The position numbers and the translations under genes were made by a program. Below are positions 1 through 64,000 of a DNA stretch of 64,000 bases, piece after piece. This stretch comes from Williamsia sp. Lineage in GTDB: Bacteria; Actinomycetota; Actinomycetes; Mycobacteriales; Mycobacteriaceae. The notes beneath the pieces are model-generated. The model saw only the letters and a list, made by a program, of their open reading frames with translations. It searched no databases and was not told the origin of the DNA. Positions within the stretch are counted from its first letter, which is position 1. Each line of letters opens with the position of its first letter. The stretch spans positions 26,852 to 90,851 of the forward strand of contig NZ_DATCVM010000115.1 in NCBI RefSeq assembly GCF_036566845.1, read 5' to 3'.

Positions 1-838
1 TGGCGTAGTCCCACACCGGCACCATCAGGTATCCGAGCTTGCGGCGCAACGGCTTCGACGCCGACGTGGCCAGCACCACCCGCGCCGCGTCCACCGTCCC
101 GTAACCCGTCCCGACTTCCACCCGATCCCCTGCCGAGGTCAACGACGTCACCTGACTGTGCTCGAACACACGGACCCCGAGACGTTCCGCCGCCGCGGCC
201 AGCCCCCAGGCCAGCTTCGCCGGGTCGATCATCATCACGTCCGGGTCATACATCGCGCCGTGTGCCAGAGGACTGCGCACATGCTTGGCCAGTTCGTCGC
301 GGTCGAGAAAGCGCAGCGGCTGATCGAGTTGTCGCCCTTGATCCACAACCTCTTCGAGCCCGGGAACCTGCCAGTCGAAGCTCGCCAGGTTGAGCTCACC
401 GGTGCGATCGGCATCTGCGTCGATCCCGAGCCGGGTGATCGCGTCGGCGATCGCATCGAGGGTCTCGACACCCATCCGCAACAGGTCCGCCAGTTCGTCG
501 GCGTAACGCTCCATGCCGTTGGTCAGCCCGTGCGTCAGACTCGCCGAACAGAATCCACCGTTGCGACCAGATGCCCCCTCTGCGATCCGATCGCCTTCGA
601 GGAGGACAACCGACCGCCCGGGGTTCGCCTCGGCGGCCTGGACCGCCGTCCACAGACCGGTGAAACCCCCACCGACAACAACGAGGTCGGCACTGTGCCG
701 CCCCGCCAGGCGGGCCCGTGCGGCGGGGCGCTCTGGCCGGTCCAGCCAGAACGGCGCCGGGGTCGCTCCGGCAACCATCGCGGTGCCACGCGCGGTGGGC
801 TCGAGCGCCCAGGCCGTCTCCGATCCCGAGGTGTTCAT
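1..838 (-). CDS. FAD-dependent oxidoreductase (PuuB/DadA-like amine oxidase family), 3'-truncated by the window edge
   Basis: Absent from the ORF track; translated manually from ATG 838 (ATGA overlap with the ALDH stop): MNTSGSET...PFWLDRPE...DLVVVGGGFTGLWTA (GxGxxG Rossmann motif); the window-edge end reads ...GVRVFEHSQVT...VVLAT. Frame open in the segments I read. Confidence 0.85.
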   Translation of the reverse strand, partial: MNTSGSETAWALEPTARGTAMVAGATPAPFWLDRPERPAARARLAGRHSADLVVVGGGFTGLWTAVQAAEANPGRSVVLLEGDRIAEGASGRNGGFCSASLTHGLTNGMERYADELADLLRMGVETLDAIADAITRLGIDADADRTGELNLASFDWQVPGLEEVVDQGRQLDQPLRFLDRDELAKHVRSPLAHGAMYDPDVMMIDPAKLAWGLAAAAERLGVRVFEHSQVTSLTSAGDRVEVGTGYGTVDAARVVLATSASKPLRRKLGYLMVPVWDYA

Positions 839-2328
839 TGCGGCAGCGTGAAAATCGTTCGGTGCCATGGTTTGTGCGGTACTCCTGTGATGTCACTCAT
901 CACGTGTTTGATGGTGAGGTATTCGTCGAGCGAGTAGGCGGACATGTCTTTGCCGAAGCCCGATGCACCCACGCCGCCGTGGGGCATCTCGCTGATGATT
1001 GGGATGTGGTCGTTGATCCACACACATCCGGCACGGACCTCCCGGGAAGCCCGTTGCGCCCGATACACATCCCGCGTCCACGCCGATGCGGCCAGACCAT
1101 AGACGGTGTCGTTGGCCATGCGCAGCGCGTCGTCGTCGTCGTCGAATGCACTGACGGTCAGGACCGGTCCGAAGATCTCGTCCCGATAGACCTCGGCGTC
1201 TTCGGGTACATCGGCGAGAACAGTAGGTGCGTAGAAGGCACCTCGTCCCTCGGGCGCCCGGCCACCGGTGACCAACCGGATGCCGGAACCGAGTGCGCGA
1301 TCGACCATGGCGGCCACCTTGTCCCGGTGGTGAATCGAGATCAGCGGTCCCATGTCGGTCGCCGGGTCGGTGGGGTCACCCACCGACATCTTCGACATGA
1401 GTTCGCCGACGCCGGCAACGAAGTCGTCATAGAGCGGGCGGGCGACGATGGCCCTCGTCGCTGCGGTGCAGTCCTGGCCGGAGTTGATCAGTGAGCCCGC
1501 CACGGCGCCATGGATCGCGGCCTCGAGGTCGGCATCATCGAAGACCACAAACGGCGCTTTGCCACCGAGTTCGAGCTGAACTCTGGTGCCGCGCGCGGCG
1601 GCCTGCGACATCACCTGGCGGCCGACACCAGTGGAGCCGGTGAACGTGACCAGGTCGACCCCGGTGTGACCCGCGATCGCGGCACCGACCTCGACCCCGG
1701 TTCCGGTGAGCACGTTGAAGACGCCGTCGGGAACACCGGCATCGGTGGCGAGCCGCGCCAGGGTGAGTGTGGTCAACGGGGTCAGCTCGGCGGGCTTGAG
1801 GACCACCGTGCACCCGGCGGCCAGCGCCGGGATCACCTTCCACACCGCCATCTGGAGCGGGTAGTTCCATGGCGTGATCGAACCGACCACGCCGACCGCT
1901 TCACGGCGAATCGACGACGTGTGGTCGCCCGAGTACTCGGCGCTCGCCTTGCCTTCGAGGTTGCGGGCCAGCCCGGCGAAGAACTCGGTGTTGTCGATCG
2001 AGCCCGGAACGTCGAACTCGGTGGCCAGTCGGATCGGCTTTCCGGTCTGGCGTACCTCTTCTGCGGCGAGTTCATCCGCGACCTCCGACATCGCGGACGC
2101 CAGTGACCGCAGCGTGGCACTCCGTTCGGCCGGGGTGGCACTCGCCCACTGCCCCAGCGCATCTCGTGCGACGCCCACGGCCTTGTCCACGTCAGCGGCC
2201 GTGGCCAGCGTCGTGGAGGCGACAACAGCGCCGGTTGCGGGATCGATGACATCGTGATCACCACCGGCACCCGGCAACGCGCGTCCATTCACCCATCCGG
2301 CGGCAAAATCCTCTGAACCGGTCGTCAT
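835..2328 (-). CDS. Aldehyde dehydrogenase, probably gamma-aminobutyraldehyde dehydrogenase
   Basis: ITPWNYPL, FTGSTGVG, LELGGKAP (catalytic Glu), GQDC (catalytic Cys), EIFGPV motifs; polyamine-catabolism context. Confidence 0.9.
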   Translation of the reverse strand: MTTGSEDFAAGWVNGRALPGAGGDHDVIDPATGAVVASTTLATAADVDKAVGVARDALGQWASATPAERSATLRSLASAMSEVADELAAEEVRQTGKPIRLATEFDVPGSIDNTEFFAGLARNLEGKASAEYSGDHTSSIRREAVGVVGSITPWNYPLQMAVWKVIPALAAGCTVVLKPAELTPLTTLTLARLATDAGVPDGVFNVLTGTGVEVGAAIAGHTGVDLVTFTGSTGVGRQVMSQAAARGTRVQLELGGKAPFVVFDDADLEAAIHGAVAGSLINSGQDCTAATRAIVARPLYDDFVAGVGELMSKMSVGDPTDPATDMGPLISIHHRDKVAAMVDRALGSGIRLVTGGRAPEGRGAFYAPTVLADVPEDAEVYRDEIFGPVLTVSAFDDDDDALRMANDTVYGLAASAWTRDVYRAQRASREVRAGCVWINDHIPIISEMPHGGVGASGFGKDMSAYSLDEYLTIKHVMSDITGVPHKPWHRTIFTLPQ

Positions 2329-2516
2329 ATCAGTCCTCGCGGGCGATCGTTTTCGGTTGGGGCTGACACCACCCTAGCCGATCGACTGTGCATTTCGCGA
2401 TGGATGCCGACACACGACGGAGGTTTTCCTCTGTTTCAGTTGCGGATTATTGCGGATTCCGTAGCATGTGGTGTGCAACGATCGAACCGAACTGCGCATC
2501 GAGAAGAATCAGGGCC

Positions 2517-2978
2517 ATGACCGAGCAACCGATAGTCCTGGACAACATCTCCAAGAAGATCATCGAGGAGTTGCAGGCCGATGGCCGCCGCTCGTACGCC
2601 TCGGTGGGCAAAGCGGTGGGTTTGTCGGAAGCCGCGGTGCGCAACCGGGTTCAGCGCCTGAGCGAGGCGGGCGTCCTCCAGATCGTGGCGGTGACCGATC
2701 CGATGCAGGTGGGCTTTGCCCGGCAGGCGATGATCGGGATCCGTTGCACCGGAGACACCGCAGCTCTGGGCGAGGCCCTCGCCGAGGTCGACGAGATCGA
2801 CTACGTGGTTCTCACCGCCGGATCCTTCGATGTGGTCATCGAAGTGGTCTGCGAAAACGACGAGCATCTCCTGGAGGTGCTGAACAAGAAAGTGCGATCG
2901 CAGCCTGGCGTGACCGGGACAGAAACCCTGGTCTATCTGAAATTGGTCAAACAACAATACAATTGGGGCACCCGATGA
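2517..2978 (+). CDS. Lrp/AsnC family transcriptional regulator
   Basis: N-terminal HTH (LDNISKKIIEELQADGRRSYASVGKAVGLSEAAVRNRVQRL) and RAM domain (AGSFDVVIEV); start placed at ATG 2517. Confidence 0.9.
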   Translation: MTEQPIVLDNISKKIIEELQADGRRSYASVGKAVGLSEAAVRNRVQRLSEAGVLQIVAVTDPMQVGFARQAMIGIRCTGDTAALGEALAEVDEIDYVVLTAGSFDVVIEVVCENDEHLLEVLNKKVRSQPGVTGTETLVYLKLVKQQYNWGTR

Positions 2979-4348
2979 CCGCAGTCGAGAACAACACCTC
3001 CACACTTGGCGCCCGCTCAGCACGCCACCTGTGGGGCCATTTCTCCAGACACGGCGACACGACCACACCACCTGTCATCACCCGCGGCGAAGGCGCCCGC
3101 ATCTTCGACGACCGCGGCCGCAGCTACCTCGACGGACTGTCGGGACTCTTTGTGGTGCAGGCCGGACACGGCCGCATCGAACTCGCCGAGGCCGCCGCCA
3201 AGCAGGCCAAGGAACTCGCGTTCTTCCCTCTCTGGTCCTATGCGACCCCACCGGCCATCGAATTGGCCGAACGCCTCGCACACCATACACCGGGCGACCT
3301 CAACCGGGTCTTCTTCACCACCGGCGGTGGCGAAGCCGTGGAAAGCGCATGGAAACTTGCCAAGCAGTACTTCAAGCTGACCGGCAAACCCGGCAAGCAC
3401 AAGGTCATCTCGCGGTCGATCGCCTATCACGGCACACCGCAGGGCGCGCTGGCGATCACCGGTATCCCGGCGCTGAAAGAGGCGTTCGAACCGCTCACAC
3501 CGGGCGCGTTCCGAGTACCGAACACCAACATCTACCGCGCCGGCGAGCACGGTGACGACCCCAAGGAATTCGGTATCTGGGCTGCCAACCGCATCGCCGA
3601 GGCCATCGAGTTCGAGGGGCCCGACACGGTTGCCGCGGTGTTCCTCGAGCCCGTGCAGAACGCGGGCGGCTGCTTCCCGCCACCGCCCGGTTACTTCCAG
3701 CGCGTCCGCGAGATCTGCGACCAGTACGATGTCCTCCTGGTCTCCGATGAGGTGATCTGTGCGTTCGGCCGGATCGGTTCGATGTTCGCCTGCAACGACT
3801 TCGACTACATACCCGACATCATCACCTGCGCGAAGGGCATGACCTCGGGCTACTCCCCGATCGGCGCGATGATCGCAACCGACCGGCTCTTCGAGCCCTT
3901 CAACGACAACGCCACATCGTTCGCCCACGGCTACACCTTTGGCGGACACCCGGTTTCGGCGGCCGTCGCACTCGCGAACCTCGACATCTTCGAGCGCGAG
4001 GGTCTCAATGATCGGGTCAAGACGCTGGCTCCGGACTTCCGGCGGACTCTCGAACGTCTGCACGACCTGCCGATCGTCGGAGACGTGCGGGGCGAGGGCT
4101 ACTTCTACGGCATCGAATTGGTGAAAGACAAGGCCACAAAGGAAACCTTCACACCCGATGAGGCCGAGCGGGTCCTGCGCGGTTTCCTGTCGACTGCATT
4201 GTTCGACGCCGGACTCTACTGCCGCGCCGACGATCGGGGCGACCCGGTGGTGCAACTCGCGCCTCCACTCACCTGCGGGCAGGCCGAGTTCGACGAGATC
4301 GAGCAGATCTTGCGCTCGGTGCTGACCGAGGCCTACACCAAGATCTGA
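2975..4348 (+). CDS. Class III PLP-dependent aminotransferase (putrescine/omega-amine transaminase, Rv3329-like)
   Basis: YLDGLSGL, FFTTGGGEAVE, LEPVQNAGG, DEVICAFGR, AKGMTSG (PLP Lys); ATG 2975 overlaps the Lrp stop. Confidence 0.9.
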   Translation: MTAVENNTSTLGARSARHLWGHFSRHGDTTTPPVITRGEGARIFDDRGRSYLDGLSGLFVVQAGHGRIELAEAAAKQAKELAFFPLWSYATPPAIELAERLAHHTPGDLNRVFFTTGGGEAVESAWKLAKQYFKLTGKPGKHKVISRSIAYHGTPQGALAITGIPALKEAFEPLTPGAFRVPNTNIYRAGEHGDDPKEFGIWAANRIAEAIEFEGPDTVAAVFLEPVQNAGGCFPPPPGYFQRVREICDQYDVLLVSDEVICAFGRIGSMFACNDFDYIPDIITCAKGMTSGYSPIGAMIATDRLFEPFNDNATSFAHGYTFGGHPVSAAVALANLDIFEREGLNDRVKTLAPDFRRTLERLHDLPIVGDVRGEGYFYGIELVKDKATKETFTPDEAERVLRGFLSTALFDAGLYCRADDRGDPVVQLAPPLTCGQAEFDEIEQILRSVLTEAYTKI

Positions 4349-4385
4349 GCAGACCGCCGGGGCCGACCGGGTAGCCCGGACCGGG

Positions 4386-5006
4386 TCAGATCCATCCGTG
4401 CCTACGGGCGATGAGCGCCGCCTCGTATCGGTTGGACGCGCCCAGTTTGGCCATCGCCGACGACAGGTAGTTACGGGTGGTACCGGCCGACAGATGCGCA
4501 CGCCTGGCTATTTCGTCCACCGATGCGCCGTCGATGGCGAATTCGAGGACGTCGGCTTCACGTGCGGTGAGCACCGTGTCGCCGGTGCTGATCGCTTCGG
4601 CGGCCAGTTCCGGATCCACGTGGCGGCCACCGTTGTTCACCCTACGGATCACAGTGGCGAGAGTGGCAGCCGACGTCGTCTTGGGCAGAAATCCCCGCAC
4701 CCCCGCGGTGAGCGCCCGCTTGAGATAGCCGGGCCGCCCGTGACTGGTGACGATCAGGATGCCGGCACCGGGTGTGAGAGCAAGAAGCTCGGTGGCGGTC
4801 TCGATGCCGTCGAGGCCGGGCATCTGCAGATCGATCACAGCAACGGCGGGCGGTTCGCCGTCGGCCACCCGTCCGCGCCACAGGCTCACGAGTTCCTCTC
4901 CCGAGTCGACATCCGCGACCACGTCGAGGTCGTCTTCGAGATCGAGCATCGCTGCCATCGCGGTGCGGACGAGATTTTCGTCGTCGGCAAGCAGTACCGG
5001 AATCAC
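4386..5006 (-). CDS. NarL/LuxR (DesR-like) response regulator
   Basis: Receiver (LLADDE, IDLQMPG, FLPK) plus HTH (LTAREADVL...TTRNYLSSAMAKLG); start GTG 5006 overlaps the kinase stop. Confidence 0.9.
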   Translation of the reverse strand: MIPVLLADDENLVRTAMAAMLDLEDDLDVVADVDSGEELVSLWRGRVADGEPPAVAVIDLQMPGLDGIETATELLALTPGAGILIVTSHGRPGYLKRALTAGVRGFLPKTTSAATLATVIRRVNNGGRHVDPELAAEAISTGDTVLTAREADVLEFAIDGASVDEIARRAHLSAGTTRNYLSSAMAKLGASNRYEAALIARRHGWI

Positions 5007-6157
5007 TTTTTCTCCCACTGTATTTCGAGAACGAAGGTCTCGCCGTTCCTGGTGGTGTCGAGCCCGGCACCGACGTACGCGAGTCGTTCCGCCAGGCCAC
5101 TGAGCCCGGAGTGATCATCCGGATCACCGACGTGGCCAATCGGGGTTCCGTTGTTACGCAGTGACATTCCCGCGGCACCGATCGTCAGCTTCGCCGAGGT
5201 GGCCGACGAATGCCGGACGATGTTGGTGGTTCCCTCTCGCACCACCCACGCAGCCACCTCGTGGAATTGCGCGGGCACCGCGGCAGGGTCGCCTTCGATG
5301 ACCAGCACACAGCCTGCCGCCGCCAGGAGTGAGCGCGCCCCGGCCACCTCACCGTCGAGGTTGATGTCGCGATAGCCGCGCACCAGCTCACGCATCTGGT
5401 CCATCGATTCGACTGCGAGCGCCTTCACGTCGTCCATCTCCGCCGCCGCTCTGTCACCGGCCCCGCCACGTGAAAGTGTTGCGGCCAGCTCACTTTTGAC
5501 CGCTATGGCGGAGAATCCGCGGCCGACCACATCGTGGAGGTCGCGGGAGAAGCGCAGTCGTTCCTCGGCAACCCGCAGCCGAGCCTCGACTCCCTTCGCC
5601 CGTTCCAGGTCATCGACGACCTCCAGGCCCCACAGCGTCAGCAGTGTGGTTGCGACGAGGAATCCCCCGATGAGGAACATGACCGCAGCCAACCGCAGAC
5701 CTGCGGCCGGAGACGCTCCGAGAGCCGCACCGGAGACGATGCTGATGCCGACGACGATCCACCATCTCCGGCGCAGAAACGAGACGATCGACAGCGTCGC
5801 GAGCAGGGCGGCAAAGATGCCGGTGACACGCGCGGCCTCGACGACGGATTCGGCGGAGGCCACGTTGGCGATGATCGCGCAGATGCCCCAGATCGACAGC
5901 AGAATCGCCGCGCCCGCCGAAAGCGCCCACCGCCGGAACCCGACCGCGGGAGACCCGGACAACGCTGGTTGGGCCTGCACGGCGACGACGGCTGCGGCGC
6001 CGCAGACGACGATGCCGGCCGCAGACCACGGCACCTCGGCGGTGGCCGCCGAAACGACCACCACCGCGGCGATGGCCCCTTCAAGGGTGAGCAACGTGTA
6101 GAGCCGGAACTTCACCGGCCCCGACAGCTCACGCCACCAGGAAGCCACCCGCATCAT
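5003..6157 (-). CDS. DesK-like membrane sensor histidine kinase (HisKA_3)
   Basis: Several TM helices, then RFSRDLHDVVG (phospho-His), REGTTNIVRHS and SGLSGLAERL boxes. Confidence 0.88.
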   Translation of the reverse strand: MMRVASWWRELSGPVKFRLYTLLTLEGAIAAVVVVSAATAEVPWSAAGIVVCGAAAVVAVQAQPALSGSPAVGFRRWALSAGAAILLSIWGICAIIANVASAESVVEAARVTGIFAALLATLSIVSFLRRRWWIVVGISIVSGAALGASPAAGLRLAAVMFLIGGFLVATTLLTLWGLEVVDDLERAKGVEARLRVAEERLRFSRDLHDVVGRGFSAIAVKSELAATLSRGGAGDRAAAEMDDVKALAVESMDQMRELVRGYRDINLDGEVAGARSLLAAAGCVLVIEGDPAAVPAQFHEVAAWVVREGTTNIVRHSSATSAKLTIGAAGMSLRNNGTPIGHVGDPDDHSGLSGLAERLAYVGAGLDTTRNGETFVLEIQWEKK

Positions 6158-6975
6158 CCGCGGTCGTCCCAGCGGAAGGTTGTTGCGACGATTCCGAGCG
6201 CCAACACGGTCCACACACCCAGTGTGGCAAGTGGCTGTGCCATCTCGGCGAAGGTACCCGCGAAATCCAGTGCCTCCTCGGATTCACCGGCGGTCGCCGG
6301 TGTACCTGCCACGCCGAGGGAGATCAGGTCCGACAGGGCCGCGAACGGTGTCCACGTGACCACATCGCCGAGACGGTCGGGAAGGATGTCGCGGATGGAT
6401 TCGAGGCCGATCATCGCGATCATCATCACCGGCAGCGAGGTGATCTGCGCCGCTTCGGCATTCTTGGTCACCGCGCTCGTCGCCAGTCCGAGCAGCGCGA
6501 ACACGATGATCCCGCCGGCCAGGGCAAGGATCAACGCAATCGGGTTGACCGGTGCCGGCGCACCGGCGCCATAGATCACCCCGGAGACGATGACCGCGCC
6601 GATCCCGGTGAGAATCGCGCCGGGCACAGCGGGTGCGGCCTGGATCTGCCAGTCCGCGGCCTCGCCTGTTCGGAGGCGCTTCAGCACACCTTCTCCCCTG
6701 CGAGTCGTGATCATCGACAGCACCGAGTAGTACTGCACGAACAGAAAGGCCATCAGCGCGAACATCTCGAGACCGGTGGTGGTCACCTCGGCCGTGGCAC
6801 CGGACTCGTTGCGGGCGATGAAGAACGTGGCGAGCGGAAGGGCCACCGGGAACACGGTTCCCAACGTCACCAGGGTCTTGTTGCGGACGAACTGCCGGTA
6901 TTCGGCCTTCGCGAGCGCCATGAGAGGGCGTCGGCCGTGGTCGGCGGCAGCGGGGGCGGTGGTGGTGATGGTCAT
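6154..6975 (-). CDS. ABC-2 type exporter permease
   Basis: About six hydrophobic segments; RRGEGVLKRLR motif; coupled by start/stop overlaps to the ATPase and kinase genes. Confidence 0.85.
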   Translation of the reverse strand: MTITTTAPAAADHGRRPLMALAKAEYRQFVRNKTLVTLGTVFPVALPLATFFIARNESGATAEVTTTGLEMFALMAFLFVQYYSVLSMITTRRGEGVLKRLRTGEAADWQIQAAPAVPGAILTGIGAVIVSGVIYGAGAPAPVNPIALILALAGGIIVFALLGLATSAVTKNAEAAQITSLPVMMIAMIGLESIRDILPDRLGDVVTWTPFAALSDLISLGVAGTPATAGESEEALDFAGTFAEMAQPLATLGVWTVLALGIVATTFRWDDRG

Positions 6976-7913
6976 CGGTGTGCTCCGATCATGTCCGGGG
7001 TGAACGCCGAGGATTCGGCAGGGTCGTGTGCGATGTCGAGGAACACCGATTCGAGAGATGCGGCGCGGGCCTCGAAACCACCGAGCCGGAGCCGGTTGGC
7101 TTCCGCCCAGGCCAACACCTCGGACAGGTGTCCTTGCAGGTCATGGGTGTACGCGGTGACGCGGGCCCCGGCATCGATCCGGGCGCCGGGTAGCGGCGGC
7201 AGCGCAAGTCCCGGGTGGTCGAAGATAATTCGCGCCGGATGCTCGTCGACGATGTCCCGGAGCGTGCCACGGCGCGCGATCTGACCTTTGTGCATGATCG
7301 CAATCCGGTCGGCCAGTGCCTCCGCCTCGTCGAGGTAGTGAGTGGTGAGCACCATCGTCACCCCCGATGCCTTCAGATCGGCCAGCAATTGCCATGTCGC
7401 ACGGCGACTTTCCGGATCGAGGCCGGTGGTCGGTTCATCGAGGAACAGCAGCCGTGGCTGCCCCAGGAGAGCGCACGCAAGGTCAACCCTGCGCTTTTCA
7501 CCGCCGGACAGCGCTCGGACGCGCACGTGCGCTCGGTCAGTGAGATTCACTTGCGTCAGGACCGCTTCAACGGTGGTCGGGTTCGAACACGTCCCGCGCC
7601 ACATCTCCAACGTCTCGGTGATCGTGAGTTCGGCCGGCAACCCACCGGACTGCAACATGATGCCCACTTGTGGACGGACGACCTTGCGGTCGCGGCGCGG
7701 GTCGACGCCGAAGACCTCGACGTCGCCGGAAGACGGTGCAACAAGGCCTTCCAGCATGTCGAAGGTCGACGTCTTACCGGCACCGTTGGTGCCGAGCAGC
7801 GCGAAGACCTCTCCCGCAGCGACATCGAGGTCGATGCCCTTGACCGCCTCGAACGCGTCACTGCCCTGGCCATAGACCCGGCGTAATCCGCGGGCGGTGA
7901 TCACGGCGTTCAT
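6972..7913 (-). CDS. ABC exporter ATP-binding protein
   Basis: Walker A GTNGAGKT, LSGGE signature, Walker B LLFLDEPT, H-loop THY; start placed at ATG 7913. Confidence 0.92.
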   Translation of the reverse strand: MNAVITARGLRRVYGQGSDAFEAVKGIDLDVAAGEVFALLGTNGAGKTSTFDMLEGLVAPSSGDVEVFGVDPRRDRKVVRPQVGIMLQSGGLPAELTITETLEMWRGTCSNPTTVEAVLTQVNLTDRAHVRVRALSGGEKRRVDLACALLGQPRLLFLDEPTTGLDPESRRATWQLLADLKASGVTMVLTTHYLDEAEALADRIAIMHKGQIARRGTLRDIVDEHPARIIFDHPGLALPPLPGARIDAGARVTAYTHDLQGHLSEVLAWAEANRLRLGGFEARAASLESVFLDIAHDPAESSAFTPDMIGAHR

Positions 7914-8066
7914 CGCTGACCCCACTTCCGGTCCGAGACGGCGACAACACGGATTGTCAATGGATAGTCGTTCGGTGTTGTGTTCATGACTCCACCCTCG
8001 CCGAGCCCGGTCCCCACCAGTAGTGCGCGCAATCATCAATCCGGCGTGCACTTCTCACGACCTGCC

Positions 8067-8082
8067 GATGACAAATGTCATC
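8067..8082. promoter_or_regulatory. Palindrome GATGACA-AA-TGTCATC, candidate operator for the adjacent NarL-type regulator
   Basis: 7-bp perfect inverted arms upstream of the ABC-TCS operon; the cognate factor is inferred. Confidence 0.45.
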
Positions 8083-8543
8083 TCGCTTTCTCGAGCGGCC
8101 GATGATCGATACCGATGAGCTCGAACCGAGCACCGAAAATTGCATGTGCCCCGACACAAACTCGATGAATGCACTCGCCACCACTGCGAATGTGCCGCCG
8201 GGCGTTCGGAAATGTCGCCGTGACAAAAGCGCGCGCGACCATGATATTCAGCGGCCGACATCTCTCGAAGGCGAAATCAATACCAATTCCCGTCGCCACT
8301 CGTGGCACGCAGAGGCACCTCTGATCGCCTTGTCCCACGACGAGGACCTACTCAATCGAAGGTTTGCGGCAAACCCCACAGTGCAGATGTGTCGTTTGTC
8401 GACAGAATCCGAGTTCACGGCGTCATTCAGACCAGACGCTTGCCCTCGATATTTCTACAAGGCAGGCACCGACCAGGTAACGCGAAAGAAAATAGAACAG
8501 GTTCATGCACGTTTATTTGTTTCTTACGTTTACGATTACCGGG

Positions 8544-10514
8544 ATGACTACGGCACACAGACGATCCATTCGCATATTTGCCGTGGTGGCCACGGTAAGT
8601 CTTGTTGCAATTCCGGCACTTCTGGTTCCCGCGGTGAATGCGGCGCCCGGTGATGGCGGAACACCAGCGCAGGCGCCGGTGGTGGATTTCCGCACGCTCG
8701 GCCGCGATTCGACCGTCGCGATATATGGCCAGGAGGGTGAGACCTCTCTGACCATTCCGGTCCCGCCCGGCCTCACCGCTTCCGAAATACAGGCGTCGGT
8801 GCAGGTACCGCCGAACTTGCAGCGAGCCACCCTCACCGCCACACAGGGCACCGAAACGCTCGCCCGCGTCGAGTTGCCGGTCGGGGCGCCGGCGCCGGCG
8901 CCGATCGCCATCGGATTGCGGGGCGCGGAGATCATCGACAACGCCGTCGATCTCACCCTGCGAACCGACCTGGTCCCGATCAACGGCACCTGCCTCGTCG
9001 ACACCGATCTGCCGGTCGAACTGACCGGTGCCGCGATCAACTTCGCCGGCACCGAGGCGACACCGGAAACCATCGCCGACTTCTTGCCGCCGTTGCTCGA
9101 GAAGCTCACCATCGCCATACCGGCCGCACCCACCCAGACGGAATCCGATGCTGCGGTTGCGCTGACCTCCTCCATGGTGGCCCGATATGGCGCACAACCG
9201 ATCGACGTTGCGGTGGAAGCGCTTCCCGACGGCCAACAGACCCTCGCGACCCCATCCGAGGCTCTCGAGCGTCAGATCACGATCCTCGAACGCCCCGCGA
9301 GCGCCGTGGAACTCGTTGGCTCTGTCGGGGTCCCGACCCTGCTGATCAGCGGGCCGGCCCCTGATCTGACCAACCAGGTCAACCTGCTCACCAGCAATCT
9401 GTCGCGACTGGCGATCAGTTCCAAGGCTGTCGCGGGCCCACTCCGGGTGACCCCTCAGCTGCCCCCGTCGTCGACGACCCTCGCCGACATCGGCGAACCG
9501 GGCCGAAGTGCCACGGCCACAACCAATCCCCAGGTCACCATCGGAATCGATCAGACACGACTGGGTCGGTCCGCGAAGGGCATCAGGGTGAACCTCAAGG
9601 GCTCCTACACGCCGTTGCCACCGAATTATGGCGGGCAGGTGGTGGTCTCGGTCGGTGACACCGTGATCGATCGATGGGCCGCCGAGCCGAATGGGATCGT
9701 CGACACCTGGGTCGACATCCCTGACGACCTCCTGCAGCGTTTCACGGACCTGACCGTGGCGGTCGACGCCGCGGGCAACACCGGCGGCTGCGGCGACAGC
9801 GCCCCGATCACACTCACCATCGACGGCGACAGCCCGGTCGAGAGCACAAACGCGAACCCGCCGCTCCCGACAGGTTTCCAATCGGTCCCGCAGTCGATGA
9901 TGCCGCAGATCGAGGTCGGGATCGGTCCCGACTCCTTCGCCGACACGATTCGGGCGGTCACCATCGTCGAAGGCTTGCAGCGTCTGAGCGCGGTACCGAT
10001 CAGCACCACGGTGGTCCCGCTGGAACAGGCGCTGAGTTCGTCGAACCCGGCGATCCTGATCTCGGCCTCGGGCTGGGATGACAACGAACTGACACTGCCG
10101 GTGAGCAAGCCCGCCTCCGGCCCGATCATGCTGACCGGTGTCGACGGCAACAACACCGAGACGTCGCTGACCCTGGATCCCGATGTGAACTTCGGGTCGT
10201 TGCAGACGGTGTACGACGGTGAGCGCACCATGCTGGTCGCCACCTCGACCGATGTACCCGCTCAGCTGGACCGATTGCTGAACTGGCTCGACGAGGACGA
10301 GGCTCGCTGGGTCACCGTGAACGGCGACGCACTTGTGCAGGCTGCGGATCGAGACCCGATCACCGTGATCACCGACAGCGCGACGCCGCAGCAGCAGTCC
10401 GATGACAACAACGACTCGGCCGTGCGCTGGATCGCTGCGGGTGTACTCGTGGTCATCGCCATCGTGGTCGCGATCATCGTGTTGCGAAGCCGCCGCCGCG
10501 AACCGGGGAGCTGA
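8544..10514 (+). CDS. Secreted, C-terminally anchored protein, BcsB/YdaN/PssE-like polysaccharide-synthesis accessory subunit
   Basis: N-terminal signal-like segment (RRSIRIFAVVATVSLVAIPALLVPAVNA), ~600-aa extracellular region, C-terminal TM plus basic tail (RSRRR); first gene of a GT2 operon. BcsB similarity is from architecture and context only. Confidence 0.5.
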   Translation: MTTAHRRSIRIFAVVATVSLVAIPALLVPAVNAAPGDGGTPAQAPVVDFRTLGRDSTVAIYGQEGETSLTIPVPPGLTASEIQASVQVPPNLQRATLTATQGTETLARVELPVGAPAPAPIAIGLRGAEIIDNAVDLTLRTDLVPINGTCLVDTDLPVELTGAAINFAGTEATPETIADFLPPLLEKLTIAIPAAPTQTESDAAVALTSSMVARYGAQPIDVAVEALPDGQQTLATPSEALERQITILERPASAVELVGSVGVPTLLISGPAPDLTNQVNLLTSNLSRLAISSKAVAGPLRVTPQLPPSSTTLADIGEPGRSATATTNPQVTIGIDQTRLGRSAKGIRVNLKGSYTPLPPNYGGQVVVSVGDTVIDRWAAEPNGIVDTWVDIPDDLLQRFTDLTVAVDAAGNTGGCGDSAPITLTIDGDSPVESTNANPPLPTGFQSVPQSMMPQIEVGIGPDSFADTIRAVTIVEGLQRLSAVPISTTVVPLEQALSSSNPAILISASGWDDNELTLPVSKPASGPIMLTGVDGNNTETSLTLDPDVNFGSLQTVYDGERTMLVATSTDVPAQLDRLLNWLDEDEARWVTVNGDALVQAADRDPITVITDSATPQQQSDDNNDSAVRWIAAGVLVVIAIVVAIIVLRSRRREPGS

Positions 10515-10517
10515 TCG

Positions 10518-12005
10518 ATGTCGGCCGCAGAATCAGGTCTGCTGCCCACCCTGCACCCCGGCTACCGAGTTGCGTTCCGCTGGACGCTGATCGGTGTCGC
10601 CACACTGATCGCGTTCTGGCCGAGCTTTCGCAGTCTCGCAGAGGAGATCGGTTCCGGCAGTCTCATCGGCTACGTACCGGCCATCCCCTTGCTGACGCTT
10701 CTCGCCGCCCAGGGGGTGGCGAGGCGACGCGGCGATGAGCTTCCCATCCACGATCGTCAGATCGACCTCATCGTCGGATTCATGGGCATGGTTCTGGCGC
10801 TTCTCGTCAAAGGTGTACTGCTCGGCCGCTACGCGGACCAGTACCATCTGCTTCGGCTCGACATGCTGGCCCTGTGGTTGTTCGTGGTCAGTGCGTCGGT
10901 GACGATGTTCGGCCTGCGCCCCGTCGCCCGATTCGCCTGGGTCTGGCTGCTGCTCCTCGCGGTGTTCCCGATCGGCTTCCGGCTCCTGATCATATCGCTG
11001 GGCGGAACCCGGTATGCGGCAGGATTTGTCATGGTCCTGCTGGCGGCGGCGGCCACCGCCCTTGCGGTCGGACGGACCCGGCGCCGCGCACTGCTGGGCG
11101 CTGCGGCCACCACCGCGCTCGGCTGCGCGATCGTGATCCTGATGATGCTGCTCTACCCGGACGTACGGGTCGTGGCGTACGAACTGATCCCATCGTTGAC
11201 GGCCGCCATTGTGGTGTGCTCGTGGATGTACCTGCAAGCGCGGCGTGGTGAGACGAAAGCGCCGCTGAACAGGCCGATAAACTCGTTGTCGGCGAAGACA
11301 ATCCAGCTCGGCGGTGCCATGGTGCTGGTGTTCGCGGTGTTGTTGTCACTGGTCGGCCTGCCCGCCTCCTCCTCGCCTCCGATCCATCGCGAGAATGCCC
11401 TACGCTTCGGCACACCGCTGATCGCACCGGTCGGCTGGCAAATCACCGACGTCACCGAGTTCAGCTTCGTCAAACGATTTTTCGGGCGCAATTCAACCCT
11501 GATTCGCCAATACCTCGTGGCGGACGAGGGAAATCCGGCGTGGGACAAGCTGTCGCGTCCGCGCACCGTGGTCATGGACAGCGTCGTATCCCGGCGGCCG
11601 ATCGTCTTCAAGGTCTACCCCGACAACGTCATCTATGACATGAGGGCGAGCCGGATCAGCCAGGGCCGCAAGATCGATCTCGGCAACGACATCATCGGTG
11701 AGCTCTTCACCGTCCTCGACGACACCCTGCACGTGACGTGGACGAAACTGACGTGGACATGGCAGAACGCCACCCAGGCCCAACGTGTCACCCTGCTGTC
11801 GGTTGACAACCACGATCCCGGTGCACCTTTCCCCGAACCACAGGATGCGCTGGTCGCCAACCTCAATACCGTGTTCTCCGTTCTCATCCGCGGCAATTCG
11901 GTGGTGACCAACAAAGACCCCAACTTCAAGGACGCCGGGATGCTGACCATGCTCGGACGAGATCTGGTGGCCACGCAGATCGACTCGGCGAAGGAAAAGT
12001 CATGA
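10518..12005 (+). CDS. Polytopic membrane protein, exosortase (EpsH)-like N-terminus with soluble C-terminal domain
   Basis: About 9 TM segments followed by a ~200-aa soluble domain; N-terminal spacing resembles EpsH but no ACSG-type catalytic Cys motif is visible. Confidence 0.45.
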   Translation: MSAAESGLLPTLHPGYRVAFRWTLIGVATLIAFWPSFRSLAEEIGSGSLIGYVPAIPLLTLLAAQGVARRRGDELPIHDRQIDLIVGFMGMVLALLVKGVLLGRYADQYHLLRLDMLALWLFVVSASVTMFGLRPVARFAWVWLLLLAVFPIGFRLLIISLGGTRYAAGFVMVLLAAAATALAVGRTRRRALLGAAATTALGCAIVILMMLLYPDVRVVAYELIPSLTAAIVVCSWMYLQARRGETKAPLNRPINSLSAKTIQLGGAMVLVFAVLLSLVGLPASSSPPIHRENALRFGTPLIAPVGWQITDVTEFSFVKRFFGRNSTLIRQYLVADEGNPAWDKLSRPRTVVMDSVVSRRPIVFKVYPDNVIYDMRASRISQGRKIDLGNDIIGELFTVLDDTLHVTWTKLTWTWQNATQAQRVTLLSVDNHDPGAPFPEPQDALVANLNTVFSVLIRGNSVVTNKDPNFKDAGMLTMLGRDLVATQIDSAKEKS

Positions 12006-13540
12006 TCGAGCCCAACGGATCCGGCCGGCCCCACAACGTCGGGATGACCACCGAAGGGATGGACCCCGACAGCGACGAATTCAAGGAAACGGCGCTGTTC
12101 GACGCGATCGAGGGTCTTCGCGCAGTCGACCCGTTGCGATCAGCATCCACCGCGGTCGTCGGTTGGCAGAAGGCGGTCCTGATCGGGTTCTGCGTGGTGG
12201 TGATCGGGTGTGCCATATGGCAACCCACCGCCACCGTGACGTTCCTGATCGGGCTCTGCACCCTGTTCTACGTGTGGTCGATGTCGGACCGGCTGGTGCT
12301 CTTCCGGCGTGGACTCGCGTCGGGCCCGATCACCATCAGCGACGAACGCGCGCGGGCCGTACCCGATTCCGAGCTCCCGACGTACACGATCCTGGTGCCG
12401 GCCTACAACGAACCGGAGGTGGTCGCCGACCTCATCGGGGCGATGGCCGCACTCGAATATCCCGACGAGAAGCTCCAGGTGCTGTTGCTCCTCGAAGCCG
12501 ATGACGAGGTCACGATCAATGCCGCCAAAGCGTGCGGCGACGTGGACACGATCACCATCGTCCTGGTCCCGGCAGCCGACCCACGGACCAAACCCAAAGC
12601 TTGCAACTACGGACTGCACCTGGCGACCGGTGACATCGTCACGATCTACGACGCCGAAGATCTGCCGGATCCACTGCAGCTGCGCAGGGTTGTTGTCGCC
12701 TTCTCCGAAAGTGACGAGACGGTTGCCTGTGTGCAGGCAAAGCTGGCGTTCCACAACGGAAGACAGAATCTGCTCTGCGGCTGGTTCACCGCCGACTACG
12801 GTCTGTGGTTCGGGTACCTGCTCCCCGGACTCATGCGGAGCAAATCCCCGATCCCCCTCGGCGGCACCTCGAATCACCTCCGGCGTTCGGTGCTGCGCGA
12901 GATCGGCGCCTGGGATCCGTTCAACGTCACCGAAGATGCCGATCTGGGGGTCCGGATCGCCGAAACCGGTTATCGCACAGCGGTGATCGACTCCGTCACA
13001 CTCGAAGAGGCCAACAGCGACCCGATCAATTGGATCCGCCAGCGTTCCCGCTGGTACAAGGGATACCTGCAGACCTGGCTGGTGCACGTGCGTCGCCCTG
13101 TCAAACTCTGGAAGGCGATCGGCCCCATCGGCTTCATCCGATTCAGTCTGCTGCTCATGGGCACACCGGTCATTGCGTGCCTGAACCTGGTCTTCTGGTT
13201 GATCACCGTGATGTGGTTCCTGGGCCAGCCGGCCTTCATTCAGGAAGTGTTCCCCTGGTACATCTACTTCCCGGCGCTCATCTCGCTCATCTTCGGCAAC
13301 GGCGCCACGATCTACATGAACCTGATCGCCATTCGTGAGGACGACCGGCCCGATCTGCTGATTCCGGCACTCACCGTTCCCATCTACTGGGTGATGATGA
13401 GCATCGCCTCGGCGAAGGGCTGCTATCAGCTGATCCGGAATCCGTCGTACTGGGAGAAGACTTTCCACGGATTGTCGGTCAAGACCGACGTGAACCCGGA
13501 TGACCCGGCGACCGTGGTGGAGGCAGGCAATGCTCGGTAG
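12002..13540 (+). CDS. Processive GT2 family glycosyltransferase (cellulose-synthase-like)
   Basis: VPAYNE, KPKACNYG, DAED (DxD), GGTSNHLR, TEDADLG, QRSRW (QxxRW); N- and C-terminal TM helices. Confidence 0.9.
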   Translation: MIEPNGSGRPHNVGMTTEGMDPDSDEFKETALFDAIEGLRAVDPLRSASTAVVGWQKAVLIGFCVVVIGCAIWQPTATVTFLIGLCTLFYVWSMSDRLVLFRRGLASGPITISDERARAVPDSELPTYTILVPAYNEPEVVADLIGAMAALEYPDEKLQVLLLLEADDEVTINAAKACGDVDTITIVLVPAADPRTKPKACNYGLHLATGDIVTIYDAEDLPDPLQLRRVVVAFSESDETVACVQAKLAFHNGRQNLLCGWFTADYGLWFGYLLPGLMRSKSPIPLGGTSNHLRRSVLREIGAWDPFNVTEDADLGVRIAETGYRTAVIDSVTLEEANSDPINWIRQRSRWYKGYLQTWLVHVRRPVKLWKAIGPIGFIRFSLLLMGTPVIACLNLVFWLITVMWFLGQPAFIQEVFPWYIYFPALISLIFGNGATIYMNLIAIREDDRPDLLIPALTVPIYWVMMSIASAKGCYQLIRNPSYWEKTFHGLSVKTDVNPDDPATVVEAGNAR

Positions 13541-15227
13541 CCGCCGCCTGAGCGCCATCATCTATCTCGTCACCACAGCGGTCTACCTGGGTGCCGGGTA
13601 CTTTCTCGGTGTCCACCACGGCTTCCTGATGGGCGACGCACTCTCTCGCGTGTCCGCGGCCCAGTCGGTCCTGTTCAGCCGCGATCCGCACGTCGCCGCC
13701 ATCGGCTTCATCTTCACGCCGCTGACCGCGCTGGTACAGCTCCCCACTGTCGGGCTCAGCGGCATCTGGCAGCCGCTGACCGAGTTCGCCTATTCCGGCT
13801 CGATCATGTCCGCGCTGTTCATGGCGGGTGCGGCGGTTCAGGTCTTCGGAATCGGTTCGGACCGCGCGCTTCCCCGCACCTTCACCCTGTTCATCACCGC
13901 GATGTTCGCGTTCAACCCGATGATCGTCTTCTACGCGTCGAACGGTATGAGCGAAGCCCCATTCATCTTCTTCGTGTGTTGGGCGGTCCGCCGCCTGATC
14001 GCCTGGGTCACCGACGACGACGTCCACCACCTCGCCACCGCCGGAATCGCGCTGGCGCTGGGATATCTCACGCGTTACGACGCCGTCGCCGCCATCGCCG
14101 CCGCGTCGATCCTCGTCGGCGCGATCACGGCGACGCGCAGCGCCAAGCACCTTCGCTGGAAGCGCGCGCTGCTCGACGGTGGTCTGATCGCCCTCCCCGG
14201 CTTCTTCGCGTTCCTCGGCTGGGCCGCCACGAGTTGGTTGATCACCGGAGAGGCATTTGCCCAATTCACCTCGCAGTACGGCAATTCGGCGATCATGCAG
14301 CAATCCGGGTCCGGAAAACCCACCGAGTTCGTCCCCGGCCTCGAGTTCGCCATCACCTCGACCTTGATGCTGGCACCGACGCTGATCGTGCTCGCGATCG
14401 GATCCGGTCTGGCCGGCTGGTGGCGACGCGACTGGCTCCCATTGTTGTTCCCGCTCCTCGTGTTCGGCGCGGTCCTCGCCTTCCAGGCGTACAGCTACGC
14501 CAGCGGATCGACCTTCGGATTCCTGCGGTTCTACATCCTCGCCCTCCCGATGGCCGCCACCATGGCGGTGCTCATCCTGCCCGCGCGAGCGTGCACCATC
14601 ACCAAGCGGCGCGGCAGATATGCCCCCCGCCAATCACTCTCCGCCGTCCGTCACCCGACACCGCGTCACATGACCGGCCGGAACCGGGTGTGGCCCGCAT
14701 TTGTCGTCTCGGCCCTCCTCCTCGCGGTCACGGTCCCGAGTTCTGCATGGGCGATGAGCAAACCGAAATACGCGCCGCAGGAATATGCCCTCGGCGCCAT
14801 CCTCGCGCCGGAGCCGGACAACGTCTCCGAACGCAAGGCGACCGAGCATCGCGTCGTCGCGACCTTCTCCACCGAGCGAGGGATCGCACAGTACCTCGAT
14901 GGGCTCAATCTGCCCGAGGGCTCGGTCCTCGCCGACACGGTGTACGGATTCGCGGTGGTGGTCGCCTCGACAAAACCCAAAACCTTTGTGGTGCCCTCAG
15001 ATCAGGACTTCACCGCGATCCTGAACGATCCGGCGTCGAACAACGTCCAGTACCTCCTCGCGGTGCCCAACACCGGGCGAGGCCAATCCGACGCGCTCAA
15101 CATTCGGTATCCGACGCTCTACGACACCGGAGCCGACATCGCCACACTCGCACTCGAAGTCCCCAATGACGGCGAGAACCAGCCGGTTTGGCGAATATAC
15201 CGGGTCCTTGCCGATGTCGAGAACTGA
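13530..15227 (+). CDS. GT-C fold membrane glycosyltransferase-like protein (ArnT/PMT-like)
   Basis: About 11 TM segments, GDALSR early loop, NGMSEAPF and LTRYDA motifs, C-terminal extracytoplasmic domain; start placed at ATG 13530 behind GGAGG. Confidence 0.65.
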   Translation: MLGSRRLSAIIYLVTTAVYLGAGYFLGVHHGFLMGDALSRVSAAQSVLFSRDPHVAAIGFIFTPLTALVQLPTVGLSGIWQPLTEFAYSGSIMSALFMAGAAVQVFGIGSDRALPRTFTLFITAMFAFNPMIVFYASNGMSEAPFIFFVCWAVRRLIAWVTDDDVHHLATAGIALALGYLTRYDAVAAIAAASILVGAITATRSAKHLRWKRALLDGGLIALPGFFAFLGWAATSWLITGEAFAQFTSQYGNSAIMQQSGSGKPTEFVPGLEFAITSTLMLAPTLIVLAIGSGLAGWWRRDWLPLLFPLLVFGAVLAFQAYSYASGSTFGFLRFYILALPMAATMAVLILPARACTITKRRGRYAPRQSLSAVRHPTPRHMTGRNRVWPAFVVSALLLAVTVPSSAWAMSKPKYAPQEYALGAILAPEPDNVSERKATEHRVVATFSTERGIAQYLDGLNLPEGSVLADTVYGFAVVVASTKPKTFVVPSDQDFTAILNDPASNNVQYLLAVPNTGRGQSDALNIRYPTLYDTGADIATLALEVPNDGENQPVWRIYRVLADVEN

Positions 15228-15252
15228 TCGGGAGACACCACACCGGTCGACA

Positions 15253-16416
15253 TCAGGATTGGCCCTGCAGACTCCCGACGACAGTGAGCAGCGGGTCTGA
15301 CGGCCCGATATCGAGGGTGCACTGGTCGGTGCGTGGGTCGGGCACGAACGACCAGAACAGGGCACCGGCCGTACCCGCGGCCCGCTGCGCCTCGACTCTC
15401 GTCTCGAGATCGGTGGCGCGCGCATCCAAGGGGCGACACGACCCGGCCTCCTGTCCGACCTCGGCGACGATCAGCGGCTTTCCCACCGCCTTGGCCTGCG
15501 TGATCCGCCGGGCCAGGCCGTTGTCGGAATCACCCGGAATCGGCACACCCACCGGCCCATAGTCGTGGTAGTCGAGCACGTCGATTCCGTCCGAGCCGGC
15601 GATGAACTCGTACTCCTGGCCCTGTGCGCCACACTGACCGCCACCTGCCAGGCCGGCCCAGACGGGGGTGTCCGGGTCGATGGCCCGCAACCGGGCTCCG
15701 GCCTCGTCGAAGAAGGCCCGCAACACCGCAGCGGCATCTTCAGGACACGTGCGGTCCTGCCACTCACAGGAATCGTCGACGCAGGTGCTGGTCTCCGGCT
15801 CACCCATCAGCTCCCACCCGGCCAGCGAACTCCGGTCGCCCCAGCGGCCGACCGCCGTGTCCAGCCATTGTGCGTAGGTCATCGCCTGTGCACCGGCCAC
15901 ATTCGGGACGGCATCAGGCCCGTCCCACTCGTCCGCATACCAGTCACGATCCTTGAATTCGAGGTCTTCACAAGCACCTTCACCCGACGCCAGCACCGGG
16001 ACCACAAATTGATCGTGCCGCTCGGCCGCGTCGAAGACGGCATCGAGCGGACCGAAGTCGATGAGCCCGGATTCCTTGTCGACGGCCATCGCCGAATAGA
16101 GATCGAACCTGGTGATCGACGGATCGGGCAGCGCCTCGAAATAGTTGTCCAGATCGACCTGGGCCCCGCAGCCCTTGTTGACGGTCCAGTCGGTGCCGAG
16201 CTGATAGGCGTTCAAACCGGTCGGCCACCAGGTGTCGCCGTCGAGCAGGAATCCGTCGCCGGTGGTCTCGACACGCGAACCACGCGGGGGCGTCGTGTCG
16301 GTGGAGCCGCAACCGGCGATCAGGACCGCCGCGGTCACGAACAGAGCCATGACCGTGCGCACCGGTCTGCGCCCGCCCGGCGCGCAGCGGCCGAAGGGAT
16401 TTGGGCGGCTCATCAC
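15253..16416 (-). CDS. GH5 family glycoside hydrolase lipoprotein (beta-mannanase/cellulase-like)
   Basis: Lipobox LIAG-C, WWPTGLNAYQL, WELMGEPE (acid/base Glu), DYHDY, IVAEVG (nucleophile Glu), LFWSF; true start uncertain (16350-16416). Confidence 0.78.
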   Translation of the reverse strand: MMSRPNPFGRCAPGGRRPVRTVMALFVTAAVLIAGCGSTDTTPPRGSRVETTGDGFLLDGDTWWPTGLNAYQLGTDWTVNKGCGAQVDLDNYFEALPDPSITRFDLYSAMAVDKESGLIDFGPLDAVFDAAERHDQFVVPVLASGEGACEDLEFKDRDWYADEWDGPDAVPNVAGAQAMTYAQWLDTAVGRWGDRSSLAGWELMGEPETSTCVDDSCEWQDRTCPEDAAAVLRAFFDEAGARLRAIDPDTPVWAGLAGGGQCGAQGQEYEFIAGSDGIDVLDYHDYGPVGVPIPGDSDNGLARRITQAKAVGKPLIVAEVGQEAGSCRPLDARATDLETRVEAQRAAGTAGALFWSFVPDPRTDQCTLDIGPSDPLLTVVGSLQGQS

Positions 16417-16518
16417 CGGATCCTAGTCCCGGCCAACCGGCATCGAGTAGATCTGTTCAACCGATTTCCCGCCCTTCGACGGCTCCGCCACGCCCGGACC
16501 GCTGTATTGTCCGGTGCG

Positions 16519-17856
16519 ATGATCCGACCCATGACACGCGCCGCCGCACTGTTGGTGGCGTCACTCCTGCTCACCGGTATCGGCTGCCCGGCCGTGTCCG
16601 CGGCCGACCCCGTGACCACCATGCCGCCGGCAGGTGCCTCACCGGCACCCGAAACGGTCACCGACACATGCCCTTACCAGACCACACCCGTTCCACCGGT
16701 CGACGAGTCCGAGGTCGTGCCCGCCGGTGACACCACGCCGGCCCCGCTACCGATTCCCGATCCGCCGGTCGGCGGCAGTGAACTCGGCGCCTGCGGGGTG
16801 GTACTCGCGCCGGGCGCGGCGCCGGCACCCCCGGGTCTGACCGCGGCCGGGTGGTTGATCGCGGACCTGACCGCGGGCACGGTGCTGGCCGCCAAGGATC
16901 CACACGGTCGGTACCGGCCCGCGAGCACCATCAAGGTGCTGCTGGCGCTCGTGGTTCTCGACGAACTCGATCTCGATGACACCGTCGTGGGCACGCAGGA
17001 CGACGACGAGGTGGAAGGCGACTCGGCCGGAGTCGGACCCGGGGGCACGTACACCGTGCACGACCTGCTCACCGGGCTGATGCTGTCGTCTGGAAACGAC
17101 TGTGCACATGCCTTGGCGCGCAAGCTCGGTGGCACCGAGACAACACTCGAGAAGATGAACACCATGGCAGCACACCTGGGTGCGCAGGACACCAGGGCCG
17201 CCTCCGCCTCGGGACTCGATGCCCCGGGGATGAGCACCTCCCCCTACGACGAGGCCCTCATCTTCCGGGCAGCCATGAAAAACCCCGACTTCGTCGAGAT
17301 CTCCGCGCAAGATCAGTTCCGCTTCCCCGGATATCCGGGCATGCCCACCGAAACACCGTCCGCATCCGACGACGGCTACTCGACCGAAACCATCCCGGAG
17401 ACCACGCCGACGGGCGAGCCGGGCATCGACCTCTACAACATGAATCAGCTGCTCTACGACTACGAGGGAACAGTCGCCGGTAAGACCGGATACACCGACG
17501 ACGCCCGCAAAACGTTTGTCGGCGTCGCCGAACGCGACGGCAGACAGATCCTCGTGGTCCAGATGTACGGGCTCAACGACAGCCCCGGCTCGTACTGGCG
17601 CCAGGCCGAGGCGATGCTCGACTACGGCTTCGCGCAGCCGGCCGACCAGAACGTCGGTGTCCTGATCGACGGACCCGAAGACCTGATCGAAGAACTGTCG
17701 GAATCAGACCCACCCGGCACCGGTGACAACGCGGCATCGGCCGACGCCTCGTCCGATGGACTGTCGGGCACGGCGAAACTGGCGGTCGGTCTGGTCGGTG
17801 CGCTGATCGTGGTGTCGCTCGTCTACGCCGGGCTGCGGCTGAACAGACGGTCCTGA
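16519..17856 (+). CDS. dacB: D-alanyl-D-alanine carboxypeptidase (peptidase S11)
   Basis: ASTIK (SxxK), SGN (SxN), KTG; signal peptide and C-terminal TM; syntenic with Rv3330. The long upstream extension in the ORF track is judged spurious. Confidence 0.9.
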   Translation: MIRPMTRAAALLVASLLLTGIGCPAVSAADPVTTMPPAGASPAPETVTDTCPYQTTPVPPVDESEVVPAGDTTPAPLPIPDPPVGGSELGACGVVLAPGAAPAPPGLTAAGWLIADLTAGTVLAAKDPHGRYRPASTIKVLLALVVLDELDLDDTVVGTQDDDEVEGDSAGVGPGGTYTVHDLLTGLMLSSGNDCAHALARKLGGTETTLEKMNTMAAHLGAQDTRAASASGLDAPGMSTSPYDEALIFRAAMKNPDFVEISAQDQFRFPGYPGMPTETPSASDDGYSTETIPETTPTGEPGIDLYNMNQLLYDYEGTVAGKTGYTDDARKTFVGVAERDGRQILVVQMYGLNDSPGSYWRQAEAMLDYGFAQPADQNVGVLIDGPEDLIEELSESDPPGTGDNAASADASSDGLSGTAKLAVGLVGALIVVSLVYAGLRLNRRS

Positions 17857-17884
17857 CGCCCCGTTCGCGGACCGGCGAACAGGC

Positions 17885-18967
17885 TCAGCGCTTGCGCCGG
17901 GCCGCCGCCGAAATGCCCAATGCCGCAACCACGCCGGCACCGACTGCCGCGGCGGCTCCCCGCCCGGACAGTCCTTCGCGGACATCGACGCGCGGGCTGA
18001 TGACCACCGGATCGGGCACCGTCGTGGGCTCGTACTTGCGGTTGCGTGGATCGGTGGCCGCCCACGCGGTGGCGAACAGGATGATCCGGGTGGTGATGAA
18101 GGCAAAGACCATGATGCCCAGGATCGGGCCGAACGTGGCGCCGGCGGGGCCCGTGACGACGGACTGGAGATAGAAGCTCGCGACCTGCTTGAAGATCTCG
18201 AAGACCACAGCGGTGAGCAGGCCTGCCTTCCACGCGTTGCGCAGGGGCAGCGCCACCCGGGGCAATTTGGCGATCACCCACGTGAACAGCAGCCACGACG
18301 CCAGGATCGAGAGCACCACCGAGATGGCCCGCACCGCCCATGACACTCCGGGAAGGTCTTCGACGCTCAGCCACTCCAGGATCTGATGCACCAGGCTGCT
18401 ACTGGACAGCGCAGACAACGAGAAGGTGACGATCATGGCCAGGAAGAGACCGACGAGCGCGCCGAGATCGGACAGCTTGGTCTTCACGATGCCGGGCGAT
18501 TCGGGTTCCGACCCCCACTGCACGGTGAGTGCGTTCCGCAGGTTGGCCATCCACCCGAGGCCGGCGTAGAGCGCGATCAGCAGGCCGAGTACACCGATCG
18601 TGGCACGGGATGCGATGGCCTGGTCCATCAGATCCGTGAGCTGTTCGCCCATACTGCCGTCCACCGAATCGGCGATCTTCTCTTTCGCCTTGTCGAGTAA
18701 CTCCGGATTGTTGGCGAATACGAAGCCGGCCACCGCGAACCCGATCATCATCAGTGGGAACAGTGCAAAGATGCTGAAGTACGTCGCACCGGCGGCAAAG
18801 TAGTCGCCCTTGGAATCCTGATATCGCGTCGCCGCGTGCATGATGTGGTCGAACCACGGATATCGGGCCCGCTGCTTGTCGAGAAACGACGGTTTGTCTG
18901 CGCCTTCCGGCAATGCGGTCGCGTTGTGCTTGTCTGCGGCCCGCCCCGGCTTGGACGCCGTGGTCAT
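17885..18967 (-). CDS. YihY/BrkB family inner membrane protein (Rv3335c-like)
   Basis: AAGATYFSIFALFPL motif, about six TM segments, directly downstream of trpS. Confidence 0.85.
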   Translation of the reverse strand: MTTASKPGRAADKHNATALPEGADKPSFLDKQRARYPWFDHIMHAATRYQDSKGDYFAAGATYFSIFALFPLMMIGFAVAGFVFANNPELLDKAKEKIADSVDGSMGEQLTDLMDQAIASRATIGVLGLLIALYAGLGWMANLRNALTVQWGSEPESPGIVKTKLSDLGALVGLFLAMIVTFSLSALSSSSLVHQILEWLSVEDLPGVSWAVRAISVVLSILASWLLFTWVIAKLPRVALPLRNAWKAGLLTAVVFEIFKQVASFYLQSVVTGPAGATFGPILGIMVFAFITTRIILFATAWAATDPRNRKYEPTTVPDPVVISPRVDVREGLSGRGAAAAVGAGVVAALGISAAARRKR

Positions 18968-19021
18968 GACATACCTGCCTGCGCGTACTCGGCGTGTGAC
19001 ATCTGGTTCCCCGTTCGGTGT

Positions 19022-20080
<1,059 letters not shown>

Positions 20081-20139
20081 TCATCCGCCCGCCACCGCAT
20101 TTCATCGCACCGCACCCGGCATCGCGCCACAGACGAACC

Positions 20140-20946
20140 TCAGGAGTACTCGACGGTGACCGGCGCATGGTCTGACCACCGCAGATCGTAGGCGCCCGCG
20201 CGGTCGACCCAGGACTTCGTCGCTGTCGAGGCCATCACCTTGTTGGCGAGCTGATAGTCGATCCGCCAGCCGGCGTCGTTGTCGAATGCCTTGCCGCGCC
20301 AACTCCACCAGCTGTACGGCCCGGCAACCTCGCCGGCGAGATCGCGGGCGACATCACGCCATCCGGACTCCAGGACGCCGGCCACCCACGCGCGTTCCTC
20401 CGGGAGGAAGCCGGGGTTCTTCACATTGCCCTTGGCGTTCTTGAGATCCAGGGCGGTGGGCGCGATGTTCCAGTCGCCGCCGATCACCACCTTCCTGCGC
20501 TTGCGGCCCAGAGCCGCGAGGTGCTGACCGAACTCGTCGAGGAAGCGGAACTTCGCCTCGCGTTTGTCACCGTCGGCGGCACCTTTGGGCAGGTACAGGC
20601 TGGCGACGGTCAGCGAGCCGAAATCGGCTTCGATGTAGCGCCCGGTGTCGTCGAACTCAGCACTGCCGAAACCGCCGCGCACTGTGTCCGGCTCGCTGCG
20701 CGAGAGGATCGCCACCCCCGAGTGACCCTTGACCGACGACTCGTTGAGGCTCAGGAACCAGCCGTCGTCCAGAACCGGGGCCAAAGCCTCGGCAACCTGC
20801 TCTTGACCGGCCCGCGTCTCCTGCAACAGCACGTGGTCGGAGTTGGTGTCCCGCAACCACGGGATCAGGCCCAGGTTGCGTTCGGAGCGGTGCTTCACCG
20901 CGGCGCGGATGCCGTTCACGTTGATCGTCGTCACGATTGTGGTCAC
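20140..20946 (-). CDS. xth: Exodeoxyribonuclease III / AP endonuclease
   Basis: INVNGIRA, LQETR, GDWNIAP, YSWWSWRG, WRIDY, SDHAPV; start placed at GTG 20946. Confidence 0.92.
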   Translation of the reverse strand: MTTIVTTINVNGIRAAVKHRSERNLGLIPWLRDTNSDHVLLQETRAGQEQVAEALAPVLDDGWFLSLNESSVKGHSGVAILSRSEPDTVRGGFGSAEFDDTGRYIEADFGSLTVASLYLPKGAADGDKREAKFRFLDEFGQHLAALGRKRRKVVIGGDWNIAPTALDLKNAKGNVKNPGFLPEERAWVAGVLESGWRDVARDLAGEVAGPYSWWSWRGKAFDNDAGWRIDYQLANKVMASTATKSWVDRAGAYDLRWSDHAPVTVEYS

Positions 20947-20957
20947 GTCGGGCGAGC

Positions 20958-22175
20958 CTACGTGCGCACTGTGACAGCGGACCTCCGGGCATACAACAGG
21001 GCCAGTCCGAGCACGGCGAGTCCGGCGACCGCCAACCCGGCCCCGAGCAGGGACGGTGCTCGATACCCGTACCCGGCCGCGATCACCAGGCCACCCATCC
21101 ATGCCCCACCCGCGTTGGCGATGTTCAGGGCCGAATGGTTGAGCGCCGCGGCCAGGGTCTGCGCATCCTCGGCGACATCCATCAGACGGATCTGCAATGC
21201 GGGCGTCAGCGCGACACCGGTCAACCCGATGAAGAAGGTAAGGATCAGCGCTGCCCACGGATTGCCCGCCGTCAGTGCAAACGCGACCAGCACCACCACG
21301 ATGGCGACAAGACTGACGAAGATCGCCCGCACCACCCCGCGATCTGCGAGTGCGCCGCCGAGGATGTTGCCGGCCACCATGCCCAGACCGAACAGCATCA
21401 GCGCGAACGGGACAAACGACTCGGATACGCCTGACACACTTGTCAGCGTGGTGCTGATGTAGGTGTAGAAGGCGAACATGCCACCGAATCCGACGATGCC
21501 GATGAGGAGCGCAAACCACACCTGCGGACGTTTCAGCGCACCGAGCTCGGTCATCGGATTGGTGATCTTCATATCGGACAGTGCCGGCAAGAACACGAAC
21601 AGCGCCGCAATCGTCAACAGCCCGATGATCACGACCACCACAAACGCCGACCGCCAGCCGAGCGCGCCGCCGAGCCAGGTCGCCGCCGGCACCCCGACGA
21701 CGTTCGCGACGCTCAGACCGATCATCACCTGCCCCACCGCTTTCGCCCGCGATTCGGGGCCCGCGAGGTGCGCGGCGACCAACGCCGCCACACCGAAGTA
21801 GGCACCGTGCGGCAATCCGGCGACGAACCTCGCCGCCATCAACATGCCGTAGTTCTGCGCGAGCACGGTGGCGGCATTGCCGATCGTGAAAGCGACCATC
21901 AACGCAATCAGCAAGGTGCGGCGCGACACCCGGGCGGTGAGCGCCGCGATCGTGGGCGCACCCACCACAACACCGAGCGCGTAGGCCGAGATCACGTGCG
22001 CGGCGGTCGGCTCACTGGTCCCCAGTGATTCGGCGATGTCCGGCAGCAGTCCCATCGCGACGAACTCGGTCGTCCCGATGCCGAACGCGCCCAGCGACAG
22101 GGCCAGGATGGCCGCGCGTCTACCGCCACGCACCTTGCCCGATGATTCGGGCGCGAGCGTGCTGACTGCAGACAT
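20958..22175 (-). CDS. MFS transporter (DHA1/AraJ-like)
   Basis: About 12 TM; GTTEFVAMGLLP and ARFVAGLPHGAYFGVA motifs. Confidence 0.9.
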   Translation of the reverse strand: MSAVSTLAPESSGKVRGGRRAAILALSLGAFGIGTTEFVAMGLLPDIAESLGTSEPTAAHVISAYALGVVVGAPTIAALTARVSRRTLLIALMVAFTIGNAATVLAQNYGMLMAARFVAGLPHGAYFGVAALVAAHLAGPESRAKAVGQVMIGLSVANVVGVPAATWLGGALGWRSAFVVVVIIGLLTIAALFVFLPALSDMKITNPMTELGALKRPQVWFALLIGIVGFGGMFAFYTYISTTLTSVSGVSESFVPFALMLFGLGMVAGNILGGALADRGVVRAIFVSLVAIVVVLVAFALTAGNPWAALILTFFIGLTGVALTPALQIRLMDVAEDAQTLAAALNHSALNIANAGGAWMGGLVIAAGYGYRAPSLLGAGLAVAGLAVLGLALLYARRSAVTVRT

Positions 22176-22551
22176 GATTCGACCTCTCAGGGTGACCGGG
22201 GCGCGACGGCGACACTGCCGACATGACTACGATCCAACCTGTGGAAGCCCCCGGCCATTCCGGAACAGGGGCGTGAGCTGACCCACAGGCCGGATCCCGG
22301 GTGGATGGCCGGGCAGCGCTCTTTCTGCTCGCGTCACCGGTGCCTGGAATACAGCGCCCGCATCGTTGTCCGGAACACCCACAGACCGTCGCCCCACGAC
22401 GGGCGAGACTCGGTTCGCGACAGTCCCGCACGCGGGCGCCATCTCAACGCGATTCGCCCGATGTACAGGGTTTCTGACACCCGTGCGAACGCCAGAATCG
22501 CTGTGCGCTGAACGGTTTCTTACCGGCGAACCGCGTGTTATATCCTTTTGG

Positions 22552-22665
22552 CCAGGTCCTGAGTATCAGCCACAAGCCCCGGCTGGCTGATCGGCAACCC
22601 TCCAACCGCGGTGGGGTGCTCCGGGTGACGACCAGGTTGCGGTTCGCCGCGGCAAGCGCGGGTCC
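22552..22665 (+). ncRNA. SAM-IV riboswitch
   Basis: GAGTATCAG...CCCCGGCTGGCTGATCGGCAACCCTCC...GGGGTGCTCCGGGTGACGACCAGG...GGCAAGCGCGG matches the actinobacterial SAM-IV pattern; directly upstream of metY-metX; followed by the hairpin GGGTCCG-N6-CGGACCC (22660-22679). Confidence 0.9.
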
Positions 22666-22720
22666 GGATGGTCGGACCCTCTAATTGGATGCCCTACCGA
22701 CCAAGAAAGAGAAGTCCTAC

Positions 22721-24037
22721 ATGTCTGACACTGACGTCAATCCGGCTGACAACTGGAGCTTTGAGACCAAGCAGGTGCACGTCGGCCAGAGCCCGGATTC
22801 GGCCACCTCTGCCCGCGCCCTGCCGATCTACCAGACCACGTCGTACACGTTCCGCGACACCGAGCACGCCGCCAACCTCTTCGGATTGGCCGAGCCGGGC
22901 AACATCTACACCCGCATCATGAACCCCACCCAGGACGCCGTCGAGCAGCGCATCGCGGCCCTCGAAGGTGGCGTCGCAGCCCTGCTCGTCGCGTCGGGCC
23001 AGGCGGCTGAGACGTACTCGATCCTCAACATCGTCGAAAACGGTGGCCATGTGGTGTCGAGCCCCCGTCTGTACGGCGGCACGTACAACCTCTTCCACTA
23101 CACGCTGCCGAAGCTCGGGATCCAGGTCAGTTTCGTCGACGATCCCGAAGACCTCGACAGCTGGCGCGCCGCAATCCAGCCCAACACCCGCGCCCTGTTC
23201 GGTGAGACCATCTCGAACCCGAACAACGAGATCCTCGATCTCCCCGGCATCTCGGCCGTCGCCCACGAGGCAGGCCTGCCGCTGATCGTCGACAACACCG
23301 TCGCAACCCCGTACCTGATCAACCCCCTCGCCCACGGCGCCGACATCGTGGTCCATTCGGCCACGAAATACCTTGGCGGACATGGCACCGCGATCGGCGG
23401 CGTGATCGTCGACGGCGGCACCTTCGACTGGCGGGGCCAGCGCGACGGAGTGGACCTGTTCCCCGGCTTCACCACCCCGGACCCGAGCTACCACGGCGCG
23501 ATCTTCGCCGACCTCGGCGCTCCGGCCTACGCCCTCAAGGCCCGCGTGCAGTGGCTGCGCGACACCGGTGCCGCCATCTCGCCGTTCAACGCCTTCCTCA
23601 TCGCCCAGGGTCTGGAGACCCTCAGCCTGCGCGTCGAACGCCACGTGTCGAACGCCCAGACCGTGGCCAAGTACCTGGAGGGGCACCCTCAGGTGGAGTC
23701 GGTGGCCTACGCCGGTCTCGAATCCTCGCGCTGGTACAAGCGAGGTCAGGAACTGGCTCCGCGTGGCCAGGGCGCGATCATCGGCTTCGAGATCGTCGGC
23801 GGAGTCGACGCAGGCAAGAAGTTCGTCGATGCGCTGGTCCTGCACAGCCATGTCGCCAATATCGGCGACGTGCGCTCGCTGGTCATCCACCCCGCCTCGA
23901 CCACCCACTCCCAGCTGATCGCCGAAGAGCAGCTGGCCGCCGGCGTGACCCCCGGACTGGTCCGGTTGGCTGTCGGCATCGAGAACGTCGTCGACATCAT
24001 CGCCGACCTCGATGCAGGCTTCGCTGCGGCCAAGTGA
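22721..24037 (+). CDS. metY: O-acetylhomoserine aminocarboxypropyltransferase (sulfhydrylase)
   Basis: [27 protein letters not shown] (PLP Lys), [16 protein letters not shown]. Confidence 0.93.
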
Positions 24038-24038
24038 G

Positions 24039-25181
24039 GTGAGTATCGACCCGCACACGCCGCCACGAACCCATCCGGACTGGGAATCCCTGCCCGATGG
24101 GCAGCTGACCAGTGTGCCGGTCGGCCCGATCTCGCTGGACAACGGTGGACGGATCGAGAATGTGACCCTGGCGTTCCAGCGCTGGGGCACACTCTCGCCC
24201 ACCCGCGACAACGTTGTTCTGGCACTGCATGCCCTGACCGGTGATTCCCATGTAACCGGACCCGCCGGTCCCGATCAGCCCACCCCCGGTTGGTGGGATG
24301 GGCTGATCGGTCCGGGCGCCGCGGTCGACACCGACGAATGGTGTGTCGTCTCGGCGAATGTCCTCGGTGGATGCAGCGGTTCCACCGGCCCGGCGTCACT
24401 GGATTCCGAAGGGCAGGTGTGGGGTTCACGTTTCCCGCACCTCACCGTGCTCGATCAGGTCCGCGCCGAGGTCGCGTTGCTCGATGCGTTGCAGATCGAA
24501 TCCTTGGCAGCCGTCCTCGGCGGTTCGATGGGTGGCGCCCGCGCTTTGGAGTGGGTCATCGGTTACCCCGAGCGGGTGCGCAGCGGCTTGATCCTGGCCG
24601 TCGGCGCTCGCGCCTCGGCTGACCAGATCGGCACGCAGACAACACAGATCGCGGCGATCAAGGCCGACGCAAACTGGCAGAACGGCGACTATCACGGCAC
24701 CGGTCGCACGCCCACGTCCGGCCTCGGCATCGCCCGCCGCATCGCGCACATGTACTACCGCAGCGAACCCGAGCTCGACCAGCGGTTCGCGAATCATCCG
24801 CAGGGACAAGAGGATCCGCTGTCCGGCGGCCGCTACGCGGTGCAGAGTTACCTCGAGCACCAAGCCGACAAACTGGTCAGCCGGTTTGATCCGGGTAGCT
24901 ACGTGGTGCTGTCCGAGGTGCTCAACAACCACGACATCGGTCGCGGACGCGGCGGCGTCGAAGCTGCCCTGCGGAGCTGTCATGTACCCGTGGTTATCGG
25001 TGGCATTGACTCCGACCGGCTCTATCCCCTGCGACAGCAGATCGAGTTGGCCGAACTCATGCCCGGCTGCGTCGATGGATTGCATGTGGTGCATTCCGCC
25101 AATGGCCACGACGGATTCCTGACCGAATTCGAAGCGGTCTCAGATCTTCTCAAGAAGACTCTCGACCTGGCACGCCGCTGA
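24039..25181 (+). CDS. metX: Homoserine O-acetyltransferase
   Basis: [14 protein letters not shown] (nucleophile Ser), [13 protein letters not shown]; start placed at GTG 24039. Confidence 0.92.
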
Positions 25182-25202
25182 CCGTCAGCTGGCCGGTGGC
25201 CT

Positions 25203-26711
25203 TCAGGTCGCCGGTGGCGAGGTCAGCACCGGAGCCGATGGCGCATCGCCGGAACCCTGAATATCCGAAGGGGCCGCCGGAGCCGCCGGAGCCGCGGGCG
25301 CCAGAGCTGGCGGCGATTCGGTCTGATCGCCCCCGCCGGGCGCGGAATCCGGCACGGTCTCCGAAGGCTGTTCGGGCCCAGTGGATTCCGGCGGCAATGT
25401 GGACGGCGGCAGCAGAGTCGGCGGCCACGGGATACTCGGCAGCGGGAACGGGATCAGCGACGGGTTCAGCGTCCTCGTCGGCGAATCCGACGGAGCTGGC
25501 GGCGGCGGCAATTCGGTTGTCTGCCACCCCGGATCCTGGTTCCCACCATTGGTCGGTGGAGCCACCTCCTGCGTCGTCTGTGCCGGAGTGATCGTCGGTG
25601 TAGAGGTCACCTGCGTGGTGGTCGGCGACTCCGGAGACATGTGGGTCTGTGGTGGCGCCTCCGCGATGACCGATGGCACCGACGGAGCCGCAGACTCGGT
25701 CTCCGGTGTCGACGGGTTGCCGGCGAGTGACGATCCGACCGCATACACGGTCAGCAAGGCGCCGGCGAGCAACGCACCGAACATGGCCAGCGGCGCTGCC
25801 GCCAACCACTCCCGACTGCGACGTCCGCCGATGAACGCAAGCCCGCCGGGACGGTTACTCGTCGCCGCCAAGCTGGCCGCACCGGTGGCAGCAACCGATT
25901 CCGGACCGCGCGGAAGAACCGCCTCGATGCCCACCTCTCGCGTGATGAGAGCACGCACCAGCGGAACGTTCGCGATCCCACCGATGAGGACAACCGCGTC
26001 GGCTCCGGACGTCGCGGCGTACTCGGCAACCTCGGTGGCGGCGGCCTGCGCCATCGGACGGGCGAGATCTTCGAACGACGACCGGGTGAAGGTTCCCAGA
26101 CCCGCCGCTCCACCGATCGTCAGTGACGTCGACTGCCTCACGGAAAGTTCTTCTTTGGCGGTCCGGCAGGCACTGAGCACTGAGCGACGACGCCCACGAA
26201 GGCGCCCGCCCGCACTGCATTCCTCCACGAGCAGCGCATCGAGTGCCGTACCCGAGATCGCCTCGCTCCGAGTGAGGTCTGTGGCCCGTCCGGTCTGCGG
26301 ATCGAGCTTGTACAGGCTCATCCCGGTGTCCCCGAGATCGACGACGACCACGGAGCCGAACCGACTGATCTCACCGCTGGACGCCAATTGATGTGCGACG
26401 GCTTCTGTTTCCGCGATCAATTGGATTTGCCGCTTGGCACCGGTTCCGCGGGAGGCGATTTCGCGGGCGTGCTCGTCCGTGCGATACGCAACGCCGATCG
26501 GCCCGACACGTCCGCCACGGTCTTGCGCATTTCCGAGCATCAGGTCGATGCCGGAGTTGACGCGGCCGGCGCGGGTCAAACCGTCGGTGACGTCTACGTC
26601 GATGACTCTGTTGATCGAACTCTGGCCGCCATTGTCATCGGTCGTCAGCAGGACACAGTGGATCATTCCACTTCCTGCAGACAAACCCAGTGACGTACTC
26701 ATGGTCCTCAT
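25203..26711 (-). CDS. Divergent Hsp70/actin-fold protein with one TM and a Pro/Thr-rich tail
   Basis: VVVDLGDTG, SGTALD, CRTAKEELS, VVLIGGIANVPLVR are Hsp70-like; TM near aa 305-330; Pro/Thr/Ser-rich C-terminus. Confidence 0.65.
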   Translation of the reverse strand: MRTMSTSLGLSAGSGMIHCVLLTTDDNGGQSSINRVIDVDVTDGLTRAGRVNSGIDLMLGNAQDRGGRVGPIGVAYRTDEHAREIASRGTGAKRQIQLIAETEAVAHQLASSGEISRFGSVVVVDLGDTGMSLYKLDPQTGRATDLTRSEAISGTALDALLVEECSAGGRLRGRRRSVLSACRTAKEELSVRQSTSLTIGGAAGLGTFTRSSFEDLARPMAQAAATEVAEYAATSGADAVVLIGGIANVPLVRALITREVGIEAVLPRGPESVAATGAASLAATSNRPGGLAFIGGRRSREWLAAAPLAMFGALLAGALLTVYAVGSSLAGNPSTPETESAAPSVPSVIAEAPPQTHMSPESPTTTQVTSTPTITPAQTTQEVAPPTNGGNQDPGWQTTELPPPPAPSDSPTRTLNPSLIPFPLPSIPWPPTLLPPSTLPPESTGPEQPSETVPDSAPGGGDQTESPPALAPAAPAAPAAPSDIQGSGDAPSAPVLTSPPAT

Positions 26712-26875
26712 TCCGATCGCGTATGGCTCGGTGGGGCCCCAGCTGTGTCGTTTTCACACTCCGGAAATGTTCGCTGCCGCTGCCGGACAGCCCCCCGCTC
26801 CATCTTCCGGTCGGTGTCAAGACAATTTGCTTTACTATAGTCAACCGAAAAATGCAGCAACGGAAACCATTGTAA

Positions 26876-27232
26876 TCAATCTGTGCCCAACGGGTCGATC
26901 GAGGTTGACAACCAGAGGATTGCGACACCGACAATCACCATCGACGAGACGTCGGACATCCGGCCACGAACCTCGAGGAGACCGGCGCGCGACGTCGGCA
27001 GAATCGCCCGCAACAATGCCGCCAGCAGTGCTGCCGATCCGAGGACGAATGTTCCTCGCCGCCAGCGGTCGAAGATCAAGAAGATCGCGGCCACCACGAT
27101 CAGCGCCATCACGGCGATAAAAGGTATCTGGACCAGCACGCCTCTCAACTGCCGAGCGCGATGGAGACGGCGGGCACGCGCACGGCCGGCGCCCGGTGCT
27201 GCCCCCTGGCCCGCGGCCGACCTACTGCTCAT
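26876..27232 (-). CDS. DUF3017 family membrane protein (Rv3355c-like)
   Basis: DRWRRGTFVLG...RAGLLEVRGRMSD; directly downstream of folD as in mycobacteria. Confidence 0.75.
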   Translation of the reverse strand: MSSRSAAGQGAAPGAGRARARRLHRARQLRGVLVQIPFIAVMALIVVAAIFLIFDRWRRGTFVLGSAALLAALLRAILPTSRAGLLEVRGRMSDVSSMVIVGVAILWLSTSIDPLGTD

Positions 27233-27239
27233 GCCGAGA

Positions 27240-28112
27240 TCAATTCCGCAGCAGTGCGGTTTCGGCACGCTCGACGACGTTGGCCATCAGGAAGGCGCGT
27301 GTGAGCGGGCCCACACCACCGGGATTTGGTGAGACGTGCCCGGCGACGTCCCAGACGCCGGGATCGACGTCGCCGACCAAGCCTTCCACCGTTCGACTGA
27401 CACCCACATCGACAACCGCTGCACCGGGCTTGACCATGTCCGCGGTGATCAGGCCGGCAACTCCCGCGGCAGCGATGACGATGTCGGCGCGCGACACCTC
27501 GGCGGCGAGGTCGGCAGTGCCGGTGTGACAAAGGGTGACGGTGGCGTTCTCCGTCCGGCGGGTGAAGAGGAGCCCGATCGGACGTCCCACGGTCACACCG
27601 CGCCCGACCACGACCACATGCGATCCGGCAATCGGCACGTCATACCGCCGCAGCAGATGCAGGATGCCGCGTGGGGTGCACGGCAACGGGGCGTCGGACG
27701 AGGTGCCCGATCCGTCGAGAACCAGACGTCCCAGGTTGATCGGATGCAGTCCGTCGGCGTCCTTGGCCGGGTCGATCCGCTCCAGGGCCGCATTCTCGTC
27801 GAGATGCTTGGGCAGCGGCAGCTGGACGATGTACCCGGTACAGGCCGGGTCGGCGTTCAGCTCGTCGATGACCTCGTTGAGTTGCTCGGTGGTGATGTCG
27901 GCCGGCAGATCCTTGCGGATCGATGCGATGCCGAGTTTGGCGCAATCGTTGTGCTTCCCACGCACGTAGGCGTGCGAACCGGGGTCCTCACCCACCAGCA
28001 CGGTGGCGAGACCGGGAACGATCCCGGCGGCACGGAGCTTGTCGACCCGCGCCTTCAGATCGACAAAAACTTCATCACGGGTGGCTTTTCCATCCAACAC
28101 AGCTGCACTCAC
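27240..28112 (-). CDS. folD: Bifunctional methylenetetrahydrofolate dehydrogenase/cyclohydrolase
   Basis: [45 protein letters not shown]; start placed at GTG 28112. Confidence 0.95.
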
Positions 28113-28160
28113 GACACCCATCATTTCAGGTCGCGGCCGCGAGATGTGCACGCCATGGAT

Positions 28161-29174
28161 CTAGCGGGTCTCGAACCATGCGATTTTCGACGAATTGATG
28201 CCCGAGATCCACACTTTGCCCCCCGTTTCGACAACGCCGGTGCTCAGTCCGAAACCCGGGATGTGCACTCGGCGATCAGCGACAACACGGCCGCCGGGCA
28301 ACTCGATCTTCAGCAGCCACAACGGGGCCGGAGGATCCGGCAGGAATCGGTCGGGCACACGCCAGACCAGCTTTCGCAGTCGAGGATATCCGGAGAGAAG
28401 CTCCAGCGGCCGACTACGCATGCCGGCCATCGCCAGCCACATGTGCCCGCCGTCCGGGCTCAGCGAGGCGTTGTCCGGAAATCCCGGAAGCCGATCGACG
28501 GTTACCGCCTGCTCACCCGTCGCCGGGTTGTAGGACCGCACGCGATAATCGCCCGTTTCGGCGATGTGAAGAAGCCCGCCGTGCGCGACGAGCCCGTTGG
28601 CGAACTGCAGGTCGTCAAGGACAACGGTGGCCGCCGGCCGGAGGTCGTCGTCGAACTCCACCCGGATCAACCGGCCCGTCGCGGAATGCTCGATGATGTC
28701 GGCCTTGTAGTAGTCGTAGCCGAATCGCGTGGTGGATTGGCTGACGTAGAGCTCACGCGGCTGCGGATCGACACCACCGGTGTGTTCGGTGACGATCACA
28801 TTGGAGCAGAACGTCAGGGGCACCCCATCGACCTGGTCGACGACCATCTCGATCACGTTGGTGTCGAGGTCCATCTGGAGCAGGCCGCGTTCGCTGTCAC
28901 AGATGAACAGTCGTCGACCGAGGATTTCCAACCCCAGCGGGCGCCCGCCCGTCGTCGCGACAACCTGCCGGCGCCCGGAGTCGGGATCGATGCAGATGAT
29001 GTCGCCGCCGATGGCCCCGGTCCAGATCCGCCCTCGACCGTCCACAACAACGTCCTCGGGTGAGTCGGACTCCACATCGATGACCGTGATCTGCGGTTCC
29101 TGAGGCTGCGGCCAGTCTGCGGTCGATGCCGGTGTGGGCGTCCATCGCACCGGTGATATCGCAGGCTTTGCCAT
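28161..29174 (-). CDS. SMP-30/gluconolactonase/strictosidine synthase family beta-propeller
   Basis: PEDVVVD, GRPLGL, FANGL, LPGFPDN motifs. Confidence 0.82.
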   Translation of the reverse strand: MAKPAISPVRWTPTPASTADWPQPQEPQITVIDVESDSPEDVVVDGRGRIWTGAIGGDIICIDPDSGRRQVVATTGGRPLGLEILGRRLFICDSERGLLQMDLDTNVIEMVVDQVDGVPLTFCSNVIVTEHTGGVDPQPRELYVSQSTTRFGYDYYKADIIEHSATGRLIRVEFDDDLRPAATVVLDDLQFANGLVAHGGLLHIAETGDYRVRSYNPATGEQAVTVDRLPGFPDNASLSPDGGHMWLAMAGMRSRPLELLSGYPRLRKLVWRVPDRFLPDPPAPLWLLKIELPGGRVVADRRVHIPGFGLSTGVVETGGKVWISGINSSKIAWFETR

Positions 29175-29180
29175 CGCCGT

Positions 29181-29777
29181 TCAGCCTCCGATGTTGAGTC
29201 CGTGCGCCGCCGCGAATTCCATCGCCTGGCCGTGGTCGACGAGCGAATCGGTGACCTTGGCCTGCAACCAGAGCATCGGATCGATTCTCGCACCTCGCAG
29301 ATTCGCCTGACCGAGCTTTGTCCCGATTGCGCGGACCCCGGTCAGGTCGGAGCCGGTGAGGTCGGCGCCGGTGAGGTCGGAGTCCGCCAGGTTTGCCTCG
29401 CGCAGCCGGCATCCCCTCAAAATCACACCCGAGAGGTCCAGTCCCCCGATCGAGGTGAGGGACAGATCGCTGTCGACGATCTTCATCGGCCGGACCCTCG
29501 AGTTGGTGATGACAGATCCCAGCAGGCTGCAGTCGGCGATCTCGATCTTGTTCAGATGCGCGCGTTCGAAGTGGCAGTTCCGGAACGCACTGGAGGAGTG
29601 TTTCGAGAACGAGAGGTTGACACCGGTGAAGTCGCAGTCGGTGAAAATCACTGCGCGAGTCGATAATTCACTCAGATCGGCTTCGACAAAACTGCAGCTG
29701 ACGAACTCTCTGTCCTCCCAGGTCTCCCCGGAGAAGTCGGCATAGTCGAATTGCTGCCCCTCGGCTACGTCAGTCAT
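29181..29777 (-). CDS. mfpA: Pentapeptide-repeat protein, MfpA-like gyrase-binding DNA mimic
   Basis: Continuous A(D/N)LXX-type pentapeptide repeats (ADLSE, CDFTG, ANLAD, ADLTG, SDLTG, ANLRG); 198 aa; position matches Rv3361c. Confidence 0.75.
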   Translation of the reverse strand: MTDVAEGQQFDYADFSGETWEDREFVSCSFVEADLSELSTRAVIFTDCDFTGVNLSFSKHSSSAFRNCHFERAHLNKIEIADCSLLGSVITNSRVRPMKIVDSDLSLTSIGGLDLSGVILRGCRLREANLADSDLTGADLTGSDLTGVRAIGTKLGQANLRGARIDPMLWLQAKVTDSLVDHGQAMEFAAAHGLNIGG

Positions 29778-29798
29778 CCCCCATGTCTACACGGCGAC

Positions 29799-30206
29799 TC
29801 AGTCAAGAACCGCGGTCGCCTCGATCTCCACCATCAGATCCGGTTCGCCCAGACCGGCGACGCTCAAGAGCGTGATCGGTTTCGTCGGGTCGACGCCCAA
29901 CTTCGCGGCCGCCCGGCCAACGCCCTCACCGAGCAGCGGGTACTTGTCGGGCGACCAATCCACCACGTAGATCGTCAGCTTTGCGACGTCGTCGAAGGAC
30001 CCGCCGACCGCTGCCATCGCCGTACCGATGTTGAGCAGCGCCTGCTCCACCTGCGCCGCGAAGTCGCCATTGCCCACCTGATTCCCATCGGCGTCGCGGG
30101 CGACCTGCCCGGCGATGAACACCAGGCGCGATCCCGTTGCGACCGACATCTGTCGGTAGACATCAGGTTTCGGAAGCCCGTCGGGATTGATCAGCTCGAT
30201 TGCCAT
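29799..30206 (-). CDS. Rid (YjgF/RidA superfamily) protein
   Basis: LVFIAGQ, QVEQALLNI, VEIEATAV; start placed at ATG 30206. Confidence 0.85.
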   Translation of the reverse strand: MAIELINPDGLPKPDVYRQMSVATGSRLVFIAGQVARDADGNQVGNGDFAAQVEQALLNIGTAMAAVGGSFDDVAKLTIYVVDWSPDKYPLLGEGVGRAAAKLGVDPTKPITLLSVAGLGEPDLMVEIEATAVLD

Positions 30207-30283
30207 GACTACTCCTCGTGAATTTATGACCCCGCAGGCGCGTTGCCCACCCAAACCATAACACTGCTATGTATTGTGGATCC

Positions 30284-30889
30284 ATGGTTCGCGTCAAGAA
30301 TCCTGAGATCCGATCGATGCTCATCGAGCGCGCAGCACAGATGTTGCGGGCACGAGAACCGGTGACCTTGCGGGCACTGGTGTCGGGGACACCGGTCTCC
30401 ACGATGGCGGTCTACACGTACTTCGACGGCATGGAGGGGCTGTGGAAGGCCTTGCGCCAGGAGGGTTTTACCCGGCTTTCCCAGAAACTTGCCGACGTCG
30501 AACCATCCGCAGATCCAGTGCAGGACCTCGCTGCGCTGGGTGCGGCATATCTGTCCAACGCGCTGGAGAATCCCGACCTGTACCGCGTCATGTTCGATGC
30601 AAGCGTTGATCTCGAAGACGCCCCGGCCGCCGATGCGTCGCTGCATCGACTGGTGGTCGCGGCGCAGCGGTGCCGGACCGCCGGCCGATTCAACGCCGAC
30701 ATCGACCCACTCGAGGTCGCGACACAGAGCTGGATGATCGGCCACGGCCTCGCCTCCCTGGTGGCCACCGGACCGCTGCCGACCGCCGCCCTGGCCAACG
30801 CGGTCCCGATGCTGACCGCCCTGTTCACCGCAGCCGGCGACGAGGCCGACCGATGCCGGCGGTCGGTCGTCGCCGGCTGGAAACCGTGA
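30284..30889 (+). CDS. TetR/AcrR family regulator (WHG-type C-terminal domain)
   Basis: HTH TLRALVSGTPVSTMAVYTYF; YRVMF and WMIGHGLASL; divergent from the Rid gene. Confidence 0.85.
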   Translation: MVRVKNPEIRSMLIERAAQMLRAREPVTLRALVSGTPVSTMAVYTYFDGMEGLWKALRQEGFTRLSQKLADVEPSADPVQDLAALGAAYLSNALENPDLYRVMFDASVDLEDAPAADASLHRLVVAAQRCRTAGRFNADIDPLEVATQSWMIGHGLASLVATGPLPTAALANAVPMLTALFTAAGDEADRCRRSVVAGWKP

Positions 30890-30912
30890 ACACCACCGAC
30901 CCCACCCCCACC

Positions 30913-30984
30913 CGCAAACGAGCCACCTGTACAAAGATGAGCCACGTATTTGTGGCTCGTCTTTGTACAGGTGGCTCGTTTGCG
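30913..30984. repeat. 72-bp intergenic hairpin (33-bp arms, one G-T mismatch, 6-nt loop), REP/MITE-like
   Basis: CGCAAACGAGCCACCTGTACAAAGATGAGCCAC-GTATTT-GTGGCTCGTCTTTGTACAGGTGGCTCGTTTGCG read directly. Confidence 0.85.
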
Positions 30985-31029
30985 ACACCCATCGGTGGGA
31001 GGCAAGTGCCGGTGGGGCAAGCTTGACGA

Positions 31030-31494
31030 GTGTTCAGAATGCTATTTCACGAACCATGTATCCCGCCCAACACCGGCAACGCGATCAGATTGGCTGCCAA
31101 CACCGGGTGTGAACTCCACCTCGTCGAACCACTCGGATTCGACCTCTCGGAACCGAAAGTCAAACGCGCCGGACTCGATTACCACGATATGGCGACGGTG
31201 AGTGTCCACGCCGATCTCCTGGAGGCATGGAGCGCACTGGCCCCCAAGCGGGTGTACGCCTTCACCGCCCATGCCGACACGTTCTACACCGACATCAAGT
31301 ACGAATCGGGCGATGTGCTGCTGTTCGGTCCGGAACCCACCGGACTGTCGGACGCGGTCCTGTCCGATCCGCACATCACCGAAACCGTCCGCATCCCGAT
31401 GTTGCCCGGTCGCCGCTCCCTCAACCTGGCCAACGCGGCCAGCATCGTGATCTACGAGGCATGGCGGCAACACGGATTCCCCGGTGCGGTCTGA
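31030..31494 (+). CDS. trmL: tRNA (cytidine(34)-2'-O)-methyltransferase (SPOUT)
   Basis: PPNTGNAIRL, RAGLDY, LLFGPEPTGL, RSLNLANA. Confidence 0.93.
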   Translation: MFRMLFHEPCIPPNTGNAIRLAANTGCELHLVEPLGFDLSEPKVKRAGLDYHDMATVSVHADLLEAWSALAPKRVYAFTAHADTFYTDIKYESGDVLLFGPEPTGLSDAVLSDPHITETVRIPMLPGRRSLNLANAASIVIYEAWRQHGFPGAV

Positions 31495-31497
31495 GAT

Positions 31498-31917
31498 TCA
31501 GTCGATCGGCAGGCCCCGCATGACGAACTTGCGCAGCATGATGGGTGTCGGTTCGGCGATCAGGAGTTCGGCGTTGTCGGCCGGGTTGGTCTCGGTGACC
31601 GTCAGCTGCAGCTCACCGCCGGGCAGGATGTCCGCGGTGTAACCGCGCTTGTCGCGTTCCCATTGCATGCTCAAACCACCGGCCGACGTGGCCGATGGTG
31701 TGGACTCGGTCCAGTAGGAGCTGCTCAGGCCGTCCCAGTACGACTCGAAGAACGCCTTGGCCGGGGCCGTCGGCGCCAGCGAACCCTCGCCTTTCCAGCC
31801 GTCCTCCAGTTCCCAGAGGTCCTTGATGTGGGTGTCGATGACCCGCTTTGCGTTCGCCTGGTCGTCGCCCGACGCTTGCTTGTCGAGATTGCTCGAATAC
31901 GTGCTTCTCGTGGTCAT
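31498..31917 (-). CDS. Hypothetical 139-aa protein, candidate retron-associated gene
   Basis: Fills the trmL-RT gap; globular-looking sequence (LWELEDGWKGEGSLAP...GGLSMQWE); preceded by TAGCCT-N6-ATG. Confidence 0.7.
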   Translation of the reverse strand: MTTRSTYSSNLDKQASGDDQANAKRVIDTHIKDLWELEDGWKGEGSLAPTAPAKAFFESYWDGLSSSYWTESTPSATSAGGLSMQWERDKRGYTADILPGGELQLTVTETNPADNAELLIAEPTPIMLRKFVMRGLPID

Positions 31918-31974
31918 ATACCGAGGCTAGGCCCTTTCCGGCCGCCGGGTATCCCGGGTAGCCGACGCCGACCT

Positions 31975-33258
31975 TCATCGGCCCCAGTCAACCTGTTCGG
32001 CCATTGCGAGCAACTGTGCACGCCGGCGCGGGCTGGTGGCACCGATCCAGGCGATCTTTCCGTAGACGTGCTCGCGAAAGTGGAGGTGACCCGCGTGGTT
32101 CTGCGCCGCCGCACCGGTTCGGATGGCGTTGTGTAGCAACGCCCGCAGGTTGTCGTGGTCTCGGCGCGCGACGCGTGGTCGGTCGTTGACCACGAGCCCG
32201 GCGAGTCGCTGACGCTGATGAGCACGCATGATCTTCGTCTTCTCCGGGTGCACCACAAAACCCTCAGCGGCGATGATGCGCAACAACACCCACAGGACGG
32301 CATCCGGGTCCATCCGGTCACCGGAGATCGCCAGGTCGTCGCCGTATCTGGTGTACCGCAAGTTGTTCTTCTGCGCGTACCCCCAGATCCGGCGGTCCAT
32401 GGCACGCATGGCAAGGTTGGCGAGTGCCGGAGACGTCGGCGCCCCCTGCGGTAGGTGGCGTCCGCGCAGCAGAGAGGCATGACTGTGGTCCACCCGGGCC
32501 AGTTCGTGTGCCGGTGTGGCGGTGGTGCAGAGTTCGGCAAGCACCCTGGCCGCGCTGGTGTAGCCGACCGCGGAGAACACGGCCCGGACGCGAGCCGCCG
32601 ATACGGACGAGAAGCAGTTCTTCAGGTCGAGACGCAGGACCACCGGCCGGTCGGTATGCGGCCAGGCGAAGCTGGTGGTGGAGGTGCCCGGCGCAAAACC
32701 CCGCGCTGCCTGATGCGGTGGAATGTGATCGAGGATCTTCCGGAGAATGCGCCGCTGAATCTCCCGCAGATGCGGTTTGGGGGCCTCGATCAACCGGACC
32801 CCGTCACGTTTGGGAATGGTGATGTATCGGTAGTGCTGCAGTGTCGGGTTCTTCGATCGCAACCAGTGGCCGCGATCGGCCATCCATTCCAGCTCGCCCA
32901 CCGTCAGATTCAGCCAATGGGCCACCGCTGTGTAATCGCGGAACTCAGGGAGTCCGAAGCGCATCTCCGCCGGGGATGCTTCGGTGAAGACCTGCGAGCG
33001 GACCTCTGTGACCAAAGGAGTCAGAAACTCTCGCACGGTCTGCGGGTCCGAGGGGCGATCCGGAAAGCGATCAAGCAGCAGCCCCAGCAGGTCCGGGACA
33101 TCCGCGCGTTCGACCTCCGACGCCAGCATCTCACTCAGCGCCACCACGGACCATCGTGGATCCACCTCGAGACGAGTGATGAACAGGTCAAGAGAACTGG
33201 CCGACAACCTGATTGCGGGACCCAGTCCGCCCAGAGTGTAGTGGTCGTCGTCGGTCAA
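31975..33258 (-). CDS. Retron-type reverse transcriptase
   Basis: YRYITIPKRDG-RLIEAPK, FAWPH (region X position), LDLKNCFSSV, LPQGAPTSPALAN, YTRYGDDL, HPEKT, QRLAGLVVN (region Y position). TTG start uncertain. Confidence 0.9.
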   Translation of the reverse strand: MTDDDHYTLGGLGPAIRLSASSLDLFITRLEVDPRWSVVALSEMLASEVERADVPDLLGLLLDRFPDRPSDPQTVREFLTPLVTEVRSQVFTEASPAEMRFGLPEFRDYTAVAHWLNLTVGELEWMADRGHWLRSKNPTLQHYRYITIPKRDGVRLIEAPKPHLREIQRRILRKILDHIPPHQAARGFAPGTSTTSFAWPHTDRPVVLRLDLKNCFSSVSAARVRAVFSAVGYTSAARVLAELCTTATPAHELARVDHSHASLLRGRHLPQGAPTSPALANLAMRAMDRRIWGYAQKNNLRYTRYGDDLAISGDRMDPDAVLWVLLRIIAAEGFVVHPEKTKIMRAHQRQRLAGLVVNDRPRVARRDHDNLRALLHNAIRTGAAAQNHAGHLHFREHVYGKIAWIGATSPRRRAQLLAMAEQVDWGR

Positions 33259-33266
33259 CGGGCCGG

Positions 33267-33428
33267 ATGCGCGGCGGCGGGGTGACCATCGACTTGTGTC
33301 GGCGGCGCCGTGAAGTCACGCGAAGCGTGCCGGCCGGCGTCGGATGCTGATCCCAACTGTGCAATGTACCCAGGGGTTACCCCTGAGACGGGTTCTGCGA
33401 ACCCACTCTCCCCCCGCCCACCGCGCAT
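33267..33428 (-). ncRNA. Candidate retron msr-msd non-coding RNA
   Basis: 5' arm ATGCGCGGTGGGCGGGG (33428-33412) pairs with 3' arm CCCCGCCGCCGCGCAT (33282-33267), 16 bp with one G-U pair and one bulge; two adjacent 6-bp stem-loops (33390-33404, 33371-33385); further hairpin potential in 33290-33345; 3' arm ends 8 nt before the RT start. Confidence 0.72.
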
Positions 33429-33434
33429 GGCCAC

Positions 33435-33440
33435 ATGCTA
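33435..33440 (-). promoter_or_regulatory. Candidate -10 hexamer (TAGCAT) for the retron transcript
   Basis: TANNNT followed by 6 nt places +1 exactly on A33428, the first base of the 5' inverted-repeat arm. Confidence 0.55.
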
Positions 33441-33444
33441 GCGA

Positions 33445-33672
33445 CTACTCGTCGATCCGGAATCGTTTGGTTCGTGAGGTGGCGCCGGAGATCAAGGTCA
33501 CCCGGCTTTTCGCGACCCCGAAATGCTTGGCCAGCAATGCCGCCACGGCGATGTTCGCTTTGCCCTCGGTGGCCGGTTCCCGGACGAACACGGTGAGCGC
33601 GCCGGCATCATCCGTCTCGATCAACGGCCCTTTGCGGCTGTTCGGCTTCACCGTGACCACCACCTGCTTCAC
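33445..33672 (-). CDS. DUF167 / UPF0235 (YggU-like) protein
   Basis: VKPNSRK...REPATEGKANIAVAALLAKHFGVAKSRVTLISGATSRTK matches the family pattern. Confidence 0.88.
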   Translation of the reverse strand: MKQVVVTVKPNSRKGPLIETDDAGALTVFVREPATEGKANIAVAALLAKHFGVAKSRVTLISGATSRTKRFRIDE

Positions 33673-33719
33673 CGCCTCAGGCTATTACCCGTTCCCTACC
33701 ACCGACGGGGTCAGGGCGG

Positions 33720-36700
33720 TCACGCCCAATCTCGGGACCGGGTGGCGACGCGTAAGTCCATGCGCTGCATCCGTTCTGCCACCACGGTGACCGCACCCTC
33801 GGCATTCTGGACCCGGCCCCGGATCAACAACGCCGGCGACGACTGCGCGAGTTTGCGGTATTTGGCCCACAAGCCCACCGAGCAGACCACGTTGACCATG
33901 CCGGTCTCGTCTTCGAGGTTCACAAAGGTGACACCTGACGCAGTGGCCGGGCGCTGCCGGTGGGTCACCGCTCCCCCGACCAGCACCCGGGAACCGTCGG
34001 GCACCGACAACAGATCAGCCGCCGCGACCACACCCAACTCTTTCAGCTGAGGCCGGATGAATTCGGTCGGATAGCTACCTGGACTGACGCCGGTGGCCCA
34101 CACATCCGAGGCGGCCATCTCCACATCACTCATACCGGGCAACGCAGGTGATCCGTTGACCTCGTGCAGAGCCAGCCGGTCCGACTTCTCCTGGGCGGCC
34201 GCTCCGGCATCCCACAGCGCCTGACGACGACTGGTGCCAAAACACTCCAGCGCCCCGGCGGTGGCCAGCGACTCCAGCTGCCTGGTGCTCACCTCACAAC
34301 GACGGGACAAATCCGCCGCACCCTTGAACGGTCCCCCGGAATCCCGCTCGGCCACGATCGTCTCGGCCAGGTCGATGCCGATGTTGCGCACCGACCCCAG
34401 CCCGATCCGGACGTCGAGTCCACCGTTCTCCAGATCCGCATGGGGCGCAGAGACATTGATGTCCGGGCCGTGCACCGAGACACCATGCCGGCGGGCATCG
34501 GCAACCAGTGACTGCGGCGAGTAGAAACCCATCGGCTGGGCTTTGAGCAATGCAGCGCAAAAGGCCGCGGGATGATGCAGCTTGAGCCACGACGAATAGA
34601 AGACCAGCGAGGCGAAACTCTGCGAATGACTCTCGGGAAAACCGAAATTGGCAAATGCGGCCATCTTCTCGAAGATACGATCGGCCATCTCCCCGGTGAT
34701 GCCGTGCAGATCTTCCATGCCCTGATAGAACCGGCCACGCAGTCGATCCATCTTCTCCGGCGACCGTTTGGATCCCATCGCCCGACGCAACTGATCCGCC
34801 TCGGCGGCACTGAAACCGGCGACGTCGGTCGCCAGTTGCATGAGCTGCTCCTGGAACAGCGGTACCCCGAGAGTCCGTTCGAGCGCCGCCTCCATCGACG
34901 GATGTTCGCAGGTCGGCGGTTCCAGCTTGTTGCGACGACGGATGTAGGGATGCACCGAGCCACCCTGGATCGGGCCCGGCCGGATGAGTGCCACCTCGAC
35001 CACCAGGTCGTAGAACTTGCGGGGTTTGAGACGTGGCAGGGTTGCCATCTGCGCCCGCGACTCGACCTGGAACACTCCGACGGTGTCGGCACGGCAGAGC
35101 ATGTCGTACACCGCCTTTTCGGTGAGGTCGATCTTTGACAGGTCTACGTGGATGTCCCGATGCTGAGCCAGGAAGTCGATGGCGTAGTGGATGGCCGACA
35201 ACATACCCAGACCCAGCAGGTCGAACTTCACCAGTCCGATTGCGGCGCAATCGTCTTTGTCCCACTGCAGCACACTGCGACCTGGCATCCGCGCCCATTC
35301 GGTGGGGCACACATCGGCGATCGGCCGGTCACAGATGACCATGCCACCGGAATGGATGCCCAGATGCCGTGGCATGCCGTTGATCTGCCCGGCCAGATCG
35401 AGCACGTCGTCGGGGATATCCGTCTCGGCGGATTTGGCGGAGTCATACCTGTGCACCTGTTTGCTCCAGGCATCTTGCTGACCCACCGAATATCCCAGGG
35501 CGCGGGCCATGTCGCGCACCGACGACTTACCGCGATAGGTGATCACGTTGGCGACCTGCGCCGCATTCTGGCGCCCATAGCGCCGGTAGACGTACTGGAT
35601 GGCCTCCTCACGCCGATCCGATTCGATGTCGACATCGATGTCCGGTGGGCCATCCCGGGCCGGGGACAGGAATCGCTCGAACAGCAACCCGTTGCTCACC
35701 GCATCGACGGCGGTGATCCCGAGGGCGTAACACACCGCGGAGTTGGCGGCACTGCCCCGGCCCTGGCACAGGATGTCATTGGTACGACAGAACGAGACAA
35801 TGTCGTGTACCACCAGGAAGTATCCCGGAAATCCCAGTGAATCGATCACATTCAGCTCATGTTCGATCTGCTGGTACGCCTTGGGATGACTCTTCGGGGT
35901 GCCATACCGCTCCAGTGCCCCCCGGGCCGTGAGCACACGCAGCCACGAACTCTCGGTATGCCCCTGCGGCACGTCGAAGGGCGGCAGCTGCGGCGCGATC
36001 AGATGCAGCCCGAATGCCAGATCCTTGGCCAGCATGACGGCGTTGTCGATGGATTCGGGGTGTGCGGCGAGCAACCGGGCCATCTCATCCCCGCTGCGCA
36101 GGTGCGCGCCGCCGAGTGGACCGAGCCAGCCGTCCATCTCGTCAAGACTGCGTCGTGCCCGCACCGCGGCCATGGCCATCGCCAGCCGCCGACGATGCGG
36201 TGCCGAGAAGTGCGCACCCGTTGTCGCCACCGTCTGGACCCGGTTGCGGTTGGCGATCTGCGCCAACATCGCATTGCGCTCGTCGTCCTCGGCAACACCC
36301 GCGGCGGTCAGCTCCATCACCACGTTGTCGCGGCCGAACTTCTCCAGCAGATCACGCAGCGCGTTCTCGGCAGCCGACGGACCGCCCGTGTCCAGAGCGC
36401 GCCGCACATCGCCTTTCCGGCAACCGGTCAGGATCAGCCAATGCCCCTGCGCCGCTTGTGCCAACGTGTCGATGTCGAAACGCAGCAGGCCCTTCTCCCC
36501 GGCCGCCATGTGACCGTCTGCGAGCTGTCGCGACAGTCGCCGGTACCCTTCCTGCCCTCGCGCCAGCACCAGCAGATGAGAACCATCCGGGTCGGCGACG
36601 CCGGTCCGGGACGAGTCGTGTTGCAACGACAATTCGGATCCGAAGATGGTGGGCAGTTCCCATTCCAGTGCAGCCTCGGCAAACCGAACCACCCCGTAGA

Positions 36701-37007
36701 AGCCGTTGTGATCGGTGATCGCCAGCGCCTCGAGCCCCAGCCGGTACGCCTCTTCGGCCATCTCCTCCGGGCTGCTGGCACCGTCGAGAAAGCTGTATGA
36801 GGAATGGGCGTGCAATTCGGCGTATCGAGTGTCAGAAACACCCCGGCGCAGCGTCCCGGCCTCATACGGTTCGCGTTTGCGGGACCAGGCCGGACTATCG
36901 CTGCCGTCACCGGCAAATGTCTCACCGGACCGACCACCGTTCGATGGTCGACCAGACAGTACGCGCTCCATCTCCGACCAGGTCGGAGGGCCATTGTGCC
37001 AGCCCAT
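33720..37007 (-). CDS. dnaE2: Error-prone DNA polymerase III alpha subunit
   Basis: PHP domain (HAHSSYSFLDG, ITDHNG), GRGSAANS, PDIDVDI, KFDLLGLGML, C-terminal OB fold and SRDW tail. Confidence 0.96.
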   Translation of the reverse strand: MGWHNGPPTWSEMERVLSGRPSNGGRSGETFAGDGSDSPAWSRKREPYEAGTLRRGVSDTRYAELHAHSSYSFLDGASSPEEMAEEAYRLGLEALAITDHNGFYGVVRFAEAALEWELPTIFGSELSLQHDSSRTGVADPDGSHLLVLARGQEGYRRLSRQLADGHMAAGEKGLLRFDIDTLAQAAQGHWLILTGCRKGDVRRALDTGGPSAAENALRDLLEKFGRDNVVMELTAAGVAEDDERNAMLAQIANRNRVQTVATTGAHFSAPHRRRLAMAMAAVRARRSLDEMDGWLGPLGGAHLRSGDEMARLLAAHPESIDNAVMLAKDLAFGLHLIAPQLPPFDVPQGHTESSWLRVLTARGALERYGTPKSHPKAYQQIEHELNVIDSLGFPGYFLVVHDIVSFCRTNDILCQGRGSAANSAVCYALGITAVDAVSNGLLFERFLSPARDGPPDIDVDIESDRREEAIQYVYRRYGRQNAAQVANVITYRGKSSVRDMARALGYSVGQQDAWSKQVHRYDSAKSAETDIPDDVLDLAGQINGMPRHLGIHSGGMVICDRPIADVCPTEWARMPGRSVLQWDKDDCAAIGLVKFDLLGLGMLSAIHYAIDFLAQHRDIHVDLSKIDLTEKAVYDMLCRADTVGVFQVESRAQMATLPRLKPRKFYDLVVEVALIRPGPIQGGSVHPYIRRRNKLEPPTCEHPSMEAALERTLGVPLFQEQLMQLATDVAGFSAAEADQLRRAMGSKRSPEKMDRLRGRFYQGMEDLHGITGEMADRIFEKMAAFANFGFPESHSQSFASLVFYSSWLKLHHPAAFCAALLKAQPMGFYSPQSLVADARRHGVSVHGPDINVSAPHADLENGGLDVRIGLGSVRNIGIDLAETIVAERDSGGPFKGAADLSRRCEVSTRQLESLATAGALECFGTSRRQALWDAGAAAQEKSDRLALHEVNGSPALPGMSDVEMAASDVWATGVSPGSYPTEFIRPQLKELGVVAAADLLSVPDGSRVLVGGAVTHRQRPATASGVTFVNLEDETGMVNVVCSVGLWAKYRKLAQSSPALLIRGRVQNAEGAVTVVAERMQRMDLRVATRSRDWA

Positions 37008-37018
37008 AGTGCAGGGTA

Positions 37019-37034
37019 TCGAACATACATTCGA
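37019..37034. promoter_or_regulatory. LexA (SOS) box upstream of dnaE2
   Basis: TCGAAC-ATAC-ATTCGA, one mismatch to the actinobacterial consensus TCGAAC-N4-GTTCGA, 11 nt from the dnaE2 start. Confidence 0.85.
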
Positions 37035-37131
37035 TGAGCAAGTTACCTGTTACCCTCAACTACATATACGTCGGGTCAACGGGTGGGGACCACGCCTTTG
37101 GCACGCCTCCACATTTCTGGGAGGAGACGTC

Positions 37132-39243
37132 ATGTCCGACTACTTCATCACCGGTGGCACCGGCTTCATCGGGCGACGTGTACTGCCCCGCCTGCTCGAG
37201 ATACTCGAAGCAGAGGATCCGCAGACAACCGTCTACGCACTGACGCGACCGGGCTCGTACGAACGCCTGACCACCTCGATCGCCGACTGGCCAGGCAGGC
37301 ATCGGCTGCAGTTGGTCGAGGGCGATCTGAGCGCCGAGGACCTCGGAATCGACCCCGCCCACGACTTCACCGGGGTGGGCCACGTCCTGCATCTCGGTGC
37401 CATCTACGACATGACCGCCGACGCCGACGCCCAACAGGCCGTCAACGTCGACGGGACCGCCCGGGTGATCGACTTCGCCCGCCGGCATCAGGCGATGTTG
37501 CATCACGTGTCGTCGATCGCGGTGGCCGGCGATCACGTCGGCGACTTCACCGAAGCCGACTTCGATCTCGGACAGGAATTCCCGTCGCCCTACCACCGCA
37601 CCAAATTCGAATCGGAGAAACTGGTCCGAGAGGCCGGCGATCTGCGCTGGCGCGTCTATCGCCCGGCGATCGTGGTCGGCGACTCGACCACCGGCGAGAT
37701 GGACAAGGTCGACGGCCCCTACTACTTCTTCGGATACCTGGGAGAACTCGGCCGTCTGCCGGCACGCTGGACGATTCCGATGCCCGACCTGGGCCTGACG
37801 AACATCGTGCCGGTCGATTTTGTCGCCGACGCGCTGGTCACCCTGATGCGCCACGACGTGACCGGCCCCGGCGACGAACTCGCACACGATGTCGGTGGCG
37901 AGGTCTTCCACCTGGTCAACCCGGAGCCGCAGACCATCACCGACCTCTACAACGCCATCGCACCGGCCTTTGCCGGGCCACAGGGCCACGATCTGATCCC
38001 GGCCCGCATCGCCTCGTGGGTCATCAACCGTGGCCGGCGCGGTGTGCTGCGCACCGGCCGCGACCTCGTGGCACTCCAGCAGGGCATCCCCCCGGCCATC
38101 CTCGACACCCTGTCGCTCCCGACAACGTTCAAGGCCGACAAGACATTCGGGATCCTGAACGGATACGGCATCGTCCTCCCCGATCTCATCGACTACGGCC
38201 CACGGCTCTGGCGATACTGGAACAGCAACCTCGATCCCGCGCGCCATCGCCGACCCGACCCCCGAGGCCCGTTGGTCGGCCGCCACATCCTCATCACCGG
38301 CGGATCCACCGGGATCGGAAAAGAAGCGGCCCGCATGTGTGTCCGCAAGGGTGCGACGGTGTTCCTCCTTGCGCGCAGCGCCGACGAACTGGCCACGGCC
38401 GCAACCGAAATCGGCGCCGATAAACCCGAACCCGGGCTTCCCGCCGGTCACGCGCACCCGTATCCGTGCGACATCACCGACCGAGAATCGGTACACCTGA
38501 CCGTCCAGACCATCATCGAGGAGCATCAATTCGTCGACGTCCTGGTCAACAACGCCGGCCGATCCATCCGCCGGGCGACCATCGACGCCACCGACCGCGC
38601 CCACGACTACGAGCGGACGATGGCGGTGAACTACTTCGGAGCGGTGAACCTGACTCTGGCATTGTTGCCTCACATGAAGGAACGCAAGACCGGTCACATC
38701 GTGAATGTGTCGAGCATCGGCGTGCAGGCACGCGGGCCTCGATTCGCGGCCTACATCGCGTCGAAGGCGGCGTTGGAGGCGTTCAGCGATGTCACCGCCA
38801 CCGAGACCATCTCCGACCACATCACCTTCACCAACATCCACATGCCGCTGACCCGAACCCGGATGATCGCGCCCACCAAGGCCTACGACCAAGCGAAGGT
38901 CCTCAGCCCGCGTACCGCCGCCGCGATCGTGGTGCGCGGGATCATCGAACGCCCACGCCGCATCGACACCCCACTGGGCACGCTCGCGCAACTGGGACAG
39001 TTCCTCACCCCGAAACTGACAGCACGGATCCACCATCAGGGCTATTTGCTGTTCCCCGATTCGGCCACCACGCCTGGAGAGACCACCATCGCCGGGGAAC
39101 AGGATCCGGTCGTCGCCCGGGCACACACCGTCCGCGACCGGGCACACACGCTGGCCCGGCCGGCACGAGCGGCGTTGGTCGACAGCGGCGCACGACGTCT
39201 CACCCGCAAGACGCTCAATCTGATACCCGGTATCTCGTGGTAG
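37132..39243 (+). CDS. Two-domain SDR, fatty acyl-CoA reductase-like (AcrA1/Rv3391-like)
   Basis: N-domain TGGTGFIG...YHRTK; C-domain TGGSTGIG, NNAGRSIRR, YIASK; start placed at ATG 37132 behind GGAGGAG. Confidence 0.85.
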   Translation: MSDYFITGGTGFIGRRVLPRLLEILEAEDPQTTVYALTRPGSYERLTTSIADWPGRHRLQLVEGDLSAEDLGIDPAHDFTGVGHVLHLGAIYDMTADADAQQAVNVDGTARVIDFARRHQAMLHHVSSIAVAGDHVGDFTEADFDLGQEFPSPYHRTKFESEKLVREAGDLRWRVYRPAIVVGDSTTGEMDKVDGPYYFFGYLGELGRLPARWTIPMPDLGLTNIVPVDFVADALVTLMRHDVTGPGDELAHDVGGEVFHLVNPEPQTITDLYNAIAPAFAGPQGHDLIPARIASWVINRGRRGVLRTGRDLVALQQGIPPAILDTLSLPTTFKADKTFGILNGYGIVLPDLIDYGPRLWRYWNSNLDPARHRRPDPRGPLVGRHILITGGSTGIGKEAARMCVRKGATVFLLARSADELATAATEIGADKPEPGLPAGHAHPYPCDITDRESVHLTVQTIIEEHQFVDVLVNNAGRSIRRATIDATDRAHDYERTMAVNYFGAVNLTLALLPHMKERKTGHIVNVSSIGVQARGPRFAAYIASKAALEAFSDVTATETISDHITFTNIHMPLTRTRMIAPTKAYDQAKVLSPRTAAAIVVRGIIERPRRIDTPLGTLAQLGQFLTPKLTARIHHQGYLLFPDSATTPGETTIAGEQDPVVARAHTVRDRAHTLARPARAALVDSGARRLTRKTLNLIPGISW

Positions 39244-40352
39244 AGCACAGCACCCGGCAGCCCGGACCGGACAACCGGATCCTGACTGCCACCTCGGCCC
39301 TCGACACCCCGTTCCTGGCGGTCGACGAGCAAGTCCTCGACGCGAACATCGCCCGGATGTCCGCGTTCGCGGCGGCGTCCGGACTCCGGCTGCGACCGCA
39401 TGCAAAAACCCACAAGTCCCTCATCCTCGGACAGCGCCAATTGGACAGCGGTGCAACGGGACTGACTGTCGCCACCATTGCAGAATCGGAAACCTTTGCC
39501 GCCCAAGGATTCTCGGATCTGTTCATCGCCTACCCCCTGTGGCTGACCGAGAACAAGGCGGCGCGACTACGTGCAGTGATGGCGCGGGCACGTGTGCTGC
39601 TCGCGGTCGATTCGGTGGCCGGGGCGCAGCAACTCGCCTCGCTGCTCCCCGGGTCCTCGGTGCTGGTCGAGGTCGATTCGGGGCATCACCGCACCGGCGT
39701 CGTCCCGGAACTGGCGGGCGAAGTGGGAGCCGCTGCCGTCGGAGCCGGCCTTCAGGTGCTCGGTGCGTTCACCTTTCCCGGGCACAGCTACCGCCCGGGC
39801 GGCGGCCCGGGCGACGCCGCCGGGCAGGAATCGCGCGCTCTTTTCGTCGCCGGCGAATCCCTGCGCAGCCGCCAGATCACCCCGGTGATCTGCAGTGGCG
39901 GTTCCACACCGTCGGCAGGGGCCACCGACTCCACGGTCCTCACCGAGATCCGGCCGGGTGTCTACGTGTTCAATGACGCCCAGCAAGTGGAACTCGGGGT
40001 CGCTACCATGGCCGACGTGGCATTGACGGCAGTCGGCACCGTGGTGCACAGCAGCGACGCAAGAGCCGTGGTCGACGTCGGGAGCAAGATACTCGGAGCA
40101 GACCAGCCGGCCTGGATCAGCGGCGGCGGCCGTCTCCCCGACGAACCCGAGGCGCGCATCACCGCTCTCTCCGAACACCACGCGACCATCGATTTCCCGG
40201 GCGGATCGCGTCACCCCGCGGTGGGGGAACGGGTCCGGATCGCCCCCAATCACGTCTGCACCGCGGTCAACCTCGCCGATACCCTCGTGGTGGTCGGTGC
40301 GGATGACGTGGTCACGCACTGGCCCGTCGATGCCCGCGGAGCCAACACATGA
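39237..40352 (+). CDS. D-threonine aldolase/DSD1-like PLP enzyme (alanine-racemase fold)
   Basis: RPHAKTHK (PLP Lys), EVDSGHHRTG, GGSTP, EIRPGVYVFND, SEHH, PNHVC; start approximate. Confidence 0.82.
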   Translation: MVEHSTRQPGPDNRILTATSALDTPFLAVDEQVLDANIARMSAFAAASGLRLRPHAKTHKSLILGQRQLDSGATGLTVATIAESETFAAQGFSDLFIAYPLWLTENKAARLRAVMARARVLLAVDSVAGAQQLASLLPGSSVLVEVDSGHHRTGVVPELAGEVGAAAVGAGLQVLGAFTFPGHSYRPGGGPGDAAGQESRALFVAGESLRSRQITPVICSGGSTPSAGATDSTVLTEIRPGVYVFNDAQQVELGVATMADVALTAVGTVVHSSDARAVVDVGSKILGADQPAWISGGGRLPDEPEARITALSEHHATIDFPGGSRHPAVGERVRIAPNHVCTAVNLADTLVVVGADDVVTHWPVDARGANT

Positions 40353-41620
40353 ACAAGCTCGGAGCCACTGCACTGGCCATCCTGATGCTGGGCACGGCCG
40401 CCTGCGCATCGGACGAACCAGCCGCTGTGACAGTGGAATTGACCACCGCCCCCGATGTCGAGTTCGAGGAGATCGGCATCGACGAGGTCCGCGACGCGGC
40501 CACCGAGTTGGTCAGGTACACCAGCGATCTGGGTGTCGACATGATCCGCGGTGCCGAGCCGGCCGCCAACCAGGTGGTGTCCCCCTGGGGCGCGATGGTC
40601 ACGCTGCAGATGTTGCGGGCCGGCGCTGGGGGCAACACCGCGGCCGAACTCGATTCCGTCCTCGGTGTCTCCGATACCGAGGCCGTGGCGGCTCTGATCG
40701 GTCAGCTCGACCGGGTCTCGGGCGATCCCGGTGGTGTGGACCGCAAGAACCCACCGTCGCCTCCCGTCTTCCACCAGGCATCGGGGATCTTCATCGACGA
40801 TTCCCTCGTGGTCGGCGACGAGTACCTCGCCGTGCTCGGACGCAGCTTCGGTACCGGCCTCTATCCCGTCGACTTCTCTGTGCCGCAGACCGAATCTGCA
40901 CTCAACGAATGGATTTCGGTCAACACCGGCGGAGAGATCTCGCAGACACCCACCGAGTACAGCACGGACACCGTGATCAGTCTGCTCTCCACTGTCTTCC
41001 TCGCCGCCGCCTGGCAGCAGCCGTTCTCACCCGCGTCCACCGCCCCGTCGGAGTTCACCACCACGGATGGTTCGGTGTCGAAGGTCAGCACGATGCACAA
41101 GACATTGGATGTGCCACTGCGGCGCGGCCCCGGCTGGACTGCGGTGCAACTCCCGTACTCACAGAGCCTGGCAATGCAAATATTGCTGCCCGACAACGGA
41201 TCCGACCCGAACGCTCTGCTGAGCGGGACGGCACTGGCCGATGCCGACGCCGCACTGCGAGCCGGCGCCGCGTCGTCGGTCGATGTGAGCCTGCCCCGCT
41301 GGGACATCGCCGGGGAGGTCGATCTCAAGTCGACGCTCGAAAGCCGTGGTGTTCACGATCTGTTCACAGACGCCGCCGATCTCACCGCGATCAGCGATCA
41401 GTTGGTGGTCACCGCTGTGGCACAGAACAGTTCGATCACGGTCGGCGAGAAAGGCACGATTGCCGCCTCGGCCACGCAGGCCGATGTCGGTGTGACCGCG
41501 CTACCGCCCGAACCGGTGGAGACGTTCGTCGCCGATCGGCCGTTCGTTTTTCAGATCGTGGACACGGCAACCGGACTGCCGTTGTTCCTCGGAGTTGTGG
41601 CCCGCCCCGACAACCGGTAG
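40349..41620 (+). CDS. Serpin family lipoprotein
   Basis: Lipobox TAA-C; NQVVSPW, GAGGNTAAEL, hinge EKGTIAASAT, C-terminal FVADRPFVFQIVD...LFLG signature. Confidence 0.88.
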   Translation: MNKLGATALAILMLGTAACASDEPAAVTVELTTAPDVEFEEIGIDEVRDAATELVRYTSDLGVDMIRGAEPAANQVVSPWGAMVTLQMLRAGAGGNTAAELDSVLGVSDTEAVAALIGQLDRVSGDPGGVDRKNPPSPPVFHQASGIFIDDSLVVGDEYLAVLGRSFGTGLYPVDFSVPQTESALNEWISVNTGGEISQTPTEYSTDTVISLLSTVFLAAAWQQPFSPASTAPSEFTTTDGSVSKVSTMHKTLDVPLRRGPGWTAVQLPYSQSLAMQILLPDNGSDPNALLSGTALADADAALRAGAASSVDVSLPRWDIAGEVDLKSTLESRGVHDLFTDAADLTAISDQLVVTAVAQNSSITVGEKGTIAASATQADVGVTALPPEPVETFVADRPFVFQIVDTATGLPLFLGVVARPDNR

Positions 41621-41674
41621 CTGCCGAAGAACGTCGGGGGCGGCTCGTTTCGTCTTGTCACATTCCATTTTTAC

Positions 41675-41713
41675 GAATGCTAGGCTACCCAAACGTCGAT
41701 AGGCTACCCAAAC
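41675..41713. promoter_or_regulatory. Tandem IdeR/DtxR-like boxes
   Basis: TAGGCTACCCAAAC repeated at 41681 and 41700 (19-bp period), resembling the right part of TTAGGTTAGGCTAACCTAA; upstream of iron-uptake genes. Confidence 0.6.
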
Positions 41714-41738
41714 TTCGGGTGGTCAACCGGCATAAATC

Positions 41739-42824
41739 GTGAACACCGCGTGGAAGAACGAGGTTGCCGACATGGTGCAGACGTTGGCACCTCCGATCAC
41801 CGAAAAGCCACACTCGGCGTTGGTCCAGAACGGCAAACGCGTTCTCGCCCTTCTGGTCATGGCCGGGTTGCTCGTGGTGGTGATGTTGCTCAGCGTGTTC
41901 GTCGGCAGCGGCGACATCCCGTTCTCGGATGTGTGGCACGCGATCTGGCACGGCCGAGACGGCAGCACCAATGCCGAGATCATCTTGTCCAACCGAATCC
42001 CCCGCACCTTGCTCGGCGTCATCGTCGGTGCCGCGCTCGGCGTCGCCGGCGCACTCATCCAGGCCCTGACCAGAAACCCGCTGGCCGACCCCGGCGTCCT
42101 GGGCGTCAACGCAGGTGCGTACTTCGTGATGGTGCTGGGGTTCGCAGTCTTCGGCGCCACATCGACGTCGGGGAATGTGCTGTTCGCCATGCTCGGCGCG
42201 TTCGCAGCCTCGATCCTGGTCTACTTCGTCGGTTCCCGGGGGCGCGGCGGGGCGAGCCCTGCCAAACTCGTCCTGACCGGCGTTGCGGTGAGTTGTGTCT
42301 TCACCGGCGTCGCCTTCGGGATGACCATGGTCGACCCCAAGGCCTTCGACAACATCCGTGGCTGGCAGGTCGGTTCGCTGCAGAAGGATCAGACCCAGTC
42401 GATTCTCGAAACGATATGGCCCTACATCCTCGTCGGTCTCGTGATCGCGCTCCTGCTGACGGCCTACCTGAATGCCATCGCGCTCGGCGATGATCGGGCC
42501 CGGGCACTCGGCGTCCCGGTGACCTCCGTGCGTGGAGCCGGATTCCTGTCCATGACACTGCTCTGTGGCGCCGGCACCGCAGCGGTCGGTCCGATCACGT
42601 TCCTGGGACTGATGGTTCCGCACGCCGTCCGCACGGTTGTCGGTCCCGACCAGAAGTGGATCATCCCGGCCAGCATGCTGTTCGCCCCCGTACTCTTTCT
42701 CGGCTCGGACGTGATCGGCAGGGTGATCGCCCCGACCGAGGTACCGGTCGGGATGGTGGTCGCGTTCATCGGCGCGCCGGTCCTCATCTACCTGGCCCGC
42801 AACAGCAAGTTCAACGAACTATGA
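41739..42824 (+). CDS. FecCD family iron-siderophore ABC permease
   Basis: RIPRTLLG, QALTRNPLADPGVLG, GPITFLGLMVPH. Confidence 0.92.
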   Translation: MNTAWKNEVADMVQTLAPPITEKPHSALVQNGKRVLALLVMAGLLVVVMLLSVFVGSGDIPFSDVWHAIWHGRDGSTNAEIILSNRIPRTLLGVIVGAALGVAGALIQALTRNPLADPGVLGVNAGAYFVMVLGFAVFGATSTSGNVLFAMLGAFAASILVYFVGSRGRGGASPAKLVLTGVAVSCVFTGVAFGMTMVDPKAFDNIRGWQVGSLQKDQTQSILETIWPYILVGLVIALLLTAYLNAIALGDDRARALGVPVTSVRGAGFLSMTLLCGAGTAAVGPITFLGLMVPHAVRTVVGPDQKWIIPASMLFAPVLFLGSDVIGRVIAPTEVPVGMVVAFIGAPVLIYLARNSKFNEL

Positions 42825-43909
42825 GCACCTCGACAGCGCGGCCCGAACCCGCAATCTGGCCCACCAGAACCAAATTCCTTCGATCGTTCTCCGGCAGACT
42901 GAGCATCAAGGTGGATCTGCGGACGGTGGTGATCACCGCCGCGCTGGCGGTCGTGACCGTCGGAGTGTCGCTGTGGTCGCTGACCGTCGGATCCGTCGAA
43001 GGCGCGAACCTGCCACTGGATCGGGTGTTCGGGGCGTTCGCCGGAACCGAGACACCGGCGGTCACCAGGATCGTCGTCGAAGGCCGGCTACCGCGAGTAC
43101 TGGTCGCCATCTTCGGCGGCGCCGCACTTGCCTTGAGCGGGGCCATCTTTCAGACGGTGACGAGAAACCCGCTGGGCAGCCCCGACATCATCGGATTCAC
43201 CGCGGGCGCCAACACCGGTGCGCTGATGGCGCTGCTGGTGTTCGGTCTGGGCTACAACGGGGCGACCTTCGGGTCGCTGATCGGCGGCCTCCTCACCGGT
43301 GTTGTCATCTATGTACTGGCATTCCGCGGCGGGGTGCAGGGATATCGGCTCATCGTCATCGGCATCGGTGTCAGCGCGATGCTCACCGCCTTCAACGGCG
43401 TCCTGCTGGTCCGCGCCCGAGTCGAGAACGCCGCAGCCGCGGCGGCCTGGGGGCAGGGGATCTTCGAACAACTGCGATTCCAGGACGTCATCCCCGTCGT
43501 TGTCGTATTGGTGATCCTCATCCCGGCCCTGACTTTCTTCACACCGAGTATGCGGATGTTCGAGCTCGGTCAGGATTCGGCCCGCAGCAAGGGAGTCCAC
43601 ACCGAACGCGTCCAGTTGTACCTGCTGATCATCGGTGTCGGTCTGGTCGCGGTCGTGACCGCGGTGGCCGGGCCGATCGCGTTCATCGCGCTCATCGCGC
43701 CACAGGTTGCCATGCGGATCACCCGCAGCCCGGGCATTCCACTGGTCACCGGAGCAGCGGTGGGGGCCACCCTGCTGGTGATCAGCGATGCGATCGCCCG
43801 GACCCTGCTCGCACCGATACAACTCCCGGTCGGTGTGGTGACCACCGCACTCGGTGGCGTGTACCTGCTCGGTCTCCTCATCGTCCAGTCCCGAAAGGCA
43901 TCCACGTGA
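42821..43909 (+). CDS. FecCD family iron-siderophore ABC permease
   Basis: RLPRVLVA, QTVTRNPLGSPDIIG, GPIAFIALIAP, LPVGVVT; ATGA overlap with the previous gene. Confidence 0.92.
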   Translation: MSTSTARPEPAIWPTRTKFLRSFSGRLSIKVDLRTVVITAALAVVTVGVSLWSLTVGSVEGANLPLDRVFGAFAGTETPAVTRIVVEGRLPRVLVAIFGGAALALSGAIFQTVTRNPLGSPDIIGFTAGANTGALMALLVFGLGYNGATFGSLIGGLLTGVVIYVLAFRGGVQGYRLIVIGIGVSAMLTAFNGVLLVRARVENAAAAAAWGQGIFEQLRFQDVIPVVVVLVILIPALTFFTPSMRMFELGQDSARSKGVHTERVQLYLLIIGVGLVAVVTAVAGPIAFIALIAPQVAMRITRSPGIPLVTGAAVGATLLVISDAIARTLLAPIQLPVGVVTTALGGVYLLGLLIVQSRKAST

Positions 43910-44772
43910 CCGAATCACCGACCTACACCGGACGCCTGTCCGGTGAGTCTCTCGATGTCGGTTACGACAAGCGGCTCATCATCGCCGGCCTCGACGTCAC
44001 GATCCCGGACGGTTCGTTCACCGTGATCGTCGGCCCCAATGCCTGCGGCAAGTCGACGTTGCTCCGGGCACTGTCACGGCTGCTCAAGCCCGTCGGCGGC
44101 ACGGTGCTCCTCGACGGCAAGAACGTCAATTCGTTCAACGGCAAGGAGTTCGCCCGGCAGGTCGGGCTCCTGCCGCAGCAGTCCCTTGCCCCCGAAGGCA
44201 TCAACGTGGTGGATCTGGTCTCTCGCGGCCGCTTTCCGTATCAGAAGATGTTCAAGCAGTGGACGGACGACGACGAGAACGCTGTTCGCAATGCATTGGC
44301 CGCCACCCGCTTGATGGACCTGTCCACGCGACCGGTCGAAGCCTTGTCCGGTGGTCAGCGACAACGCGTGTGGATCGCCATGGCCCTGGCCCAGGAAACG
44401 CCCATCCTGCTCCTCGACGAGCCGACGACCTACCTCGATCTGGCCCATCAACTCGAGATCCTCGAGTTGTGCGCTCGGCTGAACAAGGAGGGTTCGACTC
44501 TCGTCGCGGTCCTCCATGACCTCAACCAGGCAGCGCGTTACGCGACCCACCTCATCGCGATGCGCAGCGGCGTGGTGGTCGCTGAAGGTCCACCGGCCGA
44601 GGTGGTCACAGAGGAGACCATCGAGGCCGTGTTCGGGGTCCGGTCGCGGGTGATCAATGATCCCGAAACCCAGACCCCGATGGTCATCCCACTGGCGAAC
44701 GGAGCGGTGCAGATAGCTGAAGTGCAAGGCGATACGGCCAATTTCAGGGCCGAACTCGATGATCTGGGCTGA
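43906..44772 (+). CDS. Iron-siderophore ABC transporter ATP-binding protein
   Basis: GPNACGKST, LSGGQRQR, LLLDEPT, VLHDLN; GTG start 43906. Confidence 0.93.
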   Translation: MTESPTYTGRLSGESLDVGYDKRLIIAGLDVTIPDGSFTVIVGPNACGKSTLLRALSRLLKPVGGTVLLDGKNVNSFNGKEFARQVGLLPQQSLAPEGINVVDLVSRGRFPYQKMFKQWTDDDENAVRNALAATRLMDLSTRPVEALSGGQRQRVWIAMALAQETPILLLDEPTTYLDLAHQLEILELCARLNKEGSTLVAVLHDLNQAARYATHLIAMRSGVVVAEGPPAEVVTEETIEAVFGVRSRVINDPETQTPMVIPLANGAVQIAEVQGDTANFRAELDDLG

Positions 44773-44811
44773 TACCGGTATCCACCGGTCCGATGGAAGG
44801 GCAAGGGAAAC

Positions 44812-45816
44812 ATGAGATCTGTGCGGCGTGTTCTGGGGGCGCTCACCGTTGCGGTGGCGCTGACCACGGCGATGGCGGCGTGTTCGTCATCTGATTCGTC
44901 TTCATCCGACGGGGAGGTGGTCGGGTCGGTCGCGAGCGGTCCCGACACCGTTGTCCGCAAGTCGGGCGACGAACTCAAAGTCGTGGCATTGGGCTGGTCG
45001 GATGGAGAGATAGCGCTGTCCTTGGGCGTCAAACCGATTGCCATCTATGACTGGCAGGGTTTCGGAGAAGCCAACAAGGGTGTCGGGTCCTGGGCGACTG
45101 ATCTGTTCGACGATTCGTCCCCCACTGTCATCGCGAACAGTGGCACCACCTACAACTACGAACAGATCGAACTCCTCGAGCCCGACCTGATCCTCAACGT
45201 CCGCGCGGCATCGGACCAGAGGGTATTCGATCGACTCTCACAGATCGCACCGGTTGCGACTGCGCCGGCGGGAGCCCCTGACTTCGCCGTCGACTGGCGG
45301 ACCCAGACCCAGATCATCGGCGAGGCGATCGGCAAGACCTCCGAAGCCGAACAGGCAGTGGCCGATACATCGGGAAAGATCGAAGCCGCAGCGACCGCAA
45401 ACCCCGCCTTCAAGGACAAGACCTTCGTCTACGCGGCGAAGTTCGCGGACGCCTACGGCGCCTATGTCGCCGGAGATGCCCGGTTCGACGTGTTCGCCGA
45501 GATGGGTTTTGTCGCCTATCCCCCGTTGCTGGCATTGCAGCCCAGCGGGTTCTTCGCGGCCGTGTCGGCAGAGCAGGTGGCGGCGCTGAACGCGCAGGTG
45601 GCCATTTTCACCACGATCTCCAAGCCGATGAGCGACCTGACCTCGGATGCGCTGATCAATTCGCTCAGCGTCGTCCAAGACGGCCGGGCCATCATGCTCG
45701 ACGAGAAGAGTGAGATCAACGTCGCGTTGGCCGCCGGCACCCCGCAGTCCATCGCGATCGCCGTAGACCAGGTGGTTCCGATGCTGCAGCAATCCGTGGC
45801 GAAGGTCCCGGGCTGA
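44812..45816 (+). CDS. Iron-siderophore ABC substrate-binding lipoprotein
   Basis: Lipobox MAA-C, VVALGWSDGEIALSLGVKP, EQIELLEPDLIL, QIAP. Confidence 0.88.
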   Translation: MRSVRRVLGALTVAVALTTAMAACSSSDSSSSDGEVVGSVASGPDTVVRKSGDELKVVALGWSDGEIALSLGVKPIAIYDWQGFGEANKGVGSWATDLFDDSSPTVIANSGTTYNYEQIELLEPDLILNVRAASDQRVFDRLSQIAPVATAPAGAPDFAVDWRTQTQIIGEAIGKTSEAEQAVADTSGKIEAAATANPAFKDKTFVYAAKFADAYGAYVAGDARFDVFAEMGFVAYPPLLALQPSGFFAAVSAEQVAALNAQVAIFTTISKPMSDLTSDALINSLSVVQDGRAIMLDEKSEINVALAAGTPQSIAIAVDQVVPMLQQSVAKVPG

Positions 45817-45832
45817 CCCAAGGCTGGTGGTT

Positions 45833-45883
45833 TGGTGGGTTCTGGTGAAGGTGACCTGCGGGTTTGCTCGCCAGAACCCACCA
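45833..45883. terminator. Hairpin between convergent SBP and imuB genes
   Basis: TGGTGGGTTCTGGTGA...TCGCCAGAACCCACCA, 16-bp stem with one wobble. Confidence 0.65.
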
Positions 45884-45890
45884 CTTTCGG

Positions 45891-47471
45891 CTACTCATAG
45901 ACTCCTTCCACCACCCACTTCCCTTGCTGGTAGAGCAAGAGCAGAGCTCTCGAATCCTCCAGCAGCACTTGAGCTCTCGAATATGAGCCGGCATGTGCAC
46001 CACCGTCGGCAGCGGACCACCAGTGTTCGTCGACAGCCCACGGCCCGGCCCACCAGCTCAGCGCCCAGGTGCGCTTGCCCCAGCACAGACTGGTCGGCTC
46101 CGCACTGAAGCTGCCCCGCGCCGTGACCTCGACGGGGTGGTCTTCGACATCGAGCACCCGCACCGGGGCCATCGGCAGGATCGCCGGAGATGGACCGGGC
46201 AATCTGCCCGGCCACGGCGCCGACGGATCCGATGCCGCCACCAACTCATCACCCAGCGGCACCAGCGTTATCTGCTGAGCCGGCCCCCGACCACCGCTGC
46301 GCACCGGAACCTTGACCCGCTCACCACCGAGCAGACCCTGCACACGAACCAGAGCCCGGCGCACCCGCTCGGCCACCTCACCGTCACCGCCGGTCAGTCC
46401 ACCACCGGTGAATCCGAGCTGCATCGCACCCGAACCGATCACCTCCACCGGGTCCAGCCGGATCAGAACCACCGGCCCATCCGGGCGGTCAGTGGCACTT
46501 CGACCGGTGAGCCACCCCTCCACCTGCCAGCGGATCCGGTCGGCCGTGGCATCCGGCGTCAGCGGCTCCGCGCATCGCCAGGTACGCGAGTACTCGCGAC
46601 CGCTCTCGGTGACCGCCTGCACGGTCAGCCTGGTGCAGGCCACCGACGCCGCCGCCAGCAGATCATGCAGCTGGGCAGACAGCCGGCGTCCGACAAAGGC
46701 GGCCGCATCCACCCGGTCGATCGGCGGGTCGCACTGGTGCTCCACCACCAGGTCAGGCGGCGGCGCCTGCCCGGAGGCCGGACGTTGCGGCAGGGCCCTC
46801 GCCGTGCGGTGGGCAAAGATCGCATCGGCCGCAAACCTGGTGGCCACATCGGTCGCCGACAACGCCGCAAAGTCACCGATGGTCCGTAAACCCATCCGCC
46901 ACAACAGATCAACAAGGGCAACCCGATCATCGGCGCACATACTCGGCTCCACCGCCAGCTCCGAGATACGCAGGGGCGCAAGGAATCCGGCACCCTGCCC
47001 GGGAGGAATCACCAGCCCGCGGCGGGCGGCGATGATCGCGGTGAACAGTTCGTCGGCCACCCCGACCTGCGACTCGACACCACAGGCGGACACCACATCA
47101 GTCAGCTTCTCGGCCGCGATCTCCTCACTCCCGAAGTATCGGGCCACCCCACGGGCCGGCAACACCAGCAACCCCGGCCGCAGCACCTCCACCACGGGGA
47201 TCAACTCGGCAACAGCAGCCACCACAGGTTCGAACAAGCGAGCATCCCGGCCGAGGTCCGCGTCGGCGACAACCAACTGCGGACACCGGGCCTGCGCATC
47301 GCGCTTGCGCATCTCCCTGCGCACCCCGGCGCCGCGGGCCGCGGCCGAGCAGGCTATGACCCGCCCCGCCTGCAACACCGCCACCGGCCGCTCCGGCGAG
47401 ATGTCGACCTCCGCCGCCGCCGCCACCGCCGGCCAGTCCGGGCACCACACACCGAACACCCGCCCACTCAT
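45891..47471 (-). CDS. imuB: ImuB, inactive Y-family polymerase accessory factor
   Basis: WCPDWP, VIACSAAARGAGVRREMR, GVADELFTA, GLRTIGDFA, C-terminal GPWAVDEHWW. Confidence 0.92.
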   Translation of the reverse strand: MSGRVFGVWCPDWPAVAAAAEVDISPERPVAVLQAGRVIACSAAARGAGVRREMRKRDAQARCPQLVVADADLGRDARLFEPVVAAVAELIPVVEVLRPGLLVLPARGVARYFGSEEIAAEKLTDVVSACGVESQVGVADELFTAIIAARRGLVIPPGQGAGFLAPLRISELAVEPSMCADDRVALVDLLWRMGLRTIGDFAALSATDVATRFAADAIFAHRTARALPQRPASGQAPPPDLVVEHQCDPPIDRVDAAAFVGRRLSAQLHDLLAAASVACTRLTVQAVTESGREYSRTWRCAEPLTPDATADRIRWQVEGWLTGRSATDRPDGPVVLIRLDPVEVIGSGAMQLGFTGGGLTGGDGEVAERVRRALVRVQGLLGGERVKVPVRSGGRGPAQQITLVPLGDELVAASDPSAPWPGRLPGPSPAILPMAPVRVLDVEDHPVEVTARGSFSAEPTSLCWGKRTWALSWWAGPWAVDEHWWSAADGGAHAGSYSRAQVLLEDSRALLLLYQQGKWVVEGVYE

Positions 47472-48335
47472 CTACAGCGCCACCTTGAGCATCTCGGATG
47501 ATGAAACATCCTGTCCATCAACAATGTTCGGACGGTTCTCCGGGATATCCGGGATCGGTGCGATGTCAGCCACCGAATCCACCAGCTGAACCCGGTTGTC
47601 GCGATGTATCACGTCCAGCCGGGTGGTGGCCCCGGCAAACCCACGGCCACGCGAGCGCACCATCAGGGACACCCCACCGAGCCGTCCATGCCCGCGTCTG
47701 CGACCGGACTGCCCGGCCCCCGATGGTTGATGCCGGTAGTCGCACACCCGGGACTGCACTTTCACATGCGCCCCCGACCACTGCCCGTCGGTGACCACCA
47801 GGACCGCCCCCTTGCTGCGGGCCCGGGCCATCACCACCCGGCTACGGGAGGGCGGCACACTGAACCCACCGAGCCCGACCACCACCAGATCGAGCCCGTC
47901 GAGCAATACGGCCGCGATCTCCACCGGGTCCGGCCCCGGGTCGGGGATCACCGCGATCCGGGACAGATCCGCGCCCATCTCCACCGCCGCCAACAGCCCC
48001 AACTGCGGTTGGCCGATCACGGCCACGTGACCTCCATCAGCGCTCACCTGGGCGATCAGTGACAGCAACGGCGATCGCGCTCCTTCCAGCGCCAGCACCG
48101 TGCCCCGAGCCAGACCGCAGGGTGGCAGCACCCGCTCGAAAGCCGGTGGAACCGGCAGCCGATCCCGCTCCGAGTACTTTTCATCGTCGTTCCGCACAGC
48201 AGACATCTGACGCTGCGGCACAACGGATTCGGGGCGTGACCGAGTGGTGGCAGCAGCCAGGGTCTGCCGCAACATCTCCAGCTTCTGCGCCTTACTCGGT
48301 ACCGCTTCCGGCGCCGTCTCCAAAGCGTGCATCAC
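47472..48335 (-). CDS. imuA: ImuA' (RecA-like mutasome factor)
   Basis: LPVPPAFERVLPPCGLARG, GLLAAVEMGADLSRI, LLDGLDLVVV; abuts imuB; SOS box upstream. Confidence 0.88.
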   Translation of the reverse strand: MMHALETAPEAVPSKAQKLEMLRQTLAAATTRSRPESVVPQRQMSAVRNDDEKYSERDRLPVPPAFERVLPPCGLARGTVLALEGARSPLLSLIAQVSADGGHVAVIGQPQLGLLAAVEMGADLSRIAVIPDPGPDPVEIAAVLLDGLDLVVVGLGGFSVPPSRSRVVMARARSKGAVLVVTDGQWSGAHVKVQSRVCDYRHQPSGAGQSGRRRGHGRLGGVSLMVRSRGRGFAGATTRLDVIHRDNRVQLVDSVADIAPIPDIPENRPNIVDGQDVSSSEMLKVAL

Positions 48336-48399
48336 ACCTCCACATCACTCCCCGCCGAGGCGAAGAAGTGGCACAGGGAAGGTGGGCCACCGTCAGAAC

Positions 48400-48427
48400 T
48401 CGAACCGAAACTCGAACATGTTTTCGA
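48400..48427. promoter_or_regulatory. LexA (SOS) box upstream of imuA', with an overlapping weaker copy
   Basis: TCGAAC-ATGT-TTTCGA (48412-48427, one mismatch) and TCGAAC-CGAA-ACTCGA (48400-48415, two mismatches). Confidence 0.8.
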
Positions 48428-48549
48428 TATCTCCGAGCGTAGGTCAGCCCTCCGACAAGCGTCAAACACACACGGCGCGTCGGCCCCGAAATGCCGGGCC
48501 GGGTGGCACACCATCCACACCCGCCACAGCGTCCACTAAGGTCAGACCC

Positions 48550-49773
48550 GTGAGCGCCCCTTCGTACCGCGTTCCCGGCCCCGACTACCTGGTGGCCGGG
48601 CGATACCGCCTGCGTTCGAAGATCGGCGGCGGCGGCATGGGCGCGGTCTGGCTGGCGCACGACACCCTCCTCGACCGCGAGGTCGCGATCAAACAGGTGC
48701 TCTCCGTCGCCGGGATGACCGACGATTCGGCGGCCGAGATGCGGCAGCGCGCGATGCGGGAGGGCCGGATCGCCGCCCGGCTCAGCCACCGCAACGCCAT
48801 CGCCATGCACGATGTGGCACTCGACTCCGGTGAGCCCTGGCTTGTCATGGAGTACCTGCCCTCGCGCAGCGTGGCCGAGATCTTGCACCAGTCCGGCACC
48901 CTGCCCGTCGATCAGGTGGCACAGATCGGTGCCCAGATCGCCGACGCCATGGTCGAAGCCCACACCGCCGGCATCCTGCACCGCGACATCAAGCCCGGCA
49001 ACATCCTGATCGCCGAGGGCCGCAACGCCGGCCTGGTGAAACTCACCGACTTCGGCATCTCCCGATCCAAAGACGATGTCCAGCTGACACAGACCGGAGT
49101 GATCACCGGGACCCCGGCGTACTTCGCCCCCGAGGTGGCGCGCGGTGAGGATCCGAGCGAGGCCTCCGACGTCTACTCCCTGGGATCCACCCTTTACACC
49201 TCGGTCGAAGGTCAGCCGCCCTTCGGCGTCGACGAGAACTCACTTGTCGTGCTGCACAGAGTCGCCCGCGGCGAGATCATCCCGCCCAAACGATCCGGCC
49301 CGCTCGAAGGCGCGCTTCTGGCGATGCTCGAACCCAGCCCGGCCCGCCGCCCGACCATGGCCCAGGTCCGGGACCGTCTGGCCCAGGTGGCCGCCGGTGA
49401 CAACAGCAACACCGCGCTGATCCTGACCACACCACTCGACCGCAGACCTTCCGGAACCCCGCATCGCACCACCACCCGTCGGATACCGACGGCCACCGAA
49501 TCCGGGCTCCCCGCTGTCACCGGTGTGCCCGGCCCCGATCCGCAGGCGCGCAACCCGGCGTGGCCGAACCCGTCCCCCACCTCCCGGCCGGCCGGCCGGG
49601 ATCCATGGCAGGCCACCGAGGTCTCCGGACCGTCCTACCCGGCATCCTGGGCTGCTGCGCAACCCCCGAACCAGCAGTCGCCGCAGCGGCATCTCGGTCT
49701 GGCCGCCGCGGTGTTCCTGGTGTTCGTGATGCTGGCCGCCATCGCGATCACCATCATCGCCCTGGTTCGCTGA
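48550..49773 (+). CDS. Hanks-type Ser/Thr protein kinase with C-terminal TM
   Basis: IGGGGMGAVW, VAIK, HRDIKPGN, DFG, GTPAYFAPE, SDVYSLG; start placed at GTG 48550. Confidence 0.93.
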   Translation: MSAPSYRVPGPDYLVAGRYRLRSKIGGGGMGAVWLAHDTLLDREVAIKQVLSVAGMTDDSAAEMRQRAMREGRIAARLSHRNAIAMHDVALDSGEPWLVMEYLPSRSVAEILHQSGTLPVDQVAQIGAQIADAMVEAHTAGILHRDIKPGNILIAEGRNAGLVKLTDFGISRSKDDVQLTQTGVITGTPAYFAPEVARGEDPSEASDVYSLGSTLYTSVEGQPPFGVDENSLVVLHRVARGEIIPPKRSGPLEGALLAMLEPSPARRPTMAQVRDRLAQVAAGDNSNTALILTTPLDRRPSGTPHRTTTRRIPTATESGLPAVTGVPGPDPQARNPAWPNPSPTSRPAGRDPWQATEVSGPSYPASWAAAQPPNQQSPQRHLGLAAAVFLVFVMLAAIAITIIALVR

Positions 49774-49803
49774 CACATCACCCGGCCGGGCTGTGCCGGG
49801 CAG

Positions 49804-50475
49804 TCAGTGAATGTGCCGGTTCACGGCCCAGCGGGTGAGCGCATTGCGGTTCGATTGCTGGGTTTTGCGCAGGACGTTCGAGGCATGTGTTTCCACGGTC
49901 TTGATCGAGATCACCAGATCCTCCGCGATCTCGCGATAGGTGAAACCGCGGGCCAGCAACCGCAGCACCTCCATCTCACGCGGGGTCAGCGAATCGAGTT
50001 CGGGATCGAGTTGCGGCTCGGGTACCGGCGAGCGGCCGGTGAACGAGTCGAGCACGAACCCGGCAAGACGTGGACTGAACACCGCATCACCGTCGGCCAC
50101 CCGACGCACCGACTCGGCGAGCTCGGCACCGTCGATCGTCTTGGTGACATAGCCACGAGCACCCGCGCGGATGGTGGCGATCACATCCTCGGCGGCGTCA
50201 GAAACACTGAGCGCCAAGAACACCGGTGGATTGCTCGGTGCAGCGTCGGCCACACCCCGCAGGACCGCGATCCCGCCACCGGCCGGCATGTGGACATCGA
50301 GCAACACCACATCCGGCGCCGACTGCAGGATCCCGGCAATCGCATCGACCACCGATCCCGCCTCACCGACAACCTGTACATCGGCCTCGGACGCGAGTTC
50401 GGCACGGACCCCGGAACGGAAGACTCCGTGGTCGTCCACCAAGAACACCCGGTACGGTCCGCTACGCCCGGTCAT
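49804..50475 (-). CDS. NarL/LuxR family response regulator
   Basis: FLVDDH, LLDVHMP, LTPREMEVLRLLARG...TVETH; start placed at ATG 50475. Confidence 0.92.
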   Translation of the reverse strand: MTGRSGPYRVFLVDDHGVFRSGVRAELASEADVQVVGEAGSVVDAIAGILQSAPDVVLLDVHMPAGGGIAVLRGVADAAPSNPPVFLALSVSDAAEDVIATIRAGARGYVTKTIDGAELAESVRRVADGDAVFSPRLAGFVLDSFTGRSPVPEPQLDPELDSLTPREMEVLRLLARGFTYREIAEDLVISIKTVETHASNVLRKTQQSNRNALTRWAVNRHIH

Positions 50476-51781
50476 GTCCCTGGTCTCCGTCTCCCGGCAT
50501 CTCGCCGTTCTTGTCTCCCGGCGTCCCGCCGCCGTTGTCCCCCGGCGTCCCGCCCCTATCCACAGCCGTGTGATCGCCGTTCTCCACCGGCGCCTCACCA
50601 CCGTGCTCACCGCGCGGCATGGCCATCCGGACGTCGACGCCTTTGCCCGGCGACGACTTGATGTCAACGCTACCGCCGTGCCGGATCACCCGGCCTTTGA
50701 TGGAACCCGACACACCGCGACGATCTTCGGGCACCTCGTCCGGATCAAAGCCCACTCCGCGGTCGCGGACGTACACCACGATCTGCCCGACATCGACCTC
50801 CGCGTACACATCGACCGAGCGTTCGCCAGAGTGCTTGGCCGCGTTCACCACAGCTTCCCGGGTGGCCGCGATCAGCGCCGCCCACCTCCTGGTGTCGGTG
50901 GTCCACCCCGGATCGTCTGCGGTGACATCGCCGACTGTCACCACCTCGACCTCCACCCCGTAGTGGTCCTCCACCTCGGCGGCAACGGATTTGATGGCGG
51001 CGGTCAGCGAATCACTGTGTCGGTCAACCTCTCCGAACAGGTAACTGCGCAGTTCTCGTTCCTGGCTGCGTGCCAGCCGCTGGACCTCGTCGGAATGTGC
51101 CGCCCGTTTCTGGATCAGCGCCAGCGTCTGCAGGACCGAATCATGCAGGTGCGCAGCAATTTCCTCACGTTCGATGTTCCGGATCCGGGCAGCGCGTTCG
51201 GATCCGAGCATGCGGGCCATCCGCAACCACAGGGGAATCGTCAGCAGCATCACGCCGGTGAATGTGGCTGCGACCGCCAACAAGACCGTACTCAAGCCGC
51301 CGATCTTGTTGTTGCTCGCCAGCACGACCACCACCAACCCGATCACCACCAGCGTTGCGCCACCGGCGATCCGGGTCCACGTGAGCGCACGCGCCGATGC
51401 CGATCGTGGCCGCCAGCTCGAGTCGAGCTCGCGCCACACCAGAGACGCCCCGATGGCAACAACCACCAGGGGGATGAGGAACTGCGCCGGCGTGCCCGAG
51501 GCGACGAACCCGACCAGGATCACCGCGACCAGGCCGACGATGGCGAGCCCGATCCCTTGTCTACGTTCGGACTTGGTGGGCGGCGCCGTGTCGGTGCCGG
51601 GTGGGCAGAGGAACCAGAGCAGGCCGTACGCGCAGATCCCGGCGCCGGCCAGCGCGCTGAGCACCACGAACACAACGCGCACCCGAAAAGCGTCGACGCC
51701 GAGATGATCGGCCACACCGCCGGCGACTCCGCCGATGACGCGACCTCCATCACGGCGGTGGACACGCGTGGCAGTGGACAT
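50462..51781 (-). CDS. PspC-domain sensor histidine kinase
   Basis: N-terminal PspC (VIGGVAGGVADHLGVD), TMs, HLHDSVLQ, NAAKHS, DRGVGF. Confidence 0.88.
   Translation of the reverse strand: MSTATRVHRRDGGRVIGGVAGGVADHLGVDAFRVRVVFVVLSALAGAGICAYGLLWFLCPPGTDTAPPTKSERRQGIGLAIVGLVAVILVGFVASGTPAQFLIPLVVVAIGASLVWRELDSSWRPRSASARALTWTRIAGGATLVVIGLVVVVLASNNKIGGLSTVLLAVAATFTGVMLLTIPLWLRMARMLGSERAARIRNIEREEIAAHLHDSVLQTLALIQKRAAHSDEVQRLARSQERELRSYLFGEVDRHSDSLTAAIKSVAAEVEDHYGVEVEVVTVGDVTADDPGWTTDTRRWAALIAATREAVVNAAKHSGERSVDVYAEVDVGQIVVYVRDRGVGFDPDEVPEDRRGVSGSIKGRVIRHGGSVDIKSSPGKGVDVRMAMPRGEHGGEAPVENGDHTAVDRGGTPGDNGGGTPGDKNGEMPGDGDQGHDRA
50487..50554. repeat. 24-bp period tandem repeat in the kinase C-terminal tail (3 copies)
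   Basis: TTGTCTCCCGGCGTCCCGCC (50511), TTGTCCCCCGGCGTCCCGCC (50535), degenerate copy at 50487; encodes GGTPGDNG-GGTPGDKN-GEMPGDGD. Confidence 0.75.
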
Positions 51782-51942
51782 CAATCGATACTGGCATGCC
51801 CGGACCGGGCGGCACATCGGGGACATACCCCAGATGTGAAGACAGGGTGCAAATCAGGGTGAATCCCGATGGTGCACTGGCCCGCGGCTCCGCAGAATTG
51901 AATCAACAGCACGCACACAGATGTATCGAGGCGGAGTTCGAC

Positions 51943-53304
51943 ATGGCAACCAGTGGCACCGGTACAGGTACCGACGACTTGCAGAAGCAAGTGCAGAAGA
52001 TGTGGCAGACCCGGCCCGCCCGGGCGACCACCGGATCGACGGTCGGTGGTGTGTGCGCCGGCATCGGTGCCCGCTACAAGGTGGATCCGACCCTGGTCAA
52101 GGTCGCGTTCATCGTCGCAGCCCTGTTCGGCGGGTCAGGGCTGGTGCTCTACGTGGCCGCGTGGATCGTATTGCCCGAGGGTTCGGCGAGCTCACAGCCC
52201 GGCACCCGGCATCAGCGCCGGTGGCATGGTTTCCGGCATTCGTCGTCGCATCCACCAACCGTCGCGGCCATCGTCGTGCTGGTGATCCTGGTCCTGGTCC
52301 TGCAACCCAACCTCGCCTGGAGCGGGGGCGGTCTGGCCGGAACGGCCCTGATGCTGCTCGGATGGTGGCTTCTGTACCAGCGGACACCGATCCCCGAACC
52401 CGGAACCAGCGCAGACACTCTCGGGCAACAGTCCGGTACCGCCCGCGCCGGCGGGCAGCCGCCTTCTACCCCCGGATCGTGGTGGAGCAGTGAGTCCGCA
52501 GGTTCCGACCCGGTTACCGAGCAGTTCCAGCGGTGGACCCCGCGATCATGGCTCAAAGACGAGACAACGAGCACCGCCCCCACCGGCGCGGGCCCCGATG
52601 CGACTGCATCCGATTCCCCGCCGTCGACAGCGTCCGACTCCCCACTGCCACCGTCGCCGCCCTCGTGGGATCCGTTGGGAGTGGCACCATTTGCCTGGGA
52701 TCTCCCCGAGCCCACGCCCCCGGAGGAAAAGAAGCCCTCGTCGCGATTCACTCCGGTTGTGCTCGGCGTCGCGATCATCGCGACCGCGGTGACCGCAGGC
52801 CTCTCCAGCGTTGTGGACTGGCTCAGTCCGGCCGAGGTCGCCTCGGTGGGGTTGTTGGTTCTCGCGAGTGGGCTGCTGATCGGTGCGTTCACCCGGCGCG
52901 GCCTGGGACTGATCCCGATCGCCATACCCGTCGCCGGATTCGTGGTAGTCGCCTCGCTGATCAGCGGTATCGACTTCCCCTCGGGTGGGGTCGGTGACCG
53001 CAGCTGGAAGCCGCTGACGACCGCAGATCTGAAAGACAGCTATTCGGTGTCCATGGGCAACGGCACCCTCGACCTGACGGACATCAACCTCACGGAAGAC
53101 GCAAAAGTCACCGCGGAAGTCGGCGTCGGCGAGTTCAAGGTCATTGCTCCGGCCGACATGAACATCCGTGCCGATTGCGATGTCGCCGTCGGAGAAGTCA
53201 AATGTCCCGACGGCCTCGACGGCGGCACCGACGGAACCAAGGGCCCCGTGCTGACCGTCGACATGAGTGCCGCGCTCGGAAATGTGGAGGTCACCCGTGA
53301 ATAA
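51943..53304 (+). CDS. PspC-domain membrane protein with C-terminal LiaF/DUF2154-like beta domain
   Basis: PspC (VGGVCAGIGARYKVDPTLVK...LYVAAWIVLP), TMs, Pro-rich linker, SVSMGNGTLDL...VGVGEFKV. Confidence 0.8.
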   Translation: MATSGTGTGTDDLQKQVQKMWQTRPARATTGSTVGGVCAGIGARYKVDPTLVKVAFIVAALFGGSGLVLYVAAWIVLPEGSASSQPGTRHQRRWHGFRHSSSHPPTVAAIVVLVILVLVLQPNLAWSGGGLAGTALMLLGWWLLYQRTPIPEPGTSADTLGQQSGTARAGGQPPSTPGSWWSSESAGSDPVTEQFQRWTPRSWLKDETTSTAPTGAGPDATASDSPPSTASDSPLPPSPPSWDPLGVAPFAWDLPEPTPPEEKKPSSRFTPVVLGVAIIATAVTAGLSSVVDWLSPAEVASVGLLVLASGLLIGAFTRRGLGLIPIAIPVAGFVVVASLISGIDFPSGGVGDRSWKPLTTADLKDSYSVSMGNGTLDLTDINLTEDAKVTAEVGVGEFKVIAPADMNIRADCDVAVGEVKCPDGLDGGTDGTKGPVLTVDMSAALGNVEVTRE

Positions 53305-53518
53305 GTTCTCCCCGACCCTGGCCCTGAGCGGGATCGCGGCTCTCCTGGTGGCGGTGTGGGGGCTCGTCGGGAGCCCTGACATCACCAATTCGGGTACGGC
53401 GCTGTGGAGCGCTCTGGCCGTCGCCGTCCTGGTCGGACTGGCGCTGATCTTCAGCGGCGGACGCCACGACAAGAACACTCCACAGCACAGCAATCAGGAC
53501 GAAGAGCCCGCAGAGTAG
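53297..53518 (+). CDS. Small two-TM membrane protein
   Basis: Two hydrophobic helices; GTG start overlaps the PspC gene end. Confidence 0.65.
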   Translation: MNKFSPTLALSGIAALLVAVWGLVGSPDITNSGTALWSALAVAVLVGLALIFSGGRHDKNTPQHSNQDEEPAE

Positions 53519-53535
53519 TGCTCAGCCGCCGGAGT

Positions 53536-55128
53536 TCACTCCCACTCGATGGTGCCCGGCGGCTTGCTCGTCACGTCGAGAACCACCCGGTTGACCTCGG
53601 GCACCTCGTTGGTGATGCGGGTCGAGATGAGTTCGAGGACCTCATACGGGATGCGCGTCCAGTCGGCGGTCATCGCGTCTTCACTCGACACCGGCCGCAG
53701 GACGATCGGATGACCGTACGTACGGCCGTCGCCCTGGACACCCACGCTGCGGACGTCGGCGAGCAGCACCACGGGGCACTGCCAGATCTGGTTGTCGAGG
53801 CCGGCCGCCGTGAGTTCCTCACGAGCGATGAGATCGGCCTTGCGAAGCAACGCGAGACGCTCGGCGTTGACCGAGCCGACGATGCGGATGGCCAGCCCCG
53901 GACCCGGGAAAGGTTGGCGCGCAACGATTTCCTCGGGCAGGCCCAGCTCGCGGCCAACCGCACGGACCTCGTCCTTGAACAGCAGACGAAGGGGTTCGAC
54001 CAGACTGAACTCGAGATCTTCCGGAAGTCCACCGACGTTGTGGTGACTCTTGATGTTCGCGGTACCGCTACCGCCACCGGATTCGACAACATCCGGGTAG
54101 AGGGTGCCCTGCACCAGGAACTCCACCTTGTCACCGTGGGCGGCCCGGTCACCGAGGACATCGCTGACGGCACCCTCGAACGACCGGATGAACTCACGCC
54201 CGATGATCTTGCGCTTGGCCTCCGGATCACTCACGTCGGCGAGTTCCCGCAGAAAGGTCTCTTCGGCGTCGACGGTGACCAGTCGGGCGCCCGTCGCGGC
54301 GACAAAATCGTGCTGAACCTGTTCGCGCTCACCGGCGCGCAGCAGACCGTGGTCGACGAACACACAGGTGAGGCGATCCCCGACAGCCCGCTGGACCAGG
54401 GCCGCGGCCACTGCCGAGTCGACGCCACCGGACAGTCCGCAGATGGCCAGACCGTCCCCGATCTGTTTGCGAACCTGCTCCACGAGGGCATCGGCGATGT
54501 TCGACGCGGTCCAGGTGGGTGTGAGCCCGGCGATCTCGTAGAGGAACCGGGTGAGCACATGCTGGCCGTGCGGTGTGTGCATGACCTCGGGGTGGTACTG
54601 GACGCCGGCCATCTGGCGCTCCACACATTCGAAGGCCGCAACCGGCGCACCCGGTGTCGACGCGGTGACCACGAATCCGGGCGGCGGCTCCTGGACTGCG
54701 TCGTTGTGACTCATCCACACCGGCTGCTCGTCCGGGGTTCCTCCGTGCAGCACGCCGCCGGTGGTGCTCATGGTGGTTCTGCCGAACTCACGACCGCCGG
54801 TGTTCGCGACCACACCGCCGAGCGCGTTGGCCATCGCCTGGTACCCGTAGCAGATCCCCATCACGGGAATCCCCAGGTCGAACAGACCTCCGTCGATCCC
54901 TGGCGCATCCTCGGCGTACACCGAGGCCGGACCGCCTGAAAGTATCAGTGCAACAGGATCTTTCGCCTTGATCTCGTCGAGTGTCGCGGTATGGGCGACA
55001 ACCTCCGAATAGATCCGGGCCTCACGGACCCGCCGAGCGATCAGCTGCGCGTACTGCGCGCCGAAATCGACCACCAGTACCGGTCGCGGAGCTGCTGCTT
55101 GCACACCTGTGTCTACGCTGTCTACCAC
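53536..55128 (-). CDS. guaA: GMP synthase (glutamine-hydrolysing)
   Basis: [45 protein letters not shown]. Confidence 0.97.
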
Positions 55129-55185
55129 GCCGATCAGTCTAAACGCGTCGGCGATGTGATCTGTCCCTGGGGAGACGATCAGACA

Positions 55186-56985
55186 TCAGGCACCTGCCTG
55201 CAGCGGCGTGTCCACCACGGTCAGCGGGAGCCGTAGGGCGCCCGGCGCGCCTTCTGGAACCACCGGAGCGATCGGCGGCGTCGGCGCAATCCGGACGTAG
55301 GCTTGCCCCTGCTCGGGCCGCTTGTCCGCTTCACCCTTGTTGGGCCACAACGCAACTGCGCGCTCGGCCTGCGCGCAGATCGACAACGACGGGTTCACAC
55401 CCAGGTTGGCCGAGATCGCCGCGCCGTCGGTGATGTGCAGCGTCGGGTAGTTCCACACGCGGTGGTACGGGTCGACAACACCGGTCTCGGGGTCGTCCGA
55501 GATGACACATCCACCCAGGTAGTGAGCGGTCAGCGGCATGTTGAACACGTCGCCCCAGGTTCCACCGGCGAGTCCGTCGAACTGGGCCGCCGCCAGTTCG
55601 GTCGCCTCGTTGCCGGCCGGGATCCACGTCGGATTGGGTTCGCCGTGGCCCTGCTTGCTGTTCACAAACCGCCACGGACCGAATTTCTGCACAAAGGTGG
55701 TCAGCGAGTTGTTCCGGTTCTGCATCACCAGGAGGATCACCGTCCGCTGGCTCCAGTGCCTCAGCTTGATCAGCTGGAACAGACTGCCCAGCCCTTCCTC
55801 ACGCACCTTGTCGACCAGTTTGAGCCGCCGCGACCGGCCCGGTTCGCCGTCGGTCAGCAGAGTCTGCAGCAACGCAATCGCATTGGAGCCCTTGCCATAA
55901 CGCACCGGTTCGATGTGGGTGTCCGGTGCCGGATGGAACGACGAGGTGATCGCGATGCCCTCGGAGAAATCCTGAGCCGGATCGTACGTGCGGCGCATCG
56001 CACCGAGAATCGACTCGGAGTTGGTTCGGGTCAGCAGCCCCAGGGCGTCGGACACCTCCGGCAACGCACCGCTGTTCTTGTTCAGGTGCATGATCTTCTG
56101 CGTGTTGAACGTGCCCGCGGCCACGATCACCTGGCCCGCGGTCAGCGTCCGGCGACGGGCGCCCACCCGGCCCCACGCTGCGGACCGGCTGGTCTGGACC
56201 GACCAACTCCCGCCTGCGCGCTGCGTCAGCCCGGTCACCGTGGTGCGGTCGATGATCGTCGCCCCTCGGGATTCGGCCAGACCCAGATAGTTCTTCAGCA
56301 GTGTGTTCTTCGCACCCACCCGGCAGCCGGTCATACAGGCGCCGCATTCGGTGCACACGGTCCGGTCGGGACCGACGCCCCCGAAGTATGGATCTGCCAC
56401 CTTCTCGCCGGGAAGTCCTGTGCCACCCGACTTTTCGCCGAAGAAGACACCAACGGGCGTGGGACCGAACGTATCCCCCACACCCATGTCGTCGGCGACC
56501 TTGCGCATCACGTGATCCGCATGGGTCTCGATTGGCGTGGTCACCACACCGAGCATCCGGCGGGCCTGCTCATAGTAGGGCGAGAGTTCACTCTCCCAGT
56601 CCGTGATGTGCGCCCACTGCGGATCCTTGAAGAACGGCGTCGGCGGCTTGTACAGGGTGTTGGCGTAATTCAGCGAACCGCCGCCCACCCCCGCGCCGGC
56701 CAGGATCATCACATCTTTGAGGAGATGGATCCGCTGGATGCCGAACATCCCCAGCCTGGGAGCCCACAGCCACTTGTGGAGCCGCCAGCTCGTCTTGGCG
56801 AACTGGTCGTCGGTGAACCGACGACCGGCCTCGACGACACCGACCTTGTAGCCCTTCTCGACCAGCCGCAACGCACTGACACTCCCACCGAACCCCGATC
56901 CGATGATCAGCACATCGAAATCGTGGTCGCGGCGGGCTTCAGGCTGCTCGGGCTGTGAGTAACCGTTACCGCGTGATACAGACAC
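55186..56985 (-). CDS. choD: GMC oxidoreductase, cholesterol oxidase ChoD-like (Rv3409c)
   Basis: IIGSGFGGSV, GVGGGSLNYANTL, CGACMTGC, AHYLGG, LGVNPSLSI; start approximate (GTG 56985). Confidence 0.88.
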   Translation of the reverse strand: MSVSRGNGYSQPEQPEARRDHDFDVLIIGSGFGGSVSALRLVEKGYKVGVVEAGRRFTDDQFAKTSWRLHKWLWAPRLGMFGIQRIHLLKDVMILAGAGVGGGSLNYANTLYKPPTPFFKDPQWAHITDWESELSPYYEQARRMLGVVTTPIETHADHVMRKVADDMGVGDTFGPTPVGVFFGEKSGGTGLPGEKVADPYFGGVGPDRTVCTECGACMTGCRVGAKNTLLKNYLGLAESRGATIIDRTTVTGLTQRAGGSWSVQTSRSAAWGRVGARRRTLTAGQVIVAAGTFNTQKIMHLNKNSGALPEVSDALGLLTRTNSESILGAMRRTYDPAQDFSEGIAITSSFHPAPDTHIEPVRYGKGSNAIALLQTLLTDGEPGRSRRLKLVDKVREEGLGSLFQLIKLRHWSQRTVILLVMQNRNNSLTTFVQKFGPWRFVNSKQGHGEPNPTWIPAGNEATELAAAQFDGLAGGTWGDVFNMPLTAHYLGGCVISDDPETGVVDPYHRVWNYPTLHITDGAAISANLGVNPSLSICAQAERAVALWPNKGEADKRPEQGQAYVRIAPTPPIAPVVPEGAPGALRLPLTVVDTPLQAGA

Positions 56986-57038
56986 CTTGACATCGTACCT
57001 TGTCACATAGGCGTCTCGCGGCGACTCCGCCGGTAGCC

Positions 57039-58181
57039 CTAATCGCAGGCCGAGAGCCCGACCTTCTGGAACTCCTTGAGGTTCGAATAGCCGGCCTTGG
57101 CCATGGAACGGCGGAGTGCGCCAACGATGTTCAGATGCCCGAACGGATCGTCGGTGGGTCCGTGGAGAACGGTCTCGAGGGTCGGACGACCCTCGTCCGA
57201 CGACACCGGCAGCAGCGCGCCTCGCGGCATCGACGGATGCGCCGCAGCGGCCGGCCAATAGTAACCGCGACCGGGGGCCTCGGCAGACGCTGCCAGCGGA
57301 CTGCCCAGAACCGCGGCATCCGCGCCACAGGCGATCGCCTTCGCGAGCTCTCCGGAGGTGTGGATGTCACCGTCGGCGATGACGTGGACGTACCGACCGC
57401 CCGTTTCGTCGAGGTACTCGCGCCGCGCAGCAGCGGCATCCGCGATGGCCGTGGCCATCGGCACCCCGATACCGAGCACCTCATTGGTGGTGGTTGATCC
57501 CATCGTCGAGCCGTACCCGACGATGACCGCGGCCGCGCCGGTACGCATCAGGTGCAGGGCCGTGCGGTGGTCGTGGACACCGCCGGCGATCACCGGCACA
57601 TCCAACTCGGCGATGAAGGTCTTGAGGTTGAGCGGCGCCGAATCCTCTTGGGAGACATGCTCGGCGGAGATGATCGTGCCGTGGATGACCAGCAGCTCGA
57701 CGCCCGCCGCCACCAGCACCGGGGTCAACTCGGCCGCGTTCTGCGGGCTGACCCGCACCGCGGTGGTCACGCCGGCATCCCGGATCGATTTGACGGCCTG
57801 ACCCAGCAGATCCCGATCGATCGGGGCGGCATGGAGTTCCTGCAGCTTGCGCACCGCGGCCGACGGATCGATGTCGTTCTCGGCGATCTCGATCACCTGG
57901 GCGATCTTGTCCTCGACATCGCGATGCCGCGCCCACAGACCTTCACCGTTGAGCACACCGAGACCACCGAGGCGTCCGAGTTCGACGGCCGACTCGGGCG
58001 ACATCAGCGCGTCGGTCGGATGGCTCAGAATCGGTGTGTCGAAACGATAGGCGTCGAGCTGCCACGCGGTCGAAACCTCTTTGGAGGAACGCGTCCGGCG
58101 GGATGGAACGATGTTGATGTCGCTGAGTTCGAATGTCCGCCGGGCAGTCCTGCCCATGCCGATATCCACAAGATCGCGCAC
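57039..58181 (-). CDS. guaB3: GuaB3 family IMP dehydrogenase-related protein
   Basis: FELSDINIVPSRRTRSS, VHVIADG, KAIACGADA, KEFQKV; no catalytic GSIC motif. Confidence 0.9.
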   Translation of the reverse strand: MRDLVDIGMGRTARRTFELSDINIVPSRRTRSSKEVSTAWQLDAYRFDTPILSHPTDALMSPESAVELGRLGGLGVLNGEGLWARHRDVEDKIAQVIEIAENDIDPSAAVRKLQELHAAPIDRDLLGQAVKSIRDAGVTTAVRVSPQNAAELTPVLVAAGVELLVIHGTIISAEHVSQEDSAPLNLKTFIAELDVPVIAGGVHDHRTALHLMRTGAAAVIVGYGSTMGSTTTNEVLGIGVPMATAIADAAAARREYLDETGGRYVHVIADGDIHTSGELAKAIACGADAAVLGSPLAASAEAPGRGYYWPAAAAHPSMPRGALLPVSSDEGRPTLETVLHGPTDDPFGHLNIVGALRRSMAKAGYSNLKEFQKVGLSACD

Positions 58182-58277
58182 GTATGGTGCCTTTCGTTGC
58201 CGCTGCGCATCACACAGTCGCGATGCAGCCAGCTGATTTGGCCCTCCCCTGACGGCCGGCTCGCACCGACCAGATCT

Positions 58278-59876
<1,599 letters not shown>

Positions 59877-60029
59877 CTATCTGCTCGAAAGTGCAACCCC
59901 TGACACCGCAGCAGAGCTTCCCATCACACCTGGGCACAACGTCGCGCTGTCATCCGGGTAACGGAAACTTTTCGTCTCATGGGCGCGCAGAGTGGCGCCG
60001 GTGGGGTGCGGCTGACTACCGTGGTCAGG

Positions 60030-60422
60030 GTGCGAGACCATTTGCCACCGGGACTGCCACCGGACCCATTTGCCGACGATCCCCGAGGGGACCCTTCGGC
60101 AGCTCTCGATGCAGCCCCTCCCGGAGAGCCTCTGGACGCAGCCGAACGGATGGCGATCGAGGAAGATCTCGCCGATCTCGCCGTCTACGAGGCATTACTC
60201 CATCGCCGCGGTGTCCGCGGACTGGTTGTCATCTGCGACGACTGCCAGCTCGACCATTACCACGACTGGGACATGCTGCGCGCAAACCTGCTGCAGCTCC
60301 TGGTCGAGGGAACCGTGCGCCCGCACGAGCCGGCGGTCGACCCGTCGCCCGAGGCGTACGTGACGTGGGATTACTGCCGCGGCTATGCCGACGCGATGAT
60401 GCACATCCGCGAAGACGACTGA
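60030..60422 (+). CDS. DUF5319 family protein (Rv3412-like)
   Basis: LPPGLPPDPFADDP, CDDC...HYHDW, PHEPA, YCRGYAD; conserved position between guaB2 and rsdA. Confidence 0.82.
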   Translation: MRDHLPPGLPPDPFADDPRGDPSAALDAAPPGEPLDAAERMAIEEDLADLAVYEALLHRRGVRGLVVICDDCQLDHYHDWDMLRANLLQLLVEGTVRPHEPAVDPSPEAYVTWDYCRGYADAMMHIREDD

Positions 60423-60441
60423 GTCCGCATCCGGATTCGAC

Positions 60442-60478
60442 CAAAACGGTGGTGATCGCTTCGATCACCACCGTTTTG
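60442..60478. terminator. Perfect 17-bp hairpin between convergent genes, likely bidirectional terminator
   Basis: CAAAACGGTGGTGATCG-CTT-CGATCACCACCGTTTTG. Confidence 0.8.
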
Positions 60479-60503
60479 TTGTCACCTCGTCGTGTTGCGG
60501 GCG

Positions 60504-61427
60504 TCAGCCCGGGGGAACCACGGGAACGTCGCTGGTGGTGGTCGTCGTGGTCGTCGACTCCGACGGCGGCGGCTCACTGACACTTGTCGGCGGCGGCTCC
60601 GACGATGACGGCACCGGTTCGCTGACGACGGTCTCGGTGGGTGTGACCGTCACCGTTTCCTGCGGAACCGTCACGGTCACCGACGGTGGTGTGGTCACGA
60701 TGCTCGGCGGCACCGCCACCGGACTGGAACTGGTCGATTCCGACGACGACGGCGTTGTGGTCTGGTCCTCGAGCAATCCGCGCAACTTGTCGATCTTGCG
60801 TTGCAAGGCGGCCCGGTCGCTCGCGGAATTCACATCGCCCAGAAGCGATTCGGCGGAGCTCAGGTACTTGTCCGCAGCCTGCTTGTCGCCGGCCGCAAAT
60901 GCCGCAGCGGCACGCTCGATGTTGGCCTCGGCATCCGCCATGGCCAGAGTGGACGACGCGTCGGCGCCGAACATCACCTCTTTGACGCCCCACAGCGGAT
61001 CTCCCGGCGCCGCGTTGTGCGCCACCACACTCACGCCACCGAACACCAGGGCGACCGCTGCCACGGCACCACCGGCATAGCGGGCGATCCGAAGCGAACG
61101 CCGGTGGGTGTCACTGCGCCGCGCCGCGGCGGCGATTCCGGCCTCGACCGCCTCCAGTGTCGGATTCGGCCCGATCGGTTCGGACAACACCTCGCTGCGC
61201 CAGTTCGACAGGAGCCCGGCCAGTTCATAGTCGACCCGGCTCCGCGTCGGCACAACTGGCCTCGAGAGCAGCGCCTCGATGTACTCGTCGTCGGCGCGAA
61301 CTTCACCGAGATCGACGGGGATCAGATCTTCGTCCACCGCGGCATCATCCGGCGAGGGTGTGACTCCGAATCCCTTGTCGACACCGCCGACCCGGCGATC
61401 ACGCTTTCTGGACACTACCCTCACCAC
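60504..61427 (-). CDS. rsdA: Anti-sigma-D factor
   Basis: DLGEVRADDEYIEAL, LSNWRSEV, TM, AAPGDPLWGVKEVMF, Pro/Thr tail; follows sigD. Confidence 0.85.
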   Translation of the reverse strand: MVRVVSRKRDRRVGGVDKGFGVTPSPDDAAVDEDLIPVDLGEVRADDEYIEALLSRPVVPTRSRVDYELAGLLSNWRSEVLSEPIGPNPTLEAVEAGIAAAARRSDTHRRSLRIARYAGGAVAAVALVFGGVSVVAHNAAPGDPLWGVKEVMFGADASSTLAMADAEANIERAAAAFAAGDKQAADKYLSSAESLLGDVNSASDRAALQRKIDKLRGLLEDQTTTPSSSESTSSSPVAVPPSIVTTPPSVTVTVPQETVTVTPTETVVSEPVPSSSEPPPTSVSEPPPSESTTTTTTTSDVPVVPPG

Positions 61428-61986
61428 CTCTCATGAGCTCTTTCTTCAACTTCGCGAGCGCCCGGTGCTGGGCCACCCGCACCGCGCCCGCCGTACTACC
61501 GATGGCGGCGGCTGTTTCTTCGGCGGACAGTCCCACCACCACTCGCAACACCAGGACTTCTCTCTGCTTCTCCGGAAGTTTTGTGAGCAGTTGGTTCATC
61601 CGCCGACCAGCGTCGGAGTCGATGGCCCGCTGTTCGGGGCCACTACCGGTATCCAACTGCTCGGGCAGCTCCTCGACCGGTTCGGACTTGTTCCGGCCCG
61701 CTGACCGATGAGCATCCGCGACCTTGTGTGCAGCGATGCCGTACACAAACGCCATGAACGGCCTGCCCTGGTCCTGATACCGGGGCAGTGCGGTCATGAC
61801 GGCCATGCAGACCTCCTGGGCGACGTCGTCAGCGGAGTGCGAATGTCGCTCGCCGCCTCCGACCCGGGCTCTGCAATAACGCACAACCATGGGACGGACA
61901 CTCTCTAAAACATCGGAGAGAGCTGACCGATCGCCCTGCGTCGCCGCAGTGACCGCCCGGTCCAACTCGTCACCTGTAAAAATCAT
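61399..61986 (-). CDS. sigD: ECF sigma factor SigD
   Basis: VVRYCRARVG, DDVAQEV, PFMAFVYGIAAHKVAD, STAGAVRVAQHRALAKL. Confidence 0.92.
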   Translation of the reverse strand: MIFTGDELDRAVTAATQGDRSALSDVLESVRPMVVRYCRARVGGGERHSHSADDVAQEVCMAVMTALPRYQDQGRPFMAFVYGIAAHKVADAHRSAGRNKSEPVEELPEQLDTGSGPEQRAIDSDAGRRMNQLLTKLPEKQREVLVLRVVVGLSAEETAAAIGSTAGAVRVAQHRALAKLKKELMRGGEGSVQKA

Positions 61987-62109
61987 CGCTCGTTGAAGTC
62001 TCCGCGTTACTTATCGCCGAATGTCCACTATTCATACGGGGACCATCCCCCAGCGAGTCGCCCTGACGGGGCGCCACGGTGGTTTCGCCCCCGGTCGTCG
62101 TTTGCAAGC

Positions 62110-62976
62110 TTAACCAGCCCCCATCGACCGGTTGACACGCTGATGCATCGACCCGCCGCGCTCGGCGAGTACACGCCCCACCCGCTCGGCCCGAGCCGCC
62201 CACTGTTCCCCCGCTCCGGTTCCCCTCGCTCCTATCCCGTCGAGCAGCTTGGCCGCCGCCCATTCCAGGGGCAACTGCCGTGCTGCGGCGGCGGTCTCGG
62301 CAACGCGTTCGGCGCGCTGGGCTGCGTCTCCGACGTCGCCGGCCGCCGCTGCTGCAGCCGCACCGATCAATTCGGTTTTTATCCTATGGCGCTGCGACGG
62401 ACCCGCCACCGCAATCGCCTGCGCAGCGGCTGCGTGTTCGAGGGCGGCAACCGGGTCCGACGTGAACATGGCGAGCTCGGCGCGCACCCAGCACCGCCGC
62501 AGATCCAGCCGCTGTCCCCAGATCCACGCCGTCACGTCCCCGGCGGGCACTTGCTCGCGATCGCGCAGGATCCGCTCCACCCGACCCAGAAGTATGTCCG
62601 CGGCCCCGAACATCCCCCGTCCGAGGTTGTCGGCCGCCAGTCCGGTGAGCGCGTCGCAATGGGCAGCCGTCGTCTCGGCATAACCCAGATCTCCCTGTCC
62701 CGCGATGTAGAGAGCGGCACCGTCATGGTCTGCCGCGCGGTGGTGCCGTCCGCCCTGACGTAGATGAGCGGCGCGGGTACTCGCAGCGATCGACCTCAAT
62801 ACCCGGCCGCAGTTGTCGCTCTCCATACGGTGCAGCTCGGTCGCCGCAACCGCGTAATACCCCTGCCCACCGAGTGCAACCGCCCGCAGCCACCTCGTCC
62901 AGGCGTCGTGGGCGGGCGGAACGGCGATCACACTCGCACTGCCGCCGAACGCAATGGCAGGTAGTGTGATCTGCAT
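62110..62976 (-). CDS. Conserved hypothetical helical protein (Rv3415c-like)
   Basis: WLRAVALGGQGYY, STRAAHLRQGGRH, DALTGLAADNLG, WVRAELA; position between sigD and whiB3. Confidence 0.75.
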   Translation of the reverse strand: MQITLPAIAFGGSASVIAVPPAHDAWTRWLRAVALGGQGYYAVAATELHRMESDNCGRVLRSIAASTRAAHLRQGGRHHRAADHDGAALYIAGQGDLGYAETTAAHCDALTGLAADNLGRGMFGAADILLGRVERILRDREQVPAGDVTAWIWGQRLDLRRCWVRAELAMFTSDPVAALEHAAAAQAIAVAGPSQRHRIKTELIGAAAAAAAGDVGDAAQRAERVAETAAAARQLPLEWAAAKLLDGIGARGTGAGEQWAARAERVGRVLAERGGSMHQRVNRSMGAG

Positions 62977-63413
62977 CGCTCTCCTGGGCTCGTAGAAATC
63001 GAATTAGCGCAGATTTAACTTACCGGCGCGGGCCAGAACATCGACACGATGTCAACGGGAGATGGCCGAATTGTTTCCTTAAGGTTAATCGGCAACAGTC
63101 CCTGCGCGCCTTCGTAACGAACCGATTCTGGGACTTGGGCGCCGAGACGGATCTCGATCAATGCCATGAACTGCACTGATTGCACCATCCCTCACCACCG
63201 GCATCGCACGTGGCCCACAACAACCAGACGTTCTCCGCTAAACGAATGGTTAACACGGATCTAACCTATCCCCGGGCCAGCCCCTAATTCTCAGGCTATT
63301 GACTCCATTTCACCCATTTGCATACGGTGTGCAGGACGACGAGGAAAAACGTCGAATCGGTTTCATAAAGCTCACAATTAAGCCGCAAAGGCACGTCAAA
63401 GAGGAGCGAGTAT

Positions 63414-63710
63414 ATGCCTCAACCAAACCACCTCCCAGGACCGAACGCCGACATCTGGGATTGGCAGATGAAGGGCCTGTGCCGCGGAATCGACTCATCG
63501 ATGTTCTTCCACCCGGACGGCGAACGCGGCCGGGCCCGGGCCCAGCGTGAACGTCGGGCGAAGGAACTCTGCCACCAGTGCCCGGTCGTGGCCCACTGCC
63601 GTGAACACGCATTGGCCGTGGCCGAGCCCTATGGAATCTGGGGCGGACTGTCGGAATCGGAACGCGGGATACTGATGAAGCGTGGCGTCGGACGCCGCAT
63701 CGCGAGCTGA
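63414..63710 (+). CDS. whiB3: WhiB-family Fe-S transcription factor WhiB3
   Basis: MPQPNHLPGPNADIWDWQ, four Cys (LCRG, LCHQCP, HCRE), GIWGGLSE. Confidence 0.95.
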   Translation: MPQPNHLPGPNADIWDWQMKGLCRGIDSSMFFHPDGERGRARAQRERRAKELCHQCPVVAHCREHALAVAEPYGIWGGLSESERGILMKRGVGRRIAS

Positions 63711-63771
63711 GTCCGACTCGGCGCACAGTGAACAACACACAACTTCATGATGTCGGCCATTTGAAATCAGT

Positions 63772-63791
63772 CTGAAGACAATTGTCTTCAG
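63772..63791. repeat. Perfect loop-less 20-bp palindrome
   Basis: CTGAAGACAATTGTCTTCAG. Confidence 0.8.
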
Positions 63792-63828
63792 TTACTATTC
63801 TTGGCCGAACAATTCAGATAGAGACCAA

Positions 63829-63867
63829 ACAACGGTGCCCCGGCTCATTTCGCCGGGGCACCGTTGT
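63829..63867. terminator. 16-bp hairpin between whiB3 and groEL1, likely terminator
   Basis: ACAACGGTGCCCCGGC-TCATTTC-GCCGGGGCACCGTTGT. Confidence 0.8.
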
Positions 63868-63905
63868 CGGTAGTCAGTCGGGGCCAATGGCCCCACATTC
63901 ACGAA

Positions 63906-64000
63906 TCAGTGAGCGTGTCCGTGATGACCGTGTCCGCCGCCGACAGGTTCGTCGGCGGGCTTTTCGGTGATGGTGCTCTCGGTGGTCAGCACCATCCGCG
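63906..64000 (-). CDS. groEL: Chaperonin GroEL1, 3' end (partial)
   Basis: Manual translation: RMVLTTESTITEKPADEPVGGGHGHHGHAH-stop; the His-rich tail is typical of actinobacterial GroEL1. Confidence 0.9.
   Translation of the reverse strand, partial: RMVLTTESTITEKPADEPVGGGHGHHGHAH

Follow-up and report, generated by a model that had tools for sequence, protein, structure and literature searches.

The locus was analysed within a 64,000-nt stretch of Williamsia sp. DNA (the window), to which all coordinates refer. It consists of five genes, named A to E here, and a putative leader, as listed below.

8052..8543, plus strand: putative leader/promoter region, non-coding, ~490 nt, between a divergent ABC-transporter gene and gene A
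8544..10514, plus strand: gene A, BcsB-like extracytoplasmic subunit by predicted fold (AlphaFold2 model, Foldseek)
10518..12005, plus strand: gene B, polytopic membrane protein, predicted exosortase (EpsH) homologue (hhalign)
12002..13540, plus strand: gene C, predicted membrane-embedded processive GT2 synthase (Pfam, PDB matches, motifs)
13500..15227, plus strand: gene D, probable GT-C glycosyltransferase (marginal Pfam PMT_2)
15253..16416, minus strand: gene E, predicted GH5-like lipoprotein glycoside hydrolase of clan GH-A (profile against the PDB, lipobox)

The sequence-only reading had described four tightly coupled genes facing a convergent fifth one, and the open reading frames and their spacing agreed with this description. 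Genes A and B were 3 nt apart and B and C overlapped by 4 nt. The overlap of C and D was 41 nt, which falls to 11 nt with the ATG at 13530, a possible start of D suggested by its orthologues. Gene E was convergent with A-D and ended 25 nt from the stop codon of D; a terminator was looked for between D and E and none was found. The open reading frame of gene A extended over 8505-10514, in which the ATG at 8544 gives a protein of 656 amino acids; the start in a public gene call is 8586.

Protein C (512 aa) was predicted to contain about two N-terminal and four C-terminal transmembrane (TM) segments and matched Pfam Glyco_tranf_2_3 (2.3e-29). The full D, DxD, TED, and QxxRW set that had been read from the sequence was found as EADD (165), DAED (217), TED (310), and QRSRW (347) in 71/71 orthologues, and the protein also carried a C-terminal YWEKTFH. 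Its best PDB matches were BcsA, at 7e-14 with the single sequence (residues 75-427) and 4.7e-17 with the profile, and the alignment spanned the GT core and the flanking TM regions. On these matches, protein C is a BcsA-like membrane GT2 with all the motifs of a processive synthase. It also aligned over almost its full length with TIGR03111, the XrtG-associated glycosyltransferase (1.4e-9), and resembled both the XrtG- and the XrtP-associated GT2 families known to NCBIfam.

On one reading, the locus encodes a genuine synthase of cellulose (beta-1,4-glucan), a PilZ-less actinobacterial Bcs system from which the cellulose-like matrix reported in fast-growing mycobacteria would derive. Among solved structures, BcsA and BcsB are indeed the nearest to C and A. 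However, protein C reached only 73.5 bits against TIGR03030 CelA (cut-off 699.1) and 48.9 bits against NF008558 (cut-off 992), lying far below every curated equivalog cut-off, and all C orthologues had LGGTS at what we take to be the position of the BcsA acceptor motif FFCGS. We consider this reading doubtful, and further evidence on it is given below with the genes concerned.

No PilZ domain was detected on protein C by Pfam, and the C-terminus lay ~40 residues past the last TM segment. In agreement with the earlier remark that no PilZ or GGDEF region was evident, no GGDEF or EAL gene was present near the cluster. Within the presumed leader (8052-8543), no long conserved open reading frame was called and one weak sigma-70-like site was located at 8220-8248; no Rfam family matched even at E<=1, and no c-di-GMP or other riboswitch was found there. 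Because the PilZ domain, a GGDEF gene, and a known riboswitch are all missing, control is probably transcriptional and not exerted by c-di-GMP.

Protein A had a signal/TM segment at the N-terminus (residues 11-29) and, at the other end, a TM helix (residues 629-647) followed by RSRRR, as expected for the secreted, TM-anchored protein of ~650 aa that had been proposed. Searches of the PDB with the single sequence or a profile gave nothing useful, and the relation to BcsB was seen only by predicted fold. The AlphaFold2 model (pLDDT 82, pTM 0.78) comprised two beta-sandwich plus alpha/beta repeats, in keeping with the tandem carbohydrate-binding and flavodoxin-like domains of BcsB. When this model was compared with the PDB by Foldseek, the top 22 matches were all BcsB over the full length, with TM-scores of 0.55-0.63. 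The best was 9fmt_B (E. coli BcsB; E 3.6e-27, TM-score 0.60, ~680 aligned columns), 4hg6_B was matched with E 8e-18, and the identity to BcsB was 13-15%. Pfam BcsB matched 8 of 26 A orthologues weakly, the best at 5.9e-6. By its modelled fold, protein A is a BcsB homologue, and the BcsB-like partner that had been suggested from the gene layout, with structure prediction as its test, was recovered over the full length. The names BcsB and cellulose synthase subunit are already attached to some A orthologues in public records, which also favours cellulose as the product. A PVV-CTERM match in protein A was weak (0.0033), and no PEP-type motif was found in it.

Gene B had been read as coding for a polytopic membrane protein. 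The membrane topology stood, with ~9 TM segments followed by a 210-aa extracytoplasmic C-terminal domain; hhalign pointed to a degenerate exosortase and not to an anonymous permease. The profile of B aligned with an Exosortase_EpsH protein of a distant locus, L087, with a probability of 97.8% and E 1e-12 over 369 columns; this comparison protein has a Pfam Exosortase_EpsH match (PF09721) of 3.2e-18 and occupies the place of B in its locus. Direct HMM matches of protein B to the XrtD, exosortase V, and EpsH models were weak. The exosortase family is defined by invariant Cys-x-Gly, Asn-x-x-Arg, and His-x-x-x-Gly motifs (PMC1569441). These are CSG, NVVR, and HPVAG in the L087 homologue, whereas the hhalign alignment showed deletions or other residues at these positions in B and in its orthologues from Mycobacteriales, which have no invariant Cys. 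Protein B is, on this alignment, a degenerate exosortase (EpsH) homologue that has lost all three catalytic motifs, which is a new finding, and since these motifs define the family it cannot be a transpeptidase.

The AlphaFold2 model of B (pLDDT 82) gave no significant Foldseek match in the PDB (best E 0.018), the TM part being unmatched, and single-sequence and profile searches of B against the PDB yielded nothing useful. The C-terminal domain showed weak Foldseek likeness to LpqN, Mtc28, and Ups1; an EpsI-like identity for this domain was rejected, as no family matched. The conserved IHDRQxD and FGLRP motifs of B were predicted to face the cytoplasm and therefore have no obvious fit with B binding the outer part of A.

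Protein D was predicted to have ~9-11 TM segments followed by a highly conserved extracytoplasmic C-terminal domain of 150 aa. The GD46xLSR motif in the first loop was invariant, with G45-D46 just after the first TM segment. Pfam PMT_2 matched D marginally (6.6e-6; 26.9 bits against a gathering cut-off of 26.1); among 11 orthologues, PMT_2 matched three and PMT two, and precomputed PMT_2 matches on the Gordonia and Acidimicrobiales homologues were weak. A distant homologue carries the name 'glycosyltransferase family 39 protein'. No match was obtained when D was searched against the PDB by single sequence or profile, and hhalign of the D profile with a GT87 enzyme showed no relation. On these marginal PMT_2 matches, D is probably a GT39/PMT_2-like GT-C glycosyltransferase, in line with its earlier description as GT-C-like.

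Pairs of a GT2 and a GT-C enzyme are the usual layout of extracytoplasmic glycosylation systems. The locus might accordingly be such a system and not a polymer exporter, in which the GT2 would load polyprenyl phosphate with a sugar and the GT-C would pass this sugar on to either a glycolipid of the envelope or a protein, which might be A, like GtrB/GT-C and CsbB/YfhO. The likeness of D to PMT_2, the family of protein O-mannosyltransferases, and the position of A, a large secreted protein, as the first gene of the operon are compatible with this. However, protein C has QxxRW, TED, and ~6 TM segments, its BcsA alignment goes beyond the GT core, and GtrB-type enzymes are not known to carry QxxRW. 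The presence of a glycoside hydrolase and of a partner with the BcsB fold likewise suits a polymer system, and we regard a glycosylation system as distinctly improbable. The presence of D also weighs against cellulose, as we know of no role for a GT-C enzyme in the known cellulose systems.

Protein E carried the lipobox LIAG-C-GS. Its profile, built with 25 relatives, matched the PDB entries 4awe (1.4e-11), 3ziz (2.4e-8), and 1qno (7e-7), and the eleven best PDB matches were all GH5 endo-beta-1,4-mannanases. E206 and E319, the catalytic Glu residues of clan GH-A, were invariant in the 25 relatives and aligned to the catalytic Glu residues of 4awe. The sequence of E alone scored 17.4 bits in Pfam, where the cut-off is 23.5. 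The lipobox, the profile matches to GH5, and both catalytic residues upheld the convergent GH5 lipoprotein proposed earlier; as far as profiles can tell, E is a distant GH5 enzyme whose nearest relatives are endo-beta-1,4-mannanases, not cellulases. In addition, G205 took the place of the NEP-motif Asn before the acid/base Glu and was invariant in the 25 relatives (GEPE/GEAE). A hydrolase that is neither GH8 nor cellulase-like, with Gly for this Asn, argues against a cellulose synthase.

These mannanase matches raise another reading, that the product is a beta-mannan or a mannose-containing beta-glycan. Protein C would then use GDP-mannose, D a polyprenyl-phosphate donor (e.g. polyprenyl-phosphate-mannose), and E would be a beta-mannanase. 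Relatives of E have been named beta-mannosidase or mannan endo-1,4-beta-mannosidase by PGAP and JGI, and the C profile matched the archaeal GT2 of PDB 6yv7 (1.7e-13), which we take to be a mannosyltransferase. At L087, the precomputed Pfam domains of the hydrolase are Cellulase and GH5_mannosidase, and the D homologue has a GT87 gene next to it; GT87 enzymes are known as polyprenyl-phosphate-mannose-dependent mannosyltransferases. On the other hand, the identity of E near 20% is too low to read GH5 subfamily specificity, E is without the conserved Asn for reading the C2 hydroxyl, and no GDP-mannose gene lies in the cluster. Glucans are also cut by GH5 members near the mannanases (TmCel5A, PMC7710045). 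We hold a mannan to be rather unlikely; the hints on polymer chemistry point in both the glucan and the mannan directions.

The synteny survey covered 80 species-level genomes (Williamsia and Mycolicibacterium); M. tuberculosis-complex genomes were absent from the 80 loci kept. Genes A-B-C-D occurred together in 72 of the 80. Between Williamsia and Mycolicibacterium, the identity was ~70% for C, ~60% for D, ~50% for A, and ~46% for B. Linkage of E with A-D was seen at 8 Williamsia loci and also in Gordonia and Rhodococcus, but in Mycolicibacterium genomes E was located elsewhere. In Rhodococcus, the five genes were rearranged into A-D-E plus B-C, and the Gordonia genomes examined had the same five genes, also rearranged. 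Joint conservation, as expected earlier, thus held for A-D, with recurrence in Gordonia and Rhodococcus, and not for E in Mycolicibacterium. That E is a mere neighbour in the conserved chromosomal backbone was rejected, because it stays with A-D in Rhodococcus and Gordonia, where the genomic context is another one; E is probably an accessory component of the system, linked to it outside Mycolicibacterium.

The arrangement is far beyond chance. Chance neighbours, or decayed remnants without a joint function, might be suspected from the four of 80 loci in which A alone was retained in the same chromosomal island, and from the separate location of E in Mycolicibacterium. Against this, the synteny in 72 genomes, the overlapping or translationally coupled genes, the ~70% identity of C across families, and the re-association of the set after the Rhodococcus rearrangement make such an explanation extremely improbable. 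A gene fusion also opposes it: in the Acidimicrobiales locus L086, an exosortase-like domain was fused to a C-type GT2 in one 859-aa protein, which we take as an argument for B and C acting as a single unit. At L087, a bona fide exosortase homologous to B lay beside the C/D/GH5 set; this exosortase was intact, and a PETP-TM-basic substrate candidate was present there. Within the split cluster of Rhodococcus L083 lay galU, which codes for UDP-glucose pyrophosphorylase. This would favour a cellulose synthase, but galU is a housekeeping gene, and therefore its place may be coincidental.

Compared with the Bcs core (R. sphaeroides 4hg6, E. coli 9fmt/9fmv), the locus shares the membrane GT2 with D, DxD, TED, and QxxRW, a partner in the same operon that has the BcsB fold and is TM-anchored at its C-terminus, and a dedicated glycoside hydrolase. 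Unlike Bcs, the synthase is without PilZ, there is no c-di-GMP component, the hydrolase is GH5-like and not GH8, and a conserved pseudo-exosortase and a probable GT-C are added; BcsC is also absent, as expected without a Gram-negative outer membrane. Listeria pss and Bacillus ydaJ-N have a c-di-GMP receptor (PssE and YdaK, respectively) and GH8 hydrolases, neither of which is found here, and those systems are not known to have an exosortase-like or GT-C subunit. They are alike in their Gram-positive GT2 synthase, BcsB-like protein, and hydrolase (Listeria pssA-E/pssZ, PMC4125290).

The clostridial ccsZABHI system (PMC7710045) also combines a Gram-positive GT2, an extracellular partner that binds carbohydrate and is anchored in the membrane, and a GH5 instead of a GH8 enzyme. 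However, CcsA keeps PilZ, CcsB is stated to be non-homologous to BcsB in contrast to the predicted fold of A, CcsZ is a cellulose-specific GH5_25, and Ccs has MBOAT/DHHW acetylation genes where the present locus has an exosortase-like protein and a GT-C. Exosortase (EpsH/Xrt) exopolysaccharide loci (PMC1569441; TIGR03111, NF053846) resemble the locus in an EpsH-family protein of 8-9 TM segments with a C-terminal extracytoplasmic extension beside a GT2, and in an upstream gene whose product has a TM helix and then a basic cluster at its end, but here B lacks the three family motifs and A lacks a PEP-type motif. Streptomyces CslA-GlxA-CslZ (PMC11022532) shares an actinobacterial cellulose-synthase-like GT2, a surface beta-glucan, and a cognate hydrolase; its partner GlxA is a radical copper oxidase and not a BcsB-fold protein, and it has no exosortase-like or GT-C subunit.

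From the observed folds, motifs, synteny, and gene fusion, we infer polymer production, the parts played by B and D, and the glycan chemistry. The cluster is most likely a conserved, uncharacterised one that makes and exports a beta-linked surface polysaccharide, and it is probably a synthase-dependent machine similar in type to cellulose synthase, in a form adapted to actinobacteria with mycolic acids. Protein C, an inverting GT2, would polymerise a beta-linked glycan from a nucleotide sugar at the cytoplasmic face and thread the chain through its own membrane channel. On the outer face, A, anchored by its one C-terminal helix, would guide the nascent chain. Protein B would be a non-catalytic membrane subunit of the synthase and may hold the C-terminal helix and basic tail of A, a feature normally recognised by exosortases. 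Outside the membrane, D would modify or anchor the chain with a polyprenyl-phosphate sugar as the donor, and E would trim or release the polymer. In a more specific form, which we put forward tentatively as a possibility, the dead exosortase is a structural subunit of the synthase that docks the A helix and, together with the GT-C, builds and anchors an undescribed beta-glycan, possibly mannose-containing or C2-modified, within the mycolic-acid bacterial envelope.

Cellulose-like material has been reported in mycobacterial biofilms, with no synthase assigned (PMC6364259, PMC7952908). In reviews, 'putative cellulose synthase components' are listed for some fast growers of the genus, namely M. 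neoaurum and M. cosmeticum, which is in favour of cellulose; our literature search for experimental work on BcsA/BcsB in mycobacteria, Rhodococcus, or Gordonia returned review-level mentions only. Reviews state that homologues of BcsA and BcsB are absent from M. tuberculosis, and the 80 loci included none from the M. tuberculosis complex; the cluster is therefore not the missing cellulose synthase of this species. By contrast, it is the obvious candidate for the synthase of a cellulose-like polymer in Gordonia, Rhodococcus, Williamsia, and the fast-growing mycobacteria, among them the M. fortuitum group. Its BcsA/BcsB core, joined to an exosortase-derived subunit and a GT-C, is where synthase-dependent secretion would meet exosortase sorting, two processes previously connected by gene neighbourhood only. 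If the dead exosortase indeed serves as a synthase subunit, synthase-dependent secretion would gain a new architecture, and a pseudo-exosortase would have a role assigned to it for the first time. In a public run search, the sequencing runs holding the locus sequence were of soil-metagenome DNA only.

The ORF listing reproduced the arrangement for which a reading of the sequence alone had proposed a synthase-dependent exopolysaccharide system at 8544-16416, including a 3-nt gap, successive overlaps, and a convergent fifth gene. The genes and their products are designated A to E as follows.

8505-10514, + strand: A, BcsB-like protein; with the ATG at 8544 as start, the N-terminus is properly signal-like, and a public gene call begins at 8586
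10518-12005, + strand: B, exosortase-derived protein; starts 3 nt past A
12002-13540, + strand: C, BcsA-like GT2; overlaps B by 4 nt
13500-15227, + strand: D, probable GT-C protein; the overlap with C is 41 nt, reduced to 11 nt if the ATG at 13530, favoured by the orthologues, is the start
15253-16416, - strand: E, GH5-like lipoprotein; its end lies 25 nt from the stop of D

The window is high in GC (about 65%), and its nearest public relatives are Williamsia genomes, with 80% identity between A and its counterpart in W. faeni. Four small soil-metagenome runs carry the window sequence almost in full.

The window A protein had no match in Pfam, Pfam BcsB was weakly matched by 8 of 26 A orthologues, and a sequence search against the PDB found nothing; thus, sequence methods alone barely detect A as a BcsB homologue. 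An AlphaFold2 model obtained with the 26 orthologues as input (pLDDT 82, pTM 0.78) showed two beta-sandwich plus alpha/beta repeats and a C-terminal helix. When this model was searched against the PDB with Foldseek, the top 22 matches were all BcsB chains (best E 3.6e-27, TM about 0.6, about 680 columns aligned, 13-15% identity). Because the top matches were exclusively BcsB, the BcsB-like fold expected of the protein starting at 8544 was confirmed, and the modelled structure identifies A as a predicted BcsB homologue. Several A orthologues are publicly named BcsB or cellulose synthase.

C matched Pfam Glyco_tranf_2_3 (2.3e-29), and its best solved relatives were BcsA of R. sphaeroides and E. 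coli (7e-14 with the single sequence, 4.7e-17 with a profile), the alignments running beyond the GT core into the flanking membrane segments. The full GT2 motif set noticed in the initial reading (EADD, DAED, TED, and QRSRW) was found in 71 of the 71 extracted C orthologues, as was LGGTS, at the position where BcsA has FFCGS. YWEKTFH near the C-terminus resembles the FxVTxK gating-loop motif. C fell far short of the thresholds curated for cellulose synthase, PNAG synthase, and NodC, and aligned nearly end-to-end with TIGR03111, the 'XrtG-associated glycosyltransferase' family (1.4e-9). These features point to a BcsA-like processive GT2. The main alternative, in which a GT2 and a GT-C enzyme form a glycosylation system, is disfavoured by the processive-synthase motifs in C and by its BcsB partner. 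A synthase-dependent beta-glycan exporter is the reading that the predicted BcsA/BcsB-like core and the hydrolase fit. GT2 enzymes invert, and a beta linkage would therefore be formed from an alpha-linked NDP-sugar.

As for the hydrolase, E alone fell under the Pfam GH5 cut-off. The eleven best PDB matches of a profile of 25 E relatives were solely GH5 endo-beta-1,4-mannanases (from 1.4e-11), with which both catalytic Glu residues aligned and were invariant. The convergent GH5 lipoprotein of the sequence-only reading was recovered, and E, a lipoprotein, is placed by its profile in clan GH-A. At residue 205, an invariant Gly stands in all 25 relatives (GEPE/GEAE) in place of the Asn expected in the 'NEP' acid/base motif of GH5 enzymes. 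The missing Asn could mean that the substrate of E bears an unusual C2 substituent.

D reached the gathering score of Pfam PMT_2 barely, and PMT_2 recurred weakly in some D orthologues and distant homologues, one of the latter being named GT39 by NCBI. A GD motif past the first TM segment is invariant in the family, which is large (421 cluster representatives at E<=1e-30, rising to 1,531 at E<=1e-3). Sequence searches of D against the PDB gave no match, and hhalign detected no relation to a GT87 enzyme. D, described as GT-C-like in the initial reading, is probably a GT-C enzyme, the weakest assignment among the five.

In a scan with one genome per species, 163 loci contained a relative of A, and the best 80 were kept. 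A-B-C-D was present complete and in unbroken order in 72 of these best 80 of 163 loci (8 Williamsia-type, the remainder Mycolicibacterium or Mycobacterium species), so that joint conservation of the four genes was borne out; the exceptions were mostly contig ends. In many Mycolicibacterium genomes, B is duplicated (B-A-B-C-D) or lies upstream of A (B-A-C-D) (loci L015, L022, L024, L031, L040, L041, L043, L060, L066; L048, L050, L057, L068, L070). Four loci retain A alone (L018, L021, L035, L067). In M. rutilum, the S10 ribosomal operon borders the cluster on one side and the spc operon on the other, with a sulfatase gene next to it, and the A-only locus L021, between the S10 operon and G6PD and sulfatase genes, occupies the same island; it looks like an eroded cluster. 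One locus titled Kitasatospora arboriphila (L007, NZ_JNYV01000003.1) showed a layout and identity pattern nearly identical to those of Williamsia muralis loci, and this assembly is probably mislabelled or contaminated. The W. faeni record is flagged UNVERIFIED_CONTAM.

Within the best 80 of the 163 loci, E was linked to the cluster solely in the Williamsia group; relatives of E nevertheless occur widely in Rhodococcus, Gordonia, Nocardia, and Mycolicibacterium. In Gordonia mangrovi, E converges on A-B-C-D as in the window. In Rhodococcus sp. 27YEA15, the set is rearranged into two halves, A-D-E and B-C, which are separated by galU, encoding UTP-glucose-1-phosphate uridylyltransferase (L083, 9618-10532; 1.4e-120 to 8b31); a Wzy-type locus (Bac_transf/Wzy_C) adjoins. 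In M. septicum, E is elsewhere in the genome, away from the cluster. This distribution, beside A-D in three genera and apart in M. septicum, marks E as a genuine accessory that is dispensable or relocatable.

B had no family match and no PDB fold match, and a minority of its orthologues weakly matched exosortase models. A metagenomic contig reached through relatives of D (L087) encodes a 539-aa protein that clearly matches Pfam Exosortase_EpsH (3.2e-18). Directly after it come homologues of C (about 50% identity) and D (33%), along with a GT87 gene, and opposite this set is a GH5 gene in convergent orientation, with 37% identity to E. The B profile aligned with this exosortase in hhalign (probability 97.8%, E 1e-12, 369 columns), and the motifs IxDRQxDxIxG and FG(L/V)R are common to both. 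Three invariant motifs on the outer face of the membrane, Cys-x-Gly, Asn-x-x-Arg, and His-x-x-x-Gly, define the EpsH family (Haft et al., PMC1569441). The L087 exosortase keeps all three (CSG, NVVR, HPVAG), and all three are lost in B and its orthologues of Williamsia, Mycolicibacterium, Gordonia, and Rhodococcus. From these alignments, we assign B as a degenerate exosortase. In an Acidimicrobiales MAG (L086, 5385-7964), an exosortase-like domain without the Cys-x-Gly motif and a C-type GT2 are naturally fused in a single protein of 859 aa; this Rosetta-stone evidence suggests that the two proteins act together. In L087 (4029-6232), the gene before the exosortase encodes a small secreted protein (194 aa) whose C-terminus consists of PETP, a TM helix, and a basic tail, a PEP-CTERM-like signal, so that the two form a PEP-CTERM-like pair. 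In the window, the corresponding position is taken by A, with a TM helix and RSRRR at its C-terminus; on this basis, we propose that B would bind the anchor of A without cleavage.

With regard to the sugar of the polymer, some hints favour glucose, namely the resemblance of C to BcsA and the galU neighbour, and others favour mannose, namely the relatives of E, the presence of GT87 and GH5_mannosidase genes in L087, and a match of C to PDB entry 6yv7, an archaeal mannosyltransferase. According to two papers on mycobacterial biofilms, certain species, M. neoaurum and M. cosmeticum among them, encode putative cellulose synthase components and M. tuberculosis does not (PMC6364259, PMC7952908); an M. 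cosmeticum genome is among the syntenic loci (L058). In the literature searched on mycobacterial, Rhodococcus, and Gordonia BcsA/BcsB, neither an experimental study nor an account of exosortase-derived or GT-C subunits was found. Among characterised Gram-positive analogues with a GH5 hydrolase, clostridial ccsZABHI is the closest, and it differs from the window cluster in every accessory part (PMC7710045). The cluster is real, and its initial interpretation holds computationally; it is a variant of synthase-dependent exopolysaccharide systems with an unexpected pseudo-exosortase subunit, and lends itself to direct testing in fast-growing mycobacteria and related organisms.

Two features precede A.

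4386-8051, - strand: divergent module of an ABC ATPase, an ABC-2 permease, a HisKA_3 histidine kinase, and a LuxR-type response regulator
8052-8543: unusually long non-coding region (about 490 nt)

The divergent module could be merely a neighbour, since it is not conserved beside the cluster in other genera. The non-coding region is a possible regulatory leader and had no match in Rfam even at E<=1. Consistent with the initial reading, no PilZ domain was found in C with Pfam, and no GGDEF, EAL, or PilZ domain in the flanking genes examined. Downstream, the cluster is followed by genes for a DD-carboxypeptidase and a BrkB-family protein and by trpS. A SAM-IV riboswitch, unrelated to the cluster, was also detected at 22555-22664 on the + strand (105 bits, full-length match).

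Follow-up and report, generated by a model that had tools for sequence, protein, structure and literature searches.

The segment of Williamsia sp. DNA downstream of dnaE2 raises the question of whether it holds a complete retron and, if so, of which kind and with what role. A sequence-only reading of the window (the whole stretch of DNA that was analysed, 64,000 nt) had proposed a complete retron at this place, in which a promoter is followed by an msr-msd RNA, with inverted repeats (a1/a2) as its closing arms, and, downstream of it, by a reverse transcriptase (RT) gene. The retrons of understood biology, as described in PMC7736814 and related literature, are three-part toxin-antitoxin defence systems; for the actinobacterial retrons that have no effector, we found no characterisation in a native host in the literature searched. 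The locus described here is a clean and complete example of these, with a putative promoter, a predicted branching G (G33408), an invariant msr hairpin, an msd stem and an RT active site (Table 1).

Table 1. Features of the retron locus and its flanks, numbered from the first letter of the window
Feature	Position	Strand	Remarks
-10-like hexamer TAGCAT (TANNNT)	33435..33440	-	Read from sequence; overlaps the DUF167 gene region at its end
Retron ncRNA gene (msr-msd)	33267..33428	-	About 162 nt, first a1 base to last a2 base
a1 (5' closing) arm	33409..33428	-	A bulged G and a G.A mismatch towards the inner end
Predicted branching (priming) G	33408	-	First unpaired base 3' of a1 (GGA-G-AG)
msr hairpin 1	33390..33404	-	GGGTTC-GCA-GAACCC; length and sequence differ among relatives
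msr hairpin 2	33369..33387	-	CUCAGGGG-UAA-CCCCUGGG; almost invariant across phyla
msd stem-loop	33303..33342	-	Two stacked helices around GCACGC-UUC-GCGUG; predicted msDNA hairpin template
Predicted first templating base	33286	-	G33286, immediately 5' of a2
a2 (3' closing) arm	33267..33285	-	First base U33285; from the fold and covariance pair counts
Retron RT	31975..33258	-	427 aa; TTG start at 33258; ORF intact
ORF139	31498..31917	-	139 aa; 57 nt past the RT stop; same strand as RT
DUF167/YggU gene	33445..33663	-	Between dnaE2 and the ncRNA; Pfam PF02594 3.5e-20; TIGR00251 7.5e-23
dnaE2	33720..37007	-	Error-prone DNA polymerase, ImuC; NF004225, 1537 bits (cut-off 939)
SpoU/TrmL-like tRNA methyltransferase gene	31030..31494	+	Convergent with the retron; Pfam SpoU_methylase 1.5e-30

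Layout of the locus

On the minus strand, the hexamer TAGCAT (33440-33435) is separated by the six bases GTGGCC from A33428, which is the first base of a1. The opening arm noted earlier, ATGCGCGGTGGGCGGGG (33428-33412), starts at this A and is followed by GGAGAG (33411-33406); the closing arm noted earlier, CCCCGCCGCCGCGCAT, occupies 33282-33267, and eight bases, CCGGCCCG, lie between a2 and the TTG start of the RT gene. The hexamer, the spacer, both arms, GGAGAG, the hairpins and the distance to the RT start had all been given base-exactly in the sequence-only reading, except for the length of one hairpin: CAGGGG-TAA-CCCCTG is located where it had been described, but its stem (33387-33369) comprises 8 bp (CTCAGGGG/CCCCTGGG) and not 6 bp. 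The element CACGC-TTC-GCGTG, which had been considered part of a nested hairpin, is indeed enclosed in a longer stem (33342-33303).

The neighbours of the retron in the window are dnaE2, the DUF167 gene, ORF139, trmL, and genes for a TetR protein, a RidA protein and a pentapeptide-repeat protein. TrmL models are the best matches for the methyltransferase encoded at 31030-31494, yet they remain under their cut-offs. Two of the neighbours, the DUF167/YggU gene (33663-33445) and ORF139 (31917-31498), had been left out of the earlier description.

The reverse transcriptase belongs to the retron lineage

The RT matches the Pfam family RVT_1 (4.9e-21). Among the PADLOC models, RT_other (555.8 bits, 2.7e-167) and RT_outgroup (527.9 bits, 5.1e-159) align with it over nearly their full length; RT_XIII scores 313.6 bits (aligned residues 99-422) and RT_Ec107-like 186.7 bits. 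The same ranking of RT_other and RT_outgroup over RT_XIII was observed for 8 relatives from five phyla, two of them from Myxococcota. The NCBIfam retron models also match the protein, but below their cut-offs. The best 14 sequence matches in the PDB are retron RTs, headed by the Ec86 RT (1.1e-28), and group II intron RTs reach 2e-5 at best. When the AF2 model of the protein (pLDDT 89.4) was compared using Foldseek, ranks 1-18 were all occupied by retron RTs. The PADLOC, NCBIfam, PDB sequence and Foldseek searches all place retron RTs first, and by wide margins, as the sequence-only reading had anticipated; it belongs to the retron lineage and not to the group II intron, DGR, Abi or DRT enzymes.

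Residues 99-135 form the retron-type N-terminal helices, and residues 140-425 the fingers, palm and thumb with the YGDD motif; residues ~17-85 make up an extra, variable four-helix N-terminal domain that is lacking in the Amycolatopsis RTs and is the only domain besides the RT itself. D211, the Asp of RT3, and the active-site residues of Y305-G-D307-D308 (Y305, D307 and D308), the YxDD of RT5, are invariant in both a 22-sequence alignment and an alignment of 75 homologues, and ~50 further positions are invariant across the latter. In region X, between RT2 and RT3, FAWPH aligns with NATPH of Ec86; H201 is invariant in both alignments and A198 in the 22-sequence alignment, while the replacement of N by F is family-wide, so that the motif reads xAxxH here. 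H is the most conserved residue of NAxxH (Mestre et al. 2020, PMC7736814). In region Y, part of RT7, LAGLVVN aligns with VTGLVIS of Ec86; G354, which corresponds to the most conserved residue of VTG, is conserved in at least 90% of the sequences, and the change from V-T to L-A is again family-wide. The ORF has its full length and is colinear with its homologues, the nearest of which are from Williamsia, and the closest one is 95% identical and likewise 427 aa long. In the alignment, the TTG start coincides with the ATG of the orthologous gene in W. muralis. The stretch from a2 to the TTG has no visible Shine-Dalgarno sequence.

The RNA upstream of the RT gene covaries across relatives

The predicted fold of the ncRNA has a minimum free energy of -94.6 kcal/mol (z = -3.34), and none of 200 shuffled sequences was equally stable. 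Among the inverted repeats within 2.5 kb, a1/a2 (16 nt, 81% without the bulge) ranks 11th of 19; the signal obtained from this single sequence is only moderate. Comparison with relatives, on the other hand, lifts it far beyond chance. Repeats of the a1/a2 type, unrelated in sequence and equal in geometry and in their place upstream of the RT gene, are present in most of the 80 related loci. A covariance model (R1), built from 13 relatives and run on 81 sources, matches 67 of them, with one match each, always on the RT strand and directly upstream of the RT gene. Its sole match in the 64 kb of the window is at 33272-33422 (minus strand; 144.9 bits, E 2.7e-26). In the R1 alignment of the 67 loci, 95.1% of the cells are paired (39-46% in slid controls), compensatory changes occur in 37 of the 41 pairs and the covariation score is 0.648 (controls, at most 0.105); because this alignment was fitted to R1, pairing is inflated, an effect that the slid controls and RNAalifold reduce but do not remove. 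The compensatory changes in the RNA reflect selection for pairing.

All five helices are supported by the covariance model and the pair counts. The inverted repeats of the sequence-only reading do covary: helix 1 (a1/a2) has compensatory changes in 14 of 14 modelled pairs, with 94.1% of cells paired. The corresponding values are 6/6 pairs and 92% for helix 2 (msr hairpin 1), and 13/13 pairs and 94-95% for helices 4 and 5 (the msd stem), whose stem-loop was independently recovered by RNAalifold. Helix 3 (msr hairpin 2) has 99.6% of cells paired, with three invariant pairs and four with compensatory changes, and it is likely the element recognised by the RT. The branching G had been placed somewhere within GGAGAG; we predict it at 33408, because 58 of 62 sequences have a G as the base that first stands unpaired past a1. 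The base preceding it is A in 55 of 63. At the other end, G precedes a2 in 55 of 56 sequences, and a2 opens with T in 55 of 63. Our own model describes one conserved architecture, with short and long variants of hairpin 1; no matching family was found when the ncRNA was searched against Rfam.

Promoter elements and the proximity to DNA-damage genes

In 43 of 65 related loci, a strict TANNNT hexamer begins 11-17 nt before the a1/a2 helix (counted from its 5' end); at random positions the rate is 1.25%. A generic sigma-70 scan found no promoter at the retron. Judging from the position of TAGCAT, transcription would start at or beside A33428. A LexA/SOS box, TCGAATGTATGTTCGA (37019-37034), with one mismatch to TCGAAC-N4-GTTCGA, ends 12 nt upstream of the dnaE2 ATG, and no terminator-like site was predicted on the minus strand from dnaE2 to the RT gene; read-through from dnaE2 may add to the transcription of the retron.

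Five loci, corresponding to three Amycolatopsis, Crossiella and one Pseudonocardiaceae MAG (all Pseudonocardiales), have a strict RecA-NDp (PafBC) motif, TGTC[AG]GNG-N8-TANNNT, as their retron promoter, according to the consensus taken from PMC5656591, and in four of them TTGTCGGTG is complete. Strict matches are rare (6 in 1.34 Mb), and five of these six are at a retron promoter. As a positive control, the same search recovered the imuA'-imuB promoter in the window; neither the RecA-NDp nor the LexA motif was found at the window's own retron promoter. No earlier report of a RecA-NDp promoter driving a retron RNA in these relatives was found in the literature searched.

Synteny, age and neighbouring genes

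The position of the retron is syntenic in Williamsia, one Gordonia, Amycolatopsis, Crossiella and Actinocrispum. dnaE2 is located directly upstream and on the same strand in 15 of the 81 retron loci, and these 15 come from two orders; the window and Amycolatopsis have the order dnaE2-retron-pentapeptide gene in common. In the literature searched, we found no earlier report of this conserved position after dnaE2 in two actinobacterial orders. The DUF167 gene is missing at the corresponding position in W. muralis, and most loci from Gordonia, Rhodococcus, Nocardia and Dietzia have their retron far from dnaE2. The divergence of the RT follows that of dnaE2, GC content is flat across the locus, and neither a tRNA nor a flanking direct repeat above chance quality was found at the retron. 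The retron looks like an old chromosomal resident and not like a recent insertion, which does not agree with the earlier view that it had been inserted between trmL and dnaE2.

Across the 81 loci, no neighbour family is conserved beyond lineage-level synteny, consistent with the previous remark that no known effector family is adjacent; a third component of the tripartite model, either an effector or a fused domain, is not present at the retron. Given that stand-alone cassettes are a known exception class, the missing effector does not exclude membership among retrons. No defence-island context was found around the retron, and the genes following the RT gene in other loci (ZnuA, Na/Ca exchanger, Usp, subtilase) are of unrelated housekeeping types. 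ORF139 is probably a real gene, with a GC3 of 0.86. Among the 81 loci, an orthologue beside the RT gene was found only in W. muralis (57% identity); Williamsia sp. Leaf354 lacks ORF139 and has trmL directly after the RT gene. There are 49 remote representatives of ORF139, with no Pfam family except Ig-like repeats in giant proteins. ORF139 itself had no match in Pfam, NCBIfam, phages or plasmids, and two weak ones in PADLOC (E 0.003 and 0.067). A pentapeptide-repeat gene follows the RT gene closely in Amycolatopsis and Crossiella, with its start between 3 nt before and 23 nt after the RT stop; in the window this gene is 1.7 kb away, beyond trmL, and for this reason we consider it shared synteny and not an operon partner.

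Alternative explanations

The core of the sequence-only reading, that is, a complete retron with a promoter, an a1/a2-closed msr-msd RNA and an RT gene downstream, is strongly supported by the covariation in R1 and by the RT matches. We estimate a probability of about 0.8 that the locus is a genuine, intact, stand-alone retron of the PADLOC RT_other/RT_outgroup family, working by the msDNA mechanism. If it were another bacterial RT (group II intron-derived, DRT/UG or Abi) that happens to follow GC-rich chance hairpins, the unremarkable rank of a1/a2 in the single sequence, the lack of an Rfam family and the NCBIfam scores below cut-off would be explained; however, in both sequence and fold comparisons retron RTs beat every other RT class, and the RNA, whose place with respect to the RT gene is fixed, has a structure that covaries across phyla, leaving this explanation hardly credible. 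It is also very improbable that the locus is a decaying, non-functional remnant retained only through linkage. The lack of an effector, the replacements in regions X and Y, and a TTG start with no visible ribosome-binding site could be taken as signs of decay, but the replacements are family-wide and not private damage, the ORF has kept its full length and colinearity, with a 427-aa homologue at 95% identity, and the catalytic residues are invariant together with ~50 other positions in 75 homologues; moreover, the RNA has accumulated compensatory changes and the -10 element is positionally conserved.

Two further explanations concern the role of the retron. It could be a conventional tripartite anti-phage system in which a lineage-specific adjacent toxin (ORF139 here, the pentapeptide protein in Amycolatopsis) is held inactive by RT-msDNA until a phage interferes. 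All characterised retrons, as described in PMC7736814 and related literature, act in this way; ORF139 looks real, is on the strand of the RT gene and follows it closely, and the pentapeptide gene abuts the RT stop in Amycolatopsis and Crossiella. Nevertheless, ORF139 adjoins the RT gene only in the window and in W. muralis, its matches in the defence library are weak, the genes after the RT gene elsewhere are unrelated, and the pentapeptide gene of the window is distant; we regard this possibility as unlikely. Similarly unlikely is the idea of a domesticated retron of the DNA-damage response, expressed with or like the SOS/PafBC regulon, whose msDNA or RT would aid tolerance, mutagenesis or signalling together with DnaE2/ImuA'B. 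In its general form, effector-less actinobacterial retrons would not be mobile defence islands but would have belonged to the DNA-damage regulon for a long time, passed on by vertical inheritance. They would be expressed by read-through from LexA-controlled dnaE2 in Williamsia, while Amycolatopsis, Crossiella and relatives would use a PafBC/RecA-NDp promoter, and their msDNA or RT would have a part in damage signalling, tolerance or induced mutagenesis beside DnaE2-ImuA'B; we hold this form to be equally unlikely. The place of dnaE2 directly upstream in two orders, its LexA box, the lack of a predicted terminator between it and the retron, the five RecA-NDp retron promoters backed by the imuA'-imuB control, the parallel divergence of RT and dnaE2, and the domestication suggested for clade 11 by Mestre et al. 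argue for it. Against it, the retron promoter of the window carries neither motif, the retron is far from dnaE2 in most loci of four genera, the link to dnaE2 is part of a wider syntenic block (pentapeptide gene, trmL) and may be historical and not functional, and damage-inducible expression would fit phage defence equally well. If the damage-regulon reading were true, it would mean a housekeeping function for a retron. If the dnaE2 position and the RecA-NDp promoters hold, the retron would be tied to the DNA-damage response, which could mean either a defence that damage sets off or a function acquired by domestication; if these links fail, the locus would simply add another member to a retron clade that is already catalogued.

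Proposed mechanism and role

For the stand-alone retron, we infer the transcription start, the priming, the size of the msDNA and all of the biology as follows. The RNA would be started by the TAGCAT promoter at or next to A33428, possibly with a contribution of read-through from dnaE2. Its 5' ~162 nt would fold so that a1 (33428-33409) pairs with a2 (33285-33267), exposing the two msr hairpins and the msd stem-loop, and this transcript would also be translated into the RT, from a start 8 nt past a2. The RT would bind the msr, probably through the invariant CUCAGGGG-UAA-CCCCUGGG hairpin, and the 2'-OH of the unpaired G33408 would prime DNA synthesis, beginning opposite G33286. The enzyme would then copy the msd stem and halt in the A/U-richer spacer at ~33345-33365, which predicts a branched RNA-DNA msDNA whose DNA portion measures ~60-80 nt. 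Production of msDNA by this retron is probable. The assembled contigs of the source metagenome and of related Rhodococcus runs gave no usable msDNA signal.

The functional product would be the RT-msDNA particle, which, together with unlinked host factors, would sense nucleic-acid stress. Given that there is no effector, the usual toxin-antitoxin logic of retrons cannot be applied, and the statement about function is therefore a weak one. If the locus is a retron, the chances of a role in anti-phage immunity are a little short of even; a domesticated role in the DNA-damage response is a possibility that we put forward more tentatively, and some other role takes up the rest.

Relation to known retrons

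By HMM name, taxonomy and architecture, the retron is most likely a member of Mestre clade 11. This clade comprises stand-alone (msr-msd)-RT cassettes with predicted ncRNA structures, is essentially restricted to Actinobacteria and shows signs of vertical inheritance, for which domestication has been suggested (Mestre et al. 2020, PMC7736814). In the SPIRE preprint, clade11-A is reported from Pseudomonadota, Actinomycetota and Acidobacteriota, which overlaps in part with the taxa of the loci studied here; the clade11-A and clade11-B covariance models are not included in Rfam. The locus resembles clade 11 in its actinobacterial host, the a1/a2-closed ncRNA directly upstream, the lack of a conserved partner and the signs of vertical inheritance, and its RT matches RT_other (PDLC02949) and RT_outgroup (PDLC03740) over nearly the full length (E 1e-167 and 1e-159), models whose equivalence to clade 11 we infer. 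No defining difference from the clade was found; the four-helix N-terminal RT domain, the place after dnaE2 and the DUF167 gene, and ORF139 are specific to the locus. The fit to clade 11 and the lack of a conserved neighbour therefore indicate a new member of a known lineage. The sequence-only reading had suggested an undescribed retron type; this can no longer be sustained, as clade 11 has been described (PMC7736814) and near-full-length PADLOC models exist. RT-DNA has been tested for every RT clade: its amount was high for clades 2, 9 and 10, almost none was obtained for clades 3 and 4, and the remaining clades were intermediate (PMC10849725).

Type XIII (RT clade 10), which comprises Retron-Mxa1 (Mx162), Mxa2 (Mx65), Nex2 (Ne144) and Sau1 (Sa163), comes next in nearness among the typed RT families. 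Like the retron studied here, it has long a1/a2 arms and an RT extended at the N terminus, and it shows signs of vertical inheritance. However, RT_XIII scores ~240 bits under the RT's own family, and the winged-helix/SWIM Zn-finger and HEAT/ARM-repeat partners of type XIII were absent from the window and from the neighbourhoods of the related loci examined; the earlier comparison with the Mx162-type RT thus comes close but does not hold.

The closest solved structure is that of Retron-Eco1 (Ec86; 7V9U/7V9X), which has the same fold, with a Foldseek E of 1.5e-20 and a TM of 0.68 relative to the Ec86 length. The alignment takes in the N-terminal helices ahead of RT1 as well as FAWPH/NATPH, LAG/VTG and YGDD/YADD, and the RNAs share the same logic, with a1/a2 arms, a G left unpaired past a1, hairpins in the msr and a stem in the msd. 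In contrast, identity is 27%, the RT studied here has ~95 extra N-terminal residues, and Ec86 has an adjacent nucleoside deoxyribosyltransferase-like effector, for which there is no counterpart at this retron. The Retron-Eco5 (Ec107)-like branch of clade 2 is also an effector-less ncRNA-RT cassette, but it belongs to another RT clade; clade 2 as a whole is mostly from Gammaproteobacteria (Mestre et al. 2020), and the Ec107-like group is mainly from Bacillota (SPIRE preprint).

Architecture of the retron locus

The locus is best explained as a stand-alone retron, in which a promoter, an ncRNA (msr-msd) closed by the inverted-repeat arms a1 and a2, and a reverse transcriptase (RT) follow one another on the minus strand. 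When this strand was read, every sequence element quoted in an earlier sequence-only reading was found in its place, and the core interpretation offered there, a complete retron with promoter, msr-msd RNA and RT, proved right, as indicated by the covarying RNA, the retron ranking of the RT and the conserved −10 hexamer. The gene inventory of that reading stood only in part: the quoted elements were present, but the DUF167 gene and a 139-codon ORF (ORF139) had gone unmentioned.

Features of the retron locus and of putative DNA-damage promoters (L handles denote related loci with their own coordinates; all other positions refer to the window)
Feature	Position	Strand	Remarks
dnaE2, error-prone DNA polymerase	37007-33720	-	NF004225, 1537 bits vs cut-off 939
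DUF167/YggU gene, 72 codons	33663-33445	-	downstream of dnaE2
TAGCAT hexamer	33440-33435	-	six bases, then A33428
ncRNA segment, ~162 nt	A33428 to T33267	-	
RT ORF, 427 codons, TTG start	33258-31975	-	eight bases separate TTG from ncRNA end
ORF139, 139 codons	31917-31498	-	57 nt 3' of RT
SpoU/TrmL-like methyltransferase gene	31030-31494	+	convergent with retron
imuA'-like ORF	48335-47472	-	no Pfam match
ImuB-like IMS-family gene	47471-45891	-	
Two LexA-like boxes	48400-48427		ahead of imuA'-like/ImuB-like genes, adjoining RecA-NDp site
RecA-NDp motif at retron promoter, strict	L028:3839, L034:3797, L040:3797, L052:3526, L057:3768		
RecA-NDp motif at retron promoter, looser	L065:3512, L051:3469, L024 about 3470		

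A covarying RNA precedes the reverse transcriptase

In the predicted fold of the window segment, a1 pairs with a2 and encloses the quoted hairpins (MFE −94.6 kcal/mol, z = −3.34); 200 shuffled sequences gave no fold of equal stability. In this GC-rich DNA, a1/a2 ranked 11th of 19 inverted repeats over 2.5 kb, and an Rfam search of the window region at 30-35 kb, at a permissive threshold, left the retron RNA unmatched and gave nothing but spurious matches of miRNA type to a palindrome unrelated to it. Judged from the window sequence alone, the case for an element beyond chance is only moderate, and we consider the decisive evidence to be comparative.

For the comparison, 80 loci encoding relatives of the RT were taken from species-representative genomes through an alignment-based contig scan; a single-protein query against genome contigs gave no confirmed relatives. 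Genome hits numbered at least 597 in all. The longest inverted repeat within 900 nt 5' of the RT match lay immediately ahead of the RT start in most of the 80 loci, spanning ~150-175 nt with an arm sequence that varies among lineages. Individual folds followed a common plan: a1, an unpaired G, a variable hairpin, a near-invariant hairpin (CUCAGGGG-UAA-CCCCUGGG), a spacer, an msd stem centred on GCACGC-UUC-GCGUG, and a2. RNAalifold on plain MAFFT RNA alignments (A2, A3) missed the a1/a2 arms because these were out of register, and an ungapped anchor search was unsuccessful at loci with bulged arms, the window among them. Since arm register had been lost, 13 close relatives were trimmed to 14-nt arms, using as anchors the A/G and G/U junctions (inner A-U pair). 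On this alignment RNAalifold recovered all helices, with 17 covarying pairs.

A covariance model built from the trimmed alignment gave 67 matches in the 81 sources (the 80 loci and the window), one each, always on the RT strand and directly 5' of the RT, and these cover many loci and phyla outside the training set. The single match in the window (33272-33422, minus strand) scored 144.9 bits. Fitting the alignment to the model before pairs are counted biases it toward pairing, but the margin was large: standard pairs occupied 95.1% of cells vs 39-46% when the 3' partners were slid by 1-3 columns, and the structure-blind RNAalifold result agrees. Thus, the inverted repeats on which the sequence-only reading had relied do covary among homologues, with compensatory double changes in 37 of 41 pairs and a covariation score of 0.648 (slid controls, 0.105 or lower).

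In the Rhodococcus loci L011, L012 and L015 (e.g. L015:3531-3544 and 3734-3747), we also observed an extra outer inverted repeat, GCAACGCGCTGACA ... TGTCACAGCGTTGC, that encloses the promoter and the entire ncRNA; a TGTCACAGCG unit recurs after a2.

Candidate branching guanosine and promoter

The innermost a1/a2 pair was A-U in 54 of 67 sequences, the unpaired base following a1 was G in 58 of 62, and the base preceding a2 was G in 55 of 56. From these conserved columns, the priming G of the window is predicted at 33408, with G33286 as the first base to be copied. Position 33408 falls inside GGAGAG, the stretch in which the branching G had been placed from the sequence.

A strict TANNNT began 11-17 nt 5' of the helix end in 43 of 65 loci, vs 1.25% of random positions, and several Mycobacteriales loci carried CANNNT at the same position. 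A generic sigma-70 promoter scan found none at the retron; the actinobacterial TANNNT was assessed separately. As the TAGCAT of the window fits the conserved pattern, there is good support for a dedicated promoter with a predicted start at A33428 or close by. The source comprised four small soil-metagenome runs, as contigs with flat depth, and the Rhodococcus-related 'RNA' runs were contigs covering mainly the flanks of the locus; neither set bore a usable signal for msDNA or transcript starts.

The reverse transcriptase belongs with retron enzymes

The RT ORF matched RVT_1 (4.9e-21), and its strongest defence-library matches were to the PADLOC retron models, RT_other (near full length, 555.8 bits) ahead of RT_outgroup (527.9), with RT_XIII (313.6) next. 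Three retron-type RT models headed the NCBIfam results; all scored under their curated cut-offs and much higher than the group II intron and DRT models. The best 14 matches in a PDB sequence search were retron RTs, led by Ec86 (1.1e-28), with group II intron RTs at ~2e-5 at best. An AlphaFold2 model built with 75 homologues (pLDDT 89.4) was compared with the PDB by Foldseek, and nothing other than retron RTs figured in the top 18 structures (Ec86, Eco2, Eco7/Ec78, a type I-A retron, Ec83 and Eco8). Retron RTs therefore ranked first in all four comparisons. The catalytic D211 and Y305-G-D307-D308 are invariant. The retron motifs are variant, FAWPH aligning to NATPH of Ec86 and LAG to VTG; they retain the H and the G, which are their most conserved residues according to Mestre et al. 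(PMC7736814). Residues 99-135 match the helices ahead of RT1 in Ec86. The extra N-terminal region (residues 1-95; 33258-32974, minus strand) has an invariant W36 and is otherwise variable, and in the model residues ~17-85 form a variable four-helix domain. In contrast, the Amycolatopsis RTs lack this domain and begin right after a2. In alignment, the TTG start of the window RT coincides with the ATG that opens the Williamsia muralis orthologue.

The nearest RT homologues are from Williamsia (70-75% identity), followed by Gordonia, Dietzia, Rhodococcus and Nocardia, and remoter relatives sharing the RNA occur in Pseudonocardiales, Acidobacteriota, Planctomycetota, Myxococcota and Burkholderiales. 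In eight remote relatives from five phyla, RT_other and RT_outgroup scored well above RT_XIII, as in the window; this shared ranking points to a single coherent family of RTs, separate from type XIII. The RT had earlier been likened to the Mx162 type, a resemblance that these scores contradict. Mx162, Mx65, Ne144 and Sa163 belong to clade 10, type XIII, and have SWIM/winged-helix and HEAT/ARM partner proteins, while clade 11, described as virtually confined to Actinobacteria, comprises stand-alone (msr-msd)-RT cassettes with confidently predicted msr-msd structures, for which vertical inheritance and possible domestication were suggested (Mestre et al., PMC7736814). Clade 11 is the most likely assignment of the window RT, on the basis of HMM identity, taxonomy and architecture. 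A 2026 survey of the SPIRE resource provides clade11-A and clade11-B covariance models, reports clade11-A in Pseudomonadota, Actinomycetota and Acidobacteriota, and ranks the clade 11 lineage low in novelty priority. The suggestion of a possibly undescribed retron type is not upheld, as this group is already described in the literature. In the census of Khan et al. (PMC10849725), retrons of every RT clade were tested for RT-DNA, which was high in clades 2, 9 and 10, almost absent in 3 and 4, and intermediate elsewhere.

No conserved effector accompanies the retron

All-against-all clustering of the ORFs in the 81 loci revealed no conserved effector and, beyond the RT, only lineage-level synteny. 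Which gene comes next after the RT varies with the lineage, the types being housekeeping ones unrelated to each other (pentapeptide-repeat protein, ZnuA, Na/Ca exchanger, universal stress protein, subtilase). ORF139 looks like a real gene (GC3 = 0.86). We did not count it as a retron component, since among the 81 loci it lies beside the RT only in the window and in W. muralis (57% identity), and the ~49 remote relatives retrieved by an exhaustive representative search belong to no informative family. It had no matches in phages or plasmids, and its single-sequence AlphaFold2 model reached a pLDDT of 42.5. The remote relatives are mostly small proteins with the homologous part at the C-terminus; residues ~70-130 also match repeated Ig-like modules of giant proteins.

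The anatomy, conservation and family assignment of the retron having been established, we infer how it would be primed, the size of its msDNA and its biological role. Its own promoter would drive transcription of the ncRNA, which would fold via a1/a2; the RT, made from the same transcript, would recognise the msr, with the invariant second hairpin as the obvious candidate site. Priming on the 2'-OH of G33408, the enzyme would copy the msd stem from G33286 toward the A/U-richer spacer, yielding an msDNA with a predicted DNA part of ~60-80 nt. The locus offers a clean entry point to what effector-less retrons do, to which dnaE2 and the RecA-NDp lead add interest.

A possible link to the DNA-damage response

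A LexA/SOS box, TCGAATGTATGTTCGA (37034-37019), ends 12 nt ahead of the dnaE2 ATG (37007), and no terminator-like site was predicted on the minus strand from dnaE2 to the RT; given both observations, SOS-driven read-through into the retron is possible. The consensus of the RecA-NDp (PafBC) motif is tTGTCRgtg-8 nt-TAnnnT (PMC5656591). A strict TGTC[AG]GNG at this 8-nt spacing was found ahead of the retron −10 in five loci, three from Amycolatopsis, one from Crossiella and one from a Pseudonocardiaceae MAG, with the full TTGTCGGTG in four of the five; the promoter takes the form TTGTCGGTG-N8-TAGGGT or similar. Three more loci, one each from Nocardioides, Amycolatopsis and Bryobacteraceae, carried looser versions. 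Strict matches are rare, six in 1.34 Mb (both strands, 80 loci), and five of these lie at the retron promoter. One strict site in the window (48457, minus strand) serves as a positive control for the search; it lies upstream of the imuA'-like ORF and the ImuB-like gene, which, together with dnaE2, means that the window holds all three mutasome genes (imuA', imuB, dnaE2).

The motif thus identifies the retron promoter of several Pseudonocardiales and other loci as a putative RecA-NDp/PafBC-type DNA-damage promoter. We regard the suggested link of the retron with the DNA-damage response as a lead, not a conclusion, because neither a RecA-NDp nor a LexA motif is present at the window's own retron promoter, many relatives sit far from dnaE2, and damage-inducible expression would equally suit phage defence.

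Chromosomal position and history

The sequence-only reading had described the retron as inserted between trmL and dnaE2. A recent insertion or mobile island was rejected: GC content is flat over the locus, no tRNA gene was found there, and the flanking direct repeats are only short two-copy matches of chance quality. The synteny is conserved: in 15 loci, from Williamsia, Gordonia (one), Amycolatopsis (nine) and Actinocrispum (two), a dnaE2 of the same orientation lies upstream, and the identities of RT and dnaE2 to the window drop in step (71/88, 56/77, 51/74, ~46/61 and ~43/65 per cent). Genes around the locus have metabolic or regulatory roles (FolD, strictosidine-synthase-like, RidA, TetR, dehydrogenases, serpin). 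We read the retron as a long-established inhabitant of this neighbourhood, outside any defence island.

A pentapeptide-repeat (MfpA-like) gene lies directly 3' of the RT in Amycolatopsis and Crossiella (L038:5037-5624, L052:4969-5562, L024:5011-5634), and in the Williamsia window its counterpart (29777-29181, minus strand) has the same orientation 1.7 kb further downstream. The arrangement suggests common synteny, not partnership in an operon. In Amycolatopsis, a convergent gene ~700 nt downstream of the retron/pentapeptide pair (L038:5694-8600, minus strand, and equivalents) encodes a 968-aa protein with a C-terminal tuberculosis-necrotizing-toxin (TNT) domain. We also observed a near-perfect hairpin in the window (30915-30983), with 33-bp arms (GCAAACGAGCCACCTGTACAAAGATGAGCCACG-TATT-...) and ~51% GC, which occurs there once, 26 nt past the stop of a TetR-like gene (30269-30889, plus strand) and 47 nt ahead of trmL; it may serve as terminator or operator, or represent a small repeat element.
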